From Bacillota bacterium (lineage in GTDB: Bacteria; Bacillota; Clostridia; Oscillospirales; Acutalibacteraceae): a DNA stretch of 64,000 nucleotides. How positions within the stretch are numbered: the first letter of the stretch is position 1; each line of letters begins with the position of its first letter. The position numbers and the translations under genes are program-made. Shown one piece after another: positions 1 through 64,000 of this stretch. The notes below the pieces were generated by a model. That model searched no databases and was not told the origin of the DNA. It saw only the letters and a list, made by a program, of their open reading frames with translations. The stretch spans positions 2,916 to 66,915 of the forward strand of contig JAEWWM010000050.1 in the NCBI GenBank assembly GCA_023458915.1, read 5' to 3'.

Positions 1-2
1 AT

Positions 3-641
3 CTCGTACTTTTGAACTCCGATTTTGCAGCTATGCCAAAAGCCGTTGCAGAAGGAAGAAAAGCAATAAATAACATTCAAAGGTCATCTTCGCTTTTTTT
101 AGTAAAAACAATTTACTCTTTCCTACTTTCCATATTGTTTTTCTTTATTCCCGCACCTTACCCATTCATACCAATTCAAATGACGCTTATCAGCGCTATA
201 GCTATTGGAATCCCGTCATTTATTCTTGCGCTGGAGCCTAACAGAGAAAAAATTCGCGGAAATTTATTTAACAACATAATTAGTAAAGCCTTGCCGTCAG
301 CTCTGGCAACCGTGTTTTCATTGTTACTGTGTGTCGGAATTTATTCGTTTTTTAACATCTCACAGGAAAGGTATTCAACTCTTACCGTTGTTACAACAGG
401 GGTTATGGGTATATTTTTGCTTTATAATATATCGCTTCCATTTAATAAACTTCGAAAAGCACTTTTGTGGGGTATTAGTATTGTTTTTCTTGTAGGTATC
501 ATAACTTTTACGAAATTACTTGAATTAGAACCGCTTAACTGGATTAACGTTTTGATACTTATGCCAATAATTATCGTTTCAAAAATTGTTTATAATTATG
601 TATCAAAAATAAAGATGGATAAGTTGCTTAAAGAGGTTTAG
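3..641 (+). CDS. P-type cation-transporting ATPase, C-terminal membrane portion (5' end outside window)
   Basis: Frame open from the window edge. LLNSDFAAMPKAVAEGRKAINNIQRSSSLFLVKT hinge-type motif followed by several hydrophobic helices, as at the end of E1-E2 ATPases. Confidence 0.7.
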   Translation, partial: LVLLNSDFAAMPKAVAEGRKAINNIQRSSSLFLVKTIYSFLLSILFFFIPAPYPFIPIQMTLISAIAIGIPSFILALEPNREKIRGNLFNNIISKALPSALATVFSLLLCVGIYSFFNISQERYSTLTVVTTGVMGIFLLYNISLPFNKLRKALLWGISIVFLVGIITFTKLLELEPLNWINVLILMPIIIVSKIVYNYVSKIKMDKLLKEV

Positions 642-734
642 CCTAAACGGTAAAAAATGGATATTGACTTGAAAACATACAATTGTTATCATTATGAACA
701 GTGAATTTATTTGAATTTGAGGGGGTAATCACCT

Positions 735-896
735 TTGAAAACAGAAAATAGATGTGCTTTAACAATTGTAATTGGAATTATTACATCTCTTGTAACAGTT
801 TTGTCTTTGGCAATTATTGTATTTGTGTTTTTCGACAGAAAAAGAAAAAAAGAAGAGATAGAACTCGAAGAATATTTGGAAAGTACCATAAGTTAG
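735..896 (+). CDS. small single-pass membrane protein (53 aa), absent from supplied ORF track
   Basis: GAGGGGG SD at 719-725 and TTG start at 735. Translation: LKTENRCALTIVIGIITSLVTVLSLAIIVFVFFDRKRKKEEIELEEYLESTIS. Followed by a strong hairpin terminator. More plausible than the antisense ORF 707..889. Confidence 0.5.
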   Translation: MKTENRCALTIVIGIITSLVTVLSLAIIVFVFFDRKRKKEEIELEEYLESTIS

Positions 897-930
897 CTTA
901 TTTTTTGAAATATAATAATATTAAAATATA

Positions 931-971
931 ATCTCAGAGAAAACGATTTTCTCTGAGATCTGATTTGTTTT
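931..971 (+). terminator. rho-independent terminator
   Basis: 13-bp perfect stem (atctcagagaaaa / ttttctctgagat) with a 3-nt loop, then a T-rich run. Confidence 0.75.
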
Positions 972-1145
972 AACAATATAATTTTTTGATTATACAAGAT
1001 CGCAAATTATATGATTTTTATTTTGATTCATCTTGGCTTAATATTTCGATCTGACCCCTTGTAAATAAAATCGATTAAGTTGGGCGTGAAGTTTATCTTG
1101 GTGTTGGCCTTTCGATGGCAACTCCTGGACTATGTGAGCTAATTA

Positions 1146-1514
1146 CTACCTACCAAATCTTCCCCTGCGTCTACGATGATCGCGCCCGCCAAACGGATTA
1201 AAAAAGAAAGGTATAAAAGGGAACCCTCTACGACGGTCGTGTCTATCAAATAACTCTCTCAGTATTAGAATTCTTGCGATTTCCCTTGCTAAATTTTCGT
1301 CACTGTGTGGATTACTTTTTCGAACAATTTGTTCGGTCATGTTATCTAAATCTGCTTGAGTCATGCTATACATACGATTATCGTCGATTGAATCGGTAAT
1401 ATCTTGAATAACAGGATAAATTTTTTTGTAATTTTCTGGGTACATATCTTCAATTTTATCCACATACTCATCCATTGACGAATTTTGATCTTGCGGTCTT
1501 AAAAACTGATCCAT
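1146..1514 (-). CDS. hypothetical protein, acidic body with Arg/Phe/Pro-rich basic tail
   Basis: 122-aa ATG ORF ending RRRGFPFIPFFFNPFGGRDHRRRRGRFGR. No family recognised. Confidence 0.5.
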   Translation of the reverse strand: MDQFLRPQDQNSSMDEYVDKIEDMYPENYKKIYPVIQDITDSIDDNRMYSMTQADLDNMTEQIVRKSNPHSDENLAREIARILILRELFDRHDRRRGFPFIPFFFNPFGGRDHRRRRGRFGR

Positions 1515-1764
1515 AATTTATCATCCTAACAATATTATTATAAATTTAAATTACACTATATAGTATGTGAGTTAAATTTATATTGATATAAATTTTTATA
1601 TTTAATGAATGAATATTAATATTAGTAATCCAGAGAAATAGTGATATTACCAAGTGTTTGAAAGGGACTTTCTCGCTGGTTGCTGGGTAGAAAATATTGG
1701 TTAGCTATAAAACCCAAAAAATGTAAAATAATCTTAATTTTTTAAAGATATCTTTAAGCAAAAA

Positions 1765-1793
1765 TTGACATAACCGTGCGGGTTTGATAAACT
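1765..1793 (+). promoter_or_regulatory. sigma-A type promoter for tRNA-Leu
   Basis: TTGACA (1765-1770), 17-nt spacer ending in TGa, TAAACT (1788-1793). The tRNA starts 14 nt downstream. Confidence 0.6.
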
Positions 1794-1806
1794 CAAAATA
1801 TACTAT

Positions 1807-1892
1807 GCCGGTGTGGCGGAATGGCAGACGCGACGGACTCAAAATCCGTTGCTCGCAAGGGCGTGTGGGTTCAAGTCCCACTACCGGTACCA
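1807..1892 (+). tRNA. tRNA-Leu (anticodon CAA), type II with long variable arm, CCA encoded
   Basis: Hand-folded cloverleaf. Anticodon stem acgga/tccgt with loop cuCAAaa; T arm gtggg-ttcaagt-cccac; 3' acca. Confidence 0.85.
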
Positions 1893-1942
1893 TGTTTTTT
1901 ACTTATGTTTGCAAACATAAGTTTATAATATGCAAACGAAAA

Positions 1943-1968
1943 TCACCAGCTATGCCGGTGATTTTTTT
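1943..1968 (+). terminator. terminator after tRNA-Leu
   Basis: tcaccagc-tat-gccggtga hairpin (one mismatch) followed by T7. Confidence 0.6.
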
Positions 1969-2008
1969 AGAGTAATCTATATTTTATTCAGTTCCGAAAA
2001 AGCTTTAT

Positions 2009-3229
2009 TTAGTCCAAAACCATAATTTTTGAAAGTATTTTAAACCCTGATTTTTCAAGGTGTTTAACATATTTATTAAAGTCACTAACTTTCATTTTTT
2101 CAGTTACAAAAAATTTTTCAATATTATCTTTTTGAAAGCGAATATAAAACTTAGCAGCAAAATTTTCAAAATTATTAACGTTATTATTTTTTGAATCTTT
2201 CCAAGCAGCTTTCTTTGGAGTTTCAAAATTATTTATACAGTCAATAATATCTGAAACAACCGCGCTTGCAGTAGGCAATTTGCCTGCACCTTTACCATAA
2301 AACATGATTTTACCAGTGCAATCGCCATCAACTAAAACTGCATTGAAAACGTCATCAGCAATTGAAAGCGGATTTGAGTTAGGAACAAGCATTGGTGCGA
2401 CAAAAATTAAAGCTTTGCCGTTATCACTTTTTTCAGCATAACCAATAAGTTTTATGGCATATCCTAGATTTTTAGCACATTCTACATCTTTAAGCGAAAT
2501 TTTAGTAATACCCTCGGCGCGAACATTTTTGGGATAAATATGTTCGCCACAGGCAATAGAAGCTAAAATGCAGATTTTATTTTTGGCGTCTAAGCCTTCG
2601 ACATCAGCAGTTGGGTCACTTTCAGCATATCCTAAATTTTGTGCCATTTTAAGAGCATTTTCGAAACTTAAATTTTCATTTATCATTTTTGTGAGTATAA
2701 AATTCGTAGTGCCATTTACAATTCCACAAATTTTCTTAATATTATTAGCATTTAAAGAATTCATCATTGGTGCAATTATAGGGGTTCCGCCACATACGCT
2801 TGCTTCGAATTTAAAGCTTAGATTATTGTCTGCAGCGATTTTAAGAAGCTCTGCGCCATGCGTTGCAACTAACAGTTTATTTGGTGTTACTACGCTTTTC
2901 CCATTTTCAAGGCACTTTTTAACATATTTATACGCGGGATCAAGTCCGCCCATAGATTCAACAACGATTTTTATTTTAGGATCATTTAAAATTTTTTCAA
3001 AGCTGGATGTGAAAACTTCGCTATTTTTTAAGAATTCAGTATGAGTTTTACGCACAAGAATTTTTTTAACCTTAACTTGACTTCCAGACCATCTTTTTAT
3101 ATTCTCAAAGTTTTTATATACAATTTCTTTAACACCTGAACCAACTATACCATAGCCCAGAATTGCTATGTTTATTGTTTCATTTTTTGATTCAACAGCA
3201 AAAGCAAATTTTGTGCAACTAGAAAACAT
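2009..3229 (-). CDS. hom: homoserine dehydrogenase
   Basis: NIAILGYGIVGSGV NAD-binding fold, TPNK...FEASVCGGTPII catalytic core and a C-terminal ACT-like region. Start placed at the in-frame ATG (MFSSCTKF...) preceded by GGTGG. The longer TTG-started ORF to 3313 adds a signal-peptide-like extension that is probably not translated. Confidence 0.88.
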   Translation of the reverse strand: MFSSCTKFAFAVESKNETINIAILGYGIVGSGVKEIVYKNFENIKRWSGSQVKVKKILVRKTHTEFLKNSEVFTSSFEKILNDPKIKIVVESMGGLDPAYKYVKKCLENGKSVVTPNKLLVATHGAELLKIAADNNLSFKFEASVCGGTPIIAPMMNSLNANNIKKICGIVNGTTNFILTKMINENLSFENALKMAQNLGYAESDPTADVEGLDAKNKICILASIACGEHIYPKNVRAEGITKISLKDVECAKNLGYAIKLIGYAEKSDNGKALIFVAPMLVPNSNPLSIADDVFNAVLVDGDCTGKIMFYGKGAGKLPTASAVVSDIIDCINNFETPKKAAWKDSKNNNVNNFENFAAKFYIRFQKDNIEKFFVTEKMKVSDFNKYVKHLEKSGFKILSKIMVLD

Positions 3230-3465
3230 CAAAACCACCAGTAGGACTATTGTAATATGTTTTTTTAAAAATCTACTATCAATAAGTTTTTTGAAACTTA
3301 GGAATTTAAGCAATACTAAAATTAAAAAGGATTAAAATTGTAAATATTACTAGGGGATATAAATATTTGTAAATATTATGCTTTAGCCAGTGCCCTTATA
3401 ACAACTTATACCAATTAAAAATTGTGCCAAAATAAGCAGAGCATAAAGGTTTAATCAACTAGAAT

Positions 3466-4608
3466 CTACCCGGTTTCAAGCGTATTTTTGGTTTGATTGC
3501 GGTTTAAATATATATTTTGAAGTATGCCTATTCCTAAATAAAGGCATGATGCAGAAGATCCGCCAACGCTAAAAAATGGCAGCGTTACACCCATAACGGG
3601 AAGCAAACTTAGGCACATTCCTAAATTAAAAATCGTTTGTGATGCTATTAGTCCGATAAAACCGAAGCATGTAAGCATTCCGATTATATCATTAGATTTT
3701 TTCGCGGTAAATCCAATTTTTAAAATAAGAGTCAATAGAAGCAAAATTATAAGAAAGCAACCAATGAATCCAAGTTCTTCGCCGGCGACCGAGAATATAA
3801 AGTCACTTTCTTGAATTGGTACAACGTTATTAGCGACTCTCGGCCCACTGAAAATCCCTGTCCCGAATATTCCGCCGGAGCCTATGGAAAGCTTGCCTTG
3901 AATTTGCTGGTATCCCATATTAAGTGGATCGGCTTCGGGGTTCATTTGGCTTAATATCCGCTGTTTTTGGTAATCTGCCAGTATAAATTTCCATGCGAGA
4001 GGTGCTAAAAGTGCGCCAATCGCACTAAGTGATAGAAAATACCTGAGCGGCAAGCCGGCCATAAATGCCATTGTGAGCGCAATGCATAAAAAGATTATTG
4101 CCGCTCCATCGTCGCCCTGCATATGCATTAAAATTACGGGTATAAGAGCATGAACTGCTAAAATCACTATACTTTGAAAGTTTTTTAACTGTTTTGATTT
4201 TTTTAGAATTGCAAGATGTCTCGCAAAAGTTATAATAAAACCTATTTTCACAAGTTCAGACGGCTGAAACGTTACCCCGCCGGGGAGTTTTATCCATGCT
4301 TTGGCATTAACTCCTGAAGAGCCTGCTATCGTAACGCCTGCGAACAAGGTGTAAATTATGAGTAGTATGCAAATAATCCCAATCCATTTTGAGGCTTTGG
4401 AAATAACTTTATAATCCACCACTTGCAGCGCCACAGCACCTAAAAACCCGATGCCGACTGAAATTGACTGTACGGTAAAGTAATTAAAACCTTCCCGCGA
4501 AACGCTTCCAATTAAAAGTAAACTGTAAACTGAAATAATAATTACAATGCTCCATAAAAATTTGTCGCTGTATTTTATGCAGTGCCAGATTAGTTTGAGC
4601 ATGTTCAT
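3466..4608 (-). CDS. FtsW/RodA/SpoVE (SEDS) family peptidoglycan polymerase
   Basis: About ten TM helices with FQPSELVKI and GSGGIFGTG motifs. Start moved to MNMLKL (ATG 4608) behind AAGGTGA; the upstream 36 codons overlap a terminator hairpin. Confidence 0.88.
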   Translation of the reverse strand: MNMLKLIWHCIKYSDKFLWSIVIIISVYSLLLIGSVSREGFNYFTVQSISVGIGFLGAVALQVVDYKVISKASKWIGIICILLIIYTLFAGVTIAGSSGVNAKAWIKLPGGVTFQPSELVKIGFIITFARHLAILKKSKQLKNFQSIVILAVHALIPVILMHMQGDDGAAIIFLCIALTMAFMAGLPLRYFLSLSAIGALLAPLAWKFILADYQKQRILSQMNPEADPLNMGYQQIQGKLSIGSGGIFGTGIFSGPRVANNVVPIQESDFIFSVAGEELGFIGCFLIILLLLTLILKIGFTAKKSNDIIGMLTCFGFIGLIASQTIFNLGMCLSLLPVMGVTLPFFSVGGSSASCLYLGIGILQNIYLNRNQTKNTLETG

Positions 4609-4668
4609 GCAATCACCTTCTTTAGGATTTTTGTTGAGCTTGGGTGCCACATAAATAATTATTCCTAT

Positions 4669-4700
4669 TTCTTCTTCCCGCCACATGGCGGGAAGAAGAA
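4669..4700 (-). terminator. 14-bp perfect stem-loop between the metal ABC operon and the SEDS gene
   Basis: ttcttcttcccgcc-acat-ggcgggaagaagaa. No clean U-tract on the minus strand, so terminator versus processing site is unresolved. Confidence 0.5.
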
Positions 4701-4718
4701 ATTTAAAATATTGCAAAA

Positions 4719-5564
4719 TTAACTCAGGTTACAAGATTTATTTATAAAAAACGTTACAAAAAATATAACTGAAGATACAAGTACAATCGTTGCTCCCGCG
4801 GAAGAAGCCATGTAGTATGAAATTATAAGTCCAGAGGCACCTGAAAAAACCGAGAATATTATCGAAATCAAATGGTAAGCCCGCATGCTTTTGACTATAT
4901 TTCGTGCCGATGCTGCCGGCAATACAAGAAGAGAATTGATTATTAGCATTCCCACCCATCTTAGCGATACAGTAACAATCAGCGCTATTAAAATAACGAA
5001 TATGTTTTTGTAAAATTTTACATTTATTTGTTTGCTTTTTGCCATGTCGGAATTAAGGCTTGCGAGCATTAATTTGTTAAACGAAAGTATCCAGATTATA
5101 ACAATTAAAAATAGCACAACTGCCAGAATCATAATTTCATTTTGAGTTATTGAAAGTATATCGCCTATTAAATAACCCGAATATTTTGAAAATCCACCTT
5201 TTGCGGAAAGTAGCACGATTCCAAGTGCAATTCCCGCGGAGGAAAATACTCCAATAATTGTATCGGAAGATGAAATTTTAGATTCAATTATGCTTGAAAT
5301 TCCAAGGGCAAAAATAAGTGCAAATCCAAGCATTGAGAGCGCATAATTGTCGGCTCCGAGCATAACACCAATTGCAATTCCCGTAAGTGCGCAGTGTCCC
5401 ATTGCATCTGAAAAAAAAGACATTTTATTGTTAACTATCATGGTCCCAACAAGGCCAAACAGCGGGCTAATCAGTAAAATCGCCAAAAATGCATTTTTCA
5501 TGAAACTAAATTCCATCCAGGAAAAGGGGAGAAGTGATTCTAATGTGGAGTATATTAAATCCAT
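4719..5564 (-). CDS. metal (Zn/Mn) ABC transporter permease, ZnuB/AdcB/TroC-like
   Basis: Polytopic membrane protein of the ABC-3 type. Overlaps the ATPase gene by 10 nt within a three-gene operon. Confidence 0.8.
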   Translation of the reverse strand: MDLIYSTLESLLPFSWMEFSFMKNAFLAILLISPLFGLVGTMIVNNKMSFFSDAMGHCALTGIAIGVMLGADNYALSMLGFALIFALGISSIIESKISSSDTIIGVFSSAGIALGIVLLSAKGGFSKYSGYLIGDILSITQNEIMILAVVLFLIVIIWILSFNKLMLASLNSDMAKSKQINVKFYKNIFVILIALIVTVSLRWVGMLIINSLLVLPAASARNIVKSMRAYHLISIIFSVFSGASGLIISYYMASSAGATIVLVSSVIFFVTFFINKSCNLS

Positions 5565-6301
5565 ATTTTTTCACCTCCGAGAGCTTCTACCCCGAATGTT
5601 TCACGTACTTTTTGGCTTTGCATTAAATCTTTAGCTTGTCCGGTTTCGATAACGGTATGATTTATAAGAACGTAAGATGTGGCATACTTTGCGACATGTC
5701 CAAGATCATGCGAAACCAAAATTACCGGCATATGGTAGTCATCTCGCATGGATTTTATTACGCTATAAAACTGGCTTATTCCTTTGCGGTCAACTGCTGA
5801 TACTGGCTCATCGAGAAGAAGTATATCGGGTGTTGGCTCTAATGCAAACGCCAAAAGCACCCTTTGAAGTTCGCCGCCGGAAAGCTTGCCGATTGGCTTA
5901 TTTATATGTTTTTGTGCTTCGACTTTTTTAAGAATTTCGTGAGCTTTCTCTTTTAATTTTTTGCTATGCCCGAGCCATACGGGCAGATAAGAAGAGTTGG
6001 CACAAAAAAGATCCATAACTGTCATTGGAGTGCCATGGTCAAAACTCAACCTTTGAGGGACATAACCTATTTTAGGGCTTAGAATGCGGTTTCCGTTTGA
6101 ATCGAAAAAATCAATCGTGCCTTTAAAATCTATGCTGTGAAGTATAGATTTTAAAAGTGTTGTCTTTCCGGCTCCGTTTTTGCCAATAAGAGCCAAAGTT
6201 TCCCCGTGGTTAGCACTAAGTGTGACGCGGTTTAAAATTGTGTGCCCACCACGCTTCACCTGCAAATTATTGATTTTTACACTGCAATGGCAATTATCCA
6301 T
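5555..6301 (-). CDS. metal ABC transporter ATP-binding protein, ZnuC/AdcC-like
   Basis: Walker A GKNGAGKTT, signature LSGGELQR, Walker B LLLDEP. Confidence 0.85.
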   Translation of the reverse strand: MDNCHCSVKINNLQVKRGGHTILNRVTLSANHGETLALIGKNGAGKTTLLKSILHSIDFKGTIDFFDSNGNRILSPKIGYVPQRLSFDHGTPMTVMDLFCANSSYLPVWLGHSKKLKEKAHEILKKVEAQKHINKPIGKLSGGELQRVLLAFALEPTPDILLLDEPVSAVDRKGISQFYSVIKSMRDDYHMPVILVSHDLGHVAKYATSYVLINHTVIETGQAKDLMQSQKVRETFGVEALGGEKIWI

Positions 6302-6337
6302 TTTTATTTTAAATTCCTTTGTTTTTAATCTTTATTT

Positions 6338-7234
6338 TTAATTTAGTGCAATTTTCAAAGTTTCAAGATTTTTCTCCATAATATTAATGTAAGCATCTTT
6401 TGATTTCTCACCCGAAGCAGCCGGATCAAGTATATAAATTTTTGCTCTGGTTTCTTTTGAAATAATTTCTGCCGCGGCGCTCGGGTACTGAGGTTCGGTA
6501 AATAAAGCTTTAATCCTCAGTTTTTTTACTATTTCTATTATATTGGTAAGTTCTTTTGCGCTGGGGTTGTTTTCGGGTTCGTGGTTTATAACGCCTGCAA
6601 TATTAAGCCCGAATTCTTTGGCAAAATAGGGGAAAGCTTCGTGAAATGTAACTATATTTTTATTTTTAACATTATCTAAAGCGGAGTGCATTTTGTTTTT
6701 TAGATCATTTAATTTTGCGATGTAAATATCTCTATTTCTTTTATATGCCTCACTGTGCTGCGGATCAACCTTAGAAAGTCCATCGGCAATATTTTCAACC
6801 TGTTTTATATAATTACTTATCGAAACCCATATATGCGGATTATATTCATGATGGCAATTTTCTTCGCAGTCGCAGTCATCGTCTTTAATGAGTTCAATTT
6901 CTGCGCTGGAATCAATTATTTTAATATTCGGAAGTTCATTCATAACTTTATTTAAGAATGATTCCATTCCCGCGCCATTAATTATGAATGCAGAGGATTT
7001 TTCGATTTGTTTTAAATCTTCAGATTTAAGCTGAAAGTCGTGAAGGCATCCGCTGTGGTTTTCCGCCATGCATAGGGCCGTGACGCCATCTATATTATCC
7101 ACCAAATTAAGCGCCGTTATGTAAACGGGATAGCACGACGCCACAAACCGAATCTTATCGGTTTTTTCTTTTTGGCACCCGCATCCAAAAAAGCAAATAA
7201 ATAGCGACAATACCACCACAAAATATTTTTTCAA
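6338..7234 (-). CDS. metal ABC substrate-binding lipoprotein, ZnuA/AdcA/TroA-like
   Basis: Lipobox-like FFGCGC, a TroA-fold pattern (NPHIW, FHEAFPYF) and an acidic Cys/His loop DDDCDCEENCHHEYNPH. TTG start behind GAGG. Confidence 0.8.
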   Translation of the reverse strand: MKKYFVVVLSLFICFFGCGCQKEKTDKIRFVASCYPVYITALNLVDNIDGVTALCMAENHSGCLHDFQLKSEDLKQIEKSSAFIINGAGMESFLNKVMNELPNIKIIDSSAEIELIKDDDCDCEENCHHEYNPHIWVSISNYIKQVENIADGLSKVDPQHSEAYKRNRDIYIAKLNDLKNKMHSALDNVKNKNIVTFHEAFPYFAKEFGLNIAGVINHEPENNPSAKELTNIIEIVKKLRIKALFTEPQYPSAAAEIISKETRAKIYILDPAASGEKSKDAYINIMEKNLETLKIALN

Positions 7235-7361
7235 TTTTTTTAACCTCAGAACTTTGATTTTTATATTCTTCTTCTGCTTTAGGAAGAACTTAAGTATTAT
7301 TTGATTTGAAAAATTATTATATATGAAATTTTATATTAATAAAAGAGTTTGCCGTTTGAGA

Positions 7362-7377
7362 ATGTTAATATTAACAT
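7362..7377. promoter_or_regulatory. 16-bp perfect palindrome, candidate metalloregulator operator upstream of the metal ABC operon
   Basis: ATGTTAATATTAACAT lies ~130 nt upstream of the SBP start codon in the divergent intergenic region. Confidence 0.4.
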
Positions 7378-7563
7378 AAGAGGCTTAAAAATTTAAGAGC
7401 CATGCTATCTCCATTTTAATGAAAACTATATTTATTAACACTATCTCTTACTTATACATATATTTTTAAGCCTTGTAGTACAATATATTATGATATAATT
7501 ATTGTGTTTGATTTTTAAAATAAGTATTTTTATATAAAAGTAAAAATTAAAAGGAAAATTTTC

Positions 7564-9348
7564 ATGACAATTACTAGTCAAAAAGTCAAGAAATCCAAAA
7601 AAGTGAGTCAATCGTTTGCCGCCGGCGCTGTGATCATGGCGGTAGGTATGTTGTTTGTTAAAATTGCGGGAGCAGCTTTTAAAATACCTTTAGCGTACAT
7701 TCTTGAAGGTGTTGGATCAGGATATTTCAGCTCGGCTTATAGTGTTTATAATCCAATTTATGCATTAGCAACAGCAGGTCTTCCGATTGCAATTTCGCGT
7801 ATGGTTGCTGGTGATGTGGCCAGAGGAAGGTACAAAGACGTACGGCTTATTCACAAAATATCAGTTCCGATGTTTATTTTCACAGGCCTTACTGGAACAA
7901 TTTTAATGATTATGGGTTCGTTTTTGTATGTTAGATTCACAAACGCCCCGGGTGCATTATATTCAATGTTTATGCTCGCGCCTACAGTACTTTTTGCTTG
8001 CCTTATTTCAATTTATAAGGGTTATTATGAAGGCCTTAGTAATATGATACCAACAGCTATTTCTGAAGTAGTTGAAGCGGTTGGTAAAGTTGTGTTTGGC
8101 CCAACGTTAGCTTTTATAGCAGTTGAATACGGAATGAACGAATACAGAAATTTTGGAACTGTTTTTGGTAGACCTTGCGAAAACGAGCTAGCGGCGCGGA
8201 GCATGACTCTTCCGTTTGCTTCGGCGGGAGCAGTGCTGGGGATTACTTTAGGGGCAATTTGCGGATTTTTATATATTTTTATAAAATACAAAATTTCCGG
8301 TGATGGCATTACAAACGAGGAACTAGCAAACTGTGAGGATGCAAGACCTAAAAAAACTCTTTTAAAAATGCTCTTAAATATTGCAATTCCGGTTGCGCTG
8401 GGTGCCATAATAATGAACCTTGCGGGCGCAATAGATACGATGCTTGTCCAGCGCAGATTGTATGACATTATGCAGTATGCGCCAAATGTGCTTATGAGCG
8501 TTTATAAGGGGTTAATTCCTGAAGAAGCAATCGCAGACGGCACAACTCACGTTTTTTTAAATGGATGCTTTGTATATATGAACAATATAACAATGCTGCT
8601 TCCCACAATCACACAAGGCCTCGCGATAAGTGCATTGCCAAATGTTACTGCTTCGTGGGTTAATGGAATAAAAGAAAAAATAAAAAAGAACATAGAGACA
8701 ATTTTAAAAATGACAACGATTATTTCATTCCCAATAGGTCTTGGAATGTCCGTTCTTTCGTACCCAATTATGGATCTTGTTTATAATACATTCGGCAAGA
8801 GCAATCAGCTTGGCGAGATAAGTATAGCTTCCGCAATTATGAGTATTTATTCTATCGCCATAATATTTGTTTCAATAAGCACGCCTATTTGCAGTATGCT
8901 TCAGGCTGTTGGTAGAGCTGATTTGCCGCTCAAGATACTCACTATTGGAATGATAATAAAAATCGTTCTTAACTATATTTTAGTTGGTATACCGGAAATC
9001 AATGTTCAAGGAGCGGGCATAGGAACTTTAGCATGCTACATTTTTGTATGCATTTCGGGACTAGTTCTTTTATGCAAGGAAGTGCAAATGACTTTTGACC
9101 TAAAAACAGTATTTTTTAAGCCTCTCTTTTGTGGCCTACTTTGTGCAGCTGCTGCATATTCCTCACATGGATTTTTAATTCGGGTTTTAAATTATAAACT
9201 TTCTTCTATGATTTCAATTGCCATAGCTGCTATAGTTTATGTTCTTGCACTTTTTTTCTCTCGTACTTTGACATCTTGCGACTTAATAGTAATTCCGGGA
9301 TGTAAAAAATTTGTGAAAATACTTGAAAAATATCACTTAATCAGTTAA
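7564..9348 (+). CDS. MOP-superfamily flippase (MurJ/SpoVB/YabM-like)
   Basis: 594 aa with ~14 TM helices. Sits immediately upstream of mazG, as yabM-yabN does in Bacillus. Confidence 0.75.
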   Translation: MTITSQKVKKSKKVSQSFAAGAVIMAVGMLFVKIAGAAFKIPLAYILEGVGSGYFSSAYSVYNPIYALATAGLPIAISRMVAGDVARGRYKDVRLIHKISVPMFIFTGLTGTILMIMGSFLYVRFTNAPGALYSMFMLAPTVLFACLISIYKGYYEGLSNMIPTAISEVVEAVGKVVFGPTLAFIAVEYGMNEYRNFGTVFGRPCENELAARSMTLPFASAGAVLGITLGAICGFLYIFIKYKISGDGITNEELANCEDARPKKTLLKMLLNIAIPVALGAIIMNLAGAIDTMLVQRRLYDIMQYAPNVLMSVYKGLIPEEAIADGTTHVFLNGCFVYMNNITMLLPTITQGLAISALPNVTASWVNGIKEKIKKNIETILKMTTIISFPIGLGMSVLSYPIMDLVYNTFGKSNQLGEISIASAIMSIYSIAIIFVSISTPICSMLQAVGRADLPLKILTIGMIIKIVLNYILVGIPEINVQGAGIGTLACYIFVCISGLVLLCKEVQMTFDLKTVFFKPLFCGLLCAAAAYSSHGFLIRVLNYKLSSMISIAIAAIVYVLALFFSRTLTSCDLIVIPGCKKFVKILEKYHLIS

Positions 9349-9416
9349 TATGGTAATATGTGTTAAAATTTATTAACATACATAAAGAATTTTAAAAAAA
9401 GAGAGTAGGATTTTCT

Positions 9417-10235
9417 ATGGAACTAATCCGTAAACGTAAGTATTCGCTTCATGATTTTTTAGATTTGGTGAATTTGCTTAGGTCCCCGAAAGGATGCCCG
9501 TGGGACAGAGTTCAAACTCATGTGAGTTTGCGTTCGAATCTTATTGAAGAAGCTTATGATGCGGTTGAAGCAATCGATTTAAGTGACAGCGATATGCTAA
9601 AAGAAGAGCTCGGAGACATTTTGCTTCAAATTGCTCTTCACTGCAGCATTGAAGAAGACGAAGATAATTTTTCTTTCGAAGATGTTGTCGATGAAATATG
9701 CCGAAAAATAATACTTAGACATCCTCATGTTTTTTCAAATAATTCTTTTAAAGATAGGGATAATAGCAGAGATATTAGAGATAGCAGAGATAGAGAGTGT
9801 GGGCGTCGTGATATTTATGATATAAGAAATCATGAGAGACCGCGTGAAAATATGCGTGAAGGTGTAAGAGAAACTATGAAAGTATGTTCAAGAGCAGAAA
9901 CTCCCGCAGAAAGTATGAAAAATGTTTCTAAAACGCTTCCGGCACTTATGAGAACCACCAAAGTACAAGGCAGAGCCGCCAGGGCAGGGTATGGGCTTTT
10001 TTCAGTGGAAGATGCAATAAATGAAACTTTTGAGCGGCTTCATTACTTAGAAAATTTAATAATTGACGGTCGCCAAGATGATTACAATAAAGAGCTCGGA
10101 GACCTACTGTTTGCTGTAACTGAGGTGTCTCGCCTTGTTAATGTTGACGCCGAAAGTGCGCTTTATGATTCATGCGAAAGGTTTAAAGATGAATTTTTAT
10201 ATAAAATATCGCTTGAAAATAGGAATAAGATGTAG
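9417..10235 (+). CDS. mazG: MazG-family nucleoside triphosphate pyrophosphohydrolase with Arg/Asp-rich insert
   Basis: CPWDRVQTH, EEAYDAVEAI, ELGDILLQ, RHPHVF and a second EELGDLLFAV motif. See finding for the insert. Confidence 0.8.
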   Translation: MELIRKRKYSLHDFLDLVNLLRSPKGCPWDRVQTHVSLRSNLIEEAYDAVEAIDLSDSDMLKEELGDILLQIALHCSIEEDEDNFSFEDVVDEICRKIILRHPHVFSNNSFKDRDNSRDIRDSRDRECGRRDIYDIRNHERPRENMREGVRETMKVCSRAETPAESMKNVSKTLPALMRTTKVQGRAARAGYGLFSVEDAINETFERLHYLENLIIDGRQDDYNKELGDLLFAVTEVSRLVNVDAESALYDSCERFKDEFLYKISLENRNKM

Positions 10236-10240
10236 TAGTA

Positions 10241-10267
10241 TTGACGTGCTGATTTAAAAATTATAAT
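10241..10267 (+). promoter_or_regulatory. candidate promoter for hup
   Basis: TTGACG then TATAAT, but the spacer is only 15 nt. A 6-bp stem (gtgccg-att-cggcac, 10293-10307) lies in the leader. Confidence 0.35.
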
Positions 10268-10332
10268 AATAAGAGGTCAGCAAGACAGTATTTGTGCCGA
10301 TTCGGCACTATTAAAAACACGGAGGTTGTATT

Positions 10333-10608
10333 ATGAACAGGTCTGAACTCGTAGCAAAAATCGCAGAAAAAAGCGGATTCACCAAAAAAGATTCAGATAA
10401 AGCACTTGATGCTGTTATTGAATCAGTAATTGGAGAACTTTCAAAAGGCGGAAAAGTCCAGTTAGTTGGATTTGGAACTTTTGAAGTTCGCAAACGCACA
10501 GCCCGCAAAGGCCGTGACCCAAGAACCGGTAAGCCGATTCAGATTCCTGCATCTAAAGCTCCAGCTTTTAAAGCAGGCAAATCATTTAAAGATGCTGTAA
10601 ACAAATAA
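10333..10608 (+). CDS. hup: HU-family DNA-binding protein
   Basis: MNRSELVAKIAEKSGFTKKD...GFGTFEVRKRTARKGRDPRTGKPIQIPASKAPAFKAGK is the canonical HU sequence. Confidence 0.95.
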   Translation: MNRSELVAKIAEKSGFTKKDSDKALDAVIESVIGELSKGGKVQLVGFGTFEVRKRTARKGRDPRTGKPIQIPASKAPAFKAGKSFKDAVNK

Positions 10609-10858
10609 GCGTAGAAAAGTATTTTTTAAAACATAGTTTTTCTTTAAGTACTGAACTTAATTGAAAAGCTGTGTTTTTTGTTTTCTTAAAAATTGACAAT
10701 GATAAAAATATAACTTTCGATATAGTAAGCTAGATAGATGGAGGGGAGATTTATATACACTTATTTGAAATACTAAATGATTTGCCTTCTTGATATAAAA
10801 TAATAATGCCTATATAATTTTAATAAATGTATGTTATTTTAATTTAGGAGAAAAATTA

Positions 10859-11842
10859 GTGGCTTATAACTTAAATTTAGGTGAGTGGGAATCTGTTTTC
10901 GCAGTTCCATCAAAAATTTTTGATAAATACATAAAATCATCAAGTGAAGCGCAGATTAAAGTTCTTTTATGTGTGCTTCGCTATGGCGGGAGGCAGCTTG
11001 AGTTAACTGAAATTGCTAAAATTACAGGACTTAGCGAAGAAGAAACTCAAAATTCTATAATTTACTGGGATGAGCAGGGGCTTTTATCTTCTAAAATTGA
11101 AGAAAATTTTAAAGTTGAAGAAATTCTGAATAAAAATAAAATTTTTGCGTATGAAAATTCTCAAAAAATAACAAGGAGATATCAAAAACCGGATAGTTCA
11201 CACATAGCTAATAGAATGCAAAGCTCCGATGAAATAAATTTCCTTATGCAGGAAGCTCAGATTGTGCTTGGGCGTCCGATTTCAAATGGCGATAGCGCAG
11301 CTCTTTTAATGCTTCATGATAATGATGGTTTGCCCGTGGATGTTATTATCATGCTCCTTCAGTACGCGGTAAGCGTTGGGAAGGCAAACATGAAATACAT
11401 AGAAAAAATAGGTATAAATTGGTCGAGCGAAGGAATTGACGATCTTGAGAAAGCCGAGAAAAAAATTCAAAGCTTAAATGAAGCAAATGTTATGTGGAAT
11501 AGATTTGAAAGTATTATTGGAATATACCATAGAGCTCCGTCAGTTCGTGAAGAAGAGGCTGTTTGCAGATGGCTCGGGCAATGGGGCTACAGCGATGAGC
11601 TTGTTAAAGAAGCGTATGAGAGATGCATAAATGCTAATGGAAAATATGTTTTGAAATATATGGATAGCATCGTCAAGCGCTGGTATAGTCAAGGTATTGT
11701 GACTATTGAGCAAGCTTTAATCGAAAATTCTGCGCGAAGCCGCAAAAAAAATTTCTCCGATCAAAATAACAAAGCTTCTTATAATATAGATGAATATGAA
11801 AATTATTTTCGTGATTATATAAAAGATTATGTAAAGGATTAA
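10859..11842 (+). CDS. DnaD/DnaB-type replication initiation and membrane attachment protein (two DnaB_2-like domains)
   Basis: GTG start. N-terminal winged-helix-like region, then two repeats of the DnaD-domain pattern (LLQYAVSVGKANMKYIEKIGINW; VLKYMDSIVKRWYSQG). Followed by the helicase-loader gene. Confidence 0.7.
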   Translation: MAYNLNLGEWESVFAVPSKIFDKYIKSSSEAQIKVLLCVLRYGGRQLELTEIAKITGLSEEETQNSIIYWDEQGLLSSKIEENFKVEEILNKNKIFAYENSQKITRRYQKPDSSHIANRMQSSDEINFLMQEAQIVLGRPISNGDSAALLMLHDNDGLPVDVIIMLLQYAVSVGKANMKYIEKIGINWSSEGIDDLEKAEKKIQSLNEANVMWNRFESIIGIYHRAPSVREEEAVCRWLGQWGYSDELVKEAYERCINANGKYVLKYMDSIVKRWYSQGIVTIEQALIENSARSRKKNFSDQNNKASYNIDEYENYFRDYIKDYVKD

Positions 11843-11857
11843 AGAGGTGAAATCCAA

Positions 11858-12847
11858 ATGGGGTATAGCAGAGAAATTTATGATGAAGTCCAGAAAAAGC
11901 TGTATAAAATGCGAAATAAATCTTATGAAGAATTGAATCGAAAAAAAGAAATTTTTTATAAACGATTCCCTGTAGCTTCTGATATTGAAAAAAATTTAGC
12001 AAGTACAGCGCTGGAAGCGGCGAGAGCTGTTCTTGGTGGCAAAAACGTTGCTGAGGCTCTTTATAAATTAAAGGAGAAAAATAAAATTTTAAGAGAAAAT
12101 CTTAAAGAAATTTTAAAAAGCGTAGATTTGCCTGAAGATTATTTGGAAGTTCGCCATAGCTGCGAAAAATGTGCGGATGAAGGTTTTATTGACGGTATGA
12201 TGTGTATCTGCATGAAAGATATGCTCAAGAAAGAATCATATAAAAAACTAAACCAAATGTCCCCGCTCGAGCTTTCGTCTTTTGAAAATTTTTCACTCGA
12301 TTATTATACAGATGGTTCATCTGATAGTGCAGAGCAGTCTCCTAGGAAAAGAATGACGCAAATTTTAAAATTTTGTAAAAAATATGCAGATGAATTTAGT
12401 AAGAATTCTCCAAATCTTTTAATGACAGGAAGCACAGGCCTTGGGAAAACCCATCTTTCGCTGGCAATAGCGCGCGAAGTTATAAACAAAGGTTACGGGG
12501 TTATCTATGGGTCGACGCAGAACATGGTTTCCAAAATGGAAAAAGAAAAGTTCAAAAATTTTCGCGATGAAAACGAAAGTGAGCAGCATTTTATAGACTG
12601 TGACCTTTTAATAATTGATGATCTTGGAACGGAATATTCAACGGCTTTTTCAAATGCCGCAATCTACAATGTTATAAATTCGCGCATAATAATGGGTAAA
12701 ACCACAATAATCAGTACGAACCTTTCTATGCGTGAGCTCGAAAAAAACTACACTCAGCGAATGATTTCACGAATTATAGGAAATAACATTTGGCTCGAGT
12801 TCTTAGGTTCAGATATCCGGCAAAAGCGTATAAAAACAAAGCAGTGA
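11858..12847 (+). CDS. DnaI/DnaC-type helicase loader ATPase
   Basis: Cys cluster CEKCADEGFIDGMMCIC, Walker A GSTGLGKTH, Walker B LLIIDDLG, TIISTNLS. Confidence 0.78.
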   Translation: MGYSREIYDEVQKKLYKMRNKSYEELNRKKEIFYKRFPVASDIEKNLASTALEAARAVLGGKNVAEALYKLKEKNKILRENLKEILKSVDLPEDYLEVRHSCEKCADEGFIDGMMCICMKDMLKKESYKKLNQMSPLELSSFENFSLDYYTDGSSDSAEQSPRKRMTQILKFCKKYADEFSKNSPNLLMTGSTGLGKTHLSLAIAREVINKGYGVIYGSTQNMVSKMEKEKFKNFRDENESEQHFIDCDLLIIDDLGTEYSTAFSNAAIYNVINSRIIMGKTTIISTNLSMRELEKNYTQRMISRIIGNNIWLEFLGSDIRQKRIKTKQ

Positions 12848-12933
12848 GAGCTTAAACAAATTTTCTTTGCCTAAAAACTAAAATAATTACTCAAAAAACA
12901 CTTCCTTTATTTTGCATAGGAGAATGATCTGGC

Positions 12934-14601
12934 ATGAACAATATTGATAGTTTATATGAATTCTGGCTAAAAAACGTAAAAGACGAAAATCTTTTGGACG
13001 AACTTGAAAATATTAAAAATAACTCTCACGAAAAATATGAAAGATTTTATAGAAATTTGGAATTTGGCACTGCCGGACTTCGGGGGATAATGGGTGCGGG
13101 AGCTAACAGAATGAATATATATACTGTTCGTTTGGTGTCCCAAGGTTTGGCAAATTATTTGAAAGAAAGGCATGAAAATCCGTCGGTTGCCATATCTTTT
13201 GATTCGCGAAAAAACTCAAAAGTTTTTGCTCTTGAAACTGCCAAAGTAATGGCGGGGAATAATATAAAAGCTCATATCACTTCTGAACTGCAGCCAACGC
13301 CGTTTTTATCTTTCGCAGTAAGGAATCTTGGTGCAAAAGCAGGGGTTATGATCACCGCTAGCCATAATACTGCTGAATATAACGGCTACAAATGTTACGG
13401 CGAAGACGGCGCTCAAATGACTGAAGTTTCCGCTCGCGAAGTTTACGAGCAAATGATGAATATTGATATTTTTAATGACGTAAAAATTATGAATTTTGAT
13501 AAAGCTAAAGAAAAAAATTTAATATCTTTTATTGCGCAAGATGCCTATGATAGATATCTTTATGCCGTTATGAACCAGAGGATAAATAAATTTCCACTGT
13601 CTGATTTAAATATTGTCTACACACCCTTGAACGGTTCCGGAAGCAAATTTGTGAAAACTGTGCTTCAAAAATCAGGAGTAAAAAACTTGCACGTAGTTCC
13701 GGAGCAAGAAAATCCGGATGAAAATTTTACAACTTGCCACTACCCAAATCCGGAGGTCTTGTCGGCTTATTCTAAAGCCATAGAGCTCGCCCGCGAAAAA
13801 AAGTCTGATTTCATCGTAGCAACCGACCCTGACGCGGATAGGCTTGGAGTTTGCATAAAACACGAAAATGAATACAGACTTTTAAGTGGGAATGAAATTG
13901 GAACAATTCTTTTTGATTATATTATAAGATCTAGAGCGGAGGCCAATACGCTGGCGAAAAATTCCATGGTAATCAAAACGATCGTTAGTAGCCTTATTAT
14001 CAATGAAATTGCCAAAAAATACAGCTGCGAAGTTAAAGAAGTGCTTACGGGCTTTAAAAATATAGCTTCTGAAATTTTAAAATTAGAGCAAAAAGGCGAG
14101 CTTTCGCGCTTTATTTTCGGTTTTGAAGAAAGTAACGGATACCTCAGCGGAGCGTATACTCGAGATAAAGACGCGATCTCTGCCGCTCTTCTTACATGCG
14201 AAGCTGCGGCTTATTATAAACAAAAAGATAACATGAATTTATACGATGTGCTTTTTAAACTGTGGGAAGAATACGGATTTTTCGGTGAAAAAACTTTAAG
14301 TTTTGAATTTAAAGGACATGAAGGAAAGCTGAAAATAGACGCCATAATGAAAAATTTAAGAAATAGTCCCCCAAAATCTATTGGGGAACTAGAGGTTCTA
14401 AAAATTGAGGACTATCTGCCTAGGTCGGACATATTAATTTTCTCTTTGGTAGGCGAAAATCGCATAATAATCCGCCCGTCAGGTACTGAGCCTAAAATAA
14501 AATTTTACATAATGGTTCGAGAGTTTGGCAGCGAGAAATTAAAGCAAAGTTTGCTTTATATCGAAGAGCAAATCACCCATCTTCTGCAGGAATATAGTTA
14601 A
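12934..14601 (+). CDS. phosphoglucomutase/phosphomannomutase family (PgcA-like)
   Basis: GTAGLRG, active-site TASHNTAEYNGYK, metal loop TDPDADR, GFEESNGY, RPSGTEPK. Confidence 0.9.
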   Translation: MNNIDSLYEFWLKNVKDENLLDELENIKNNSHEKYERFYRNLEFGTAGLRGIMGAGANRMNIYTVRLVSQGLANYLKERHENPSVAISFDSRKNSKVFALETAKVMAGNNIKAHITSELQPTPFLSFAVRNLGAKAGVMITASHNTAEYNGYKCYGEDGAQMTEVSAREVYEQMMNIDIFNDVKIMNFDKAKEKNLISFIAQDAYDRYLYAVMNQRINKFPLSDLNIVYTPLNGSGSKFVKTVLQKSGVKNLHVVPEQENPDENFTTCHYPNPEVLSAYSKAIELAREKKSDFIVATDPDADRLGVCIKHENEYRLLSGNEIGTILFDYIIRSRAEANTLAKNSMVIKTIVSSLIINEIAKKYSCEVKEVLTGFKNIASEILKLEQKGELSRFIFGFEESNGYLSGAYTRDKDAISAALLTCEAAAYYKQKDNMNLYDVLFKLWEEYGFFGEKTLSFEFKGHEGKLKIDAIMKNLRNSPPKSIGELEVLKIEDYLPRSDILIFSLVGENRIIIRPSGTEPKIKFYIMVREFGSEKLKQSLLYIEEQITHLLQEYS

Positions 14602-14624
14602 ATTCCTGTAAATTAAAAATCCCC

Positions 14625-15977
14625 TCAAACTTTAACATTAAAGCTGCCGGCTTGTAAAGCGGCTTTCAAATAATTTTCAACTTCTGTTATCGCTTCTTGT
14701 TCCTTACTGCTTTTATTAATAGTTTTATTTCCAGTTTGAACTTGTTTAGCATCTTTATCCACAAGAATATAGTAGGGACCTTTACTTACAGATACAATGC
14801 TATCTCCATTTTTATGGTCGTATTGTTGCTCTAACCTTTTTTTGCCTTGAGCTATCGATAAGCAGTCCTGTGAGCCATGTTTAAAAAATTTAGGGTTGGC
14901 CTTTCCACCTGCAACCCATGCCTGATTCCAAATTTCTTCAATTTTTTTCTTTTGTTCCTCTTCCTTTAAGTAAGAAAACTTTATATCAAGACCCATATTA
15001 TTATCAAAAACTTTGTATCCAGCAAGTTTATTTGAAAATTCGATTTTTGAATCTAATTCTTTTAAAGCAGTACGTACCTGCTCCCCAATTTTTCCTATTT
15101 TTTCTGGGGTAAGAGGTATCTTAACTGGCTTTACTTTTTTCATTAGCTCTTGCAGTTCTACGTTTGATTTTTTTAAATCTTGCAAAAGTTTATAGAATTC
15201 TTTTTCGATTTCTCCCCAGTCGTCGCCTTTGTTACATCTCTCAACTAATTCTTTAAACTTAGAAGTATAGTCTTTCATAGATTCGCCAAGTTTATAGTTA
15301 TCTATTTCTTTTGGTGGTAATGAATTTTCACGCCAAGACATAATAGCTCCTAAATTATTAACTAGTTCGCTATAATTTTCAGTATTGATTCCTAAACTTT
15401 TGGCTTTAGCTAATTTTTGATCCAAATCCGCTTTTACTTTTCTCACTTTCTCTAAAACTGAAAGTTTGCTCATTAAAGAGTACAATATATTAGCGGCTTT
15501 AGTAAAACTCTCTAAATATTTTACAAAATCGCTATAAATATTTTTTATTGCAAGCCCAAGATCATGGTAAGTAACTTTCGGCGGCGGCAATTTGATATTC
15601 ACTTTTTTACAATATTTTTCGATGCTATTCAAACATGCTTCACCAGTTTTTCGTACATCGCTATCTGCCCAATAACTATAACATATTCGAGCTACTAAAT
15701 TTCTAAAAAATTCTAATTCCGATTTTAAATTTTTCTTCAGTTCTTCGATTTTCTCTTTTTCAGAACGTGAAAGCGCCTTAGTTAAGGTATTTATAGCCGA
15801 TGGGTTAAGTATTTTTCTGTATTTTTTAGGAATTTCTTTTTTTAGTTTATCGAACACCCTTGCTAATGTTGTGCTTTCTGCTTTAGGTACTTTAAGTTGA
15901 AGGTTAGGAGTAGATGCTTTTAAATTTTCGACATTTCCTTTCGGAATTCCGGCTGCAGAAGTTTTAATTGGCGGCAT
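14625..15977 (-). CDS. hypothetical 450-aa Lys/Glu-rich, predicted all-helical protein
   Basis: Long ATG ORF with GGAGG-type SD (agggaggaataaattATG). No signal peptide, TM segment or catalytic motif recognised. Confidence 0.6.
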   Translation of the reverse strand: MPPIKTSAAGIPKGNVENLKASTPNLQLKVPKAESTTLARVFDKLKKEIPKKYRKILNPSAINTLTKALSRSEKEKIEELKKNLKSELEFFRNLVARICYSYWADSDVRKTGEACLNSIEKYCKKVNIKLPPPKVTYHDLGLAIKNIYSDFVKYLESFTKAANILYSLMSKLSVLEKVRKVKADLDQKLAKAKSLGINTENYSELVNNLGAIMSWRENSLPPKEIDNYKLGESMKDYTSKFKELVERCNKGDDWGEIEKEFYKLLQDLKKSNVELQELMKKVKPVKIPLTPEKIGKIGEQVRTALKELDSKIEFSNKLAGYKVFDNNMGLDIKFSYLKEEEQKKKIEEIWNQAWVAGGKANPKFFKHGSQDCLSIAQGKKRLEQQYDHKNGDSIVSVSKGPYYILVDKDAKQVQTGNKTINKSSKEQEAITEVENYLKAALQAGSFNVKV

Positions 15978-16080
15978 AATTTATTCCTCCCTATATATAT
16001 TTTGTATAAAATATCATATAATTTTATATAGATATTATATAATTTTGTATATATTGTCAATACCGCATTTTTTATTACGT

Positions 16081-16102
16081 AAAAAAACAGCCTTGCGGCT
16101 GT
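16081..16102 (-). terminator. rho-independent terminator after ftsL
   Basis: acagcc-ttgc-ggctgt stem, followed on the minus strand by U7. Confidence 0.7.
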
Positions 16103-16185
16103 CGCTATATTTAACTAACTATTATAAGTTAATTTTTTTGCTGTGTTGCGCGCTGTTTATCGCCTTGATTATTTATTTTTATAAA

Positions 16186-16533
16186 TTAATTATTTTCACT
16201 GTTAAAACTGTGGCCATTAGAAGTTTGAGCGGATTTAAGCTCCATGAAAAGTTGTGTATTAGTGCTCTTGTATTTATTAAGCTCTACTGAAGCTTTATGC
16301 GCTGCATCTGAAACTTCAGTAAGCTTAACTTGTCCCAAAACAAAACCGGAGACGCAAACTGCCGCAAGCAAAAAAACAGAAAAAACGCTTGCTAAAAACA
16401 TTTTCTGAATTCTGGCTTTTTCTTTCTGTCTAGCTTTTTTACCGGGCAGTCTAACTAATTTGCCAGGTTTTAGTTTTTTTTCTTCAAGATTTTTAAAGTC
16501 GAAAACTATGCTTGCCGCATTTCTGTCATACAT
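16186..16533 (-). CDS. ftsL: cell division protein FtsL-like
   Basis: Basic N-terminus, a single TM helix (FLASVFSVFLLAAVCVSGFVLG) and a short coiled extracellular tail. Lies directly downstream of rsmH. Confidence 0.7.
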   Translation of the reverse strand: MYDRNAASIVFDFKNLEEKKLKPGKLVRLPGKKARQKEKARIQKMFLASVFSVFLLAAVCVSGFVLGQVKLTEVSDAAHKASVELNKYKSTNTQLFMELKSAQTSNGHSFNSENN

Positions 16534-16561
16534 TTTTAACTAGCATCTCCACAAATTAATT

Positions 16562-17494
16562 TTAAATGATTTTTTCACATACTCGCAGTTTTGCGCTTCT
16601 GCTTCGGGGATTTATTTCTATCTCATCATTTGATGGTTTAATAGCTTTTTTATGTAAAATTTTTGCCAATGGAACTTGTCCGCAAACACAAACTGGAAAA
16701 TCTGAAGGGCAAATGCAACCTTGAGACCAAGCTTTCATTTTTTTCTTAACAATCCTGTCTTCTAAAGAATGAAATGTTATAACTACTAGCCTGCCGCCTT
16801 TTTTTAAGATTTTAAACGACTTATCAAGCCCTTCTGAAAGATTCTCAAGCTCACGGTTCACATAAATTCTTATTGCCTGAAAAGTTTTTCTTGCTGGATT
16901 TCCGCCGTCTCTTTTTGCGGCAAAAGGAATTGCATCGCTTACTATTTGTGCAAGCTCAGAGGTGGTTTTAATTGGTTTTCTTGCTCTTTTTTCGGTAATT
17001 GCATTTGCTATTTTTGAAGCAAATCTTTCTTCGCCGTACTTGCTAATTATCCCGCGAAGCTCTTCATAACTCAAAAAATTAACCACTTCATAAGCAGATT
17101 GCCCTTGTTTGCTCATCCTCATATCAAGAGGTGCATCTTTTTTGTAAGAAAACCCACGCTCTGCGAAGTCAAGTTGGTAAGAAGACACTCCTAAATCAAG
17201 AATAACGCCATCGACTTTTTCAAAACCCAGATTATGTACAATATTTTCGATATTCGCAAAATTATCCTGAACAACATGAACATTTTCGAAATTCGAAAGC
17301 CTTTCCCGGCAAATTAAAATTGCGTCCGGGTCTTGGTCAATGCATACGAGGCGCCCTTTTTTTGAAATCCTGGAAGCGATTTTGAATGATAACCCGGCGC
17401 CGCCCGCTGTTCCGTCAACATAAATACCATTTGGATTTATATTAAGGAACTGTAATGTTTCACTCAGTAGTACAGTTTTGTGGTTAAAATCCAA
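16562..17494 (-). CDS. rsmH: 16S rRNA (cytosine1402-N4)-methyltransferase
   Basis: HKTVLLSETL, DGTAGGAG, DLGVSSYQLD, FHSLEDRIVK. Start moved to TTG 17494 behind AAGGAAG. Confidence 0.9.
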   Translation of the reverse strand: MDFNHKTVLLSETLQFLNINPNGIYVDGTAGGAGLSFKIASRISKKGRLVCIDQDPDAILICRERLSNFENVHVVQDNFANIENIVHNLGFEKVDGVILDLGVSSYQLDFAERGFSYKKDAPLDMRMSKQGQSAYEVVNFLSYEELRGIISKYGEERFASKIANAITEKRARKPIKTTSELAQIVSDAIPFAAKRDGGNPARKTFQAIRIYVNRELENLSEGLDKSFKILKKGGRLVVITFHSLEDRIVKKKMKAWSQGCICPSDFPVCVCGQVPLAKILHKKAIKPSNDEIEINPRSRSAKLRVCEKII

Positions 17495-17678
17495 AATTAT
17501 CTTCCTTTTTTGTGGCCAGAAAATAAAAATTTTGTGCAAAATGTATTAATTATTTGGTACAATGTAGTATATTACCCGATTTGTTCTGTTAAATCAATAA
17601 TAAAGTATTATTTAACTAAAATTTTGTATAAATGAATATTATTATATGTAAAAAATTGAAAATTTTTGTAAATATTTA

Positions 17679-18248
17679 CTAGGAAATTATTTCCCCGATG
17701 AGTCCTTGCTGATAATTCAGAGCATTTGCTTCATCGGTATCAATATGCATGGCGAGCGAAAAATTTTCACTGACTCTGATAACAACATCGTCGTATGTAA
17801 GCGAACGCCCATGGCTTATTATTTTGACTTTCGCAATTTGCCCGTCTTTTACAGATAACTTATTGGCATCTTCTGGAGTTATATGGATGTGGCGCTTTGA
17901 TATAATCAAACCTTCGTTAATTTTATATTCTCCGGCAGGCCCTATAAGGGTGCAACCGGCACTTTCGACTAAATCACCCGATTCACGAATCATTCCACCT
18001 ACGCCTATTTTAATTGAATCAGTAAGTGAAATTTCGGCTTGTGTGTTTTTGCGCGCAGGGCCAAGCACTGCAACATTTTTTAAAGTTTCTTTTGGCCCTA
18101 CAATGTCTACTCTCTCTTCGCATGCAAACTGACCAGGTTGTGAAAGAGGTTTTTTAGGTGTTAAATCATAATCTTTTCCGAAAAGAGCATCAATGGCTTC
18201 TTTTGAAAGGTGCACATGACGTGCGGAAACTTCAACAGGTATTTTCAC
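17679..18248 (-). CDS. pduL: PduL-type phosphate acyltransferase
   Basis: Duplicated PduL motif: VSARHVHLSKEAIDALFG and ISKRHIHITPEDA. Confidence 0.8.
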   Translation of the reverse strand: MKIPVEVSARHVHLSKEAIDALFGKDYDLTPKKPLSQPGQFACEERVDIVGPKETLKNVAVLGPARKNTQAEISLTDSIKIGVGGMIRESGDLVESAGCTLIGPAGEYKINEGLIISKRHIHITPEDANKLSVKDGQIAKVKIISHGRSLTYDDVVIRVSENFSLAMHIDTDEANALNYQQGLIGEIIS

Positions 18249-18340
18249 GAGAAATCAGACCGCCTTTCTGCTTTAACTGTAATTCATTATCTATACAATT
18301 ACTATGATCTAAAATAATAAATTTTGCAAATTATTTGATT

Positions 18341-19138
18341 TTATAACTTTTCGTGCGAAGCTTTCACGGTATTCTCAACATCTATATTATCGTCTATGTA
18401 GGCATTATCAGATTTTTTAATGAGCATTAAATATTCTATGTTTCCTTCAGGACCTTTAATTGGAGAATAGTCAATATTAAGTACCGAAAAGCCGTTATTT
18501 AGGCAAAAATTATATATTGTTTCTATTACTTCTATGTGAACTTTTTTATCCCTAACGACGCCCTTTTTGCCAATTTTTTCTCTGCCAGCTTCAAACTGAG
18601 GTTTAATAAGGCAAATGCCTAGTGATCCGTCTCTTACAATTTCTCTGATTATCGGTAGAACAAGGCGAAGCGATATAAACGACACATCAACCGTGAAAAA
18701 ATCGATAGGGTCTTTGATATGCAATTTATCAATATATCTTATATTTGTTCTTTCCAAATTTATAACTCTTGGGTCGTTTCTAAGCTTCCAATCAAGCTGA
18801 CCATACCCAACATCTACTGAGTATACCTTAGTGCATCCATTTTGGAGCATACAATCTGTAAATCCGCCTGTAGATGCGCCAACATCAAGAGTGGTTAAAT
18901 TTTTAAGTTCAATATTAAAACTTTTTATAGCTTTTTCGAGCTTAAGCCCGCCGCGACTGACGTAGCCTATTTTATTATTTCTAATTTCAATATTGCAATC
19001 TTCATTATAAGTTGTGCCGGGTTTATCGGATTTTTGATTATCGACAAAAATAAGACCTTCCATAATCAAAATTTTGGCTTTCTCTCGACTTTCGGCTAAA
19101 CCGCGTTCAAACACCATGCTATCTAATCGTTTTTTCAT
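18341..19138 (-). CDS. tlyA: TlyA-family rRNA 2'-O-methyltransferase
   Basis: N-terminal S4 domain (RLDSMVFERGLAESREKAK) plus an FtsJ-like SAM fold (LDVGASTGGFTD). Confidence 0.88.
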   Translation of the reverse strand: MKKRLDSMVFERGLAESREKAKILIMEGLIFVDNQKSDKPGTTYNEDCNIEIRNNKIGYVSRGGLKLEKAIKSFNIELKNLTTLDVGASTGGFTDCMLQNGCTKVYSVDVGYGQLDWKLRNDPRVINLERTNIRYIDKLHIKDPIDFFTVDVSFISLRLVLPIIREIVRDGSLGICLIKPQFEAGREKIGKKGVVRDKKVHIEVIETIYNFCLNNGFSVLNIDYSPIKGPEGNIEYLMLIKKSDNAYIDDNIDVENTVKASHEKL

Positions 19139-19199
19139 TATTATTTAAGAAATTATTTAGCAGTGCACAGACTTACTTAATCTCTTTTTCACCATCCTT

Positions 19200-19784
19200 T
19201 TAATTAAACTCGTTCATTGCTTCGTCTATTTTACCATCAATTATAAGGCAAATCGATTCATAAGTTTCTTGAGCAGATTTATTTATAGTTTCGAGATCTT
19301 CTTTATTAAATTTTGAAAGTACCCAATCAGCGAGATCCCAGTTTTCGTTTGGTCTACCCCCAACACCTATTTTTATTCTTGGGAAATTTTCTGAAGAGCA
19401 CAAATCGAATATACTTTTTAACCCGTTATGCCCGCCATGCGAGCCATTTTTACGTACTCTGATTTTACCGAGCGGCAAAGAAACATCATCAAAGATCAAA
19501 ATCACTTTTTCAGGAGGAATTTTATAAAAATTCATAGCAGCTATAACAGCTTCGCCGCTTAAATTCATATAAGTTTGCGGTTTTAGAAGAAATATTTTTT
19601 TGTCACCATACTGTACAGTCGTGCAGAGGCTTTTAATTTTTTTGGAATTGATTTCCGTTCCCAGTTTATTTGCTGTGTAATCAAGCGCTATAAAACCTGC
19701 ATTGTGCCGCGTGTTTTCGTATTCTTTTCCGGGATTTCCAAGGCCCACTATAATAAAATCAATTCTACTCATAATATAATTCAT
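19200..19784 (-). CDS. pth: peptidyl-tRNA hydrolase
   Basis: IIVGLGNPGKEYENTRHNAGF, GSHGGHNGLKS. The start could instead be the ATG at 19772. Confidence 0.93.
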   Translation of the reverse strand: MNYIMSRIDFIIVGLGNPGKEYENTRHNAGFIALDYTANKLGTEINSKKIKSLCTTVQYGDKKIFLLKPQTYMNLSGEAVIAAMNFYKIPPEKVILIFDDVSLPLGKIRVRKNGSHGGHNGLKSIFDLCSSENFPRIKIGVGGRPNENWDLADWVLSKFNKEDLETINKSAQETYESICLIIDGKIDEAMNEFN

Positions 19785-19946
19785 CTTTCATTTTTACAAT
19801 TGAGTAACAGCGTTTATAAACATGAATAAAATCTATCTCAAACCTATTTCGTAATTAAACTTTACTTCAAATCAAAACCTTAGGTTGGCTTAAAGAATTT
19901 AGGAGGCTACGCCTTCTCATCCTTTTCATGCAGTTTTAGGACAAGT

Positions 19947-20909
19947 TTACTCTAAAATCATCGTTGAAATTGGCCGGTCACTATTTATTCTTTTTATCGC
20001 CTCAGATAATACAGGTGCAACATTCAAAACAGTAAATTTATCGAGCATTTTGTCTTCAGGAAGATTTATAGTATTTAAAACTATCATTTTCTTAATTGCG
20101 CTTTCTTGCAGCCTTTCAAGGGCGTTTCCCGAAAGCACCGGATGAGCAACATAAGCATAAACTTCTTTTGCTCCTCCTTTTTCGATTATTGCATTTGCTG
20201 CATTGCACAGTGTACCGGCGGTGTCGATAATATCATCTACAAGGATTATTTTTTTATCTTTCACATCTCCGACTATATTCATAACTTCGCTTACATTGGC
20301 GCGCGGACGCCTCTTATCAACTAGCGCGAGTGGGCATCCAAGTCTTGTTGCAAACTGGCGGGCTCTTGAAATTGAACCTAGGTCAGGCGCGAGAACAGTG
20401 AACTCTTCAGGATTAAATCTGTCAACTTCTTTAATAAAAGAGGCAAAAAGCGGAGCTGCGATTATATGGTCTACCGGGACATTAAAAAATCCTTGAATTT
20501 GAAGCGTGTGAAGCTCCATTGTAAGGATTCTCTCTGCTCCGGCAGTTGTTAAAAGGTCGGCAACAAGTTTTGCGGAAATGGGGTCTCGGGGCTTTGCTTT
20601 CCTGTCTTGTCTGGCGTACCCGAAATAAGGGATAACAGCGGTAATTCTTGCGGCGGATGCTCTTTTAACGGCATCAATCATTATTAAAAGTTCCATAAGG
20701 TTTTCGTTAATGGGAGTGCATGTGGACTGAACTATGAAGCAGTCCGCTCCTCTTACTGATTCGCGGATGGAAACTGATATTTCTCCGTCGCTAAACCTAC
20801 TAACTTCTGATTCTCCAAGTTCGCAGCCGAGCTCATTTGCAATATTTTCAGCAAGCTTTGGGTTAGAGTTTGCCGTGAAAATTTTTAAATCTCGCCCCTG
20901 ATACTCCAT
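19947..20909 (-). CDS. prs: ribose-phosphate pyrophosphokinase
   Basis: YFGYARQDRK, DLH...QIQGFF, ILVDDIIDTAGT. Confidence 0.95.
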   Translation of the reverse strand: MEYQGRDLKIFTANSNPKLAENIANELGCELGESEVSRFSDGEISVSIRESVRGADCFIVQSTCTPINENLMELLIMIDAVKRASAARITAVIPYFGYARQDRKAKPRDPISAKLVADLLTTAGAERILTMELHTLQIQGFFNVPVDHIIAAPLFASFIKEVDRFNPEEFTVLAPDLGSISRARQFATRLGCPLALVDKRRPRANVSEVMNIVGDVKDKKIILVDDIIDTAGTLCNAANAIIEKGGAKEVYAYVAHPVLSGNALERLQESAIKKMIVLNTINLPEDKMLDKFTVLNVAPVLSEAIKRINSDRPISTMILE

Positions 20910-20954
20910 AAATTTTTTCTCCTTTTAAACGTCTTTATTATTTTAAATGGCTTT

Positions 20955-21998
20955 TTACGATGCGCCATTAAAATTTATAATTGAAGCAAATGGTCCAATT
21001 TCCTGATTTTCAGCTATGATGCTGTTTTTGCAGTAGCTGTGGTTTATAGTGGTATTGTCGCCAACTTGGCAGTCTGTAATCTGGCTGCCTGGACCAATTA
21101 TACATTCTTTTTCTATAACTGTTTTTCCGGTAAGGATTGTTCCTGGCAGAATCGAGGTTCCGGCGCCAATTTGTACCCATTTGCCTATAATAACGCCATC
21201 TCTGCAGGCTATTTTTACTCCGTTTTCCATAAGTCCATCAATAACTTTATTTCTTGCAATTTCATTTAGTTTTTGAAGCTGATATGTATCATTTGCCCCA
21301 AGCGCAACATCAGAGGATGACGTTTCAAACGCGTCCACCCGGCATTTATTATTTATTAAAAGTTTTATAACAGATGTTAAGTAATACTCGTTTTGGAAAG
21401 TATCTTTTTTGATTTTATTAAGGTGTGCCATTAAATCATCTACTTTAAACCAATAAGCTCCTGAGTTTATTTCTCGAATGGACCTCTGGGTAAAGCTTGC
21501 GTCCTGCTCTTCAACTATTGCCTCAACATTATAGTCGGAACTATTTCGTATTATTCTGCCGTAACCTATGGGGTTATCAAGCTTTGAGGAAATGATTGTT
21601 GCGGAGTTGTTTGAATTTTTATGTATTTTGTAAGCTTTTGTGATTGTTGCTTTGTCAATGAATGGAGCGTCTCCGCCAAGAATTAAAACATCGCCGCCGG
21701 TATACTTTTCAAGAAACGGAAACGCTGTCATAACAGCGTGAGCTGTACCTAGGCGCTCATTTTGTACCACATTTTCAAGATTATAACCTAAGCTGTCTAA
21801 ATAATCTTGCACAAGCTCGTGTTTATAACCCGTAACAACGCAAATATTTTCAATGTTGCACATCATAACCGAATTAATAACCCACCCAACCATTGGCTCA
21901 AAAAGAACAGGCGAGAGGATTTTTGGTATACTGGACTTCATCCTAGTACCATCGCCGGCGGCAAGTATCACGCAGCAAACATTACTCAAAAAATTCAC
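20955..21998 (-). CDS. glmU: GlmU-like UDP-GlcNAc pyrophosphorylase with shortened left-handed beta-helix domain
   Basis: ILAAGDGTRMKS and GTAHAV uridyltransferase motifs. Only ~90 aa of hexapeptide repeats follow and the protein ends at 347 aa. Conserved glmU-prs-pth order. Confidence 0.75.
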   Translation of the reverse strand: MNFLSNVCCVILAAGDGTRMKSSIPKILSPVLFEPMVGWVINSVMMCNIENICVVTGYKHELVQDYLDSLGYNLENVVQNERLGTAHAVMTAFPFLEKYTGGDVLILGGDAPFIDKATITKAYKIHKNSNNSATIISSKLDNPIGYGRIIRNSSDYNVEAIVEEQDASFTQRSIREINSGAYWFKVDDLMAHLNKIKKDTFQNEYYLTSVIKLLINNKCRVDAFETSSSDVALGANDTYQLQKLNEIARNKVIDGLMENGVKIACRDGVIIGKWVQIGAGTSILPGTILTGKTVIEKECIIGPGSQITDCQVGDNTTINHSYCKNSIIAENQEIGPFASIINFNGAS

Positions 21999-22203
21999 TC
22001 CAACTCAGATCAATGCTATAAACATCATATATTCTATATCTTAGGTTAAAATATTTCAACAGTACAACATATAAAAAACATAAATCCATTCCAACTTCTT
22101 TACCGTAATGTAAGATTTAGTCCAAATAGTAAGTCTAAATTTACGAAAGGGGGTTTAAGTTTAGAGAGACTATGCCATTCTGATTCTCCATACTAACAGA
22201 ACA

Positions 22204-23130
22204 TTATTTTGTTTCCAGTACTGATTTTACTGCTTCAACTATATCTTCTGCCGTCATGTTATAAATCTCTTTTAAGTAAGGCATTTTCCCAACCTGGCCA
22301 AAAGCATCTCTTATTCCAACCGAGCGAAGCGGCACTGGACAGCTTTCCGCTAAAACTTCAGAAACAGCAGAGCGAAGCCCTCCAATAATATTATGATTCT
22401 CGACTGTTACAACCGCTTTTGTTTTTTTGGCTGAGTTTATAACGCTTTCCTCATCAATTGGTTTTATAGTATGAATATTAATTATTTCTGCATTTATGCC
22501 AATTTCTTCGAGTATTTTATTTGCCTCAATTGTTTCCTGAACCATAATACCGGAGCAAAAAATACTTACATCTTCTCCCTCTTTTATAGTATTAGAACCA
22601 AAAAGATTAAATTTATGGTCTTCCGTAAAAACATCCGGAATTTCTTTTCTGAACATTCTTATATAAACCGGGCCTTTAAAGTTGAGTATTTGCGGCAAAA
22701 TATTTTTAAGCTGAATGTTGTCTACGGGCTCGAATATTACTATATTTGGTATACTTCTTAAAACCCCTATATCTTCAAAACTCATGTGCGTCCCGCCATT
22801 ATATTCCGCGCTGATTCCGGGGTCGGTGCCTATAATTTTAACGTTTTGTTTAGCATAACATATGGAAACTGCTATCTGGTCGCATATTCTGCGCGTCGCA
22901 AAAGGTGTAAATGTACATATAAAAGGGATAAAACCGTAACTGCTCATTCCTGCGGCAATTGACGCCATATTTTGCTCCGCGATTCCAACATTTATCACGC
23001 GGTCTTTATACTTTTTTTCAAGGTCTGAAAATCCATTAGGTTTAGCAAGGTCGGAATTCAAAACCACAATTTTTTCATTTTCGCTCATCGCTCTTTCAAG
23101 TTCTAGAGCAAACATTTGTCTCATTTCCAT
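22204..23130 (-). CDS. transketolase, C-terminal (pyrimidine-binding) subunit
   Basis: GIAEQNMASIAAGMS and GGTHMSFEDI. Start set at MEMRQMF (ATG 23130), 9 nt after AGGAGA. Confidence 0.9.
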   Translation of the reverse strand: MEMRQMFALELERAMSENEKIVVLNSDLAKPNGFSDLEKKYKDRVINVGIAEQNMASIAAGMSSYGFIPFICTFTPFATRRICDQIAVSICYAKQNVKIIGTDPGISAEYNGGTHMSFEDIGVLRSIPNIVIFEPVDNIQLKNILPQILNFKGPVYIRMFRKEIPDVFTEDHKFNLFGSNTIKEGEDVSIFCSGIMVQETIEANKILEEIGINAEIINIHTIKPIDEESVINSAKKTKAVVTVENHNIIGGLRSAVSEVLAESCPVPLRSVGIRDAFGQVGKMPYLKEIYNMTAEDIVEAVKSVLETK

Positions 23131-23229
23131 TAAATTTCGTCTCCTAATTTTCAGCATTGCTGAATTTGCATATATTAGTTCTAGTTTTTCCCTTCAGTTA
23201 GTAGGCGGAGGAAAAACATAAAGTATAAA

Positions 23230-24042
23230 CTAAGTTGCATAGTTTAATTCTTTCATGCCCTCTTCAAACATTTCTTTTGTTATCGGCATGCTGTGGTTTG
23301 AAGCGCCGGCCTTTTCGGCAAAACTTATTCCATAGCCTTTTACTGTATTTAAAATTATCATAACAGGTTTTTCGCAAAGCTTCGCTTTTGTTATGGCACT
23401 GTCAATCTCATCGCAATCATTGCCGTTCGCAATAGTTATTACATCCCAACCAAAAGCTTCCCATTTCAAGTCAAGCGGATTAATATCACAAATCTCATTA
23501 ACCATGCCATCGAGCTGAAGTTTGTTATAATCCGTAAAAGCTATTAAATTATTAAGATTATGATGTGCGGCGAACATGGCAGCTTCCCAAATTTGACCCT
23601 CCTGGGTTTCGCCGTCGCCAATTATTGCATATATTGTCGCTCCGTCATTTTTAAGTTTAGAAGCCTTTGCAACTCCTATAGCACACGAAAAACCCTGGCC
23701 TAGCGAACCAGTTGTCATATCGATTCCCGGAGTTTTATTCATGTCACAGTGGCTTGGAAGGTTAGTCCCGGGCTGATTGAGCGTTAACAACCACTCTTTC
23801 GGAAAATAACCCATATCTGATAAAATTGCGTAAACTGCCGGCCCACTATGTCCCTTGGAAACTATCAAGCGGTCTCTGCCTTCTTTTTGTGGGTTTTTAG
23901 GGTCGATGTTCATATGTTTGTTATAAAGAACCACTAAAAGCTCAACTATTGAAAGTGAGCCGCCGATATGCCCGACTCCCAAAGTGCCAATTTCCGTTAA
24001 TATACTTTTTCGTATCTCGTTACATTTGGATTCAAAAATCAA
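23230..24042 (-). CDS. transketolase, N-terminal (TPP-binding) subunit
   Basis: GHIGGSLS, SKGHSGPAVYA, GSLGQG, GDGETQEG. Start set at TTG 24042 behind AGGGAGGA. Confidence 0.9.
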   Translation of the reverse strand: MIFESKCNEIRKSILTEIGTLGVGHIGGSLSIVELLVVLYNKHMNIDPKNPQKEGRDRLIVSKGHSGPAVYAILSDMGYFPKEWLLTLNQPGTNLPSHCDMNKTPGIDMTTGSLGQGFSCAIGVAKASKLKNDGATIYAIIGDGETQEGQIWEAAMFAAHHNLNNLIAFTDYNKLQLDGMVNEICDINPLDLKWEAFGWDVITIANGNDCDEIDSAITKAKLCEKPVMIILNTVKGYGISFAEKAGASNHSMPITKEMFEEGMKELNYAT

Positions 24043-24247
24043 AAATAATTCCTCCCTAAAACAAATTTTACAAAGCCAAAAGATAATTTTTAAAAAGCTC
24101 ATCTAAAACTAGTGCAGATTCCATTAAAATCAGCGAAGACTGTTCTCTCGATACATTGAAAAGATTTTAATAAAAGGGGATAGTGCGTAAACATTATAAA
24201 ATTTTTAATAATTTAAACATCTCATTTCGTGCAATTTTAGAACAAGT

Positions 24248-24667
24248 TTAAAGATTATCAGGACCAAAACTTTCCGGAAGCAACTCTTCTAGCGTTAAAA
24301 TTTTAAAATCGTTCTCGCTTTTTGCAAGTATTATTTCGAAATCTTTTGGATCGCAAAATTCTCTTAGTGCTTGGCGACACATCCCGCATGGCGGGCAATA
24401 GGAAGTTAAAATTTCTTTTTCGTTTTCGCTACCTCCAACAACTGCTATGGCTTTAAATTTTTTGTGGCCGTCAAAAACAGCTCTAAAGAGCGCCGTACGT
24501 TCAGCACAATTGCAAACAGAATATGCTGCACATTCAATATTAAACCCTGCATATATTTTTTCATTTAAGGTTAAAAGTGCAGCGCCGACTTTAAACTTTG
24601 AGTAGGGAGTGTAAGCATTTTTTCGCGCGATAGTCGCTTCTGTTATAAGATTTTTTATATAATTCAA
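24248..24667 (-). CDS. cdd: cytidine deaminase
   Basis: Zinc motifs CAERTALF and CPPCGMCRQ. Confidence 0.92.
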   Translation of the reverse strand: MNYIKNLITEATIARKNAYTPYSKFKVGAALLTLNEKIYAGFNIECAAYSVCNCAERTALFRAVFDGHKKFKAIAVVGGSENEKEILTSYCPPCGMCRQALREFCDPKDFEIILAKSENDFKILTLEELLPESFGPDNL

Positions 24668-24734
24668 ATTAAACCTCCAATAAATTTTTAAACTCGAAAT
24701 CTAATCTTAATAGTATCTAATCTTATAGTATAAT

Positions 24735-25481
24735 ATGAAATTCCAAAAATTTCAAAAAATATCGGTAAAAAAATATCTTCATGCATATATATTTAATCGA
24801 GGTGAATCTCGATTGGATAAAAAACAAATTATAAAAATGCTGGAATACTGTGGAATGTCTTACAGCGATTGCCAGGCTGAAGGTTCTGACGGTAAACTCA
24901 TATTTGTTAATGATAAAAAAACCGGTATTCAGTGCTTTTTGAGAGTAAATAGCAGTATTTTAACCATAGTATTTCGCGGTTCAGATTCCAAAAAGGATTG
25001 GCAGGCGGATTTTAAATTCTGGGAAGCTTTGATACCCTACAACCATTTTTCACATAAAATAAAAGTTCATACAGGGTTTATTAGCACATACAAATCACAC
25101 AGCGTTCGCGGCAAAATCCGAGAATTTGTAAACGAAAACATAAAGAAAATTTATGTAACAGGTCATTCTTACGGTGCTGCGCTTGCAATTTTGTGCGCTA
25201 TTGACCTAAGGTGTAATTTTCCGCACAAAGATTATGAAGTTGTGGTTTTTGGATGCCCCAGAGTGGGCAACAAAGCTTTTAAAAATTTTTATAACCTAAG
25301 GCTTTTTAAAACATTAAGAGTTGAACACAGAAGAGACATAGTTCCTAAAGTGCCATTTGCGTTTTTAGGTTATAGGCATGTTGGGGCAAAGATAAAAATT
25401 GGCAAAGGCGAGCTTTTTAAGCCTTATTCTATGAAAAAACATAATTTACAGGAGTATTATTCAAATATATGGGATATATGA
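24735..25481 (+). CDS. class 3 lipase-family serine hydrolase
   Basis: VFRGSDSKKDW and nucleophile elbow GHSYGAALA. Confidence 0.7.
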   Translation: MKFQKFQKISVKKYLHAYIFNRGESRLDKKQIIKMLEYCGMSYSDCQAEGSDGKLIFVNDKKTGIQCFLRVNSSILTIVFRGSDSKKDWQADFKFWEALIPYNHFSHKIKVHTGFISTYKSHSVRGKIREFVNENIKKIYVTGHSYGAALAILCAIDLRCNFPHKDYEVVVFGCPRVGNKAFKNFYNLRLFKTLRVEHRRDIVPKVPFAFLGYRHVGAKIKIGKGELFKPYSMKKHNLQEYYSNIWDI

Positions 25482-25663
25482 GACCATTTTTTTGCAGAAT
25501 GTTCAATTTCATTATATTTTTCGCTATTTTGGGAGTATGCGTTGCAATATTCTTCCTTTTTAAGCTCTTGTTTTGCGGTTTTTGCGCAGCGGATTTTGAG
25601 TGCGGTTTTGGCTTTATTATACCGCTAATAATAATATTTCTTATTTTTCAAGTTATCCGATGA
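25469..25663 (+). CDS. possible small two-TM Cys/Phe-rich membrane protein
   Basis: 64-aa ORF overlapping the lipase stop. Very hydrophobic, with no convincing SD. Confidence 0.3.
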   Translation: MGYMRPFFCRMFNFIIFFAILGVCVAIFFLFKLLFCGFCAADFECGFGFIIPLIIIFLIFQVIR

Positions 25664-25760
25664 TTTTTTCTGCTTCTCAAGAAATTATTTTACAAAATTT
25701 TTAAAAATATAATATAATGAATTATGAAAATGCTCTGACCACAAGAGCTTATAAGGAAGG

Positions 25761-26045
25761 ATGTTAAAAATAATGACTTGGACAATTTTATCATGGGTAA
25801 TGTCAGCAGTCGGTTTAGCTGGTACTCTTATGAATGCCGAAAGAAACAAATGGGGTTTTGTATTTTGGCTTGTTTCCAATATGTATATGGTTATAAGATT
25901 TTTTATTATAGGCGAGTATGCTCAATGTGCGTTATTTTTTGTTTATTTTCTTCTTGCTATTAGGGGAATCATTGCGTGGACAAAAAAAGAAAACAAAGAA
26001 AATAATAATAAAAATATCAACGAACCCAGCGTTCAAAATGCGTAA
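25761..26045 (+). CDS. three-TM membrane protein resembling the N-terminal repeat of PnuC nicotinamide riboside transporters
   Basis: VGLAGTLMNAERNKWGFVFWLVSNMYMVI...LLAIRGIIAW matches the PnuC pattern as I remember it (LNAkKn.W.f..W..SN..Y...G...W), but the protein is only 94 aa. Confidence 0.5.
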   Translation: MLKIMTWTILSWVMSAVGLAGTLMNAERNKWGFVFWLVSNMYMVIRFFIIGEYAQCALFFVYFLLAIRGIIAWTKKENKENNNKNINEPSVQNA

Positions 26046-26069
26046 GCTTACATATTAAAGAGAAATATT

Positions 26070-26603
26070 ATGAAAATTTTTTTACATACTTGTTGCGCGC
26101 CTTGCTCAGTTAAATGCATAGATGTTTTTCAAAGCGAAAACATAGTGCCGGTTTTGTTTTGGTATAATCCAAATGTTCATCCGTATATTGAATATAAAAG
26201 CAGAAAAGATACGCTATTTGATTTTGCCAAATCCAAAAATCTTGAAATTCATGTAAAAAACGAGTATGGGCTTCAAACATTTATTAAAAATGTTTGTCCT
26301 GAGTTTAATAACAGATGTGAGTATTGCTATAAATCCCGTTTGGAAGAAACAGCTCACTACGCTTCTGAATATGGATACAAAGCTTTTTCAACTACTCTTT
26401 TAATAAGTCCTTATCAGAAGCACGATTTAATTTGTAAAATAGGTAAAGAAATAGCCGAAAAATACGGTGTGGATTTTTTGTACCGTGATTTCAGGCCGTA
26501 CTTTAAAGAAGGGCAGAAGATAGCTAGAGATTCTGGGATGTATATGCAAAAATATTGCGGTTGCATTTTCAGCGAAGAGGAGCGTTTTAAGTCAAATATT
26601 TAA
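26070..26603 (+). CDS. queH: epoxyqueuosine reductase QueH (DUF208)
   Basis: LHTCCAPCS start, a CxxC (CEYC) motif and the C-terminal YCGC motif. Confidence 0.85.
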   Translation: MKIFLHTCCAPCSVKCIDVFQSENIVPVLFWYNPNVHPYIEYKSRKDTLFDFAKSKNLEIHVKNEYGLQTFIKNVCPEFNNRCEYCYKSRLEETAHYASEYGYKAFSTTLLISPYQKHDLICKIGKEIAEKYGVDFLYRDFRPYFKEGQKIARDSGMYMQKYCGCIFSEEERFKSNI

Positions 26604-26659
26604 AAATTGCAAAGAAAATGCTGAGATAAAGATAGGTATATTTTTCTCGAGGTGTGTTA

Positions 26660-27244
26660 TTAAAAATCCGATGCGCTATAACCAAGTTCATTAAAATTAG
26701 TATAAAGTTTACTAATAGGCATGCCTAATATATTGTAATAATCCCCAACTATTTTATCCAAAAAAATTAAAGCTTTGCCATCCGCAAGCGAATAGCCGGC
26801 ATGCTCTAAAATGTGCTCAGTGTTATTTATGTACCAGTGCATATCAGCTTCAGTAATTTTTTTAAAATAAACTTCGGTTTTATCAAAAAAAGTTAGTTCT
26901 TTGTTTTTATATAAATCTCTTATAGTCACGCCTGTTAGAGCGTAGTTCATATTCCCACTGAAAAGCTGCATATTTTCAAGCGCTTTTTCCTTGCTTTTAG
27001 GCTTTTCAAATTTTTTATTTCCCATGCAAATTATGGTATCAGCAGCGATAATTAAAGCTTTTTCATTGTTTAATTGCTTGGCTGCAGATCTTGCTTTAAT
27101 TTTTGAAAGCCCAATCACATATTTTTCAAAATCTGTCTCGTTACTTTTTTCTGCGTCTTTACTGGTAATAACTTCATATTTAAAACCCAGCATATCAAGA
27201 ATTGCCCTGCGCGTTTTTGATGACGAAGCTAATATTAGTCGCAT
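26660..27244 (-). CDS. maf: Maf-like nucleoside triphosphate pyrophosphatase
   Basis: LILASSSKTRRAIL, IIAADTI, GAYNILG-like GDYYNILGMP. Confidence 0.85.
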   Translation of the reverse strand: MRLILASSSKTRRAILDMLGFKYEVITSKDAEKSNETDFEKYVIGLSKIKARSAAKQLNNEKALIIAADTIICMGNKKFEKPKSKEKALENMQLFSGNMNYALTGVTIRDLYKNKELTFFDKTEVYFKKITEADMHWYINNTEHILEHAGYSLADGKALIFLDKIVGDYYNILGMPISKLYTNFNELGYSASDF

Positions 27245-27430
27245 TTTTTGTCTCCTTATTTTTAAAAACTTTAATGTAAAATTTAATTTTTAAGTTAATT
27301 TAATTCAACTAATTATAATATAAATTTTGTATAAACACATTAAAAACACAAATAAATTTTTTATCAATTTGAAAACGCAAGTATTTTAAGAATCAGTATC
27401 TTTTCTTGGTGAAGCGTTGGGGCTGCGTAC

Positions 27431-27460
27431 TTGAATTTATTATAACGTATATGGTATTAT
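27431..27460 (+). promoter_or_regulatory. candidate promoter for tRNA-Pro
   Basis: TTGAAT, 18-nt spacer ending TGg, TATTAT. The tRNA begins ~24 nt downstream. Confidence 0.45.
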
Positions 27461-27483
27461 AATACAGTTAATATAATAATTAA

Positions 27484-27560
27484 CCGGGTGTGGCGCAGTT
27501 TGGTAGCGCGCTTGAATGGGGTTCAAGAGGCCGCAGGTTCGACTCCTGTCACTCGGACCA
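27484..27560 (+). tRNA. tRNA-Pro (anticodon GGG), CCA encoded
   Basis: Acceptor ccgggtg/cactcgg, D stem gcgc/gcgc, anticodon stem cttga/tcaag with loop auGGGgu, T loop ttcgact. Confidence 0.85.
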
Positions 27561-27597
27561 ATTTAAATCTTTAAGCCTGCTGTTTAGGAGGTAATCT

Positions 27598-28254
27598 ATA
27601 ACTTCATATAAAATTGATACACCAAAATTAAATAATGATCTGATAGAATTTGACAAAAAAGAGCTTGTCGATATTAAAGATGAAGACATTATTTCTAATA
27701 CAAAAATAAAAGATATAGTTTTCTGTAAACAGAGTGCAAATGATATTGAGATTAAAGGCTCTGCGCTCTCTAATGTGAAATTTCAAGAGTGCAACTTTAA
27801 TCGGTTAAGTATCACGGATTGCATATTAAAATAGTGCGATTTTTCGAACATCCAAATGTGTGAGTCAATTTTTTGTAGAGTAGAGCTACAAAATTGCAAA
27901 CTTCTTGGAAGTAATTTTTATGGATCATCCATTTTAAATGTTGTTCTTAATGCATGCATAGCAGATTATTCTATTTTTGCAGAATCCAGATTTAAAAATG
28001 TCGTGATTAAAGACACTTCTCTTAAAAAGGCTGATTTCTACAACGCATCTTTTAACCGAATCCAACTGTTTCGTGTTGCTTTGCATCAAGCTCAGCTATC
28101 TGGCGCTAAGCTAAAAGGGCTGGATTTTAGTGAGTGTAATATAGAAGGAATTGGAATCCGTTTAGAAGATTTGGCGGGAATAACCATTACGCCGCTTCAG
28201 GCTGTAGATATCATCAAATCGCTTGAGACGGGAATAAATATAAAAACTTCATAG
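27598..28254 (+). pseudogene. Qnr/MfpA-type pentapeptide-repeat protein gene with ATA in the start position and an in-frame TAG (27832-27834)
   Basis: AGGAGGT SD sits 5 nt before ATA 27598. 78 sense codons, then TAG, then 139 codons in the same frame (218 in total). Five-residue periodicity runs throughout; the C-terminal LKGLDFSECN...ITITPLQAVDIIKSL resembles Qnr-like proteins. Confidence 0.7.
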
Positions 28255-28567
28255 ACAGTAGCACAAGGATTTATAGGAGAAAACAAATAATTAAAAAATA
28301 ACTAAATTTATTTATAAGCCGAAACTTTACGAATCCAATACAAGCAAAAAAATATACATTTTAGGTAAGCGGCGACTTACTAAATTCAACGGATGTAAGT
28401 TAGAAATTTTTCCTTTATTTTTGAAAAATTTGAACGGCGTTACAATCATCGTGGTGAAGATTTGTTAAAGCTAAAGAAATTGATAAAGTAGCTTATTTTT
28501 AGTAAAATGAGGTTATTAATTTTATGAGATAGGCAAGAGTCTGTGCTATTTTAAATGGAGGTATTTA

Positions 28568-28927
28568 TTGATTTACTTATCCGATTTTACATTCCCTAGC
28601 GAAGATAAGGAAATGAGTTATATCTATTCAATTGGAAGAGAATGCTATAATACGTTTTATCCATTTAAAACATTGTCAGTACGAGATCTTGAAAAAATCG
28701 AATTTGAATCGATTACTATTTTGTACGGAGGAAATGGGTCAGGAAAATCGACGGCACTAAATGTAATGGCAGAAAAAACTAGAATCAGTCGTGATTCAAT
28801 ATATAATAAATCGAATTTCTATTCAGACTATAATGATAAAATAATAACTAGATTTTACTCTCTTAATATTTTTTGTCAATTCTTTTTTGGAATTTTTTTA
28901 CAGAAATTCACAAATTTTGAAATTTAA
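28568..28927 (+). pseudogene. N-terminal fragment of an AAA/ABC-like ATPase
   Basis: GGAGG SD and TTG start. Walker A ILYGGNGSGKST at aa 52-63. After about aa 88 the reading frame becomes low-complexity hydrophobic and ends; no Walker B or signature motif. Confidence 0.55.
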
Positions 28928-29018
28928 TTTTTTATATGAAAAATGTTGAAAAAAATATATTGCTGTTATACTTAAAAAAATTCAAATGTAAATATATGTA
29001 AAAAGGTGGTAGAGTATT

Positions 29019-35964: not shown

Positions 35965-36609
35965 TTAAAAAGTTTCGTCGTTTCCTTTATTATTTAATTT
36001 TTTTCTACATGCTTTACATCTTGCTTTGCCGTCTTCTGATTTCTTTTCTGCCATATGATAGGCTTGTTCGGCTGTATAAGTCTTGCCGCTATGAGTAAAT
36101 CCTTTAAACTCAGCTCCACAATCAGTGCAGTAATATTTTTGATCTTGTATCTGTTCGACTTTTTGCTCAGATTTTTGTTCTGGCAAATCCTCACCGGCGT
36201 AGATGTAAAGTCCTAAACCAAACATTGCTAGATTTTTAACTAGACATCTCATGATTGTCTTATTTATGTCAAACATAGTCGCGGCTTCAACTTTAATGCC
36301 TTTTTTATACTTAGTATCGTAAGTGTAAGGCTCACTTTTCATAGCTTTGTTTGCGCTGTTCATGACGGGAAGCCACATTGTGTGCGTTATACCTTCAATG
36401 GTTACATCCGTAAAAACCATATAGCCAGTATTTTTGTCGTAAACATAGGGAAGCTGCTCCTCGCCAAACAATCTTATTTTGTATTCTGCCGATGGGTATA
36501 TTTTTTTAACTTCTGCCCAAGCATAGGTCCAAGATAAATAAGTGAGACCATCTTTTTTTTCGGTGTAGTTATTAACATTGATTTTAAATAGCTTTTCAAA
36601 AATGTTCAT
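35965..36609 (-). CDS. phage Rad52/Sak-type (DUF1071-like) single-strand annealing protein with C-terminal zinc ribbon
   Basis: LTYLSWTYAWAEVKKIYP, MRCLVKNLAMFGLGLYIYAGEDLP, and a C-terminal CTDC...CKAC ribbon. Confidence 0.7.
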   Translation of the reverse strand: MNIFEKLFKINVNNYTEKKDGLTYLSWTYAWAEVKKIYPSAEYKIRLFGEEQLPYVYDKNTGYMVFTDVTIEGITHTMWLPVMNSANKAMKSEPYTYDTKYKKGIKVEAATMFDINKTIMRCLVKNLAMFGLGLYIYAGEDLPEQKSEQKVEQIQDQKYYCTDCGAEFKGFTHSGKTYTAEQAYHMAEKKSEDGKARCKACRKKLNNKGNDETF

Positions 36610-36827
36610 TGATTTTCCTCCTTACATACAAATGGAATTTTTAGTGCCTAGATGCATTGAGTTTTTTTATTTGCGGCCTTTTGCACTTAAAAACAATAGT
36701 AAGATTCATCTGTGAAAAACAGTATGCTTTCGCTGAAAATAGGTTCACCGCATCTTGGGCAATTATGCATAGCTTTGCTTTTCACTTTATTTAATTTTTA
36801 GCCGTTCTGTTTTTAATAGATATAGTA

Positions 36828-36846
36828 TAGTTGTAAATTACAACTA
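36828..36846. promoter_or_regulatory. 19-bp palindrome (9+1+9), candidate operator upstream of the SdpI-like gene
   Basis: TAGTTGTAA-A-TTACAACTA lies ~50 nt upstream of ATG 36896, next to TATAAT at 36871-36876. Confidence 0.4.
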
Positions 36847-36895
36847 ATAGAATTAAAGATAAAATAGTAGTATAATTAAAGACGGGGGGATTAAA

Positions 36896-37561
36896 ATGAT
36901 TAGTAAAATTTTATTTCCGATTACACTGATAAACTCACTGATAATGGCATGGTTTATAGGGAAAATTGAATATGATATTGTTGCACTTCACTACAATATA
37001 CATGGGAATGCTGATTTTTACGGCAGTAAATGGATGCTGTTGATTTTTGCCGCTATTCCCTTGATCTTATCCTCGATTTTTTGGTTTTACAAAAGTTTTA
37101 CTAAAAACTCAAATAACAAAAAACATAACGATTCAGCTGAAAATAAAATAATATCTGTAATAATAATTTTCTTTATGCTGATTAGCTGGATGATTATTGT
37201 TATAGCTTCAAGCAATACGCAAAGGTTAGGCACTCCGGTGTTGTCCGGTATAGCGGGACTGTTGGGGTTATTAATAATCTCTATAAGTATTTTTATGCCG
37301 CAAATTAAACCAAACAAATTTTTAGGGATCAGAACATCTGCTACTTTAAGAGATGACAGTGTATGGGATAAGACACATAAATTTGGGTTTTACACTGGAA
37401 TTATCGGCGGAATTTTGACTATACTTTTCGCACTGGTTTCTTTAATAACAAATGTGCAATGGCTATGTTTTGCGGGTATTTTCTGTAGTATTGCGGGAGC
37501 AATTATACCTGCAATTTATTCTTATATAATTTATAAAAAACTCAATCATCCACACAATTAA
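36896..37561 (+). CDS. SdpI/YhfL-family membrane protein (DUF1648 + SdpI-like)
   Basis: Six TM helices with HYNIHGNADFYGSKW at the N-terminus and KPNKFLGIRTSATLRDDSVWDKTHKF in the middle. Confidence 0.6.
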   Translation: MISKILFPITLINSLIMAWFIGKIEYDIVALHYNIHGNADFYGSKWMLLIFAAIPLILSSIFWFYKSFTKNSNNKKHNDSAENKIISVIIIFFMLISWMIIVIASSNTQRLGTPVLSGIAGLLGLLIISISIFMPQIKPNKFLGIRTSATLRDDSVWDKTHKFGFYTGIIGGILTILFALVSLITNVQWLCFAGIFCSIAGAIIPAIYSYIIYKKLNHPHN

Positions 37562-37618
37562 AAACGCTTCCAATACTACTGTATATTTTTGAATAGTTTG
37601 AAAAATTTTCAATATATA

Positions 37619-37699
37619 TTATGCATATTTTGCAAATTCATCATCAATTATTTTTTCTATATTTTCATCTAATTTTTTTATGTATTCAATTTTCAGCAT
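37619..37699 (-). pseudogene. 26-codon stub resembling the N-terminus of a GNAT acetyltransferase
   Basis: MLKIEYIKKLDENIEKIIDDEFAKYA then stop. Overlaps the ANT(6) stop codon by 14 nt. Confidence 0.3.
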
Positions 37700-38555
37700 T
37701 AGATTTGCTCCTTAATATTTTCAAATATTTTGTTACACCGTTATCTTCACTTTGGTTGTAGGTGAAACTTAATTTTAAGGCAATCTCTTTAGCTAAAATT
37801 CTGAATAATTCACACGCTTTAAAAACAGCATTCCATAAATTTTCATAGTTGCTGTCTGAGTATGTTTTTTCATACATTTTGTAAAAATTTTCCGGCAAAA
37901 AATCTTTAAAGTATCTTCCAAATGTGCCTGTGGAAACTTTGAAATCGCTATGAAGCCCGATGTACCACTTAACCATTTTTTCAAGTTCCACATGGACGAT
38001 ATCAAACATTCGCATGGCATAAGTGAGTTCATCACGAACGATGCCTTTAGCAACATTTTGAAGGCACCACCAAAATTCATTTTGGCAAGCTTTAAATTTA
38101 TTTTTCGTAGGAGGATTTATCAGAAAATCGCTATCGCTGGATACTATATTCGAGAATTTATTATCTTTATCAAGCAGCACAACTGTTGCGCTATCAAGAT
38201 TTATTGTGTTTAGAAAGTCCATGGTTTCAAATGTCATATCCATCCTGAGTCCACTATTAAACAGCGTAAGGTACGCAAAATGCTGCTCAGGATTATGTGC
38301 ATTATCAAAAAGCTTAGGGTTATCGGGAGTTTGCAAAATGGCAACTTCGCCAAATTTCGCAGCAAATGCATCAAACCAATATTTGTCCAAATATGGCTTA
38401 TTTGAATGCGTAACAAATGCAATATCATAATCGCTCAATTTATCAATTTTTCCGTTTGGATTTGCCCGTGACCCTTCAAGCAACACTGCTCGTATATTTT
38501 CATCTGATTTTGCAAAATTTAAAACGATATTTAATATTTCATTCTTTTTATGCAT
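37686..38555 (-). CDS. aminoglycoside 6-nucleotidyltransferase, ANT(6)/AadK-like
   Basis: ILNIVLNFAKSDENIRAVLLEGSRANPN...DYDIAFVT matches the ANT(6) N-terminal nucleotidyltransferase pattern; length is typical at 289 aa. Confidence 0.75.
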   Translation of the reverse strand: MHKKNEILNIVLNFAKSDENIRAVLLEGSRANPNGKIDKLSDYDIAFVTHSNKPYLDKYWFDAFAAKFGEVAILQTPDNPKLFDNAHNPEQHFAYLTLFNSGLRMDMTFETMDFLNTINLDSATVVLLDKDNKFSNIVSSDSDFLINPPTKNKFKACQNEFWWCLQNVAKGIVRDELTYAMRMFDIVHVELEKMVKWYIGLHSDFKVSTGTFGRYFKDFLPENFYKMYEKTYSDSNYENLWNAVFKACELFRILAKEIALKLSFTYNQSEDNGVTKYLKILRSKSNAEN

Positions 38556-38787
38556 AAGAAGCGTCCACCTCTTTCTGCTGCTTAAAAATACATTTTACTA
38601 TTTATCCATTCGTTAAAAAGGGGAACAAGTGCATTACGGTGGTTATAATAGCAACTTCTTTTAACTATGCTATTATACCACACAATTTCTTTTTCGCTAA
38701 TTTAAGTTAGTGCATATGTTTGGCAAATTTTTATTTTTTAATTTGGAAAAAAGTCTAATAAAAAAATTTTTCAATTAAAATTGGGTG

Positions 38788-39228
38788 CTAAGCAAAATTA
38801 TTAGTATTAGATTGATTAGTAGGGCAAGTGTTATTAGAAATTCCGTTTTGAATTCTATTTAACCCTGCCTCACAGTCGCGAATTCCACTTTCAACATCTT
38901 CAATACCATCATTTATATTATTCCTGCATATTTCACAGCGTCCGCAATTGATATTTCTAAGGGCTTGTGTGCATTGTCTTAATCCGGCACAAATATTACG
39001 ATTTTGCATGCCTGAATTTTGCACTGCTGACCTGATACATGCTAGCCCTTGTGCACATACACAGTTACCGTTTGAGATTTCTGTTGTTCCTCTGCAGATG
39101 TTGTTATTGCGGACTTCATTTAATCCTTGAGTACACTGGCAAAGACCTTGAAGACAAATATTTATACCACGAGTAACCCTTCGATTAAAATTTAAAATAT
39201 TGTTCCCATTACATCTAGAATTACACAT
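38788..39228 (-). CDS. Cys/Asn-rich repeat protein (146 aa, 16 Cys), no family recognised
   Basis: Recurrent NIC-x-GL-x-QCTQ-(G/A)L units (ICLQGLCQCTQGL; VCAQGLACI; ICAGLRQCTQAL; CGRCEIC). AAAGGAG SD. No signal peptide. Confidence 0.65.
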   Translation of the reverse strand: MCNSRCNGNNILNFNRRVTRGINICLQGLCQCTQGLNEVRNNNICRGTTEISNGNCVCAQGLACIRSAVQNSGMQNRNICAGLRQCTQALRNINCGRCEICRNNINDGIEDVESGIRDCEAGLNRIQNGISNNTCPTNQSNTNNFA

Positions 39229-39269
39229 ATAAGCATCGACTCCTTTTTGAGCGAAGAAAAATTCTGTAA
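39199..39269 (-). repeat. inverted-repeat arm A: 5' leader, SD and first 10 codons of the Cys-rich gene
   Basis: About 85% identical (hand alignment: 61 matches, 8 mismatches, 3 gap positions) to 40106..40175 on the opposite strand. Confidence 0.8.
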
Positions 39270-39389
39270 GATTTCAATGTATTATATTCTTTTGCAGCTA
39301 TATATGTGATAAATTCAGCTTGTTTTATTAAAATATTCTAAATTAGTGCGAGTGGTCGGTAAGGGCACTAGGTAAAAATTATGGTGCTG

Positions 39390-40028
39390 TTATTTTTTAT
39401 AATCATCTATCTCCCATGTACCAGACAGCGTTGCAGTCGACGGAGGCACTGAAAGAGCTGGTGAATAAGGCGACGATGAAGACGACAATGGAGAATATGA
39501 TGAAGGTGGAAAGTGTGATGAATTTATTTTTAAAATTAATTGATTTAAAGCATTTTTCTGATTGTATAAAGTCGTAATTAATTTTATAAGGTAATGTTTA
39601 AGGTAATCTTCGCTGTAGCCTTTAATTACAGTATATGCTTCGCAATCAGGTTTAAAAGCTTCAGCAAATCTTTTGTTCCAGTAACCACCATATTTATGCC
39701 AATGACTTTGCGCGGTGACCCAGGCAGCTTTACCGGTGGCTTCCTTAACGATTTCCCAGCTGTAAGTAAGATTGGCACAGCAATAGGCGTCGCCGGCGTC
39801 GTATGCGGCGTTCATAGCGGTGTCATGAATGTCAAAATATTCTTTAAATAAACTAGGCAACAGCTTAATTAGCTTTTCGTTTTTAGCTTGTGTTGTCTTC
39901 TTTTCAAGTGTTGCAGAAACATTTATAAGTGTTGCAGAAACATTTGTAAACGAAGCACCTGACATTCCAATTAGCGCTGACACTACGCATAATAATACCT
40001 TTTTATTCAAAATGCTAAATCTTTTCAT
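39390..40028 (-). CDS. secreted protein carrying a third, diverged copy of the Trp/Ala-rich module plus a Ser/Pro-rich tail
   Basis: Signal peptide containing an 18-bp tandem duplication (NVSATLINVSATL). Motifs LIKLLPS, AAYDAGDAY, AAWVTAQSHW, EAYTVIKGY and YLIKLITTLYNQKNALNQLI follow the module order of 34328..35608. Confidence 0.65.
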   Translation of the reverse strand: MKRFSILNKKVLLCVVSALIGMSGASFTNVSATLINVSATLEKKTTQAKNEKLIKLLPSLFKEYFDIHDTAMNAAYDAGDAYCCANLTYSWEIVKEATGKAAWVTAQSHWHKYGGYWNKRFAEAFKPDCEAYTVIKGYSEDYLKHYLIKLITTLYNQKNALNQLILKINSSHFPPSSYSPLSSSSSPYSPALSVPPSTATLSGTWEIDDYKK

Positions 40029-40105
40029 AATTTTTTTATACTCCCATTAATTAAATGTTTTATTATATGCTTATTTAATATATCATAATAATATATTTTT
40101 AACAA

Positions 40106-40175
40106 TTATAGAATTTTTTCGCACAAAAAGGGGTCAATTCTTATTATGTGTAATTCTAAATGTAATGGAAACAAT
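40106..40175 (+). repeat. inverted-repeat arm B: 5' leader, SD and first 10 codons of the beta-lactamase-like gene
   Basis: Partner of 39199..39269. Both genes begin MCNS(R/K)CNGNN. Confidence 0.8.
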
Positions 40176-40961
40176 TTTATTCTACAAATTTTAATTTCAT
40201 TAATTTTAACTGTTTATATTTTTGCTTTAACGGGTTGTAAGACTTCATCTTCAAATGAAACAGAAGTAGATCTGTCAAGCTTTTTTAGCGAAAAAGAAGG
40301 TTGCGCTGTATTTTGTAAAGATAATCATTTTTATGTATACAAAAAAGATATGATTAACGTTCAGGAATCTCCATGTTCTACTTTTAAAATCTTTCTAACC
40401 TTGGCTGGCCTGAAGTTTGGCGTACTAAAAGACGAAAACACCATGATTAAGTGGGATGGCATAAAAAGAGATTTTGAATTTTGGAATAAAGATTTAACAT
40501 TAAAGGAAGCATTCAGTTTATCTGCTGGGTGGTGGTTTAGAAAAGTTGCAAATGATATAGGTAAAGAAAAATTATCTTATCTTGTAAATGAACTTTCTTA
40601 TGGTAATTGTGACACATCCGGAGAAATACCTTTTTGGGTAGATTCCTCGATCAAAATTTCGCCAAAAGAACAAGTTGAATTTATTAAAAAGATTTTTAAT
40701 TATGAACTGCATTCATTTTCCAGGGAGCATGTAGAAATATTAAAAACTGCTATGCAAAAAGGGATTATAAATGGCGGTAAGTTATATGGAAAAACCGGAA
40801 GCAGCAGCACCAACAAAAACGGTTGGTTTGTTGGTGCTTACGAAAAAGGCGGCAAATATCTGTTTTGTGCAGTTAGATTATTTAGTGGGCAAGAAATTTC
40901 TGGCTCTACCGCTGAAAAAATATTAAGAAATATTATTGAAATTAAATATTCACAAATATAA
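40146..40961 (+). CDS. class D (OXA-type) beta-lactamase-like lipoprotein
   Basis: STFK, SAG (at the SxV position), YGN, KTG and WFVG motifs in OXA order. WDG...W.KDLTL and QVEFIKK parallel OXA-10. Lipobox ALTGC. Confidence 0.8.
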   Translation: MCNSKCNGNNFILQILISLILTVYIFALTGCKTSSSNETEVDLSSFFSEKEGCAVFCKDNHFYVYKKDMINVQESPCSTFKIFLTLAGLKFGVLKDENTMIKWDGIKRDFEFWNKDLTLKEAFSLSAGWWFRKVANDIGKEKLSYLVNELSYGNCDTSGEIPFWVDSSIKISPKEQVEFIKKIFNYELHSFSREHVEILKTAMQKGIINGGKLYGKTGSSSTNKNGWFVGAYEKGGKYLFCAVRLFSGQEISGSTAEKILRNIIEIKYSQI

Positions 40962-41222
40962 TAATATTGCTAAATATGCTTAAATTTTGGAATTTAATCC
41001 CTATGTTTCCGCTATGGCTCCTAGTAGCTATATTTTCTGAGCTGTTCAAAAAATATACATTTTCCTCACAAACAAAGTTTAAATTAGGATATTTAACAAT
41101 AATTAGGCAAACTTATTGCTTTTTTTTAACATACAGGTATCATTATGTAATTAAACTCAGTTTTTCAGAGTATAAAAGTATAGTAGTTTGTTCATCAAAC
41201 TTTATCAAAGGGGTGTAATGTT

Positions 41223-41978
41223 TTGGAGAAAGTTAGCAAAAAACCGGTTTTTGGCGAATATATGAGAGGACTTAAAGATGGTGTGCCAATAGGAATGGGA
41301 TATTTCCCCCTTTCAATGGCTTGTGGCATAGCTGCTTGCAAAGTAGGACTTAATTTTGGAGTAGCGCAGATAATGAATTTGCTTTTATACACTGCGTCTG
41401 GTGAGGCTGCTGTATTTAACCTTTTAAGAGGTGGAGAAACAGCAATTTTAATGTACGTTCTTACGATATTTGTTATGAATTTTCGGTATGTAATTTTTTC
41501 AATGTCAATTGCTCAAAGATTTGACAAAAGCATGAGTATACTTGAAAGAGTGCTTTTCGGACTTTTGAACACTGACGAAATATTTGGTGTCGCTATGAAA
41601 GAAAAAGGAGATTTAAAAGCCCCTTATCTTTTTGGCCTTGCAACCGTGCCTTATATTGGATTTGCTAGTGGATTTTTAGTGGGTTCGTTGTTCACTGAAT
41701 TACTTCCAGCTTCAGTTAGCGCAGCTCTTGGAATTATGATTTTCGCAATGTTTATAGCAATAGTTGTTCCTTCTGCAAAGGAATCAAGGCCGGTTTTAAT
41801 AGTAGTATTGATGGCTTTAGTAGTGAGCATTATTTTGGAATGTATTCCTGCTGTCAAAGCACATCTTAGTGCAGGCTGGATTATTATTATCTGCGCAGTT
41901 GTAACTGCAGCTATAGGTGCAATTTTATTCCCAGTTGAAGACTCTGCCAAGGAATTGGAGGCCGAAATAAATGAGTAG
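41223..41978 (+). CDS. azlC: AzlC-family branched-chain amino acid exporter subunit
   Basis: GLKDGVPIGMGYFPLSMACG start and a polytopic profile. TTG start. Overlaps azlD by 8 nt. Confidence 0.78.
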   Translation: MEKVSKKPVFGEYMRGLKDGVPIGMGYFPLSMACGIAACKVGLNFGVAQIMNLLLYTASGEAAVFNLLRGGETAILMYVLTIFVMNFRYVIFSMSIAQRFDKSMSILERVLFGLLNTDEIFGVAMKEKGDLKAPYLFGLATVPYIGFASGFLVGSLFTELLPASVSAALGIMIFAMFIAIVVPSAKESRPVLIVVLMALVVSIILECIPAVKAHLSAGWIIIICAVVTAAIGAILFPVEDSAKELEAEINE

Positions 41979-42294
41979 TCAAAATTTTATATATGCTGTG
42001 TTGGCCATGGCCGTAGTAATGGTTTCCTTCAAGATCGTGCCAATATTATTTTTTAAAGATAAAATAAAAAATAAGTTTTTACAGTCGTTTTTAGCTTACA
42101 TACCGTATGCAGTGCTAACTTCCATGACATTCCCAGAAGTATTTCTACAAAAAGATTTAGGTATAATTTCAGCTTCTGTGGGTGTTGTTGCGGCTTTAGT
42201 GCTGGCGTATTTTGGTCAAAGTTTAGTTGTTGTGGCGCTTTCCTCCGCGGCAGTAGTTTTCGTTGTTGAACAAATAATGAATTTCATTAAGTGA
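41971..42294 (+). CDS. azlD: AzlD-family small membrane subunit
   Basis: 107 aa, 3-4 TM helices, translationally coupled to azlC. Confidence 0.7.
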   Translation: MSSQNFIYAVLAMAVVMVSFKIVPILFFKDKIKNKFLQSFLAYIPYAVLTSMTFPEVFLQKDLGIISASVGVVAALVLAYFGQSLVVVALSSAAVVFVVEQIMNFIK

Positions 42295-42323
42295 TGTAGA
42301 AGCAAAAATAAATCAATTTAAAC

Positions 42324-42353
42324 TTAACCACCGGCGGTAGTACCGGTGGTTAA
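42324..42353 (+). terminator. stem-loop after azlD
   Basis: 11-bp perfect stem ttaaccaccgg/ccggtggttaa with an 8-nt loop. The U-tract is weak. Confidence 0.55.
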
Positions 42354-42357
42354 ATTA

Positions 42358-42387
42358 TTGGACACAACAAATAAAATATGGTAAAAT
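42358..42387 (+). promoter_or_regulatory. promoter for rnpB
   Basis: TTGGAC, 18-nt spacer ending TGg, TAAAAT. The RNA 5' end follows about 10 nt downstream. Confidence 0.55.
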
Positions 42388-42396
42388 TTAAGTCAT

Positions 42397-42794
42397 GAGT
42401 AGACTAAGTAATCGCGTACTGCGCCTCATGGCAAAGTATGAGGAAAGTCCGAGCTCCATAGAGCAGGTTAACGGCTAACAGCCGCCGAGGGCAACCTCAG
42501 GGAAAGTGCAACAGAAATATACCGCCCGAAATTTATTTTTAGTGATTTTTTTCTCTTTCTATAAGAAGAAAATCCAGAATAATTACTTTTTCGGGTAAGG
42601 ATGGAAAGGCGAGGTAAGAGCTCACCAGCGCGTAGGAGACTACGCGGCTATGCAAACCCTAACCGGAGCAACACCGTTTGGTATGAAATATGCGCCTGCT
42701 CGGCGCTTCTTTAAGGTGGCAATGAGCCAGCAGCGGCAACGCTTGGCCAAGATAGATGATTACTCACGACAGAATTCGGCTTATCGGTCTACTC
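42397..42794 (+). ncRNA. rnpB: RNase P RNA
   Basis: P1 pairing gagtagac/gtctactc. Universally conserved GAGGAAAGTCCG (P4 5' strand) and ACAGAAttCGGCTTA (P4 3' strand). ~398 nt with an AT-rich peripheral hairpin (cccgaaa...tttcggg). Confidence 0.88.
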
Positions 42795-42885
42795 TTTTAT
42801 TATAGAAAACATTTATTTAATTGATCAGTTTTGTAAGTATATTAAAGAAAGTACCATAAAATGGTATAAATTTAGGTGTAAATTT

Positions 42886-43737
42886 ATGATAAAAAGACTA
42901 GTAAATGTATTTTTAAGCTTTATTATGATGCTTTTTGGCTGTGGTCCTGCGGGTAAAATTCAGCGCGTAGAAATTTCGAATGGTTTGGTTAACACTTTTG
43001 TTATTGGAAATGGCAGCAAAACTATTGTAATGCTTAGTGGCTGCGCCACCGAAAATCCTATAGAAGATTTTATGCCTCTTGCTCGAAAATTAAGCAAAAA
43101 TTTCAAAGTGGTTGTAATAGAATATTTTGGCTATGGAGCAAGCGATATAGTGTTTAACGAAAGATCAAGTGAAAACATTGTTGGTGAAATAAGAGAGACA
43201 TTAGCTAAGCTCAAAATAAAACCACCGTACATTCTTATGCCGCATTCAATTTCAGGAATTTATTCACGTAAGTATGCAAAGGAATATCCGAATGAGGTTG
43301 AAGCAATTATTGGAATAGACACTTCAAAGCCAAATGCTCAAAAAGAATTTTATGAATCAAACGAAAGATTAATAAAATATTTTTCCGAAGATTTTTTCCC
43401 AAAAATTTCAGATAAAGGTAAAATCACAGTGCCGATTTTTAATGAAGCTAATATGTTTTACAAAAATAGTGAAGAATTTTTTGATGTTAAATATCCTGAA
43501 AATTTACCGGTCTTATCTTTCATTTCCAGCGAATCAATTAAGTCAACGAAACTCGAAAAAAGTTTGATAAACTTAAACAAAATAACGGATTGAGATAAAT
43601 TTGAACAAAATATGATTTCTAATCCTGAAATTCAAAAAATAGAAATTTTAGAAGGTTCGCACTACTTGCATCACGAGCAAGCAGATAAAATCAAAGAGTT
43701 GACAACTGAATTTATAAATAATATTAAAAATAGATAG
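42886..43737 (+). pseudogene. alpha/beta hydrolase interrupted by an in-frame TGA (43591-43593)
   Basis: N-terminal signal/lipobox-like FGCG and nucleophile-elbow-like PHSISG. After the TGA the same frame continues for 47 codons through EGSHYLHHEQ, the position of the catalytic His. Confidence 0.65.
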
Positions 43738-43773
43738 TGAAATAATAAACTGTTTTTTGAGTTTTAGTAATAC

Positions 43774-43802
43774 TTGACATATTATTTTAATTTTTATAAA
43801 AT
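43774..43802 (+). promoter_or_regulatory. near-consensus promoter for the double-glycine peptide gene
   Basis: TTGACA, 17-nt spacer, TAAAAT. Confidence 0.6.
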
Positions 43803-43845
43803 TATTGCACAAAATAATTATAAAATACAAAAGGAGGAACAAAAC

Positions 43846-44079
43846 ATGGAAATTAATGAAAAAAGTCTTAATGAGGTAGCAGGCGGAAAAATTGTAGAAA
43901 CTAAAGGTGGAAAATTTTTAGCAGTACCACACTGGGTAAAAGAATATGCAACAGAAGAAGAGGCAAAAAAAGAACATTGTGGTAAAGGCCATGGTCATCA
44001 TCATAAAGGAGACGGTAAATGTAGCCCGGGCTGCGATATGAAACCTGCAGTTGAAACACCCCCAATTCCGAAAGTTTAA
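43846..44079 (+). CDS. double-glycine-leader peptide precursor (77 aa) with charged, His/Cys-rich core
   Basis: AAGGAGG SD. Leader MEINEKSLNEVAGG has hydrophobic residues at -4, -7 and -12 relative to GG. Core contains HCGKGHGHHHKGDGKCSPGCD. Confidence 0.65.
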   Translation: MEINEKSLNEVAGGKIVETKGGKFLAVPHWVKEYATEEEAKKEHCGKGHGHHHKGDGKCSPGCDMKPAVETPPIPKV

Positions 44080-44098
44080 AAGTGCAGACACTTAAAAT

Positions 44099-44134
44099 AA
44101 AAACTACTGAGTTTTTTATACTCAGTAGTTTTTT
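44099..44134. terminator. bidirectional terminator between the peptide gene and def
   Basis: 11-bp perfect stem aaactactgag/ctcagtagttt, flanked by A- and T-runs. Confidence 0.8.
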
Positions 44135-44168
44135 CATATAATTCTTAACATCTTATTAGTTATGAATT

Positions 44169-44606
44169 TTAAGCTATGCGAGATTTAAGAAGTATTCCGT
44201 CTAAATGGTCATTTTCATGGTGAAAAGCTCTGGCTTTTAATTTTTTGCCAGAATATTGTATCGCTTCACCTTTTCTATTTTGCCCTTTAATTGTCACAAA
44301 CATAGGTCTTGTGACTTTATAAAATTGTCCTGGAAGAGATAAGCAACCTTCCTCATCCTTTTGTTCGCCGCTTGTTTCTACTATTACAGGGTTAACAAGT
44401 TCTATATCTCCGTCGCCTACATTAACAACAAAAATACGCTTTGAAACGCCAATTTGCGGTGCCGCAAGCCCAACCCCTTGGTTTGATTTCATTGTTTCGA
44501 ACATATCATCAATTAATATGCTGAGACTTTCATCAAAAATTTCAACCTCCCGGCATTTTTTGTAAAGTATAGACTCGCCTTCTTTTACTATGCTTCTAAC
44601 TGCCAT
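44169..44606 (-). CDS. def: peptide deformylase
   Basis: GVGLAAPQIG, EGCLSLPG, HENDHLDG. Confidence 0.93.
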   Translation of the reverse strand: MAVRSIVKEGESILYKKCREVEIFDESLSILIDDMFETMKSNQGVGLAAPQIGVSKRIFVVNVGDGDIELVNPVIVETSGEQKDEEGCLSLPGQFYKVTRPMFVTIKGQNRKGEAIQYSGKKLKARAFHHENDHLDGILLKSRIA

Positions 44607-44657
44607 CGCATTTCACCTCTCTTTAACTTCTAAAAGTAAATAACCTAATAATATTTT

Positions 44658-45077
44658 TTAATCGTCAAATTCTGTAAAATCGTCTTCTTCGCTTTCTTTT
44701 ACAGTGTTAGTACAGCAATTGGATAGTTTTGCACCACATTTTGTACAATAAGAAGAGCCTTCCTCGTTTTGATTACCGCAAGATTCACATAATACTTTAT
44801 TTTTCATGGAAGCAATTTGCTTTTTTAACCCCTCCATTTGAATATAATAATTATCTATCTGAGCTATCGAGGCGTTAATTTCTGCCTTATTTTCCGTGCT
44901 ATTTTTTTCGCCGTTATAAACAGTTTTTCCTAAATTTTCAAATTCCGATTTAAGATCTGCCTTGAGTTCCGCAAGTTTTATGTTCAATTTTGAAACATCC
45001 ACAACCTGGCCGGCTTTTTCGCCAAGCGCGTCAACCGCTGCTTTAACTTTAACAAAAAGATCTTCGAACACTCCCAT
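44658..45077 (-). CDS. coiled-coil protein with C-terminal zinc ribbon
   Basis: CESCGN...CTKCGAKL. Start set at ATG 45077, 7 nt after GGAGGA. Confidence 0.6.
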   Translation of the reverse strand: MGVFEDLFVKVKAAVDALGEKAGQVVDVSKLNIKLAELKADLKSEFENLGKTVYNGEKNSTENKAEINASIAQIDNYYIQMEGLKKQIASMKNKVLCESCGNQNEEGSSYCTKCGAKLSNCCTNTVKESEEDDFTEFDD

Positions 45078-45358
45078 TACATCATCCTCCAAATTCTATT
45101 TTTCATATATTATAACTAAAAAATATTAAAATTACAAATGTTTGTATAAATTCACTTTTGAACCTTATTCCCAAATCAAATGCTGTATAATTCTATTTTA
45201 TGACTAAAAAATAATTTTTGCCATAATTTTGGCTTCATTTTTCGAGCAGTTACTTTGTAATGTTTTGGTATCTTTTTCTTCCGACGTACAGGGGGAGGAA
45301 AAGATAAAATAATTATTTAAACAATATTCTTCAATATTTTTTGTCTTTTCAGCTAATT

Positions 45359-47566
45359 TTACATTCTTTTTACAGATAGTACCCCGCTGACTTTTGCGAG
45401 ATTATCCATAACGTAGTGCAGATGTTCAAGGTTTTTGGTGCTGATTGTAACGAACATGACTACTTTATTAGCCGACAGCATTTTTGAGTTTAAAGATTTA
45501 ACTTTAAGGTTCATAGCAGAAATTTTTCGCGTGATATCTATTAAAATTTCCTCGCGGTCAAGAGCAATTATTTCAATTGTTGCATCAAACACTTCTGAGA
45601 TGCTGCTTGACCACCTGGCGGGTACCCACCTTGTGGGGTCGTTTTGCATTTCACAGGAATCGGGCACGTTTTTGCAAGTGGTTTTGTGAATCGAAATACC
45701 ATATCCTTTTGTTATAAAGCCAATTATATTGTCGCCGGGCAAAGGATTACAGCATTTGGAAAGTTTTACGAAACAGTTTTTCATATCCTGAACGATTATA
45801 CCGCTCGGTTTTTTACTCATACTATCAGGTTGCTCGGATCCATGCATTACAGATTTGCTTTGTGATTGCGGTTTGATTAATTTTTTACCCATTTTAACGT
45901 AATTGCTTTTCAGCTGTGGCATAATTCGCCAAAGCTGAACTCCACCATAGCCTACTGCTGCGAAAAAATCATCCAGAATTGTAAATTGATTTTTTTTGAG
46001 TATTGGCGCTAATAATTTTTCAAGTTCATCTTCATCGTTCACAAAAATTTTGTTCTTTTTAAGTTCGATTTCAGTTTCAGCTTTACCCTCTGCAATATTT
46101 TCTTCTCGCCTTTCGCGCTTAAACCACTGCCGTATTTTGTTTCTGGCTTCGCTGGTTTTTATAATATTTAACCAGTCGCGCGACGGGCCTTTATTCGGAT
46201 CTTTGGTACTGAGAATATCAACTATTTCTCCGGTTTTAAGCACATAATTTATCGGTGCTATTTTCTGGTTCACCTTGGCGCCAATCATTCGGTTGCCAAG
46301 CTCTGTATGGATTGCGTAAGCAAAATCTATGACAGTGGAACCGGTGGGAAGGTTTATTACGCTTCCTTTTGGAGTCAAGACAAAAATCTCTTTTGGCACA
46401 AGATCGGACTTAATGTTACCTAAAACATCGGTGACATCTTCAACATCTTCATGACTTTCAAGGAGTTTTCTTATCCATGATAAAGACTCTGTAAACGAAC
46501 TGTCTTTTCCGGAAATCCCGAGTTTATATTTCCAATGAGCTGCAACTCCGTATTCAGCAGTCCTATGCATTTTCCATGTTCTTATTTGAATTTCAAACGG
46601 AATACCTTCGCGACTTAAAACCGTTGTGTGAAGCGATTGATACATATTTGGTTTCGGTATAGATATGTAGTCTTTAAATCTGCTCGGAATCGGCTGAAAC
46701 ATATCGTGTACAATGCCGAAAATATTGTAGCACTCGTTAATTGTATTTACGATTATGCGAACTGCATATATATCATAAATTTGGTCCATTGTTTTGCCTT
46801 TAATAAACATTTTTTTATAAATCTCGTTCGCGCTTTTAACACGGCCTTCAATGTATACATCCGGCACAAACTTTTGAATCCTGTCCATTATTCTTTTTTT
46901 TATTAAATTTATAAATTTACCACGGTCTTCTTTGCAGAGTGCAAGCGAATTTTCAACTTCAGCGTACGCAATCGGGTCAAGGCATTTAAGCGAAATATCT
47001 TCAAGTTCGTCTTTTATAGTTCTGATACCGAGCCTATGAGCAATTGGCGCAAAAACTTCCATGTTTTGAAGAGATTTGTCCCTGCGTTTTTGAGGGTCCA
47101 TGCATTCAATTGTGCGCATATTTTGAAGTCTGTCAGCAAGTTTTATAATTATAACTCTTATGTCATGCGACATTGCTAAGAGCATTTTGCGAATGTTTTC
47201 AGCTTGCTGCTCTTCTCTTGAAGATGACGGAATTCTTTTAAGTTTTGTTACGCCGTCTACTAGATTGGATATTTCTTCGCCAAATCTTGTTTTGATGTCC
47301 TCATGGCGAATGCTTGTGTCCTCAACTACATCGTGAAGAAGTGCAGCAGCAACTGAAGGCGCGTCCATTCCGAGTTCAACTAATATGTAAGCTACTGATA
47401 CCGGGTGCACAATATAGTCAACGCCTGAAATTCTTTTTTGACCCTGGTGAGCATTAAGCGCAGTTTTGTAGGCTTTATCTATAACTTCAAGGTTATAGTC
47501 TTTTCCGCTTTGATCTATAAGTTCTAAAAGTTCATTATATGTATGATAATTAAGCTCCATTCCCAC
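45359..47566 (-). CDS. rel: bifunctional (p)ppGpp synthetase/hydrolase, RelA/SpoT homologue
   Basis: HD domain (HPVSVA...LLHDVVEDT), synthetase domain (YRSLHT-like YQSLHTTV), then TGS and ACT regions. 735 aa. Confidence 0.95.
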   Translation of the reverse strand: MGMELNYHTYNELLELIDQSGKDYNLEVIDKAYKTALNAHQGQKRISGVDYIVHPVSVAYILVELGMDAPSVAAALLHDVVEDTSIRHEDIKTRFGEEISNLVDGVTKLKRIPSSSREEQQAENIRKMLLAMSHDIRVIIIKLADRLQNMRTIECMDPQKRRDKSLQNMEVFAPIAHRLGIRTIKDELEDISLKCLDPIAYAEVENSLALCKEDRGKFINLIKKRIMDRIQKFVPDVYIEGRVKSANEIYKKMFIKGKTMDQIYDIYAVRIIVNTINECYNIFGIVHDMFQPIPSRFKDYISIPKPNMYQSLHTTVLSREGIPFEIQIRTWKMHRTAEYGVAAHWKYKLGISGKDSSFTESLSWIRKLLESHEDVEDVTDVLGNIKSDLVPKEIFVLTPKGSVINLPTGSTVIDFAYAIHTELGNRMIGAKVNQKIAPINYVLKTGEIVDILSTKDPNKGPSRDWLNIIKTSEARNKIRQWFKRERREENIAEGKAETEIELKKNKIFVNDEDELEKLLAPILKKNQFTILDDFFAAVGYGGVQLWRIMPQLKSNYVKMGKKLIKPQSQSKSVMHGSEQPDSMSKKPSGIIVQDMKNCFVKLSKCCNPLPGDNIIGFITKGYGISIHKTTCKNVPDSCEMQNDPTRWVPARWSSSISEVFDATIEIIALDREEILIDITRKISAMNLKVKSLNSKMLSANKVVMFVTISTKNLEHLHYVMDNLAKVSGVLSVKRM

Positions 47567-47603
47567 GCTAAATTTCTCCTTTCATATTTTTGAGGGTATT
47601 TAT

Positions 47604-49307
47604 TTATAAAGTAGATTTTGAAGGTCTTAAGTCCACAATTTGAATTGAAACGCTAATCACACCATTATATTCATTTTTATGGAGTGTAAATGCAATGTCA
47701 AGAATTTCGCCTTCATTATGCGAAAAGTCGCAGATGCTTTTGCCGAAATAAAGTGCTTCCAATTCGTGATTATCATGCTTAAATGTAAGTTTTAAATGCT
47801 TTCCCTGACCTATTGGTTTTATTTTTTTCAAAGTCATGTCAAAAAAGCCAAAAACAGGCTCGGGGTTACCACTGCCAAAAGGTTCCAGCATTTTAAGCTC
47901 GTAAAGAAGTTTTTCAGAAATCTTATGCGGTTTTAATTTTAGGTCAAGAACAAGTTTTGGAGGTGGGACGTCGAGATTTTTAGAAATTTTATTAATAGAT
48001 TTTCTAAAATTTTCTATGTTATCAGTTTTTAAATTGATTCCCGCAGCCATCGGGTGTCCACCGAATTTTTGCAAATGTTCCGAACAAGAGCAAATCACAT
48101 CATGAATTGAAAAACTTTCCACACTACGGCAAGAACCTCTTGCATTTTCGCCCTCCGTTGTTATAAGAATGCTGGGTTTGCCATATTTTTGAGTAATTCT
48201 TGAAGCAACTATTCCCAGAACACCGTGATTCCAACTTTCACCTTCAGCTATTAAAATTTTCTCGAATTTTCTGTGTGGCTCATCATTTAAAATTTTTTCT
48301 ACGGACTGTAAAATTTCGCTTTCAGTGTTTTTTCGCAAAATATTTAAATTATCGAGCTCTTGGCAAAGCGCCAATGCTTCGTTTTCGTTTTCACTAAGTA
48401 GTAACTTTAACGCAAGCTCGGCGTTGCCCATCCTTCCGCTCGCGTTAATTCGGGGTACAAGGCCAAAAGCGACAGAGGGCGCACTCAAGATTTTTCCTTC
48501 AAGTCCTGCGCATCTTAAAAGTACTTTTATGCCCGGTCTTTTTGAATTTGAGATATTTTTCAGTCCATGTTTGACTATTTCGCGCGTTTCCCCCGTTAGT
48601 TCAATTGAATCTCCGATTGTGCCCAAGGTTACTAAATCAGAGTATTCCTCCAAAATAGCTTCAAAGCTTTTTATACCCATTTCAAGCGCTTCAATAACTT
48701 TAAACGCAACTCCAACTCCAGCAAAATTTTTGTGTTTTAAATCAGCGCATTCTTTTCTGTAAGGGTCAACAACTGCGTCAGCGTTCGGAATGTTACCGGA
48801 TACTCGGTGGTGGTCAGTTATGACAACATCCATACCAAGTGAGTTTGCGAAATCAACTTCCTCGAAAGCTGAGATACCGTTATCTACGGTAAATATCAGA
48901 TTAATATTTTCTCCTTTAAGCATACTGATGGCGTCTTTATTCAAGCCATAACCGTCTCTATGGCGGCTGGGGATGTAGTATGTAACATCCGCGCCTTTGC
49001 TTTTTAGGTAAGAATAAATAAGCGCGGTGGATGTTATACCATCTGAATCGTAATCGCCGTAAACGCAAATTTTTTCATGAAATTCAATTGCGTTTTTAAC
49101 GCGGCTGACTATTTTATCCATATCCACTATTTCAAACGGGTTTTCGCGATTTTTATGTCCGTTTAAAAATTTTAATACTTCTTCTTTTTCGCGAAATCCT
49201 CTTGCATATAAAATAGCAGCTGTTAGCGGCGGAACTTGCCATTCATTTACACATTGCATAATTTTATCTTTTTCGATTTCGCCAACTATCCATTCACGCA
49301 GACTCAC
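47604..49307 (-). CDS. recJ: single-stranded-DNA-specific exonuclease RecJ
   Basis: DHH motifs (GDYDSDGITS; ITDHH) and DHHA1 GGHPMAAG. Confidence 0.92.
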   Translation of the reverse strand: MSLREWIVGEIEKDKIMQCVNEWQVPPLTAAILYARGFREKEEVLKFLNGHKNRENPFEIVDMDKIVSRVKNAIEFHEKICVYGDYDSDGITSTALIYSYLKSKGADVTYYIPSRHRDGYGLNKDAISMLKGENINLIFTVDNGISAFEEVDFANSLGMDVVITDHHRVSGNIPNADAVVDPYRKECADLKHKNFAGVGVAFKVIEALEMGIKSFEAILEEYSDLVTLGTIGDSIELTGETREIVKHGLKNISNSKRPGIKVLLRCAGLEGKILSAPSVAFGLVPRINASGRMGNAELALKLLLSENENEALALCQELDNLNILRKNTESEILQSVEKILNDEPHRKFEKILIAEGESWNHGVLGIVASRITQKYGKPSILITTEGENARGSCRSVESFSIHDVICSCSEHLQKFGGHPMAAGINLKTDNIENFRKSINKISKNLDVPPPKLVLDLKLKPHKISEKLLYELKMLEPFGSGNPEPVFGFFDMTLKKIKPIGQGKHLKLTFKHDNHELEALYFGKSICDFSHNEGEILDIAFTLHKNEYNGVISVSIQIVDLRPSKSTL

Positions 49308-49384
49308 AATTTCACCACTCTTGCGCTTCTACCCCCCGCTTAAGACGGAGTAGAAGCATAACTCTATATTAATAATTTTTGTAT

Positions 49385-50551
49385 TTAAATTCTGAATACT
49401 ATACTTTCTCGTTTGAAAAGTTTTAAAGTGATTGAGAAAGCTATAGAAATGTAAACTATCAACCAACCGAATACTATCGCCAGATGCCCGAAGTTTACTA
49501 TTCCCGCGAAAAGTTCTTTTATTATACAAATCACATTAAAAATCGGAATGCATAAATCTAATGTGCCTATTCTGCTGATGTCCAAAGTATATGTGAAAAA
49601 TGTAGGTACAAGGCAAATTATCGAAACCGGCATTAAATATGTTTGCGCCTCTTTAAAAGTTCGCGCGTAAACTCCAATAAGAAGATTAATGGAAGCAAAA
49701 AACATTGCAGTGAAAAGAGTTATGTCAAGAAGCTCAAGCATTCCCCAAATGGAAATATTAATAGCATCCGTGCTGGAAGAGATGAGTAAATAACCCCATA
49801 ACCCCACAATGGTAAATAGCCCACTTATAACACTCATAACTGTTGTTGCCAGAAGTTTTCCTATTATTATGCTCGTGCGGTCTGCACAAGTTGATAAAAG
49901 AGGCTCGAGCGTGCCGTGTTCTTTTTCGCCAGCGCTTAGTTCTGCCGCAGTTCCTGCTGAACCCATACAGCAGTAAAGTATAAGCATCATAGGAACAAGC
50001 ATGCTGAAATAAAGTGAGCTGGTGTCGATATTTAACGCACCTGCGTTTTGCTGCAGCGGGATTTTAATTGCAATTGCTTGATTAAGTTCATTTACATCTT
50101 TAAAGATATAGTTGGTAACTAAGTATCTATAGTCACTTTCATATTCAACAACAATTGGTCTCGCCATCATTGAGTTTATTGACGAGTCGTTATATTTTAT
50201 ATCAAGATCAAAAGCTTCTCTTTTCACAATCTTTTCGTCAATATTATTCCCAATCGTAATGTAAGCAGAAATCTCACCGGAATCAAGCGCTTTTTGTGGG
50301 TCTTTTACGTCTATTACAGTAACTTTATCCTGAACGGAAATAAAACTGTAAAAAGAATTTTGCTTATTATTTACCGCAATGTTAACGTTATCTGCAACCT
50401 GACCTTGCATATTTTTTACTGAAAAATCAATTATAAAAAGCATCCCCGGGACTAGCAAAAGCGGAAGCAAAAGCCCGAATATGAAAGTTCTCTTATCTCT
50501 CATAATACATTTTAGCTCTTTAAAAAACACAACCATAGCTTGTTTAAACAT
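49385..50551 (-). CDS. ABC-2 type exporter permease (NatB-like)
   Basis: N-terminal TM helix, a large extracytoplasmic loop and five C-terminal TM helices. ATG 50551 overlaps the ATPase stop (ATGTTTAA). Confidence 0.7.
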   Translation of the reverse strand: MFKQAMVVFFKELKCIMRDKRTFIFGLLLPLLLVPGMLFIIDFSVKNMQGQVADNVNIAVNNKQNSFYSFISVQDKVTVIDVKDPQKALDSGEISAYITIGNNIDEKIVKREAFDLDIKYNDSSINSMMARPIVVEYESDYRYLVTNYIFKDVNELNQAIAIKIPLQQNAGALNIDTSSLYFSMLVPMMLILYCCMGSAGTAAELSAGEKEHGTLEPLLSTCADRTSIIIGKLLATTVMSVISGLFTIVGLWGYLLISSSTDAINISIWGMLELLDITLFTAMFFASINLLIGVYARTFKEAQTYLMPVSIICLVPTFFTYTLDISRIGTLDLCIPIFNVICIIKELFAGIVNFGHLAIVFGWLIVYISIAFSITLKLFKRESIVFRI

Positions 50552-51278
50552 TTTCATCACCATCACAAACCAGATTAAAAAGAATATCGTTGATTTCGCG
50601 ATCGGTGAACTTTTCACGGTATTCATGAACGTCGAATGTTTTTACTACTTTGCCTTTATGTATAACAACCATTCTGTCAGAATAATTTTTTATGTTTTCC
50701 ATGGAATGGCTTGAAAAAATTATACATTTACCTTCTTTTTTGCAAGATTCCATAAAATCAAAGATAGTTTTTGCAGCTTTGAAGTCAAGTCCCGAATCAG
50801 GCTCATCGAACAGCATAATTGATGGATTATGTACAATAGATCTTGCTATCGCAACTTTCTGTTTCATCCCTCTGGAAAAGGTGTTTACCTGCTTATCTGC
50901 GTATTCGCCAAAAGAAAATTTATCGATTAAAATGTTTATTCTTTCGTTAGCGTCTTTTTTGCTTATACCATTTAATCGTGCGAAATATTCAAGATTCTCC
51001 CTTGCTGTAAGTCGTTCGTAAAGTCCAGCTTCGCTTCCGAAAAGTATACCTATATTTTTACGCACTTCTTTGGGTTCTTTCAAAAGATTGTGCCCGTTAA
51101 TTATCGCCGTTCCTTCAGTTGGCATTAGCATGGTACTGAGTATTCTGAGGAGCGTAGATTTACCAGCACCGTTTTCTCCCAAAAGGCCTACAATTTCGCC
51201 ATCATTTACTTCGAAGCTCACATTTTTAAGAGCTTCTGTATTTTTAAATTTTTTTGATATATTCGAAATTTCTATCAC
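50544..51278 (-). CDS. ABC transporter ATP-binding protein (NatA-like)
   Basis: GENGAGKST, FSRGMKQKV, MLFDEPDSGLD. Confidence 0.85.
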   Translation of the reverse strand: MIEISNISKKFKNTEALKNVSFEVNDGEIVGLLGENGAGKSTLLRILSTMLMPTEGTAIINGHNLLKEPKEVRKNIGILFGSEAGLYERLTARENLEYFARLNGISKKDANERINILIDKFSFGEYADKQVNTFSRGMKQKVAIARSIVHNPSIMLFDEPDSGLDFKAAKTIFDFMESCKKEGKCIIFSSHSMENIKNYSDRMVVIHKGKVVKTFDVHEYREKFTDREINDILFNLVCDGDENV

Positions 51279-51491
51279 TTATGTATCTCCTCGGTTTTAT
51301 AAGCATTTTCGCATAATTTAATTTTAACAAATTATCGATTTCTGTCAATTAGTAAGGGCAATGAGAGGTGTTAAAAAGTATGGTTTTTAGTATGGAAGAG
51401 ATTTTGAGTAAGTTTCACCTTGTACCTTTGCGTAACGCCGGACAATATGTGGTATAATAAAAATAGAAAAAAAGAGGGAGGGAGAGTGCTC

Positions 51492-53450
51492 ATGAATTTT
51501 AAAATCGAATCTGACTATAAGCTTTGCGGCGACCAACCTCAGGCTGTGAAAGCATTGGTAAGCGGCATAGAAAAAAGGGACAGAGAGCAGACCCTTCTAG
51601 GCGTTACCGGTTCAGGTAAAACTTTTACTATGGCGAATATAATCGAAAAAGTTCAAAAACCGACTTTAGTGCTTGCTCATAATAAAACTTTGGCGGCACA
51701 ACTTTGCAGTGAATTTAAAACATTTTTCCCAAATAATGCTGTCGAATATTTTGTATCTTATTATGATTATTATCAGCCTGAATCATATATCGCTTCTACA
51801 GACACTTACATTGAAAAAGATTCTTCAATAAATGACGAAATAGATAAGCTCCGCCACTCAGCGACCTCCGCCCTTGCGGAGCGCGAGGATGTTATAATAG
51901 TTTCAAGTATTTCATGCATTTACAGTCTTGGAAACCCAATCGATTATAAAAATATGGTGATTTCCCTTCGCCCAGGAATTCAAAAAAACAGAGATGAGCT
52001 AATCAGCAAGCTTGTTGAAATTCAGTACGAACGAAATGACATTAATTTAACGCGAAATAAATTCCAAGTTCGCGGCGATATTGTAAATATTTTCCCGGCA
52101 GATTCATCCAGCTCGCTTATAAGAGTTGAGTTTTTTGGTGACCATATTGAAAGAATTTGTGAGGTGAATCCCCTAACGGGCGAAATAATAGCTGTTTTAA
52201 AGCATACAGCGATATACCCAGCTTCGCATTATATTGTTCCGAAAGAAAAACTTCAAAAAGCTATTTTGGAAATAAAAGAAGAAGCCCGCGAAAGAATCAA
52301 GTATTTTAGAGAAAATGATAAACTTATAGAAGCGCAGCGTATAGAGCAGAGAGTGAATTACGACACTGAAATGCTTGAAGAAATCGGATTTTGCAAAGGA
52401 ATTGAGAATTATTCGAGAGTTTTATCAGGGCGAAAATCCGGAAGTATTCCGTTTACACTTTTTGATTATTTCCCGAAAGATTTTTTAATGTTTATTGACG
52501 AATCCCATGTAACTCTTCCACAAGCAAGAGCAATGTACGCAGGCGATCGTTCACGAAAAGAAAATTTAATAGAGTACGGTTTTCGCCTTCCCTCGGCTTA
52601 CGATAACCGACCGATGAATTTTGATGAGTTTTATTCTAAAATCAACCAAGTAATTTTTGTTAGTGCCACCCCAGGGGATTTTGAGCTTCAAAAAAGCCAA
52701 AATATAGTTGAGCAAGTAATTAGGCCTACCGGACTTTTAGATCCAGAAATAAGCGTAAGGTTAGTAAAGGGTCAGATTGACGATTTAATCGGCGAAATAA
52801 ACAAAAGAGTCGCGCTTAAAGAAAGAGTGCTTATTACTACTCTTACCAAAAAAATGGCAGAAGACCTAACAGCTTATTTAAAAGAAGTTGGAATAAAAGT
52901 AGCTTACATGCACAGTGACATCGACACAATGGAGCGTATGGAAATAGTTAGAGATCTTCGTATGGGAGTTTTTGACGTTTTAGTCGGAATAAACCTTTTA
53001 AGAGAAGGCCTTGATATACCGGAAGTTTCGCTAGTTGCAATATTAGATGCCGACAAAGAGGGCTTTTTAAGATCCGAGCGCTCACTTATTCAAACAATCG
53101 GACGCGCTGCAAGAAATGCTCATGGACAAGTTATTATGTACGCAGACGAGGTCACGCGTTCAATGGAGATTGCCATAAAAGAAACCGAGCGAAGAAGAAA
53201 AATTCAGGCAGATTACAATAAAAAACATGGGATTGTGCCAACTACAATTGTTAAAAAAGTTTCGGATATACTTGAAATTTCGAGTAAAGATATTTCAGAT
53301 GGTAAAAAATCTTACAAAAAACTCAGCAGACCAGAAAAAGAAAGAATTATTAAAAGCTTAACAAAAGAAATGAAACTAGCTGCACAGATGTTAGAATTTG
53401 AACATGCAGCATTTTTAAGAGACGAGATCCAAAAGTTACAGAATTTGTAA
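51492..53450 (+). CDS. uvrB: excinuclease ABC subunit B
   Basis: [23 protein letters not shown], the helicase C motifs and a C-terminal UVR domain. ATG 51492 behind GGGAGGGAG. Extended -10 tgtggTATAAT at 51448-51458. Confidence 0.97.
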
Positions 53451-53468
53451 AAAGAGGTGATGAATATA

Positions 53469-64000: not shown

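Follow-up and report, generated by a model that had tools for sequence, protein, structure and literature searches.

The protein described here is most readily compared with the copper storage proteins Csp1 and Csp3 (DUF326, PF03860), which are small, very Cys-rich four-helix bundles whose cysteines point inward, each monomer taking up many Cu(I) ions, with Csp3 being cytosolic. The Csp proteins carry CxxxC/CxxC motifs, place Cys at both the a and the d heptad positions around an open core, and are Lys-rich, as in the copy encoded by the host genome studied here (KCIDACNKCAQAC...). A second comparison is offered by the self-assembling spore-envelope proteins CotY/CotZ/ExsY (spore coat and exosporium; mother-cell expression under sigma-E/K), CsxA, and CdeM/CdeC, which are ~150 aa long with ~10% Cys, lack a signal peptide, are lineage-specific in spore-forming hosts, and have terminal cysteines that could cross-link (PMC7333573). 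Unrelated Cys-rich proteins across spore formers have been proposed to self-assemble into cross-linked arrays (PMC7333573). Helical heptads with Gly at every seventh residue are known from the X-X-X-Leu-X-X-Gly repeats of the YhgE/Pip proteins, which are long, Cys-free, membrane-anchored, and extracellular, and idealized heptads with a stripe of small residues beside a Leu/Ile stripe are known from Alacoil (ROP-like) and de novo four-helix bundles.

Within the window (the whole 64,000-nt stretch of DNA that was analyzed), an ORF at 38788..39228 on the minus strand encodes a Cys-rich, Lys-free protein of 146 aa, P0001, that shares features with each of these systems. Similar to Csp3, P0001 is small, very Cys-rich, cytoplasmic, and predicted to be a four-helix bundle with Cys pointing inward, and both are plausibly thiolate metal binders. 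In contrast to Csp, P0001 has Cys at d and not at a, carries many cysteines at exposed positions or on its tails, has Gly running along g, and contains no Lys. Homology to Csp/DUF326 was rejected. P0001 has no Pfam match at E ≤ 10, a PF03860 scan of the genome picked out a different gene on contig C29, a profile of the P0001 family compared with the product of that gene gave an hhalign probability of 0.07%, and no Csp was found among the top 50 Foldseek matches of P0001 in the PDB. This agrees with the first-pass annotation, which had judged the cysteine spacing to be unlike that of Csp/DUF326. The DUF326/Csp3-type gene itself (KCIDACNKCAQACMECMKMC..., ~9.70-9.83 kb of contig C29, corresponding to L045 1426-1734, minus strand) encodes a Cys-rich four-helix-bundle protein that is rich in Lys and has CxxxCxxC motifs and adjoins a cytochrome-P450-like 415-aa ORF.

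P0001 resembles the spore proteins in its length, its proportion of Cys, the absence of a signal peptide, its lineage specificity, its terminal Cys, and the type of host, but differs from CotY/CotZ/ExsY in having neither sequence similarity nor a collagen-like partner gene. Homology to CotZ/ExsY (PF10612) was rejected because P0001 gave no match and the genome yielded none at E ≤ 1, the B. subtilis control being positive; no collagen-like-repeat protein was found in the host genome. The YhgE/Pip proteins share the Gly-every-seventh heptad, and an 800-aa protein of this type, P0011, was the weakest significant phmmer match (E = 8.6e-4), whereas P0001 is compact, four-helical, and cytoplasmic, with no transmembrane segment and no NCBIfam or Pfam match. 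With the Alacoil and de novo bundles P0001 has in common the small-residue stripe (Gly at g, Cys at d) beside Leu/Ile, a likeness of structural analogy alone, the best Foldseek matches being designed bundles with TM 0.57-0.62 and E of 0.015 or worse.

A selected gene for a Lys-free protein

Translation of the ORF and a hydropathy scan bear out the first-pass description of a 146-aa product with 16 Cys and no signal peptide, and the NCVC (residues 55-58) and CGRCEIC (95-101) motifs listed there are both present. The repeat NIC.(Q)GL.QCTQ(G/A)L, said to occur three times, is found in full twice (23-36 and 78-90), and it is the NIC triplet that recurs three times (23-25, 43-45, and 78-80). The cysteines (11% of the residues) are at positions 2, 6, 25, 30, 32, 45, 56, 58, 64, 80, 86, 95, 98, 101, 119, and 135. 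P0001 also contains 29 Asn, 14 Arg, and 2 Met, and has no Lys, His, Trp, or Tyr. Given the Cys frequency of 1.4% in the host genome, the probability of at least 16 Cys is ~4e-10, and given a Lys frequency of 9.0% (Arg 3.5%), the probability of no Lys is ~1e-6. The absence of Lys was not remarked on in the first-pass annotation. P0001 is the sole credible ORF of at least 120 aa without Lys across the 1.14-Mb genome, and, given that the genome is AT-rich, the almost complete exclusion of Lys stands out as a strong signal in the composition. A recent import from a GC-rich donor, as a reason for Arg over Lys, was rejected because the GC3 of the gene (0.25) is host-like. The highest 19-residue Kyte-Doolittle window reaches 0.88 and the N-terminus is not hydrophobic; no signal peptide or transmembrane segment was detected by the hydropathy scan, which places the thiols of P0001 in the reducing cytoplasm.

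The coding sequence is under purifying selection, with dN/dS of 0.10 (dS 1.46) against the 75%-identical P0002 and of 0.20 (dS 0.32) for the closer family pair P0017/P0018, and the same protein is found on seven contigs from independent samples. A Shine-Dalgarno sequence read from the DNA, AAAGGAG (39240..39246, minus strand), lies 11 nt 5′ of the ATG and is kept as AAAGGGG 5′ of P0002 and of a bla-like gene in the window. Further upstream, 53-82 nt 5′ of the ATG, is a candidate promoter, ATCACA-18-TATAAT (39281..39310, minus strand), with 10 of 12 consensus matches and a phylogenetic footprint: both hexamer blocks are kept 5′ of P0002 (TTTATCACATATA... and GAATATGAT), although synonymous divergence is saturated. 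A 14-bp hairpin ~105 nt past the stop codon (38639..38682, minus strand), with no U-run directly after it and not called in the terminator scan, may be a weak terminator.

The P0001 ORF is a real, monocistronic, selected gene for a soluble cytoplasmic protein of ~15 kDa. That it is instead a chance or decaying ORF with no functional gene is extremely improbable, and is effectively refuted by the selection data (dN/dS 0.10-0.20) and by intact homologues in other contexts; the confident fold prediction and the kept 5′ signals also speak against it.

Predicted fold and placement of the cysteines

An AF2 prediction of P0001 from a nine-sequence alignment (pLDDT 86.3, ~98 in the helices; pTM 0.78) yields helices at residues 6-40, 44-72, 77-101, and 105-131 and disordered tails at 1-5 and 132-146, with C2, C6, and C135 assigned to the tails. 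A second AF2 run, headed by the 35%-identical P0017 with an alignment that left out P0001-P0005, yields the same topology at pLDDT 87.2. The high-confidence prediction for P0001 is a four-helix bundle of up-down-up-down topology, and the helical bundle suggested in the first-pass annotation is recovered for both P0001 and a distant homologue. Foldseek against the PDB retrieved only four-helix bundles of a generic up-down kind, most of them designed proteins or ligand-binding domains of chemoreceptors (E ≥ 0.015, TM ~0.6).

The helices of P0001 are built of near-ideal heptads with the pattern G-[IL]-x-x-[CIV]-x-x, in which Gly occupies g, Leu or Ile occupies a, and Cys, Ile, or Val occupies d. 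The g-position glycines are G21/28/35, G47/54/61, G82/(A89)/96, and G108/115/122/129 in the four helices, and the hairpin turns fall at invariant Asn (NN[IT]C.G). The two halves of the protein share 31% identity over 58 ungapped aa (E = 1e-4), indicating that the bundle arose via tandem duplication of a helix-NN-turn-helix hairpin.

Five cysteines (C25, C32, C58, C86, and C119) occupy core d positions and none occupies a; three are at flanking e and five at exposed b/c/f, while the N-tail carries two and the C-tail one. The earlier suggestion of a Cys-lined bundle is therefore upheld for these five of the 16 Cys and not for the rest, which are flanking, exposed, or on the tails, with a always being Leu or Ile. 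In an alignment of 16 family members, several of them close, so that conservation figures are coarse, Cys is found at C135 in 15, at C58 and C86 in 14, at C25 in 13, at C32 and C56 in 12, at C2 in 11, and at C119 in six. The CxC motif at 56/58 is kept in the alignment. No Cys is invariant among the 16, the invariant residues being N43, G47, G96, and G108, and several homologues have Ile, Leu, Val, or Phe in place of core Cys. Counting heptads and turns on the predicted fold, we infer that the cysteines extend over the whole length of the bundle, with C25/C58 and C86/C119 opposite each other at about mid-length.

We favor, tentatively and with considerable doubt, a reading in which P0001 acts through its thiols as a soft-metal-binding bundle. 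Ions of the Cu(I), Zn, or Cd type would be bound and so sequestered or buffered in the reducing cytoplasm. The d-position pairs C25/C58 and C86/C119, together with C32, would meet across tight Gly/Cys helix interfaces mid-bundle, while C30, C56, C64, C95, C98, and C101 could form a ladder along the bundle length. Both flexible tails, which come out at the same end of the bundle, bear conserved Cys that could capture ions and pass them inward. Such action would be like that of Csp3 or metallothionein, P0001 being homologous to neither, and the gene would be carried as accessory cargo beside resistance-type genes. The metal-binding reading is favored by the preference for Cys over other small residues at d on all four helices, by the location of the thiols in a reducing cytoplasm, and by the Cys-bearing tails coming together at one bundle end. 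It is weakened by the lack of any invariant Cys, the core cysteines being replaceable and C119 being Cys in only six of the 16 members. With Leu or Ile at all a positions, half of the core is aliphatic and there is no Csp-like open channel, which also counts against metal binding, as do the lack of His, the presence of just 2 Met, and the absence of metal-homeostasis neighbors from all family loci. In addition, a genuine DUF326/Csp3-type protein is already encoded elsewhere in the genome, and metal binding does not account for the exclusion of Lys. Should the ladder bind metal, it would represent a second, independently evolved soft-metal storage in a four-helix bundle, with a simple, design-like sequence useful for metalloprotein engineering, and one carried beside antibiotic-resistance-type genes in an uncultured gut Clostridium.

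The same cysteines could be read as a thiol redox switch or as an Fe-S or single-metal (Cys4) module, in which C25, C58, C86, and C119, as a single central site or as a pair of hairpin disulfides, would report or buffer the redox state. The duplication makes C25/C86 and C58/C119 equivalent, one per helix and at roughly equal heights in the bundle, and a cytoplasmic protein in anaerobic hosts would suit such a role. We nevertheless consider it quite improbable. Besides the low conservation of C119, C58 is missing from P0003 and P0004, neither a DNA-binding nor an output domain is present, partner genes are lacking, and the protein was counted as lacking a CxxC/CxxCxxC Fe-S motif, though CGRCEIC is present at 95-101. 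A single site would also leave the 9-20 Cys found per family protein unaccounted for.

It is possible, though we consider it doubtful, that the family represents a new class of thiol-laddered, Lys-excluding four-helix bundle, evolved independently of the Csp proteins and metallothioneins and serving as a new kind of cytosolic multi-metal store or buffer or as a new self-assembling, disulfide-tiled spore-surface protein. Either way, the exclusion of Lys would contribute to how the protein works, for instance in that reactive amines would be kept off the thiol/thiolate chemistry. The family to which P0001 belongs is new; its fold is a common one, its composition is unusual, and in function it is at most an analogue of known Cys-rich bundles.

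A rare family with a patchy distribution

P0001 retrieved no match, even at E ≤ 10, from Pfam, NCBIfam, PHROGs, or PDB sequences. An exhaustive phmmer search of 1.84 billion representatives returned nine proteins at E ≤ 1e-3, and a profile search of 5.8 billion proteins returned 12 clusters, all unnamed or 'hypothetical', one of which is from an Oscillospiraceae MAG. The homologue census thus produced a rare family of intact homologues and no match to a characterized family, consistent with the first-pass annotation, which had placed the protein in no known family. Among same-genus genomes, a credible copy was present in 0 of 35. An order-level survey of 401 genomes found clear relatives in just two others, G402 and G142 (as tandem copies in G142), and in a class-wide sample of 399 genomes the window's own genome alone scored. 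The distribution is extremely patchy and accessory-like, and P0001 is a member of a very rare, uncharacterized family of spore-forming gut Oscillospirales-type Clostridia.

Across the family, proteins are 135-165 aa long with 9-20 Cys, 0-4 Lys, and 10-20 Arg, statistics that rest on the same 16 sequences. Lys is nearly excluded and Arg is high in AT-rich and GC-richer hosts alike. Asn content ranges from 3 to 29 and tracks host AT content, so the Asn-richness of P0001 is no family trait. His numbers 0-2 per protein, and Trp is absent from the six members counted. The net charge ranges from -5 to +7, by which a polycation or nucleic-acid-binding role is ruled out.

The relatives in G402 and G142 are longer, Cys-poor proteins with an 'EGIRDIREG' heptad and an N-terminal CxxC-type motif, encoded on the minus strand at L020 745-1257 and 1441-2043 and at L021 790-1365 and 1474-1953. 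They matched no known family, and a related-locus search with one of them as the query returned no match. In one of the two genomes they occur as tandem paralogues; in the other, the relative adjoins a 170-aa protein, rich in Lys, Asp, and Glu and containing three C(N)VDIKVFC repeats, which is likewise of no known family.

In none of the family members examined did the neighborhood contain a conserved partner gene or a metal-homeostasis gene. A subfamily of 136-aa homologues occupies a fixed slot, hisS-aspS-[gene]-glyS. At four of these loci, an rSAM/SPASM and NHLP (nitrile-hydratase-leader) cassette lies between the 136-aa homologue and glyS (L009 8521-10095, L010 8483-11957, L036 4485-5898, and L037 2472-3476). 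Each cassette holds one to four NHLP precursors that share a conserved leader with GVAGG at its end; their cores diverge and lack Cys. L034 and L035 are without the cassette, indicating that it is an unrelated, independent insertion, and the window is without it as well. P0001 was rejected as an rSAM Cys-rich RiPP precursor (SCIFF, sactipeptide, or ranthipeptide), given that it has no NCBIfam match and is predicted to be a folded 146-aa bundle and that the rSAM cassette has its own precursors.

Accessory surroundings

In the host genome (1.14 Mb, 35% GC), the P0001 gene is set in an accessory patchwork. On one side is a homologue of ANT(6)-type aminoglycoside nucleotidyltransferases (37686-38555, minus strand), which reaches 204 bits where the cut-off is 420; on the other side is an orphan gene for a 212-aa secreted protein, followed by a gene for a class-D beta-lactamase/BlaR1-sensor-like lipoprotein (40146..40961, plus strand) with 167-181 bits, under curated cut-offs. 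Both are divergent relatives and not named resistance alleles. This travel with resistance-type genes, together with the patchy distribution and a 5′ module shared with a vegetative-type bla function, is a further ground on which the metal-binding reading is favored.

The same surroundings fit a different role, in which P0001 would be island cargo acting by protein-protein binding as an inhibitor, decoy, or immunity-type bundle. Cys would then serve mainly as a small apolar residue for tight (Alacoil-like) packing, and the exclusion of Lys would reflect the target or an avoided modification. The gene is found within a ~14-kb patchwork that includes the resistance-type genes, its distribution is very patchy, core Cys interchanges with Ile, Val, Leu, and Phe, and the relatives at L020 and L021 keep the same heptad while being Cys-poor. 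The best Foldseek matches, moreover, are designed binders and ligand-binding four-helix bundles. Set against this are the fixed housekeeping slot of the 136-aa subfamily, the strong preference for Cys over Ala or Ser at d along with the conserved tail Cys, which suggests that the thiols matter, and the lack of any match in PHROGs, phage genomes, or viral contigs. Overall, we regard a binding role as rather unlikely. A phage origin of P0001 was rejected on the absence of matches in PHROGs, by tblastn of 50,697 phage records, in IMG/VR, or by Foldseek against BFVD (no viral match at E ≤ 1e-3).

Sporulation and promoter motifs

The host encodes Spo0A (158 bits; Spo0A_C) and SpoIVA (400 bits) and so is taken to be an endospore former; G402 also encodes SpoIVA. 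As the main alternative to metal binding, P0001 could be considered as a Cys-rich structural tile of the spore coat or exosporium, made in the mother-cell cytoplasm without a signal peptide and self-assembling as a bundle, with the exposed and tail cysteines (C56, C135, and the N-terminal CxC) forming inter-subunit disulfides. It would be analogous, not homologous, to CotY/ExsY, CsxA, and CdeM. The most conserved Cys of the family, C135 (15 of 16), is on the disordered C-tail, and conservation extends to the N-terminal Cys and to C56, which is exposed at b; such tail and exposed cysteines would be needless for a purely internal metal site. Known Cys-rich spore proteins are likewise of this size and Cys content, have no signal peptide, are encoded monocistronically, diverge quickly, and are restricted to particular lineages, all of which P0001 fits. 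The P0002 gene lies between a YkwD-family gene and nth, and this upstream neighbor (spore_YkwD) is a partial ORF that scores under the cut-off. Were this reading correct, the unrelated Cys-rich builders of spore envelopes would be joined by a new family.

Promoter motifs were compared with sigma-K boxes as quoted in PMC3789822. The sequence CATATAAT, with AC 16 nt before it, is found 5′ of P0006 and P0016 and matches these boxes (PMC3789822). It also holds a perfect sigma-A TATAAT, so the motifs fit sigma-A and sigma-K alike and do not discriminate between them. Several observations argue against the spore tile: the P0001 gene is missing from the 35 other same-genus species, which would be unexpected of a structural part of the spore; it is located in an accessory island of the host genome; and, as given above, neither the protein nor the genome shows CotZ/CotY/ExsY similarity and the genome has no collagen-like-repeat partner. 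The gene's own box is ATCACA-18-TATAAT, and its 5′ module also heads the bla-like gene, suggesting vegetative expression. A metal-storing or metal-sensing bundle and a spore-coat-type protein had both been suggested in the first-pass annotation. We think it unlikely that P0001 is a spore tile, and the metal-binding bundle remains our preferred, if tentative, reading.

Copying of the 5′ module onto the bla-like gene

The 5′ ends of the P0001 gene and the bla-like gene form an inverted duplication whose two arms bracket the gene for the 212-aa secreted protein. In the left arm (39196..39265, minus strand) are the 5′ UTR, Shine-Dalgarno sequence, ATG, and first 11 codons of the Cys-rich gene (MCNSRCNGNNI); the right arm (40110..40178, plus strand) comprises the same 5′ module heading the bla-like gene (MCNSKCNGNNF...). 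The first 34 nt of the two genes form a 91% inverted repeat, and the likeness of the arms spans ~70 nt with small indels, covering a -10-like box, the UTR, the Shine-Dalgarno sequence, the ATG, and 11 codons encoding MCNS[RK]CNGNN. An invertible-DNA switch between the arms was rejected, since the orientation is the same in all six independent assemblies, and a regulatory RNA in the common 5′ UTR was rejected, there being no Rfam match and no folding above background.

The same 5′ region precedes P0002 (L018) in an unrelated context with no bla gene, indicating that the module originally belonged to the Cys-rich gene and that the bla-like gene acquired it by capture. That the bla-like gene took over the -10-like box, UTR, Shine-Dalgarno sequence, and 11 codons argues for vegetative (sigma-A-type) and not late mother-cell expression. 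This copying of an initiation module onto a bla-like gene is a clear example of 5′-module capture. Past a 5-nt indel, the two arms also have AAATTTTAAT in common, which in the bla-like gene is read in a different frame.

Follow-up and report, generated by a model that had tools for sequence, protein, structure and literature searches.

Probable capture of a neighbouring gene's 5' end, as an inverted copy, by a class D beta-lactamase-like lipoprotein gene of an uncultured gut Clostridia bacterium

The window, i.e. the whole stretch of 64,000 nucleotides analysed here, originates from an uncultured small-genome gut bacterium of the Clostridia and contains an accessory stretch, devoid of any recombinase, which reaches from tRNA-Pro (27484-27560) to AzlC (41223). 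Besides a pentapeptide-repeat protein, a GH25/LysM endolysin and SdpI, this stretch holds an intact Sak-type single-strand annealing protein as a prophage relic (35965..36609, minus strand; Pfam SSAP_Sak 2.5e-50) and a gene for an ANT(6) streptomycin adenylyltransferase (37686..38555, minus strand; Pfam Adenyl_transf 1.2e-88), the second resistance-type gene of the accessory island. Adjacent to the latter, three genes make up the locus of interest. The first one (38788..39228, minus strand) encodes a Cys/Asn-rich protein of 146 amino acids which lacks a signal peptide and is a member of a small family without annotation. It is followed by the co-oriented gene of a secreted Trp-rich protein of 212 amino acids (39390..40028, minus strand) and, on the plus strand, by a gene (40146..40961) encoding a class D beta-lactamase/BlaR1-sensor-like lipoprotein of 271 amino acids. 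The two outer genes start almost identically, the Cys-rich protein with MCNSRCNGNN and the beta-lactamase-like protein with MCNSKCNGNN. The Trp-rich protein is an orphan without any family match, finding only itself among 5.8 billion proteins, and one distant paralog of it is encoded on contig C17 of the same genome.

The 5' ends of the outer genes had been described in the initial annotation as an inverted duplication, and repeat search, gapped alignment, blastn and controls all recover both of its arms. The repeat search yields an inverted pair of 34 nt with 91% identity (39196-39229/40145-40178) and an adjoining one of 31 nt with 84% identity (39229-39259/40114-40144), while gapped alignment extends the arms to 39184-39269 on the minus strand and 40106-40195 on the plus strand (86 and 90 nt, respectively, with about 87% identity), 39196-39269 and 40106-40178 forming their solid core. 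Aligned by blastn, one arm matches the other over 92 columns with 81.5% identity, counting gaps, at an E-value of about 1e-17. The local alignment score of 52 between the arms compares with a maximum of 17 in a control set of 2084 other 90-nt pieces of the window, larger arm regions reach a z-score of about 21 against shuffles, and a 23-nt degenerate pattern matches the window twice versus 0.00 times expected. As likewise stated in the initial annotation, the arms bracket the open reading frame 39390-40028 on the minus strand. It had also called the longest perfect match between the arms short, which is the case, yet this match comprises 14 nt (TATGTGTAATTCTA) rather than 13.

The arms cover virtually the whole 5' untranslated region of about 41 nt, the Shine-Dalgarno (SD) sequence, the ATG and ten codons with certainty, perhaps 15 to 16 codons' worth in all. 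On the side of the Cys-rich gene the module (39184..39269, minus strand) consists of the untranslated region of about 41 nt with the SD sequence AAAGGAG (39229-39269) and codons 1-15 (39184-39228). Its inverted counterpart (40106..40195, plus strand) provides the leader, the SD sequence AAAGGGG, the ATG at 40146 and codons 1-10 of the beta-lactamase-like gene; its tail (40179-40195) is less certain and carries a 5-nt insertion (40182-40186) which shifts the frame relative to the other arm. Within codons 1-10, 28 of 30 nucleotides match, and the 41-nt leader shows five mismatches and two small indels between the arms. In the whole genome assembly (1.14 Mb, 95% complete) these two are the only copies of the module, and scanning metagenome, genome and viral collections for the exact pattern revealed no copy. 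A 24-nt match of 92% on contig C70 was discarded as a third copy as it sits in an unrelated gene start (MEQKILNVMEK), and so was a 20-nt match on contig C82, 2.4 kb from a serine recombinase, which is at chance level (E=0.3) and lacks matching inverted repeats.

The Cys-rich protein matches no family of Pfam, NCBIfam or PHROG. A single ortholog of it (L016, 75% amino acid identity) is present among 5.8 billion proteins, and nine distant representatives were found among 1.84 billion. The distant relatives are 135 to 165 amino acids long and share repeated motifs similar to G-[IL]-x-x-C-x-x-G-L as well as Cys/Asn-rich N-termini such as MCNRGCYCNG, MSCGCMNSGN, MNNCGCSANSC and similar ones. Neither the Cys-rich nor the Trp-rich gene occurs in any of 35 same-genus species or in the 25 more distant genomes examined. 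The neighbours of the L016 ortholog, a CAP-domain gene and an nth-like (endonuclease-III-like) gene, are entirely unlike those in the window. The homology of L016 to the window is unbroken from 38769 to 39345, i.e. it extends over the gene and the arm and continues for another 76 nt, which include the predicted promoter. L016 thereby has the promoter, the leader, the SD sequence, the spacer and ATGTGTAAT in common with the Cys-rich gene of the window, and its leader and start (GAAAGGGGTCGAGCTTAT followed by ATG TGT AAT) match the module.

This continuity bears on the notion that the arms are the terminal inverted repeats of a mobile cassette around the Trp-rich gene which was inserted between two pre-existing genes. 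Inverted repeats do surround a single orphan gene with a paralog on C17, as one would expect of such an element. However, the homology to L016 runs without a break through the arm and 76 nt into the promoter inside the supposed cassette, the arms hold functional gene starts, further copies are present neither in the genome nor in the three public collections, and there is no transposase. We therefore consider a cassette origin of the arms barely conceivable.

The protein encoded by the plus-strand gene adopts, according to its Pfam match (Transpeptidase, 9.3e-28), a penicillin-binding transpeptidase fold. It scores 166.8 bits with the NCBIfam model bla_class_D_main (cut-off 250) and 181 bits with blaR1_generic (cut-off 400); judged by these profile scores it is closest to the class D and BlaR1-sensor models, under the curated cut-offs of both. 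The motifs STFK, YGN and KTG are found in its sequence. Its N-terminus appears chimeric in that MCNSKCNGNN(F), contributed by the module, is followed by a hydrophobic region and a lipobox, LTGC, with the cysteine at position 31. Read from the sequence, the elements of a lipoprotein signal, namely the positively charged K5, the stretch FILQILISLILTVYIFA and L-T-G-C31, are all present. Between 40146 and the lipobox there is no other start codon, so that the open reading frame depends on the AAAGGGG and the ATG of the module, from which translation would consequently start at 40146.

Among class D-like homologs of the protein (46-72% identity) an MCNS start occurs in none of the 15 sequences read. 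Most of them begin with an MKK/MMKK-type start and possess a lipobox, the others with other N-termini. Two same-genus genomic copies of the gene also lack the MCNS start and have a conventional signal; these congener homologs are found at another locus, where they lie downstream of a phosphatase of the HAD type. The closest homolog, P0004 (L017, 72% identity), whose gene adjoins a phage portal gene, has a leader unrelated to the module and an MMKK-type start. The nucleotide homology of L017 to the window starts only at 40191, and in the protein alignment the window protein exhibits 11 extra N-terminal residues compared to L017. Both outer genes are real and constrained: with dN/dS values of 0.105 (Cys-rich gene versus L016) and 0.092 (beta-lactamase-like gene versus L017) they are under purifying selection.

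Since L016 carries the module and the inspected recipient homologs do not, the Cys-rich gene is the native carrier of the module, whereas for the beta-lactamase-like gene the module is foreign. With the ancestral state read from few sequences, one close ortholog per gene (L016 and L017), the comparison shows the 5' untranslated region, the SD sequence, the ATG and about 10 to 15 codons to have been copied, to all appearances, from the Cys-rich to the beta-lactamase-like gene. This upholds the proposal of the initial annotation that the latter gene captured the module, as well as its remark that the MCNS peptide is at home in the Cys/Asn-rich protein but odd in a lipoprotein: the family N-termini of the donor are Cys/Asn-rich, whereas the homologs of the recipient are mostly of the MKK type. 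In codons 4-9 the copy is like the window's own Cys allele (TCTAGATGTAATGGG versus TCTAAATGTAATGGA) and unlike L016 (GCAGACGCGGCAGAA). Being nearer to the window allele than to that of L016, the copy points to an intragenomic event which took place after the L016 lineage had split off, a split for which dS amounts to about 1.4. In the relatives examined (35 species of the same genus and 25 more distant genomes) the direct pre-fusion state of the locus was not found.

Polarising about eight arm substitutions by means of L016 reveals changes in both copies, on the donor side for example at 39241 and 39205 and on the side of the copy for example at 40136, 40139 and 40159. In addition, the copy has insertions of 1 nt and 5 nt, and the leader shows a further length difference of 2 nt. 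As indicated by a divergence of about 11% plus indels, the duplication is old, both copies having mutated since without being homogenised.

The breakpoints of the event can be resolved to about 15-20 nt. The certain Cys-derived part of the copy stops at about 40178; after the 5-nt insertion (40182-40186) a further match of 10 nt (AAATTTTAAT) runs to 40195. Homology to the donor, which ends there, and homology to the native gene, which sets in at 40191, overlap in TTAAT, an arrangement which would be compatible with microhomology-mediated joining. The insertion would change the donor frame such that the hydrophobic residues FILQIL are read. This part of the sequence is AT-rich and of low information; alignment artefacts could underlie the TTAAT microhomology and the 5-nt indel as well as the precise position of the junction.

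Upstream of the arms the picture differs between the two genes. For the Cys-rich gene, a sigma-70-type promoter, ATCACA-18-TATAAT, is predicted at 39281..39310 on the minus strand (10 of 12 positions matching), which is conserved in L016. It sits within the middle segment, outside the duplication. About 12 nt separate the conserved -10 box of the donor from the point further downstream at which the copy begins; hence, the copy does not include the promoter. The regions upstream of the arms, in which promoters would lie, display no similarity above chance (p of about 0.2-0.3). A duplication reaching into the promoter was considered because a long gapped alignment is suggestive of it, but was dismissed as the upstream part on its own is at chance level. 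On the plus strand, the promoter scan found no convincing site upstream of 40106. The sequence upstream of 40106 weakly resembles that upstream of the L017 ortholog (p of about 0.006-0.02), which is suggestive only, and the beta-lactamase-like gene may have kept its native promoter there. We would like to note that the start of the module coincides almost exactly with the predicted transcript start of the donor, which would also fit an RNA-templated origin of the copy; such an origin was set aside given that the 95%-complete genome has no RVT_1 domain.

The initial annotation had taken the shared leader to imply co-regulation of the two genes. We do not find this borne out. The promoter was not copied, and the leader has neither a significant fold nor an Rfam match: RNA folding gave no significant structure in any copy (z from -1.0 to +1.6), and an Rfam search of the region 30000-46000 at E<=1 returned only RNase P and a chance match to tmRNA. 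A riboswitch or attenuator in the leader was rejected on the same two grounds. With the promoter left behind and no RNA structure or Rfam family assignable to the leader, shared transcriptional control is not implied; what the arms demonstrate is a shared putative translation-initiation region only. It could be argued that the module serves as a cis-regulatory element common to both mRNAs, through which both are controlled by a single factor acting in trans, be it a small RNA, an RNA-binding protein or a translational repressor, selection keeping the leader and first codons alike as a function added on top of the capture. In that case, the expression of the beta-lactamase-like gene would be coupled to the regulon of the Cys-rich protein. 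The translation-initiation regions, which are about 87-93% identical next to dissimilar upstream flanks, and the conservation of the SD sequence, the spacer and ATGTGTAAT in L016 would agree with this idea. However, apart from the uncopied promoter and the unstructured, Rfam-negative leader, the first ten codons speak against it, as they are only about 70% identical between the Cys-rich orthologs and are thus under no special constraint; the 28 of 30 matches between the arms therefore reflect their age, which accounts for the likeness of the arms as such. We regard joint control of this kind as unlikely, and a post-transcriptional regulator common to both genes as possible but unsupported.

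The arms had further been proposed to recombine with each other, thereby inverting the middle segment. Inverted repeats indeed flank a segment, and the geometry fits: two genes diverge from each other, each with an arm at its 5' end, and the enclosed segment contains a promoter. A flip of 39270-40105 would swap the upstream regions of the two genes and bring the Cys-rich promoter together with the Trp-rich gene to a position in front of the beta-lactamase-like gene. The reaction would have to be catalysed in trans, either by a recombinase whose gene lies elsewhere or by the Sak annealing protein. Two serine recombinases of the size of Hin are in fact encoded elsewhere in the genome (open frames of 199 and 206 amino acids; for the one inspected, the ORF comprises 194 aa), other contigs encode additional serine and tyrosine recombinases, and the gene of the Sak protein is situated 2.6 kb away from the arms. 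Against these points stands the observation that at least nine distinct public contigs (at least 11 contig records) from different samples, retrieved from ENA, NCBI GCA_023421155.1 and Logan, are all collinear with the window at 99.8-100% identity, bearing in mind that assemblies hide minor variants. None of the contigs ends inside an arm; a short one (L033) ends 7 nt from the arm on the Cys side. The divergence of about 11% and the three indels, with changes in both copies, are at odds with the homogenisation expected of ongoing exchange, and recombination of the RecA type needs far more than 14 nt of identity. Moreover, profile searches of the whole genome with PF00239 and PF00589 detect no serine or tyrosine recombinase on the 68 kb contig C50, the match on C82 near a serine recombinase being at chance level, and a flip would merely exchange promoters instead of creating an on/off switch. 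An active invertible segment is thus very improbable. The same low probability applies to the variant in which the arms act as a low-frequency promoter-swap switch, operated by a small serine recombinase encoded in trans or by Sak at replication forks, a highly doubtful scenario whose consequence would be a subpopulation strongly expressing the beta-lactamase-like gene, as the flip would put the Cys promoter and read-through of the Trp-rich gene in front of it. Hence, inversion between the arms, as put forward in the initial annotation, is not supported by the single orientation seen in the assembled contigs, the diverged arms and the contig free of site-specific recombinases. The accompanying statement that no recombinase is nearby is right with respect to site-specific recombinases but overlooks the intact Sak-type protein, the sole recombination protein near the arms, which could at most have helped the original copying event.

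We consider it probable, with good though not full confidence, that the locus represents a fixed evolutionary chimera generated by 5'-end capture and that the arms are the scar it left rather than a device for recombination. In its 5' part the recipient shows homology to the 5' end of a second gene of this genome, the module is absent from the recipient's orthologs but native to the donor's ortholog, and the chimera is intact and maintained, as its 271-aa frame is open, its dN/dS is 0.092 and it is identical in at least nine distinct contigs. Under this explanation, the beta-lactamase-like gene, situated at the margin of an accessory island or decayed prophage, would have lost its own leader and its first codons, which were presumably of the MMKK type as in its closest relative. 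They would have been replaced by an inverted copy of the 5' untranslated region, the SD sequence, the ATG and the first 10 to 15 codons of the Cys-rich gene 0.9 kb away, probably through a short-range illegitimate event such as template switching or microhomology-mediated joining. Today the module would serve translation initiation and supply the n-region of the lipoprotein signal peptide, the captured decapeptide giving this region what appears to be its only positive charge, K5 (R5 in the donor), while a different promoter upstream of 40106, which may be the native one, would drive transcription.

So understood, the locus offers a clean natural case of a horizontally acquired, prophage-borne resistance-type gene becoming expressible in a new host via the ribosome-binding leader and the initial codons of a resident gene, the latter finding a second use as signal-peptide n-region, for which both parental states are documented, the donor ortholog with the module and the recipient orthologs without it. 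It is also useful for annotation, since the odd N-terminus is probably genuine rather than due to a wrongly called start, and it illustrates that short inverted duplications at gene starts need not be switches. The case reveals no new mechanism. Precedents for resistance genes equipped with the 5' end of a neighbour exist.

Among known systems, invertible promoters such as those of C. fetus sapA, Hin/hix, fimS and Bacteroides are characterised by long or identical repeats, by both orientations occurring in populations and by a recombination activity which is either dedicated or RecA-dependent. The present locus resembles these systems in having two opposed genes with conserved inverted 5' ends around a promoter-bearing segment. 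In contrast to all four systems, none of their hallmarks is found here, as far as assembled contigs tell: instead of the long near-identical 5' regions of the sap type, the arms share about 87% identity over 86-90 nt with a longest run of 14 nt.

More closely related is the fusion of AAC(6')-4 to TEM, which reportedly arose by a direct duplication inside a transposon of Enterobacteriaceae, the beta-lactamase being the donor and a cytoplasmic enzyme the recipient. A title cited in PMC5889950 refers to this fusion of AAC(6')-4 to the start of the TEM signal peptide as having occurred in vivo. There as here, local duplication or fusion has provided a resistance-type gene with the 5' end of an unrelated neighbour, including expression signals and initial codons, resulting in a chimeric N-terminus. 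In the present case, by contrast, an inverted copy of just about 90 nt, which does not include the promoter, comes from an orphan gene for a cytoplasmic Cys-rich protein and has the beta-lactamase-like gene as its recipient. In the gcuF1-blaOXA-28 fusion of a class 1 integron, translation initiation and the OXA signal peptide are changed by insertion of an integron cassette, which is reversible by the integrase and lowers resistance (PMC8876359). Both cases have in common an OXA-type gene placed on the initiation region of another open reading frame fused upstream of it, with an altered signal peptide, whereas the present locus lacks an integron and carries a fixed fusion whose lipoprotein signal, comprising hydrophobic region and lipobox, looks intact.

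With regard to the protein itself, class D beta-lactamases are known from Gram-positive bacteria, among them a member of the Clostridia with CDD-1/2 of Clostridioides difficile (PMC6299217), and a lipobox is present in 60% of OXA enzymes (PMC11580949). The beta-lactamase-like protein, as far as can be read from its sequence, shares with CDD-1/2 and lipidated OXA enzymes the class-D-like fold, the motifs STFK, YGN and KTG, the lipoprotein signal and the Clostridia host, while unlike these it scores under the NCBIfam cut-offs for class D and BlaR1 and bears a chimeric N-terminus. It is the combination of a short inverted copy, an orphan cytoplasmic donor and an uncultured host with a small genome which sets the present locus apart from its precedents.

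In the region 39269-39290 (minus strand), the duplicated module begins approximately 12 nt downstream of the conserved -10 hexamer of its donor, the Cys-rich gene, and its start roughly coincides with the predicted transcription start of this gene. Because of this position, the copy would correspond to the 5' end of the donor mRNA. A search of the genome for a reverse transcriptase domain yielded none, and the match of the module start to the predicted transcription start may be a coincidence. We would like to note that, 2.6 kb away from the arms, an intact gene encoding a Sak-type single-strand annealing protein with a treble-clef zinc finger at its C-terminal end (35965-36609, minus strand) is present within an otherwise decayed prophage region.

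The Cys-rich protein itself (38788-39228, minus strand) belongs to a small family without annotation, which has nine representatives among 1.84 billion proteins. Its members, including the distant proteins P0124-P0131, comprise 135 to 165 amino acids with a single exception of 280, share Cys/Asn-rich N-termini and contain repeated units resembling G-[IL]-x-x-C-x-x-G-L. Compared to its 75% identical ortholog several Cys positions differ; despite this, dN/dS of the gene amounts to about 0.1.

The Trp-rich gene located between the arms (39390-40028, minus strand) contains, towards its 5' end, a tandem duplication of 21 nt with 90% identity (39901-39942), which encodes the repeated peptide NVSATL-I/NVSATL-E directly after the signal peptide. 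A distant paralog of this secreted protein, 262 amino acids long and encoded on contig C17 of the same genome (locus L022, 895-1683, minus strand), has this signal peptide in common (44% identity over 57 amino acids) and contains a poly-Ser linker. Its gene is adjoined by one for a multi-pass membrane protein of 389 amino acids.

Directly 3' of AzlCD, a class A RNase P RNA (42396-42799, plus strand; 265 bits) marks where the core genome resumes to the right of the island.

The closest ortholog of the beta-lactamase-like protein (72% amino acid identity; locus L017, 290-1060, plus strand) is encoded next to a divergently oriented phage portal gene (2-220, minus strand; phrog_12, E 3.4e-8), and this lineage of class-D-like genes therefore moves as prophage cargo. 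In two species of the same genus, a 57% identical class-D-like lipoprotein gene with a GTG start and the N-terminus MK[IV]VKKSICLL... follows, after a gap of 8 nt, the gene of a HAD-type phosphatase of 164 amino acids, at a different and apparently stable locus (L027, 335-1614; L028, 971-2250).

What the first reader, a model, noticed from the sequence alone, without database searches (positions are those of the whole stretch)
43774..44134. Orphan double-glycine-leader peptide with a charged His/Cys-rich 63-aa cargo
This is a self-contained unit with a near-consensus promoter, an AAGGAGG SD and a perfect terminator. The leader MEINEKSLNEVAGG fits the double-glycine leader logic (LS..EL..I.GG, with hydrophobic residues at -4, -7 and -12). 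The cargo KIVETKGGKFLAVPHWVKEYATEEEAKKEHCGKGHGHHHKGDGKCSPGCDMKPAVETPPIPKV is hydrophilic and metal-ligand-rich (H5, C3), unlike class II bacteriocins. No C39-peptidase ABC exporter, immunity gene or modification enzyme lies in the window.
Basis: partly seen in the sequence, partly recalled or inferred. Interest (0 to 1): 0.65.

Follow-up and report, generated by a model that had tools for sequence, protein, structure and literature searches.

The report
Orphan double-glycine-leader small protein family
This is a real, strongly expressed 77-residue gene from a previously unnamed family of gut Clostridia small proteins that carry a bacteriocin-type "double-glycine" export leader, a tiny conserved folded module and a fast-evolving histidine-rich tail; it is probably cut and exported by a transporter encoded elsewhere, but that has not been shown.

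Summary
The unit is real. It has a TTGACA-17-TAAAAT promoter, an AAGGAGG SD, a CDS at 43846-44079 (77 aa) and a -20 kcal/mol bidirectional terminator shared with convergent def. No Pfam, NCBIfam, PHROG or PADLOC model matches.

Exhaustive HMMER and profile searches found a small family of about 60 clusters, all "hypothetical", in host-associated Oscillospirales/Clostridia MAGs. One is a 1.28-Mb protist endosymbiont.

Family architecture:
- Leader: G-1 and G-2 in 44/44 members, V-4 in 38/44, L-7 in 39/44, L/V/I-12 in 38/43. This is the PCAT recognition pattern.
- Module: a conserved ~32-aa beta-hairpin plus helix (K[IV]VETK[DE]GKF...F.T.EEA).
- Tail: hypervariable and disordered, rich in His, Pro, Gly and Lys.

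The leader is the most constrained part (dN/dS 0-0.06). In related genomes the same leader heads unrelated cargos in tandem arrays of 4-12 genes, so it behaves as a portable module.

No C39-ABC exporter, immunity gene or maturase lies in the window or within 10 kb of any of ~16 homologous loci. Export in trans is therefore inferred, not shown.

Best reading (0.55): a PCAT-type substrate with a non-bacteriocin cargo, comparable to CtA or MAM. Main rival (0.2): a cytoplasmic mini-protein. This is a new member of a known kind, of moderate interest.

The parts
43774..43802 (+). sigma-A-type promoter: -35 TTGACA (43774-43779), 17-nt spacer, -10 TAAAAT (43797-43802)
   Evidence: One search gives 11/12 matches, the best site in the region. 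Equivalent TTGACA-17-TAtAAT promoters lie upstream of homologues in L008, L009, L011, L015-L020.
43831..43837 (+). Shine-Dalgarno AAGGAGG, 8 nt upstream of the ATG
   Evidence: Nearly all homologues inspected have AAGGAGG, AAAGGAG or GGAGG at the same distance.
43846..44079 (+). CDS of the 77-aa pre-protein, including the TAA stop at 44077-44079
   Evidence: The identical protein is called on 9 other contigs. Homologues appear.
43846..43887 (+). Double-glycine leader MEINEKSLNEVAGG (residues 1-14: I-12, L-7, V-4, G-2, G-1). The predicted cleavage site is after Gly14.
   Evidence: Leader position profile from 44 members. AF2 predicts a helix at residues 5-11, which are positions -10 to -4. The PCAT1-CtA consensus is in PMC6959990. 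dN/dS is 0-0.06 in close pairs. Cleavage is inferred.
43888..43983 (+). Conserved mini-domain, residues 15-46 (KIVETKGGKFLAVPHWVKEYATEEEAKKEHCG): a beta-hairpin (14-18, 24-28) plus a helix (37-46). E18, K20 and G22 are invariant.
   Evidence: Alignments A1-A3. AF2 pLDDT is about 80 over residues 11-40. A domain-only profile retrieves only other GG-leader small proteins.
43984..44076 (+). Hypervariable, predicted-disordered tail, residues 47-77 (KGHGHHHKGDGKCSPGCDMKPAVETPPIPKV), rich in His, Gly, Pro, Lys and Cys
   Evidence: AF2 pLDDT is below 50. Family tails contain H 10.2%, P 11.9% and G 9.5%, against 1.6%, 3.3% and 6.1% in the window's long ORFs. Tail dN/dS is 0.3-1.0. Weak low-complexity hits go to HpnL, the SlyD tail and the RcnA loop.
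44099..44133 (.). Bidirectional intrinsic terminator (14-bp perfect stem, 7-nt loop, A-run upstream and T-run downstream), shared with convergent def (44169-44606, minus strand)
   Evidence: One search gives dG -20.2 kcal/mol and z = -5.64.

Best explanation
The gene encodes the precursor of a small exported protein from an unannotated family found in host-associated Oscillospirales and other Clostridia.

Shown:
- It is a monocistronic unit with a near-consensus sigma-A promoter, a strong SD and a strong terminator.
- The product has three parts: a 14-aa double-glycine leader, a conserved ~32-aa beta-hairpin plus helix module, and a hypervariable disordered tail rich in His, Pro, Gly, Lys and Cys.
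- The leader is the most strongly constrained part. In related genomes it is reused in front of unrelated cargos.

Inferred:
- The leader helix (positions -10 to -4, with I-12, L-7 and V-4) docks on the C39 cysteine-peptidase domain of a PCAT-type ABC exporter encoded elsewhere in the genome.
- The peptidase cuts after Gly14, and the 63-aa, 6.9-kDa hydrophilic cargo is threaded out.
- Outside the cell the small module folds or oligomerises. The His/Cys-rich tail binds divalent metal ions or anionic surfaces, in a histatin- or Hpn-like manner.
- The function is therefore not membrane-active killing. A surface-associated, metal-binding or inter-cellular role is more likely, by analogy with the non-bacteriocin PCAT cargos CtA and MAM.
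For: 1. Leader pattern across 44 members: G-1 44/44, G-2 44/44, A/S at -3, V-4 38/44, L-7 39/44, L/V/I-12 38/43. All other positions are hydrophilic and variable. This equals the L(-12)xxxE(-8)L(-7)xxxxGG consensus. In the PCAT1-CtA cryo-EM structure -7 and -12 form the 'hydrophobic knot' and -4 gives specificity (PMC6959990).
2. AF2 places a helix at residues 5-11, which are positions -10 to -4. The leader helix occupies the same positions in that structure.
3. The only NCBIfam and Pfam similarities of family N-termini are to GG-leader models: TIGR01847, CTB bacteriocin, VP1 pheromone, cerein 7B, lactococcin G-beta, plantaricin C, ComC and Bacteriocin_IIc. All map to residues 1-~20 and all are sub-threshold.
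4. The leader is modular.
   - L018, L016 and L015 carry 12, 9 and 7 tandem genes with the same M(K/E)KELK..EL..(V/I)(S/A)GG leader but at least 4 unrelated cargo types.
   - L009 and L020 carry three family genes plus a fourth GG-leader gene that lacks the module.
   - Some ORFs carry a second, internal leader between two cargo modules.
5. Leader dN/dS is 0.00-0.06 despite many synonymous changes. The module is about 0.1 and the tail 0.3-1.0.
6. Related genomes hold other orphan GG-leader peptides, for example a Nif11-leader, Gly-rich bacteriocin-like gene 4.5 kb away in L011 and L014.
7. The clade containing one host (Ca. Paraimprobicoccus, L013) is reported to have acquired an 'NHLM bacteriocin system secretion protein' (PMC10579323 Table S13). 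That protein belongs to the three-gene cassette containing a peptidase-ABC transporter (PMC2887384).
8. There are precedents for PCAT cargos of this size and non-bacteriocin nature: CtA with a 24-aa leader and 66-aa cargo, and MAM in Faecalibacterium.
9. A domain-only profile finds the module essentially only behind GG leaders.
Against: - No C39 peptidase or ABC exporter was found in the 64-kb window or within about 10 kb of any of ~16 non-redundant homologous loci in 9 genomic contexts. CtA and MAM are linked to or strictly co-occur with their PCAT.
- Presence of a PCAT in this genome could not be tested.
- The window peptide matches no curated leader HMM even at E <= 10. It has Ser rather than Glu at -8, and its 14-aa leader is at the short end of the known range.
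- The residues just after GG are highly conserved and predicted to be folded, which is unusual for a cargo N-terminus.
- 14 of 44 members give weak hits to the Arm DNA-binding domain (best E 0.01).
- The gene is retained in a 1.28-Mb endosymbiont genome and sits in stable housekeeping synteny next to def, relA and recJ. That would also suit a cytoplasmic housekeeping role.
- Metal binding by the tail is inferred from composition only, and fewer than half of the tails are His-rich.
Confidence: 0.55

Rival explanations
1. It is a cytoplasmic mini-protein that is never cleaved. The N-terminal amphipathic helix, the GG turn and the beta-hairpin plus helix form one small alpha-beta-beta-alpha fold that binds nucleic acid or a protein partner. 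The His/Cys tail would act as an intracellular metal-binding or chaperone segment, for example for neighbouring metalloenzymes such as peptide deformylase.
For: - 14 of 44 members give weak Arm-DNA-bind_4 hits, and a few hit SpoVG or DUF2188. The window peptide gives MvaT/U at E 0.16.
- No exporter lies near any of ~16 loci.
- There is stable synteny, convergent with def, in four lineages.
- The gene is retained in a 1.28-Mb endosymbiont genome.
- A strong constitutive sigma-A promoter is present throughout the family.
- The tails weakly resemble cytoplasmic Ni/Zn-binding tails such as HpnL and SlyD.
Against: - The same leader heads cargos that lack the module altogether. The leader also recurs internally between modules.
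- Leader length varies from 11 to 20 aa, while only -1, -2, -4, -7 and -12 are fixed. That fits a recognition signal, not a packed helix.
- AF2 confidence for residues 1-10 is low, about 52.
- All Arm-like hits are below threshold. The PDB profile search finds no integrase arm domain; its best hit is a designed mini-protein. Foldseek finds nothing.
- def adjacency holds in only one of 9 contexts, and the two genes are convergent.
Confidence: 0.2
2. It is a RiPP precursor. The conserved first ~46 residues (GG motif plus module) are a long leader or recognition region. The variable His/Cys/Pro-rich tail is the core peptide, modified by a maturase encoded elsewhere (radical-SAM thioether formation, HxS-type or another Cys/His chemistry) before GG-dependent export.
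For: - The family has the RiPP-like pattern of a conserved N-terminus and a hypervariable C-terminus.
- Cys pairs recur in many tails, as CxxC or C-x3-C.
- There is a weak HxsA4 hit at E 2.5e-4 in P0032, and weak GRASP_targ_2 hits.
- Tandem arrays resemble precursor arrays. Long NHLP/Nif11-type leaders ending in GG are a precedent, with precursors often far from the enzymes (PMC2887384).
- Double-leader ORFs show the module lying upstream of a second GG site.
Against: - No radical-SAM, LanM, YcaO, ATP-grasp or other maturase appears in the window or in any annotated flank.
- Many tails have no Cys and no recurring core motif.
- The GG site lies before the conserved module, not after it, so GG cleavage would not release the tail alone.
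- The HxsA and graspetide hits are low-complexity or leader-only and far below the cut-offs.
Confidence: 0.1
3. It is a conventional GG-leader product: a class II bacteriocin or a ComC/BlpC-type quorum-sensing pheromone.
For: - The leader is of GG type.
- There are sub-threshold hits to Bacteriocin_IIc, ComC, VP1 pheromone and cerein 7B models.
- Variable multigene arrays resemble blp-like loci. One fused ORF in L018 ends in a cationic amphipathic peptide.
Against: - The cargo is strongly hydrophilic (GRAVY -0.93), has no Gly-rich or hydrophobic membrane-active segment, and is 63 aa long.
- No immunity gene, histidine kinase/response regulator pair or exporter lies adjacent in the window or in most loci.
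- The promoter is a constitutive consensus type, not an inducible one.
- The hits cover the leader only.
Confidence: 0.1

Closest known systems
CtA, the natural substrate of PCAT1 (Acetivibrio/Clostridium thermocellum)
   Same: Both are small hydrophilic clostridial proteins with an N-terminal GG leader that has hydrophobic residues at -12, -7 and -4, and a leader helix at -10 to -4. The cargos are nearly the same size (66 vs 63 aa), largely unstructured and of unknown function (PMC6959990).
   Different: CtA has a 24-aa leader and is encoded in the same operon as its transporter. This gene has a 14-aa leader and no transporter within 64 kb. No sequence similarity to any PDB chain, CtA included, was detected. 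The cargo here begins with a conserved folded module.
MAM (Microbial Anti-inflammatory Molecule) of Faecalibacterium
   Same: Both come from Oscillospirales. Both are very strongly expressed non-bacteriocin proteins with an I/V-12 ... V-4 GG leader proposed to be cut and exported by a PCAT (PMC12184118). The window gene has a consensus sigma-A promoter and a strong SD.
   Different: MAM is 135 aa with a hydrophobic, lattice-forming cargo and strictly co-occurs with a PCAT gene. This family is 58-105 aa, hydrophilic, with a hypervariable tail, and no linked PCAT has been seen. There is no sequence homology.
Class II bacteriocins and peptide pheromones with double-glycine leaders (Pfam Bacteriocin_IIc, ComC; NCBIfam TIGR01847, cerein 7B, lactococcin G-beta, VP1)
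   Same: The leader logic is the same, and weak sub-threshold HMM similarity is confined to the leader. Relatives occur in variable tandem arrays.
   Different: The cargo is hydrophilic and His/Lys/Pro-rich, with no amphipathic or Gly-rich membrane-active segment. No immunity gene, kinase or exporter neighbours were found. No model reaches its cut-off.
NHLP / Nif11-leader natural-product precursors (TIGR03793, TIGR03798) with the NHLM transport cassette (TIGR03794/6/7)
   Same: Cleavage is at GG. There are many paralogous precursors per genome, often remote from the transport genes. The N-terminal part is conserved and the C-terminal part hypervariable (PMC2887384). A true Nif11-leader peptide lies near a family member in L011 and L014. 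An NHLM secretion protein is reported for the clade of one host.
   Different: The leader here is short (14 aa) and unrelated to NHase or Nif11. The conserved module lies after the GG, not before it. No TOMM or lanthipeptide enzymes were seen.
His-rich metal-binding peptides (Hpn/HpnL, SlyD C-terminal tail, histatins)
   Same: The tail composition is similar (HGHHH, CxxxC). Weak low-complexity hits of family tails go to HpnL, the SlyD tail and the RcnA loop. His is 10.2% in family tails against 1.6% background.
   Different: These are compositional resemblances only. His-richness is present in about 20 of 44 tails. Hpn and SlyD are cytoplasmic. Metal binding was not tested.

Membership tests
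Double-glycine-leader (PCAT/AMS) substrates | Gly-Gly at -2/-1, conserved among homologues | tested here: met
   G13 and G14 are invariant in 17, 44 and 44 aligned members.
Double-glycine-leader (PCAT/AMS) substrates | Hydrophobic residues at -4, -7 and -12 (consensus L-12 xxx E-8 L-7 xxxx GG, PMC6959990) | tested here: met
   V-4 38/44, L-7 39/44, L/V/I-12 38/43. The window has I-12, L-7 and V-4. Acidic -8 occurs in only 20/44, and the window has Ser.
Double-glycine-leader (PCAT/AMS) substrates | Leader forms a short helix over positions -10 to -4 | tested here: met
   AF2 predicts a helix at residues 5-11, which are -10 to -4. pLDDT is only about 52-72 there.
Double-glycine-leader (PCAT/AMS) substrates | Match to a curated leader model (TIGR01847 and relatives) above its cut-off | tested here: not met
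   The window peptide has no leader-family hit at E <= 10. Relatives give sub-threshold hits only, for example TIGR01847 at 13.1 bits against a 15.7 cut-off, and all lie on residues 1-~20.
Double-glycine-leader (PCAT/AMS) substrates | Leader is a portable module found on different cargos | tested here: met
   Arrays in L015, L016, L018, L009 and L020 have the same leader on at least 4 cargo types, and some ORFs have internal second leaders.
Double-glycine-leader (PCAT/AMS) substrates | Cognate C39-peptidase ABC transporter adjacent to the gene | tested here: not met
   None was found in the 64-kb window or within about 10 kb of ~16 homologous loci.
Double-glycine-leader (PCAT/AMS) substrates | C39 peptidase or PCAT present somewhere in the same genome | not testable with these tools
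   Only the window is available, and the species is not among the genome contigs representatives. The one indirect clue is an NHLM secretion protein reported for the clade of one host.
Double-glycine-leader (PCAT/AMS) substrates | Cleavage after GG and export of the cargo | not testable with these tools
   This needs proteomics or biochemistry.
Class II bacteriocins (e.g. Pfam PF10439 Bacteriocin_IIc) | Small cationic, amphiphilic or hydrophobic membrane-active mature peptide, with a model match | tested here: not met
   Cargo GRAVY is -0.93 and net charge about +2, with no hydrophobic segment. There is no Pfam hit for the window peptide. Three of 44 relatives hit PF10439 at E >= 0.19, on the leader only.
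Class II bacteriocins (e.g. Pfam PF10439 Bacteriocin_IIc) | Adjacent immunity gene and/or dedicated transporter | tested here: not met
   The neighbours are a split alpha/beta hydrolase, def, a Zn-ribbon protein, relA and recJ.
RiPP precursors (sacti-/ranthi-/lanthipeptides, graspetides, Hxs) | Co-located maturase (radical SAM/SPASM, LanM/LanBC, ATP-grasp, YcaO) | tested here: not met
   None was found in the scanned window ORFs or in the annotated flanks. The GRASP_targ_2 and HxsA4 hits are far below their cut-offs.
Arm-type DNA-binding domain (Pfam PF14657 Arm-DNA-bind_4) | HMM match above the gathering threshold; three-stranded sheet plus helix | tested here: not met
   The window peptide has no hit. 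14 of 44 relatives hit only at E >= 0.01. AF2 shows two strands plus a helix. There are no integrase hits in PDB profile or Foldseek searches.
NHLP / Nif11 leader peptides (TIGR03793/TIGR03798) | Long (~70-80 aa) leader homologous to NHase alpha or Nif11, ending in GG | tested here: not met
   The leader is 14 aa and there is no NCBIfam hit. A genuine Nif11-type peptide is a separate gene in L011 and L014.

The most novel reading that the evidence does not exclude
The family may be a lineage-specific repertoire of exported modular mini-proteins in small-genome, host- or protist-associated Oscillospirales. In this reading a portable GG leader delivers a ~30-residue self-folding beta-beta-alpha scaffold that displays rapidly diversifying His/Cys/Pro-rich tails. 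The tails would act as metal-scavenging or host- and competitor-directed effectors. Multi-leader ORFs would be polyproteins cut at internal GG sites. The exporter would always be unlinked and serve a whole dispersed regulon of GG cargos. That would make PCAT export a general small-protein secretion route in these bacteria rather than a bacteriocin accessory.
Probability: 0.2. Interest if true: 0.7.

Novelty: new member of a known kind. Interest (0 to 1): 0.45.

Why it matters
Double-glycine leaders are usually read as flags for bacteriocins or pheromones sitting next to their transporter. This family suggests that gut and endosymbiotic Oscillospirales use the same leader on strongly expressed, hydrophilic, non-bacteriocin mini-proteins scattered through housekeeping regions.

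- These genes are invisible to Pfam, NCBIfam and cluster-based genome mining.
- If export is confirmed, it would add a third example, after CtA and MAM, of PCATs acting as general small-protein secretion systems in Clostridia.
- It would define a new conserved ~30-residue module and point to secreted His-rich peptides as possible players in metal competition or host interaction in a poorly known clade.
- It would also give annotators a concrete new family model.

If the cytoplasmic rival is right, the lesson is instead that the GG-leader pattern can be mimicked by a structural motif.

Tried and rejected
- Pfam, NCBIfam, PHROGs and PADLOC scans of the peptide gave no family.
- The first word-indexed search found only a 99% identical strain variant. 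The exhaustive HMMER search was needed to find the family. Three of its hits (P0007, P0011, P0013) were repetitive or low-complexity false positives and were dropped.
- PDB sequence and profile searches gave no homologue. The best hit is a de novo designed mini-protein, which is a compositional match and not homology.
- The AF2 model was searched with Foldseek against PDB, and nothing scored below E ~1.
- Rfam on the whole window found nothing at the locus, so a riboswitch or sRNA reading is rejected.
- The genome-contig scan with the 44-sequence alignment failed because the alignment was too diverse. It was repeated with 17 sequences. The window's own species is not among the representatives, so a genome-wide PCAT search was impossible.
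- The metagenome-contig scan returned only 3 short contigs with no context.
- A regex for ABC exporters in all loci found only UvrA.
- Literature searches for the sequence motif and for a described family found nothing.
- The second 'GG' (G21 G22) was considered as an alternative cleavage site. It is rejected because relatives have D/E-G there and a strain variant has C-G.
- Functional coupling with def was considered. It is rejected as general because adjacency occurs in only one of 9 contexts and the genes are convergent.
- A BMC-type encapsulation peptide was considered, because 'MEINEK...' recalls the PduD N-terminus (from memory). It is rejected because GG invariance and the multi-cargo arrays fit a GG leader, and no microcompartment genes were seen.
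Full report
OBSERVATION

The region 43774-44134 holds a compact, self-contained gene.
- Promoter: -35 TTGACA (43774-43779), a 17-nt spacer and -10 TAAAAT (43797-43802). It scores 11/12 and is the best promoter-like site in 43000-45200.
- SD: AAGGAGG (43831-43837) lies 8 nt before the ATG at 43846.
- CDS: it ends at TAA 44077-44079 and encodes 77 aa.
- Terminator: a perfect 14-bp hairpin at 44099-44133, dG -20.2 kcal/mol, z = -5.6 against shuffles. A and T runs flank it on both sides, so it also terminates the convergent peptide deformylase gene (44169-44606, minus strand).
- Start codon: the mechanical ORF list begins at the TTG inside the -35 box. The ATG is the real start, because every homologue begins there.
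- Cargo: the predicted 63-aa cargo has 6 His (5 in the 44-53 cluster) and 3 Cys. GRAVY is -0.93, pI 8.5, mass 6871 Da.
- Rfam finds nothing at the locus.

IS IT A REAL GENE?

- The identical protein is called on nine other metagenome contigs, always in the same context. A strain variant differs by G21C.
- An exhaustive HMMER search of 1.84 billion representatives found 17 true homologues at E < 1e-3. Profile searches raised this to about 60 clusters. All are 42-105 aa, all are 'hypothetical', and none has a Pfam domain.
- In close pairs, Nei-Gojobori dN/dS is 0.00-0.06 for the leader. It is about 0.1 for the next 32 codons, with one pair at 1.0 on few sites. It is 0.3-1.0 for the tail. The counts are small but the direction is consistent. 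This is a coding sequence whose N-terminus is its most constrained part.

ANATOMY OF THE FAMILY

1. Leader, 11-20 aa.
   - G-1 and G-2 are invariant (44/44) and -3 is A or S.
   - V-4 is present in 38/44, L-7 in 39/44 and L/V/I-12 in 38/43.
   - Every other position is hydrophilic and variable.
2. Conserved module, about 32 aa.
   - The consensus is K[IV][IV]E[TS]K[DE]GK[FWY][IL]x[VL]Pxxx[KE]F.T.EEA.K.E, with E18, K20 and G22 invariant.
   - AlphaFold2 with the 44-sequence alignment gives a helix at 5-11, strands at 14-18 and 24-28, and a helix at 37-46. pLDDT is about 80 over residues 11-40.
3. Tail, 8-57 aa.
   - It does not align between subfamilies and is predicted to be disordered (pLDDT < 50).
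   - It contains His 10.2%, Pro 11.9%, Gly 9.5% and Lys 13%. The window's long ORFs contain 1.6%, 3.3%, 6.1% and 9.1%.
   - About 20 of 44 tails have at least 3 His, and several have Cys pairs.
   - The window's HCGKGHGHHHKGDGKCSPGCD is one instance of this variable tail.
   - The second 'GG' in the window protein is a D/E to G change at a turn, not a family feature.

WHY THE N-TERMINUS IS READ AS A DOUBLE-GLYCINE LEADER

- The conserved positions are exactly those of the published consensus L(-12)xxxE(-8)L(-7)xxxxG(-2)G(-1).
- In the PCAT1-CtA cryo-EM structure, positions -10 to -4 form a short helix. Residues -7 and -12 form a 'hydrophobic knot' with the C39 domain, and -4 sets specificity (PMC6959990). 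The AF2 helix at residues 5-11 corresponds to -10 to -4.
- Scans of all 44 members against NCBIfam and Pfam give only sub-threshold hits. Those on the N-terminus go to GG-leader families: TIGR01847 (13.1 bits against a 15.7 cut-off in P0022), CTB bacteriocin, VP1 pheromone, cerein 7B, lactococcin G-beta, plantaricin C, ComC and Bacteriocin_IIc. All map to residues 1-~20.
- The window peptide itself hits none of these models. Membership by curated model is therefore not met.

The strongest argument is modularity.
- Three related Hadza-gut MAGs carry tandem arrays of 7, 9 and 12 small genes between addAB and spoIIE (L015, L016, L018).
- All of these genes start with M(K/E)KELK..EL..(V/I)(S/A)GG but carry at least four unrelated cargo types.
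- L009 and L020 have three family genes followed by a fourth GG-leader gene whose cargo lacks the module.
- Some ORFs contain a second, internal leader (...LLDDLHIEEITPELDKVTGG) between two cargo modules.
- A structural helix belonging to one fold would not be reused in this way.

CONTEXT

The window is chromosomal housekeeping DNA of a low-GC (~34%) Clostridia genome. Around the gene the order is:
- RNase P RNA
- a split alpha/beta hydrolase
- the peptide gene
- def, a Zn-ribbon protein, relA, recJ and an ABC-2 transporter, all on the opposite strand
- uvrB and uvrA

The arrangement with the peptide gene convergent to def is conserved in at least four lineages: the window, L008, L023, and L024 with two tandem copies.

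Other subfamilies sit in other places:
- next to a sigG-like gene
- between an NTP-transferase gene and tsaD
- after addAB
- between dnaD/dnaI-like genes and asnB
- in the complete 1.28-Mb genome of the protist endosymbiont Ca. Paraimprobicoccus trichonymphae

Nearly all inspected homologues carry TTGACA-17-TAtAAT promoters and strong SDs. This suggests high constitutive expression.

No C39 peptidase, ABC exporter, immunity-like gene, sensor kinase pair or RiPP maturase was found in the window. About 38 of the 48 ORFs of at least 150 aa were scanned against Pfam, and all ORFs of at least 450 aa were checked with an ABC-exporter regex. None was found within about 10 kb of ~16 non-redundant loci either.

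The family is thus consistently 'orphan'. This is the main weakness of the export hypothesis.

There are partial counter-arguments.
- Related genomes also hold other orphan GG peptides, such as a Nif11-leader, Gly-rich bacteriocin-like gene in L011 and L014.
- NHLP/Nif11 systems are known to have many precursors per genome (PMC2887384).
- An 'NHLM bacteriocin system secretion protein' is listed among genes acquired by the ancestor of the small-genome Acutalibacteraceae clade that includes the Paraimprobicoccus host (PMC10579323 Table S13).

MECHANISM

Shown:
- a monocistronic unit with strong expression signals
- a tripartite product
- a leader pattern that is conserved, constrained and modular

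Inferred:
- The leader docks on the C39 domain of a PCAT encoded elsewhere.
- It is cleaved after Gly14, and the 63-aa hydrophilic cargo is exported.
- The mini-module folds or oligomerises outside the cell.
- The His/Cys-rich tail binds metal or anionic surfaces.

The tail inference rests on composition and on weak low-complexity hits to HpnL, the SlyD tail and the RcnA loop.

PCAT transmembrane domains do not read the cargo, so a hydrophilic 63-mer is a plausible substrate. CtA (24 + 66 aa) and Faecalibacterium MAM are precedents for non-bacteriocin cargos in Clostridia and Oscillospirales.

I put this at 0.55.

RIVALS

(a) A cytoplasmic, uncleaved mini-protein that binds nucleic acid, a protein partner or metal (0.2).
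- For: 14 of 44 members give weak Arm-DNA-bind_4 hits (best E 0.01). No exporter is linked. The synteny is with housekeeping genes. The gene is retained in a reduced endosymbiont genome.
- Against: the modularity of the leader. All hits are below threshold. PDB and Foldseek searches show no integrase-arm or other significant match. The best PDB hit is a designed 40-residue mini-protein (5up5). That only suggests the module has the sequence character of a minimal stable fold.

(b) A RiPP precursor whose variable tail is the core (0.1).
- For: the conserved-N, variable-C pattern and the recurring Cys pairs.
- Against: no maturase was found anywhere, and the GG lies before the conserved module, not after it.

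(c) An ordinary class II bacteriocin or pheromone (0.1).
- For: the GG-type leader and the blp-like variable arrays.
- Against: the cargo chemistry, the absence of immunity or kinase genes, and the constitutive promoter.

A non-gene is excluded.

COMPARISON AND NOVELTY

In how it works, this is closest to the GG-leader/PCAT substrates CtA and MAM. As for membership:
- Met: GG invariance, hydrophobic residues at -4, -7 and -12, the leader helix and leader portability.
- Not met: a curated-model match and an adjacent transporter.
- Not testable here: genome-wide PCAT presence, cleavage and export.

It is not a member of any Pfam, NCBIfam, PHROG or PADLOC family. No paper in the searchable library prints its motif.

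I classify it as a new member, with a new cargo family, of a known kind.

Interest is moderate (0.45). It is a clean, conserved, unannotated family with an unusual architecture and a consistently unlinked transporter, in a little-studied clade. Its key functional claims remain untested.

The most novel reading not excluded is the following. PCAT export would serve as a general small-protein secretion route, delivering a self-folding scaffold with diversifying metal-binding or effector tails. Multi-leader polyproteins would be cut at internal GG sites. I give this a probability of about 0.2.

Noticed in passing
window 42886-43737 (+), stop at 43591-43593: An alpha/beta-hydrolase gene just upstream is split by one in-frame TGA (…NKITD*DKFEQNMISNPEIQK…; the C-terminal piece carries the GSHYLHHEQ motif). 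The same TGA is present in other strains' contigs (L001, L006). One gene caller read through it and called a 267-aa product. It could be a pseudogene, a read-through event or a caller artefact.
   Followed up: partly
L018 9625-13389; L016 9659-12295; L015 9668-11958; also L031, L032, L033, L025: Tandem arrays of 4-12 small GG-leader genes lie between addAB and a lipoprotein/spoIIE region in related gut MAGs. Gene number and cargo types differ between closely related strains, which points to a fast birth-and-death multigene family.
   Followed up: partly
L018 11317-11766 and 11782-12165; L016 11831-12295: ORFs with two GG leaders: N-terminal leader, beta-beta-alpha module, helical linker, internal 'LLxDLxxEEITxELxKxxGG', then a second cargo. 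In one case the second cargo is a Lys-rich amphipathic peptide, KVKHYSKFKRGALKAVLGVHKFGSGVKNKFKFYFGKATGKKHK. These may be gene fusions or polyproteins.
   Followed up: no
L011 14799-15116 (same gene in L014): An orphan Nif11-type long-leader peptide ending ...ELDEASLDAVSGG|SGFWGKLGKTLGITLGATADVVGSAAL (Gly-rich, bacteriocin-like) lies between polA and a Toprim gene, 4.5 kb from the family member. It also has no transporter nearby.
   Followed up: no
L009 10618-10785 (also L010, L020): The fourth gene of a family array has a GG leader (MKFNPMKLDNDDLEKVTGG) but an unrelated acidic, His-rich cargo (LEGHEHENMF...HEHHDLRLDRE) without the conserved module. The array lies next to a sigG-like sigma factor gene.
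   Followed up: partly
window 27484-40961: A probable integrated element or island begins at a tRNA (27484-27557). It holds a GH25 lysozyme with LysM (33349-34152), a Sak single-strand annealing protein (35965-36609), an SdpI-like protein (36896-37561), an ANT(6)-type streptomycin adenylyltransferase (37686-38555) and a 271-aa transpeptidase-fold protein resembling class D beta-lactamase or BlaR (40146-40961). Several ORFs there have no Pfam match.
   Followed up: partly
window 42396-42799 (+): Bacterial RNase P RNA class A (265 bits) fills the apparent intergenic gap upstream of the hydrolase gene.
   Followed up: yes
window 4719-7234 (-): A ZnuABC-type zinc/manganese ABC uptake operon (ZnuA, ABC_tran, ABC-3) lies 37 kb from the His/Cys-rich peptide gene. 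No link between them was shown.
   Followed up: no
L008 10834-11688; L023 1073-1903; L024 1452-2282: Relatives have a sortase gene between def and the Zn-ribbon gene in the otherwise syntenic block. The window lacks it.
   Followed up: no
P0001 vs window residue 21 (codon 43906-43908): A strain variant of the peptide carries G21C in the hairpin turn, which adds a fourth Cys. Most other family members have D or E at this position.
   Followed up: partly
window 39390-40028 (-): A 212-aa ORF has an N-terminal signal-like segment, a short direct repeat (INVSATL twice) and a Ser/Pro-rich C-terminus. It has no Pfam match.
   Followed up: no
family module (window residues 15-46): The best PDB profile hit is the de novo designed mini-protein EHEE_rd1_0284 (5up5; 'QEFDNEEEARKAEKELR', 'ENGRWRVTWD'), E 5.6e-4. 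This is convergent 'ideal mini-protein' sequence character rather than homology.
   Followed up: partly
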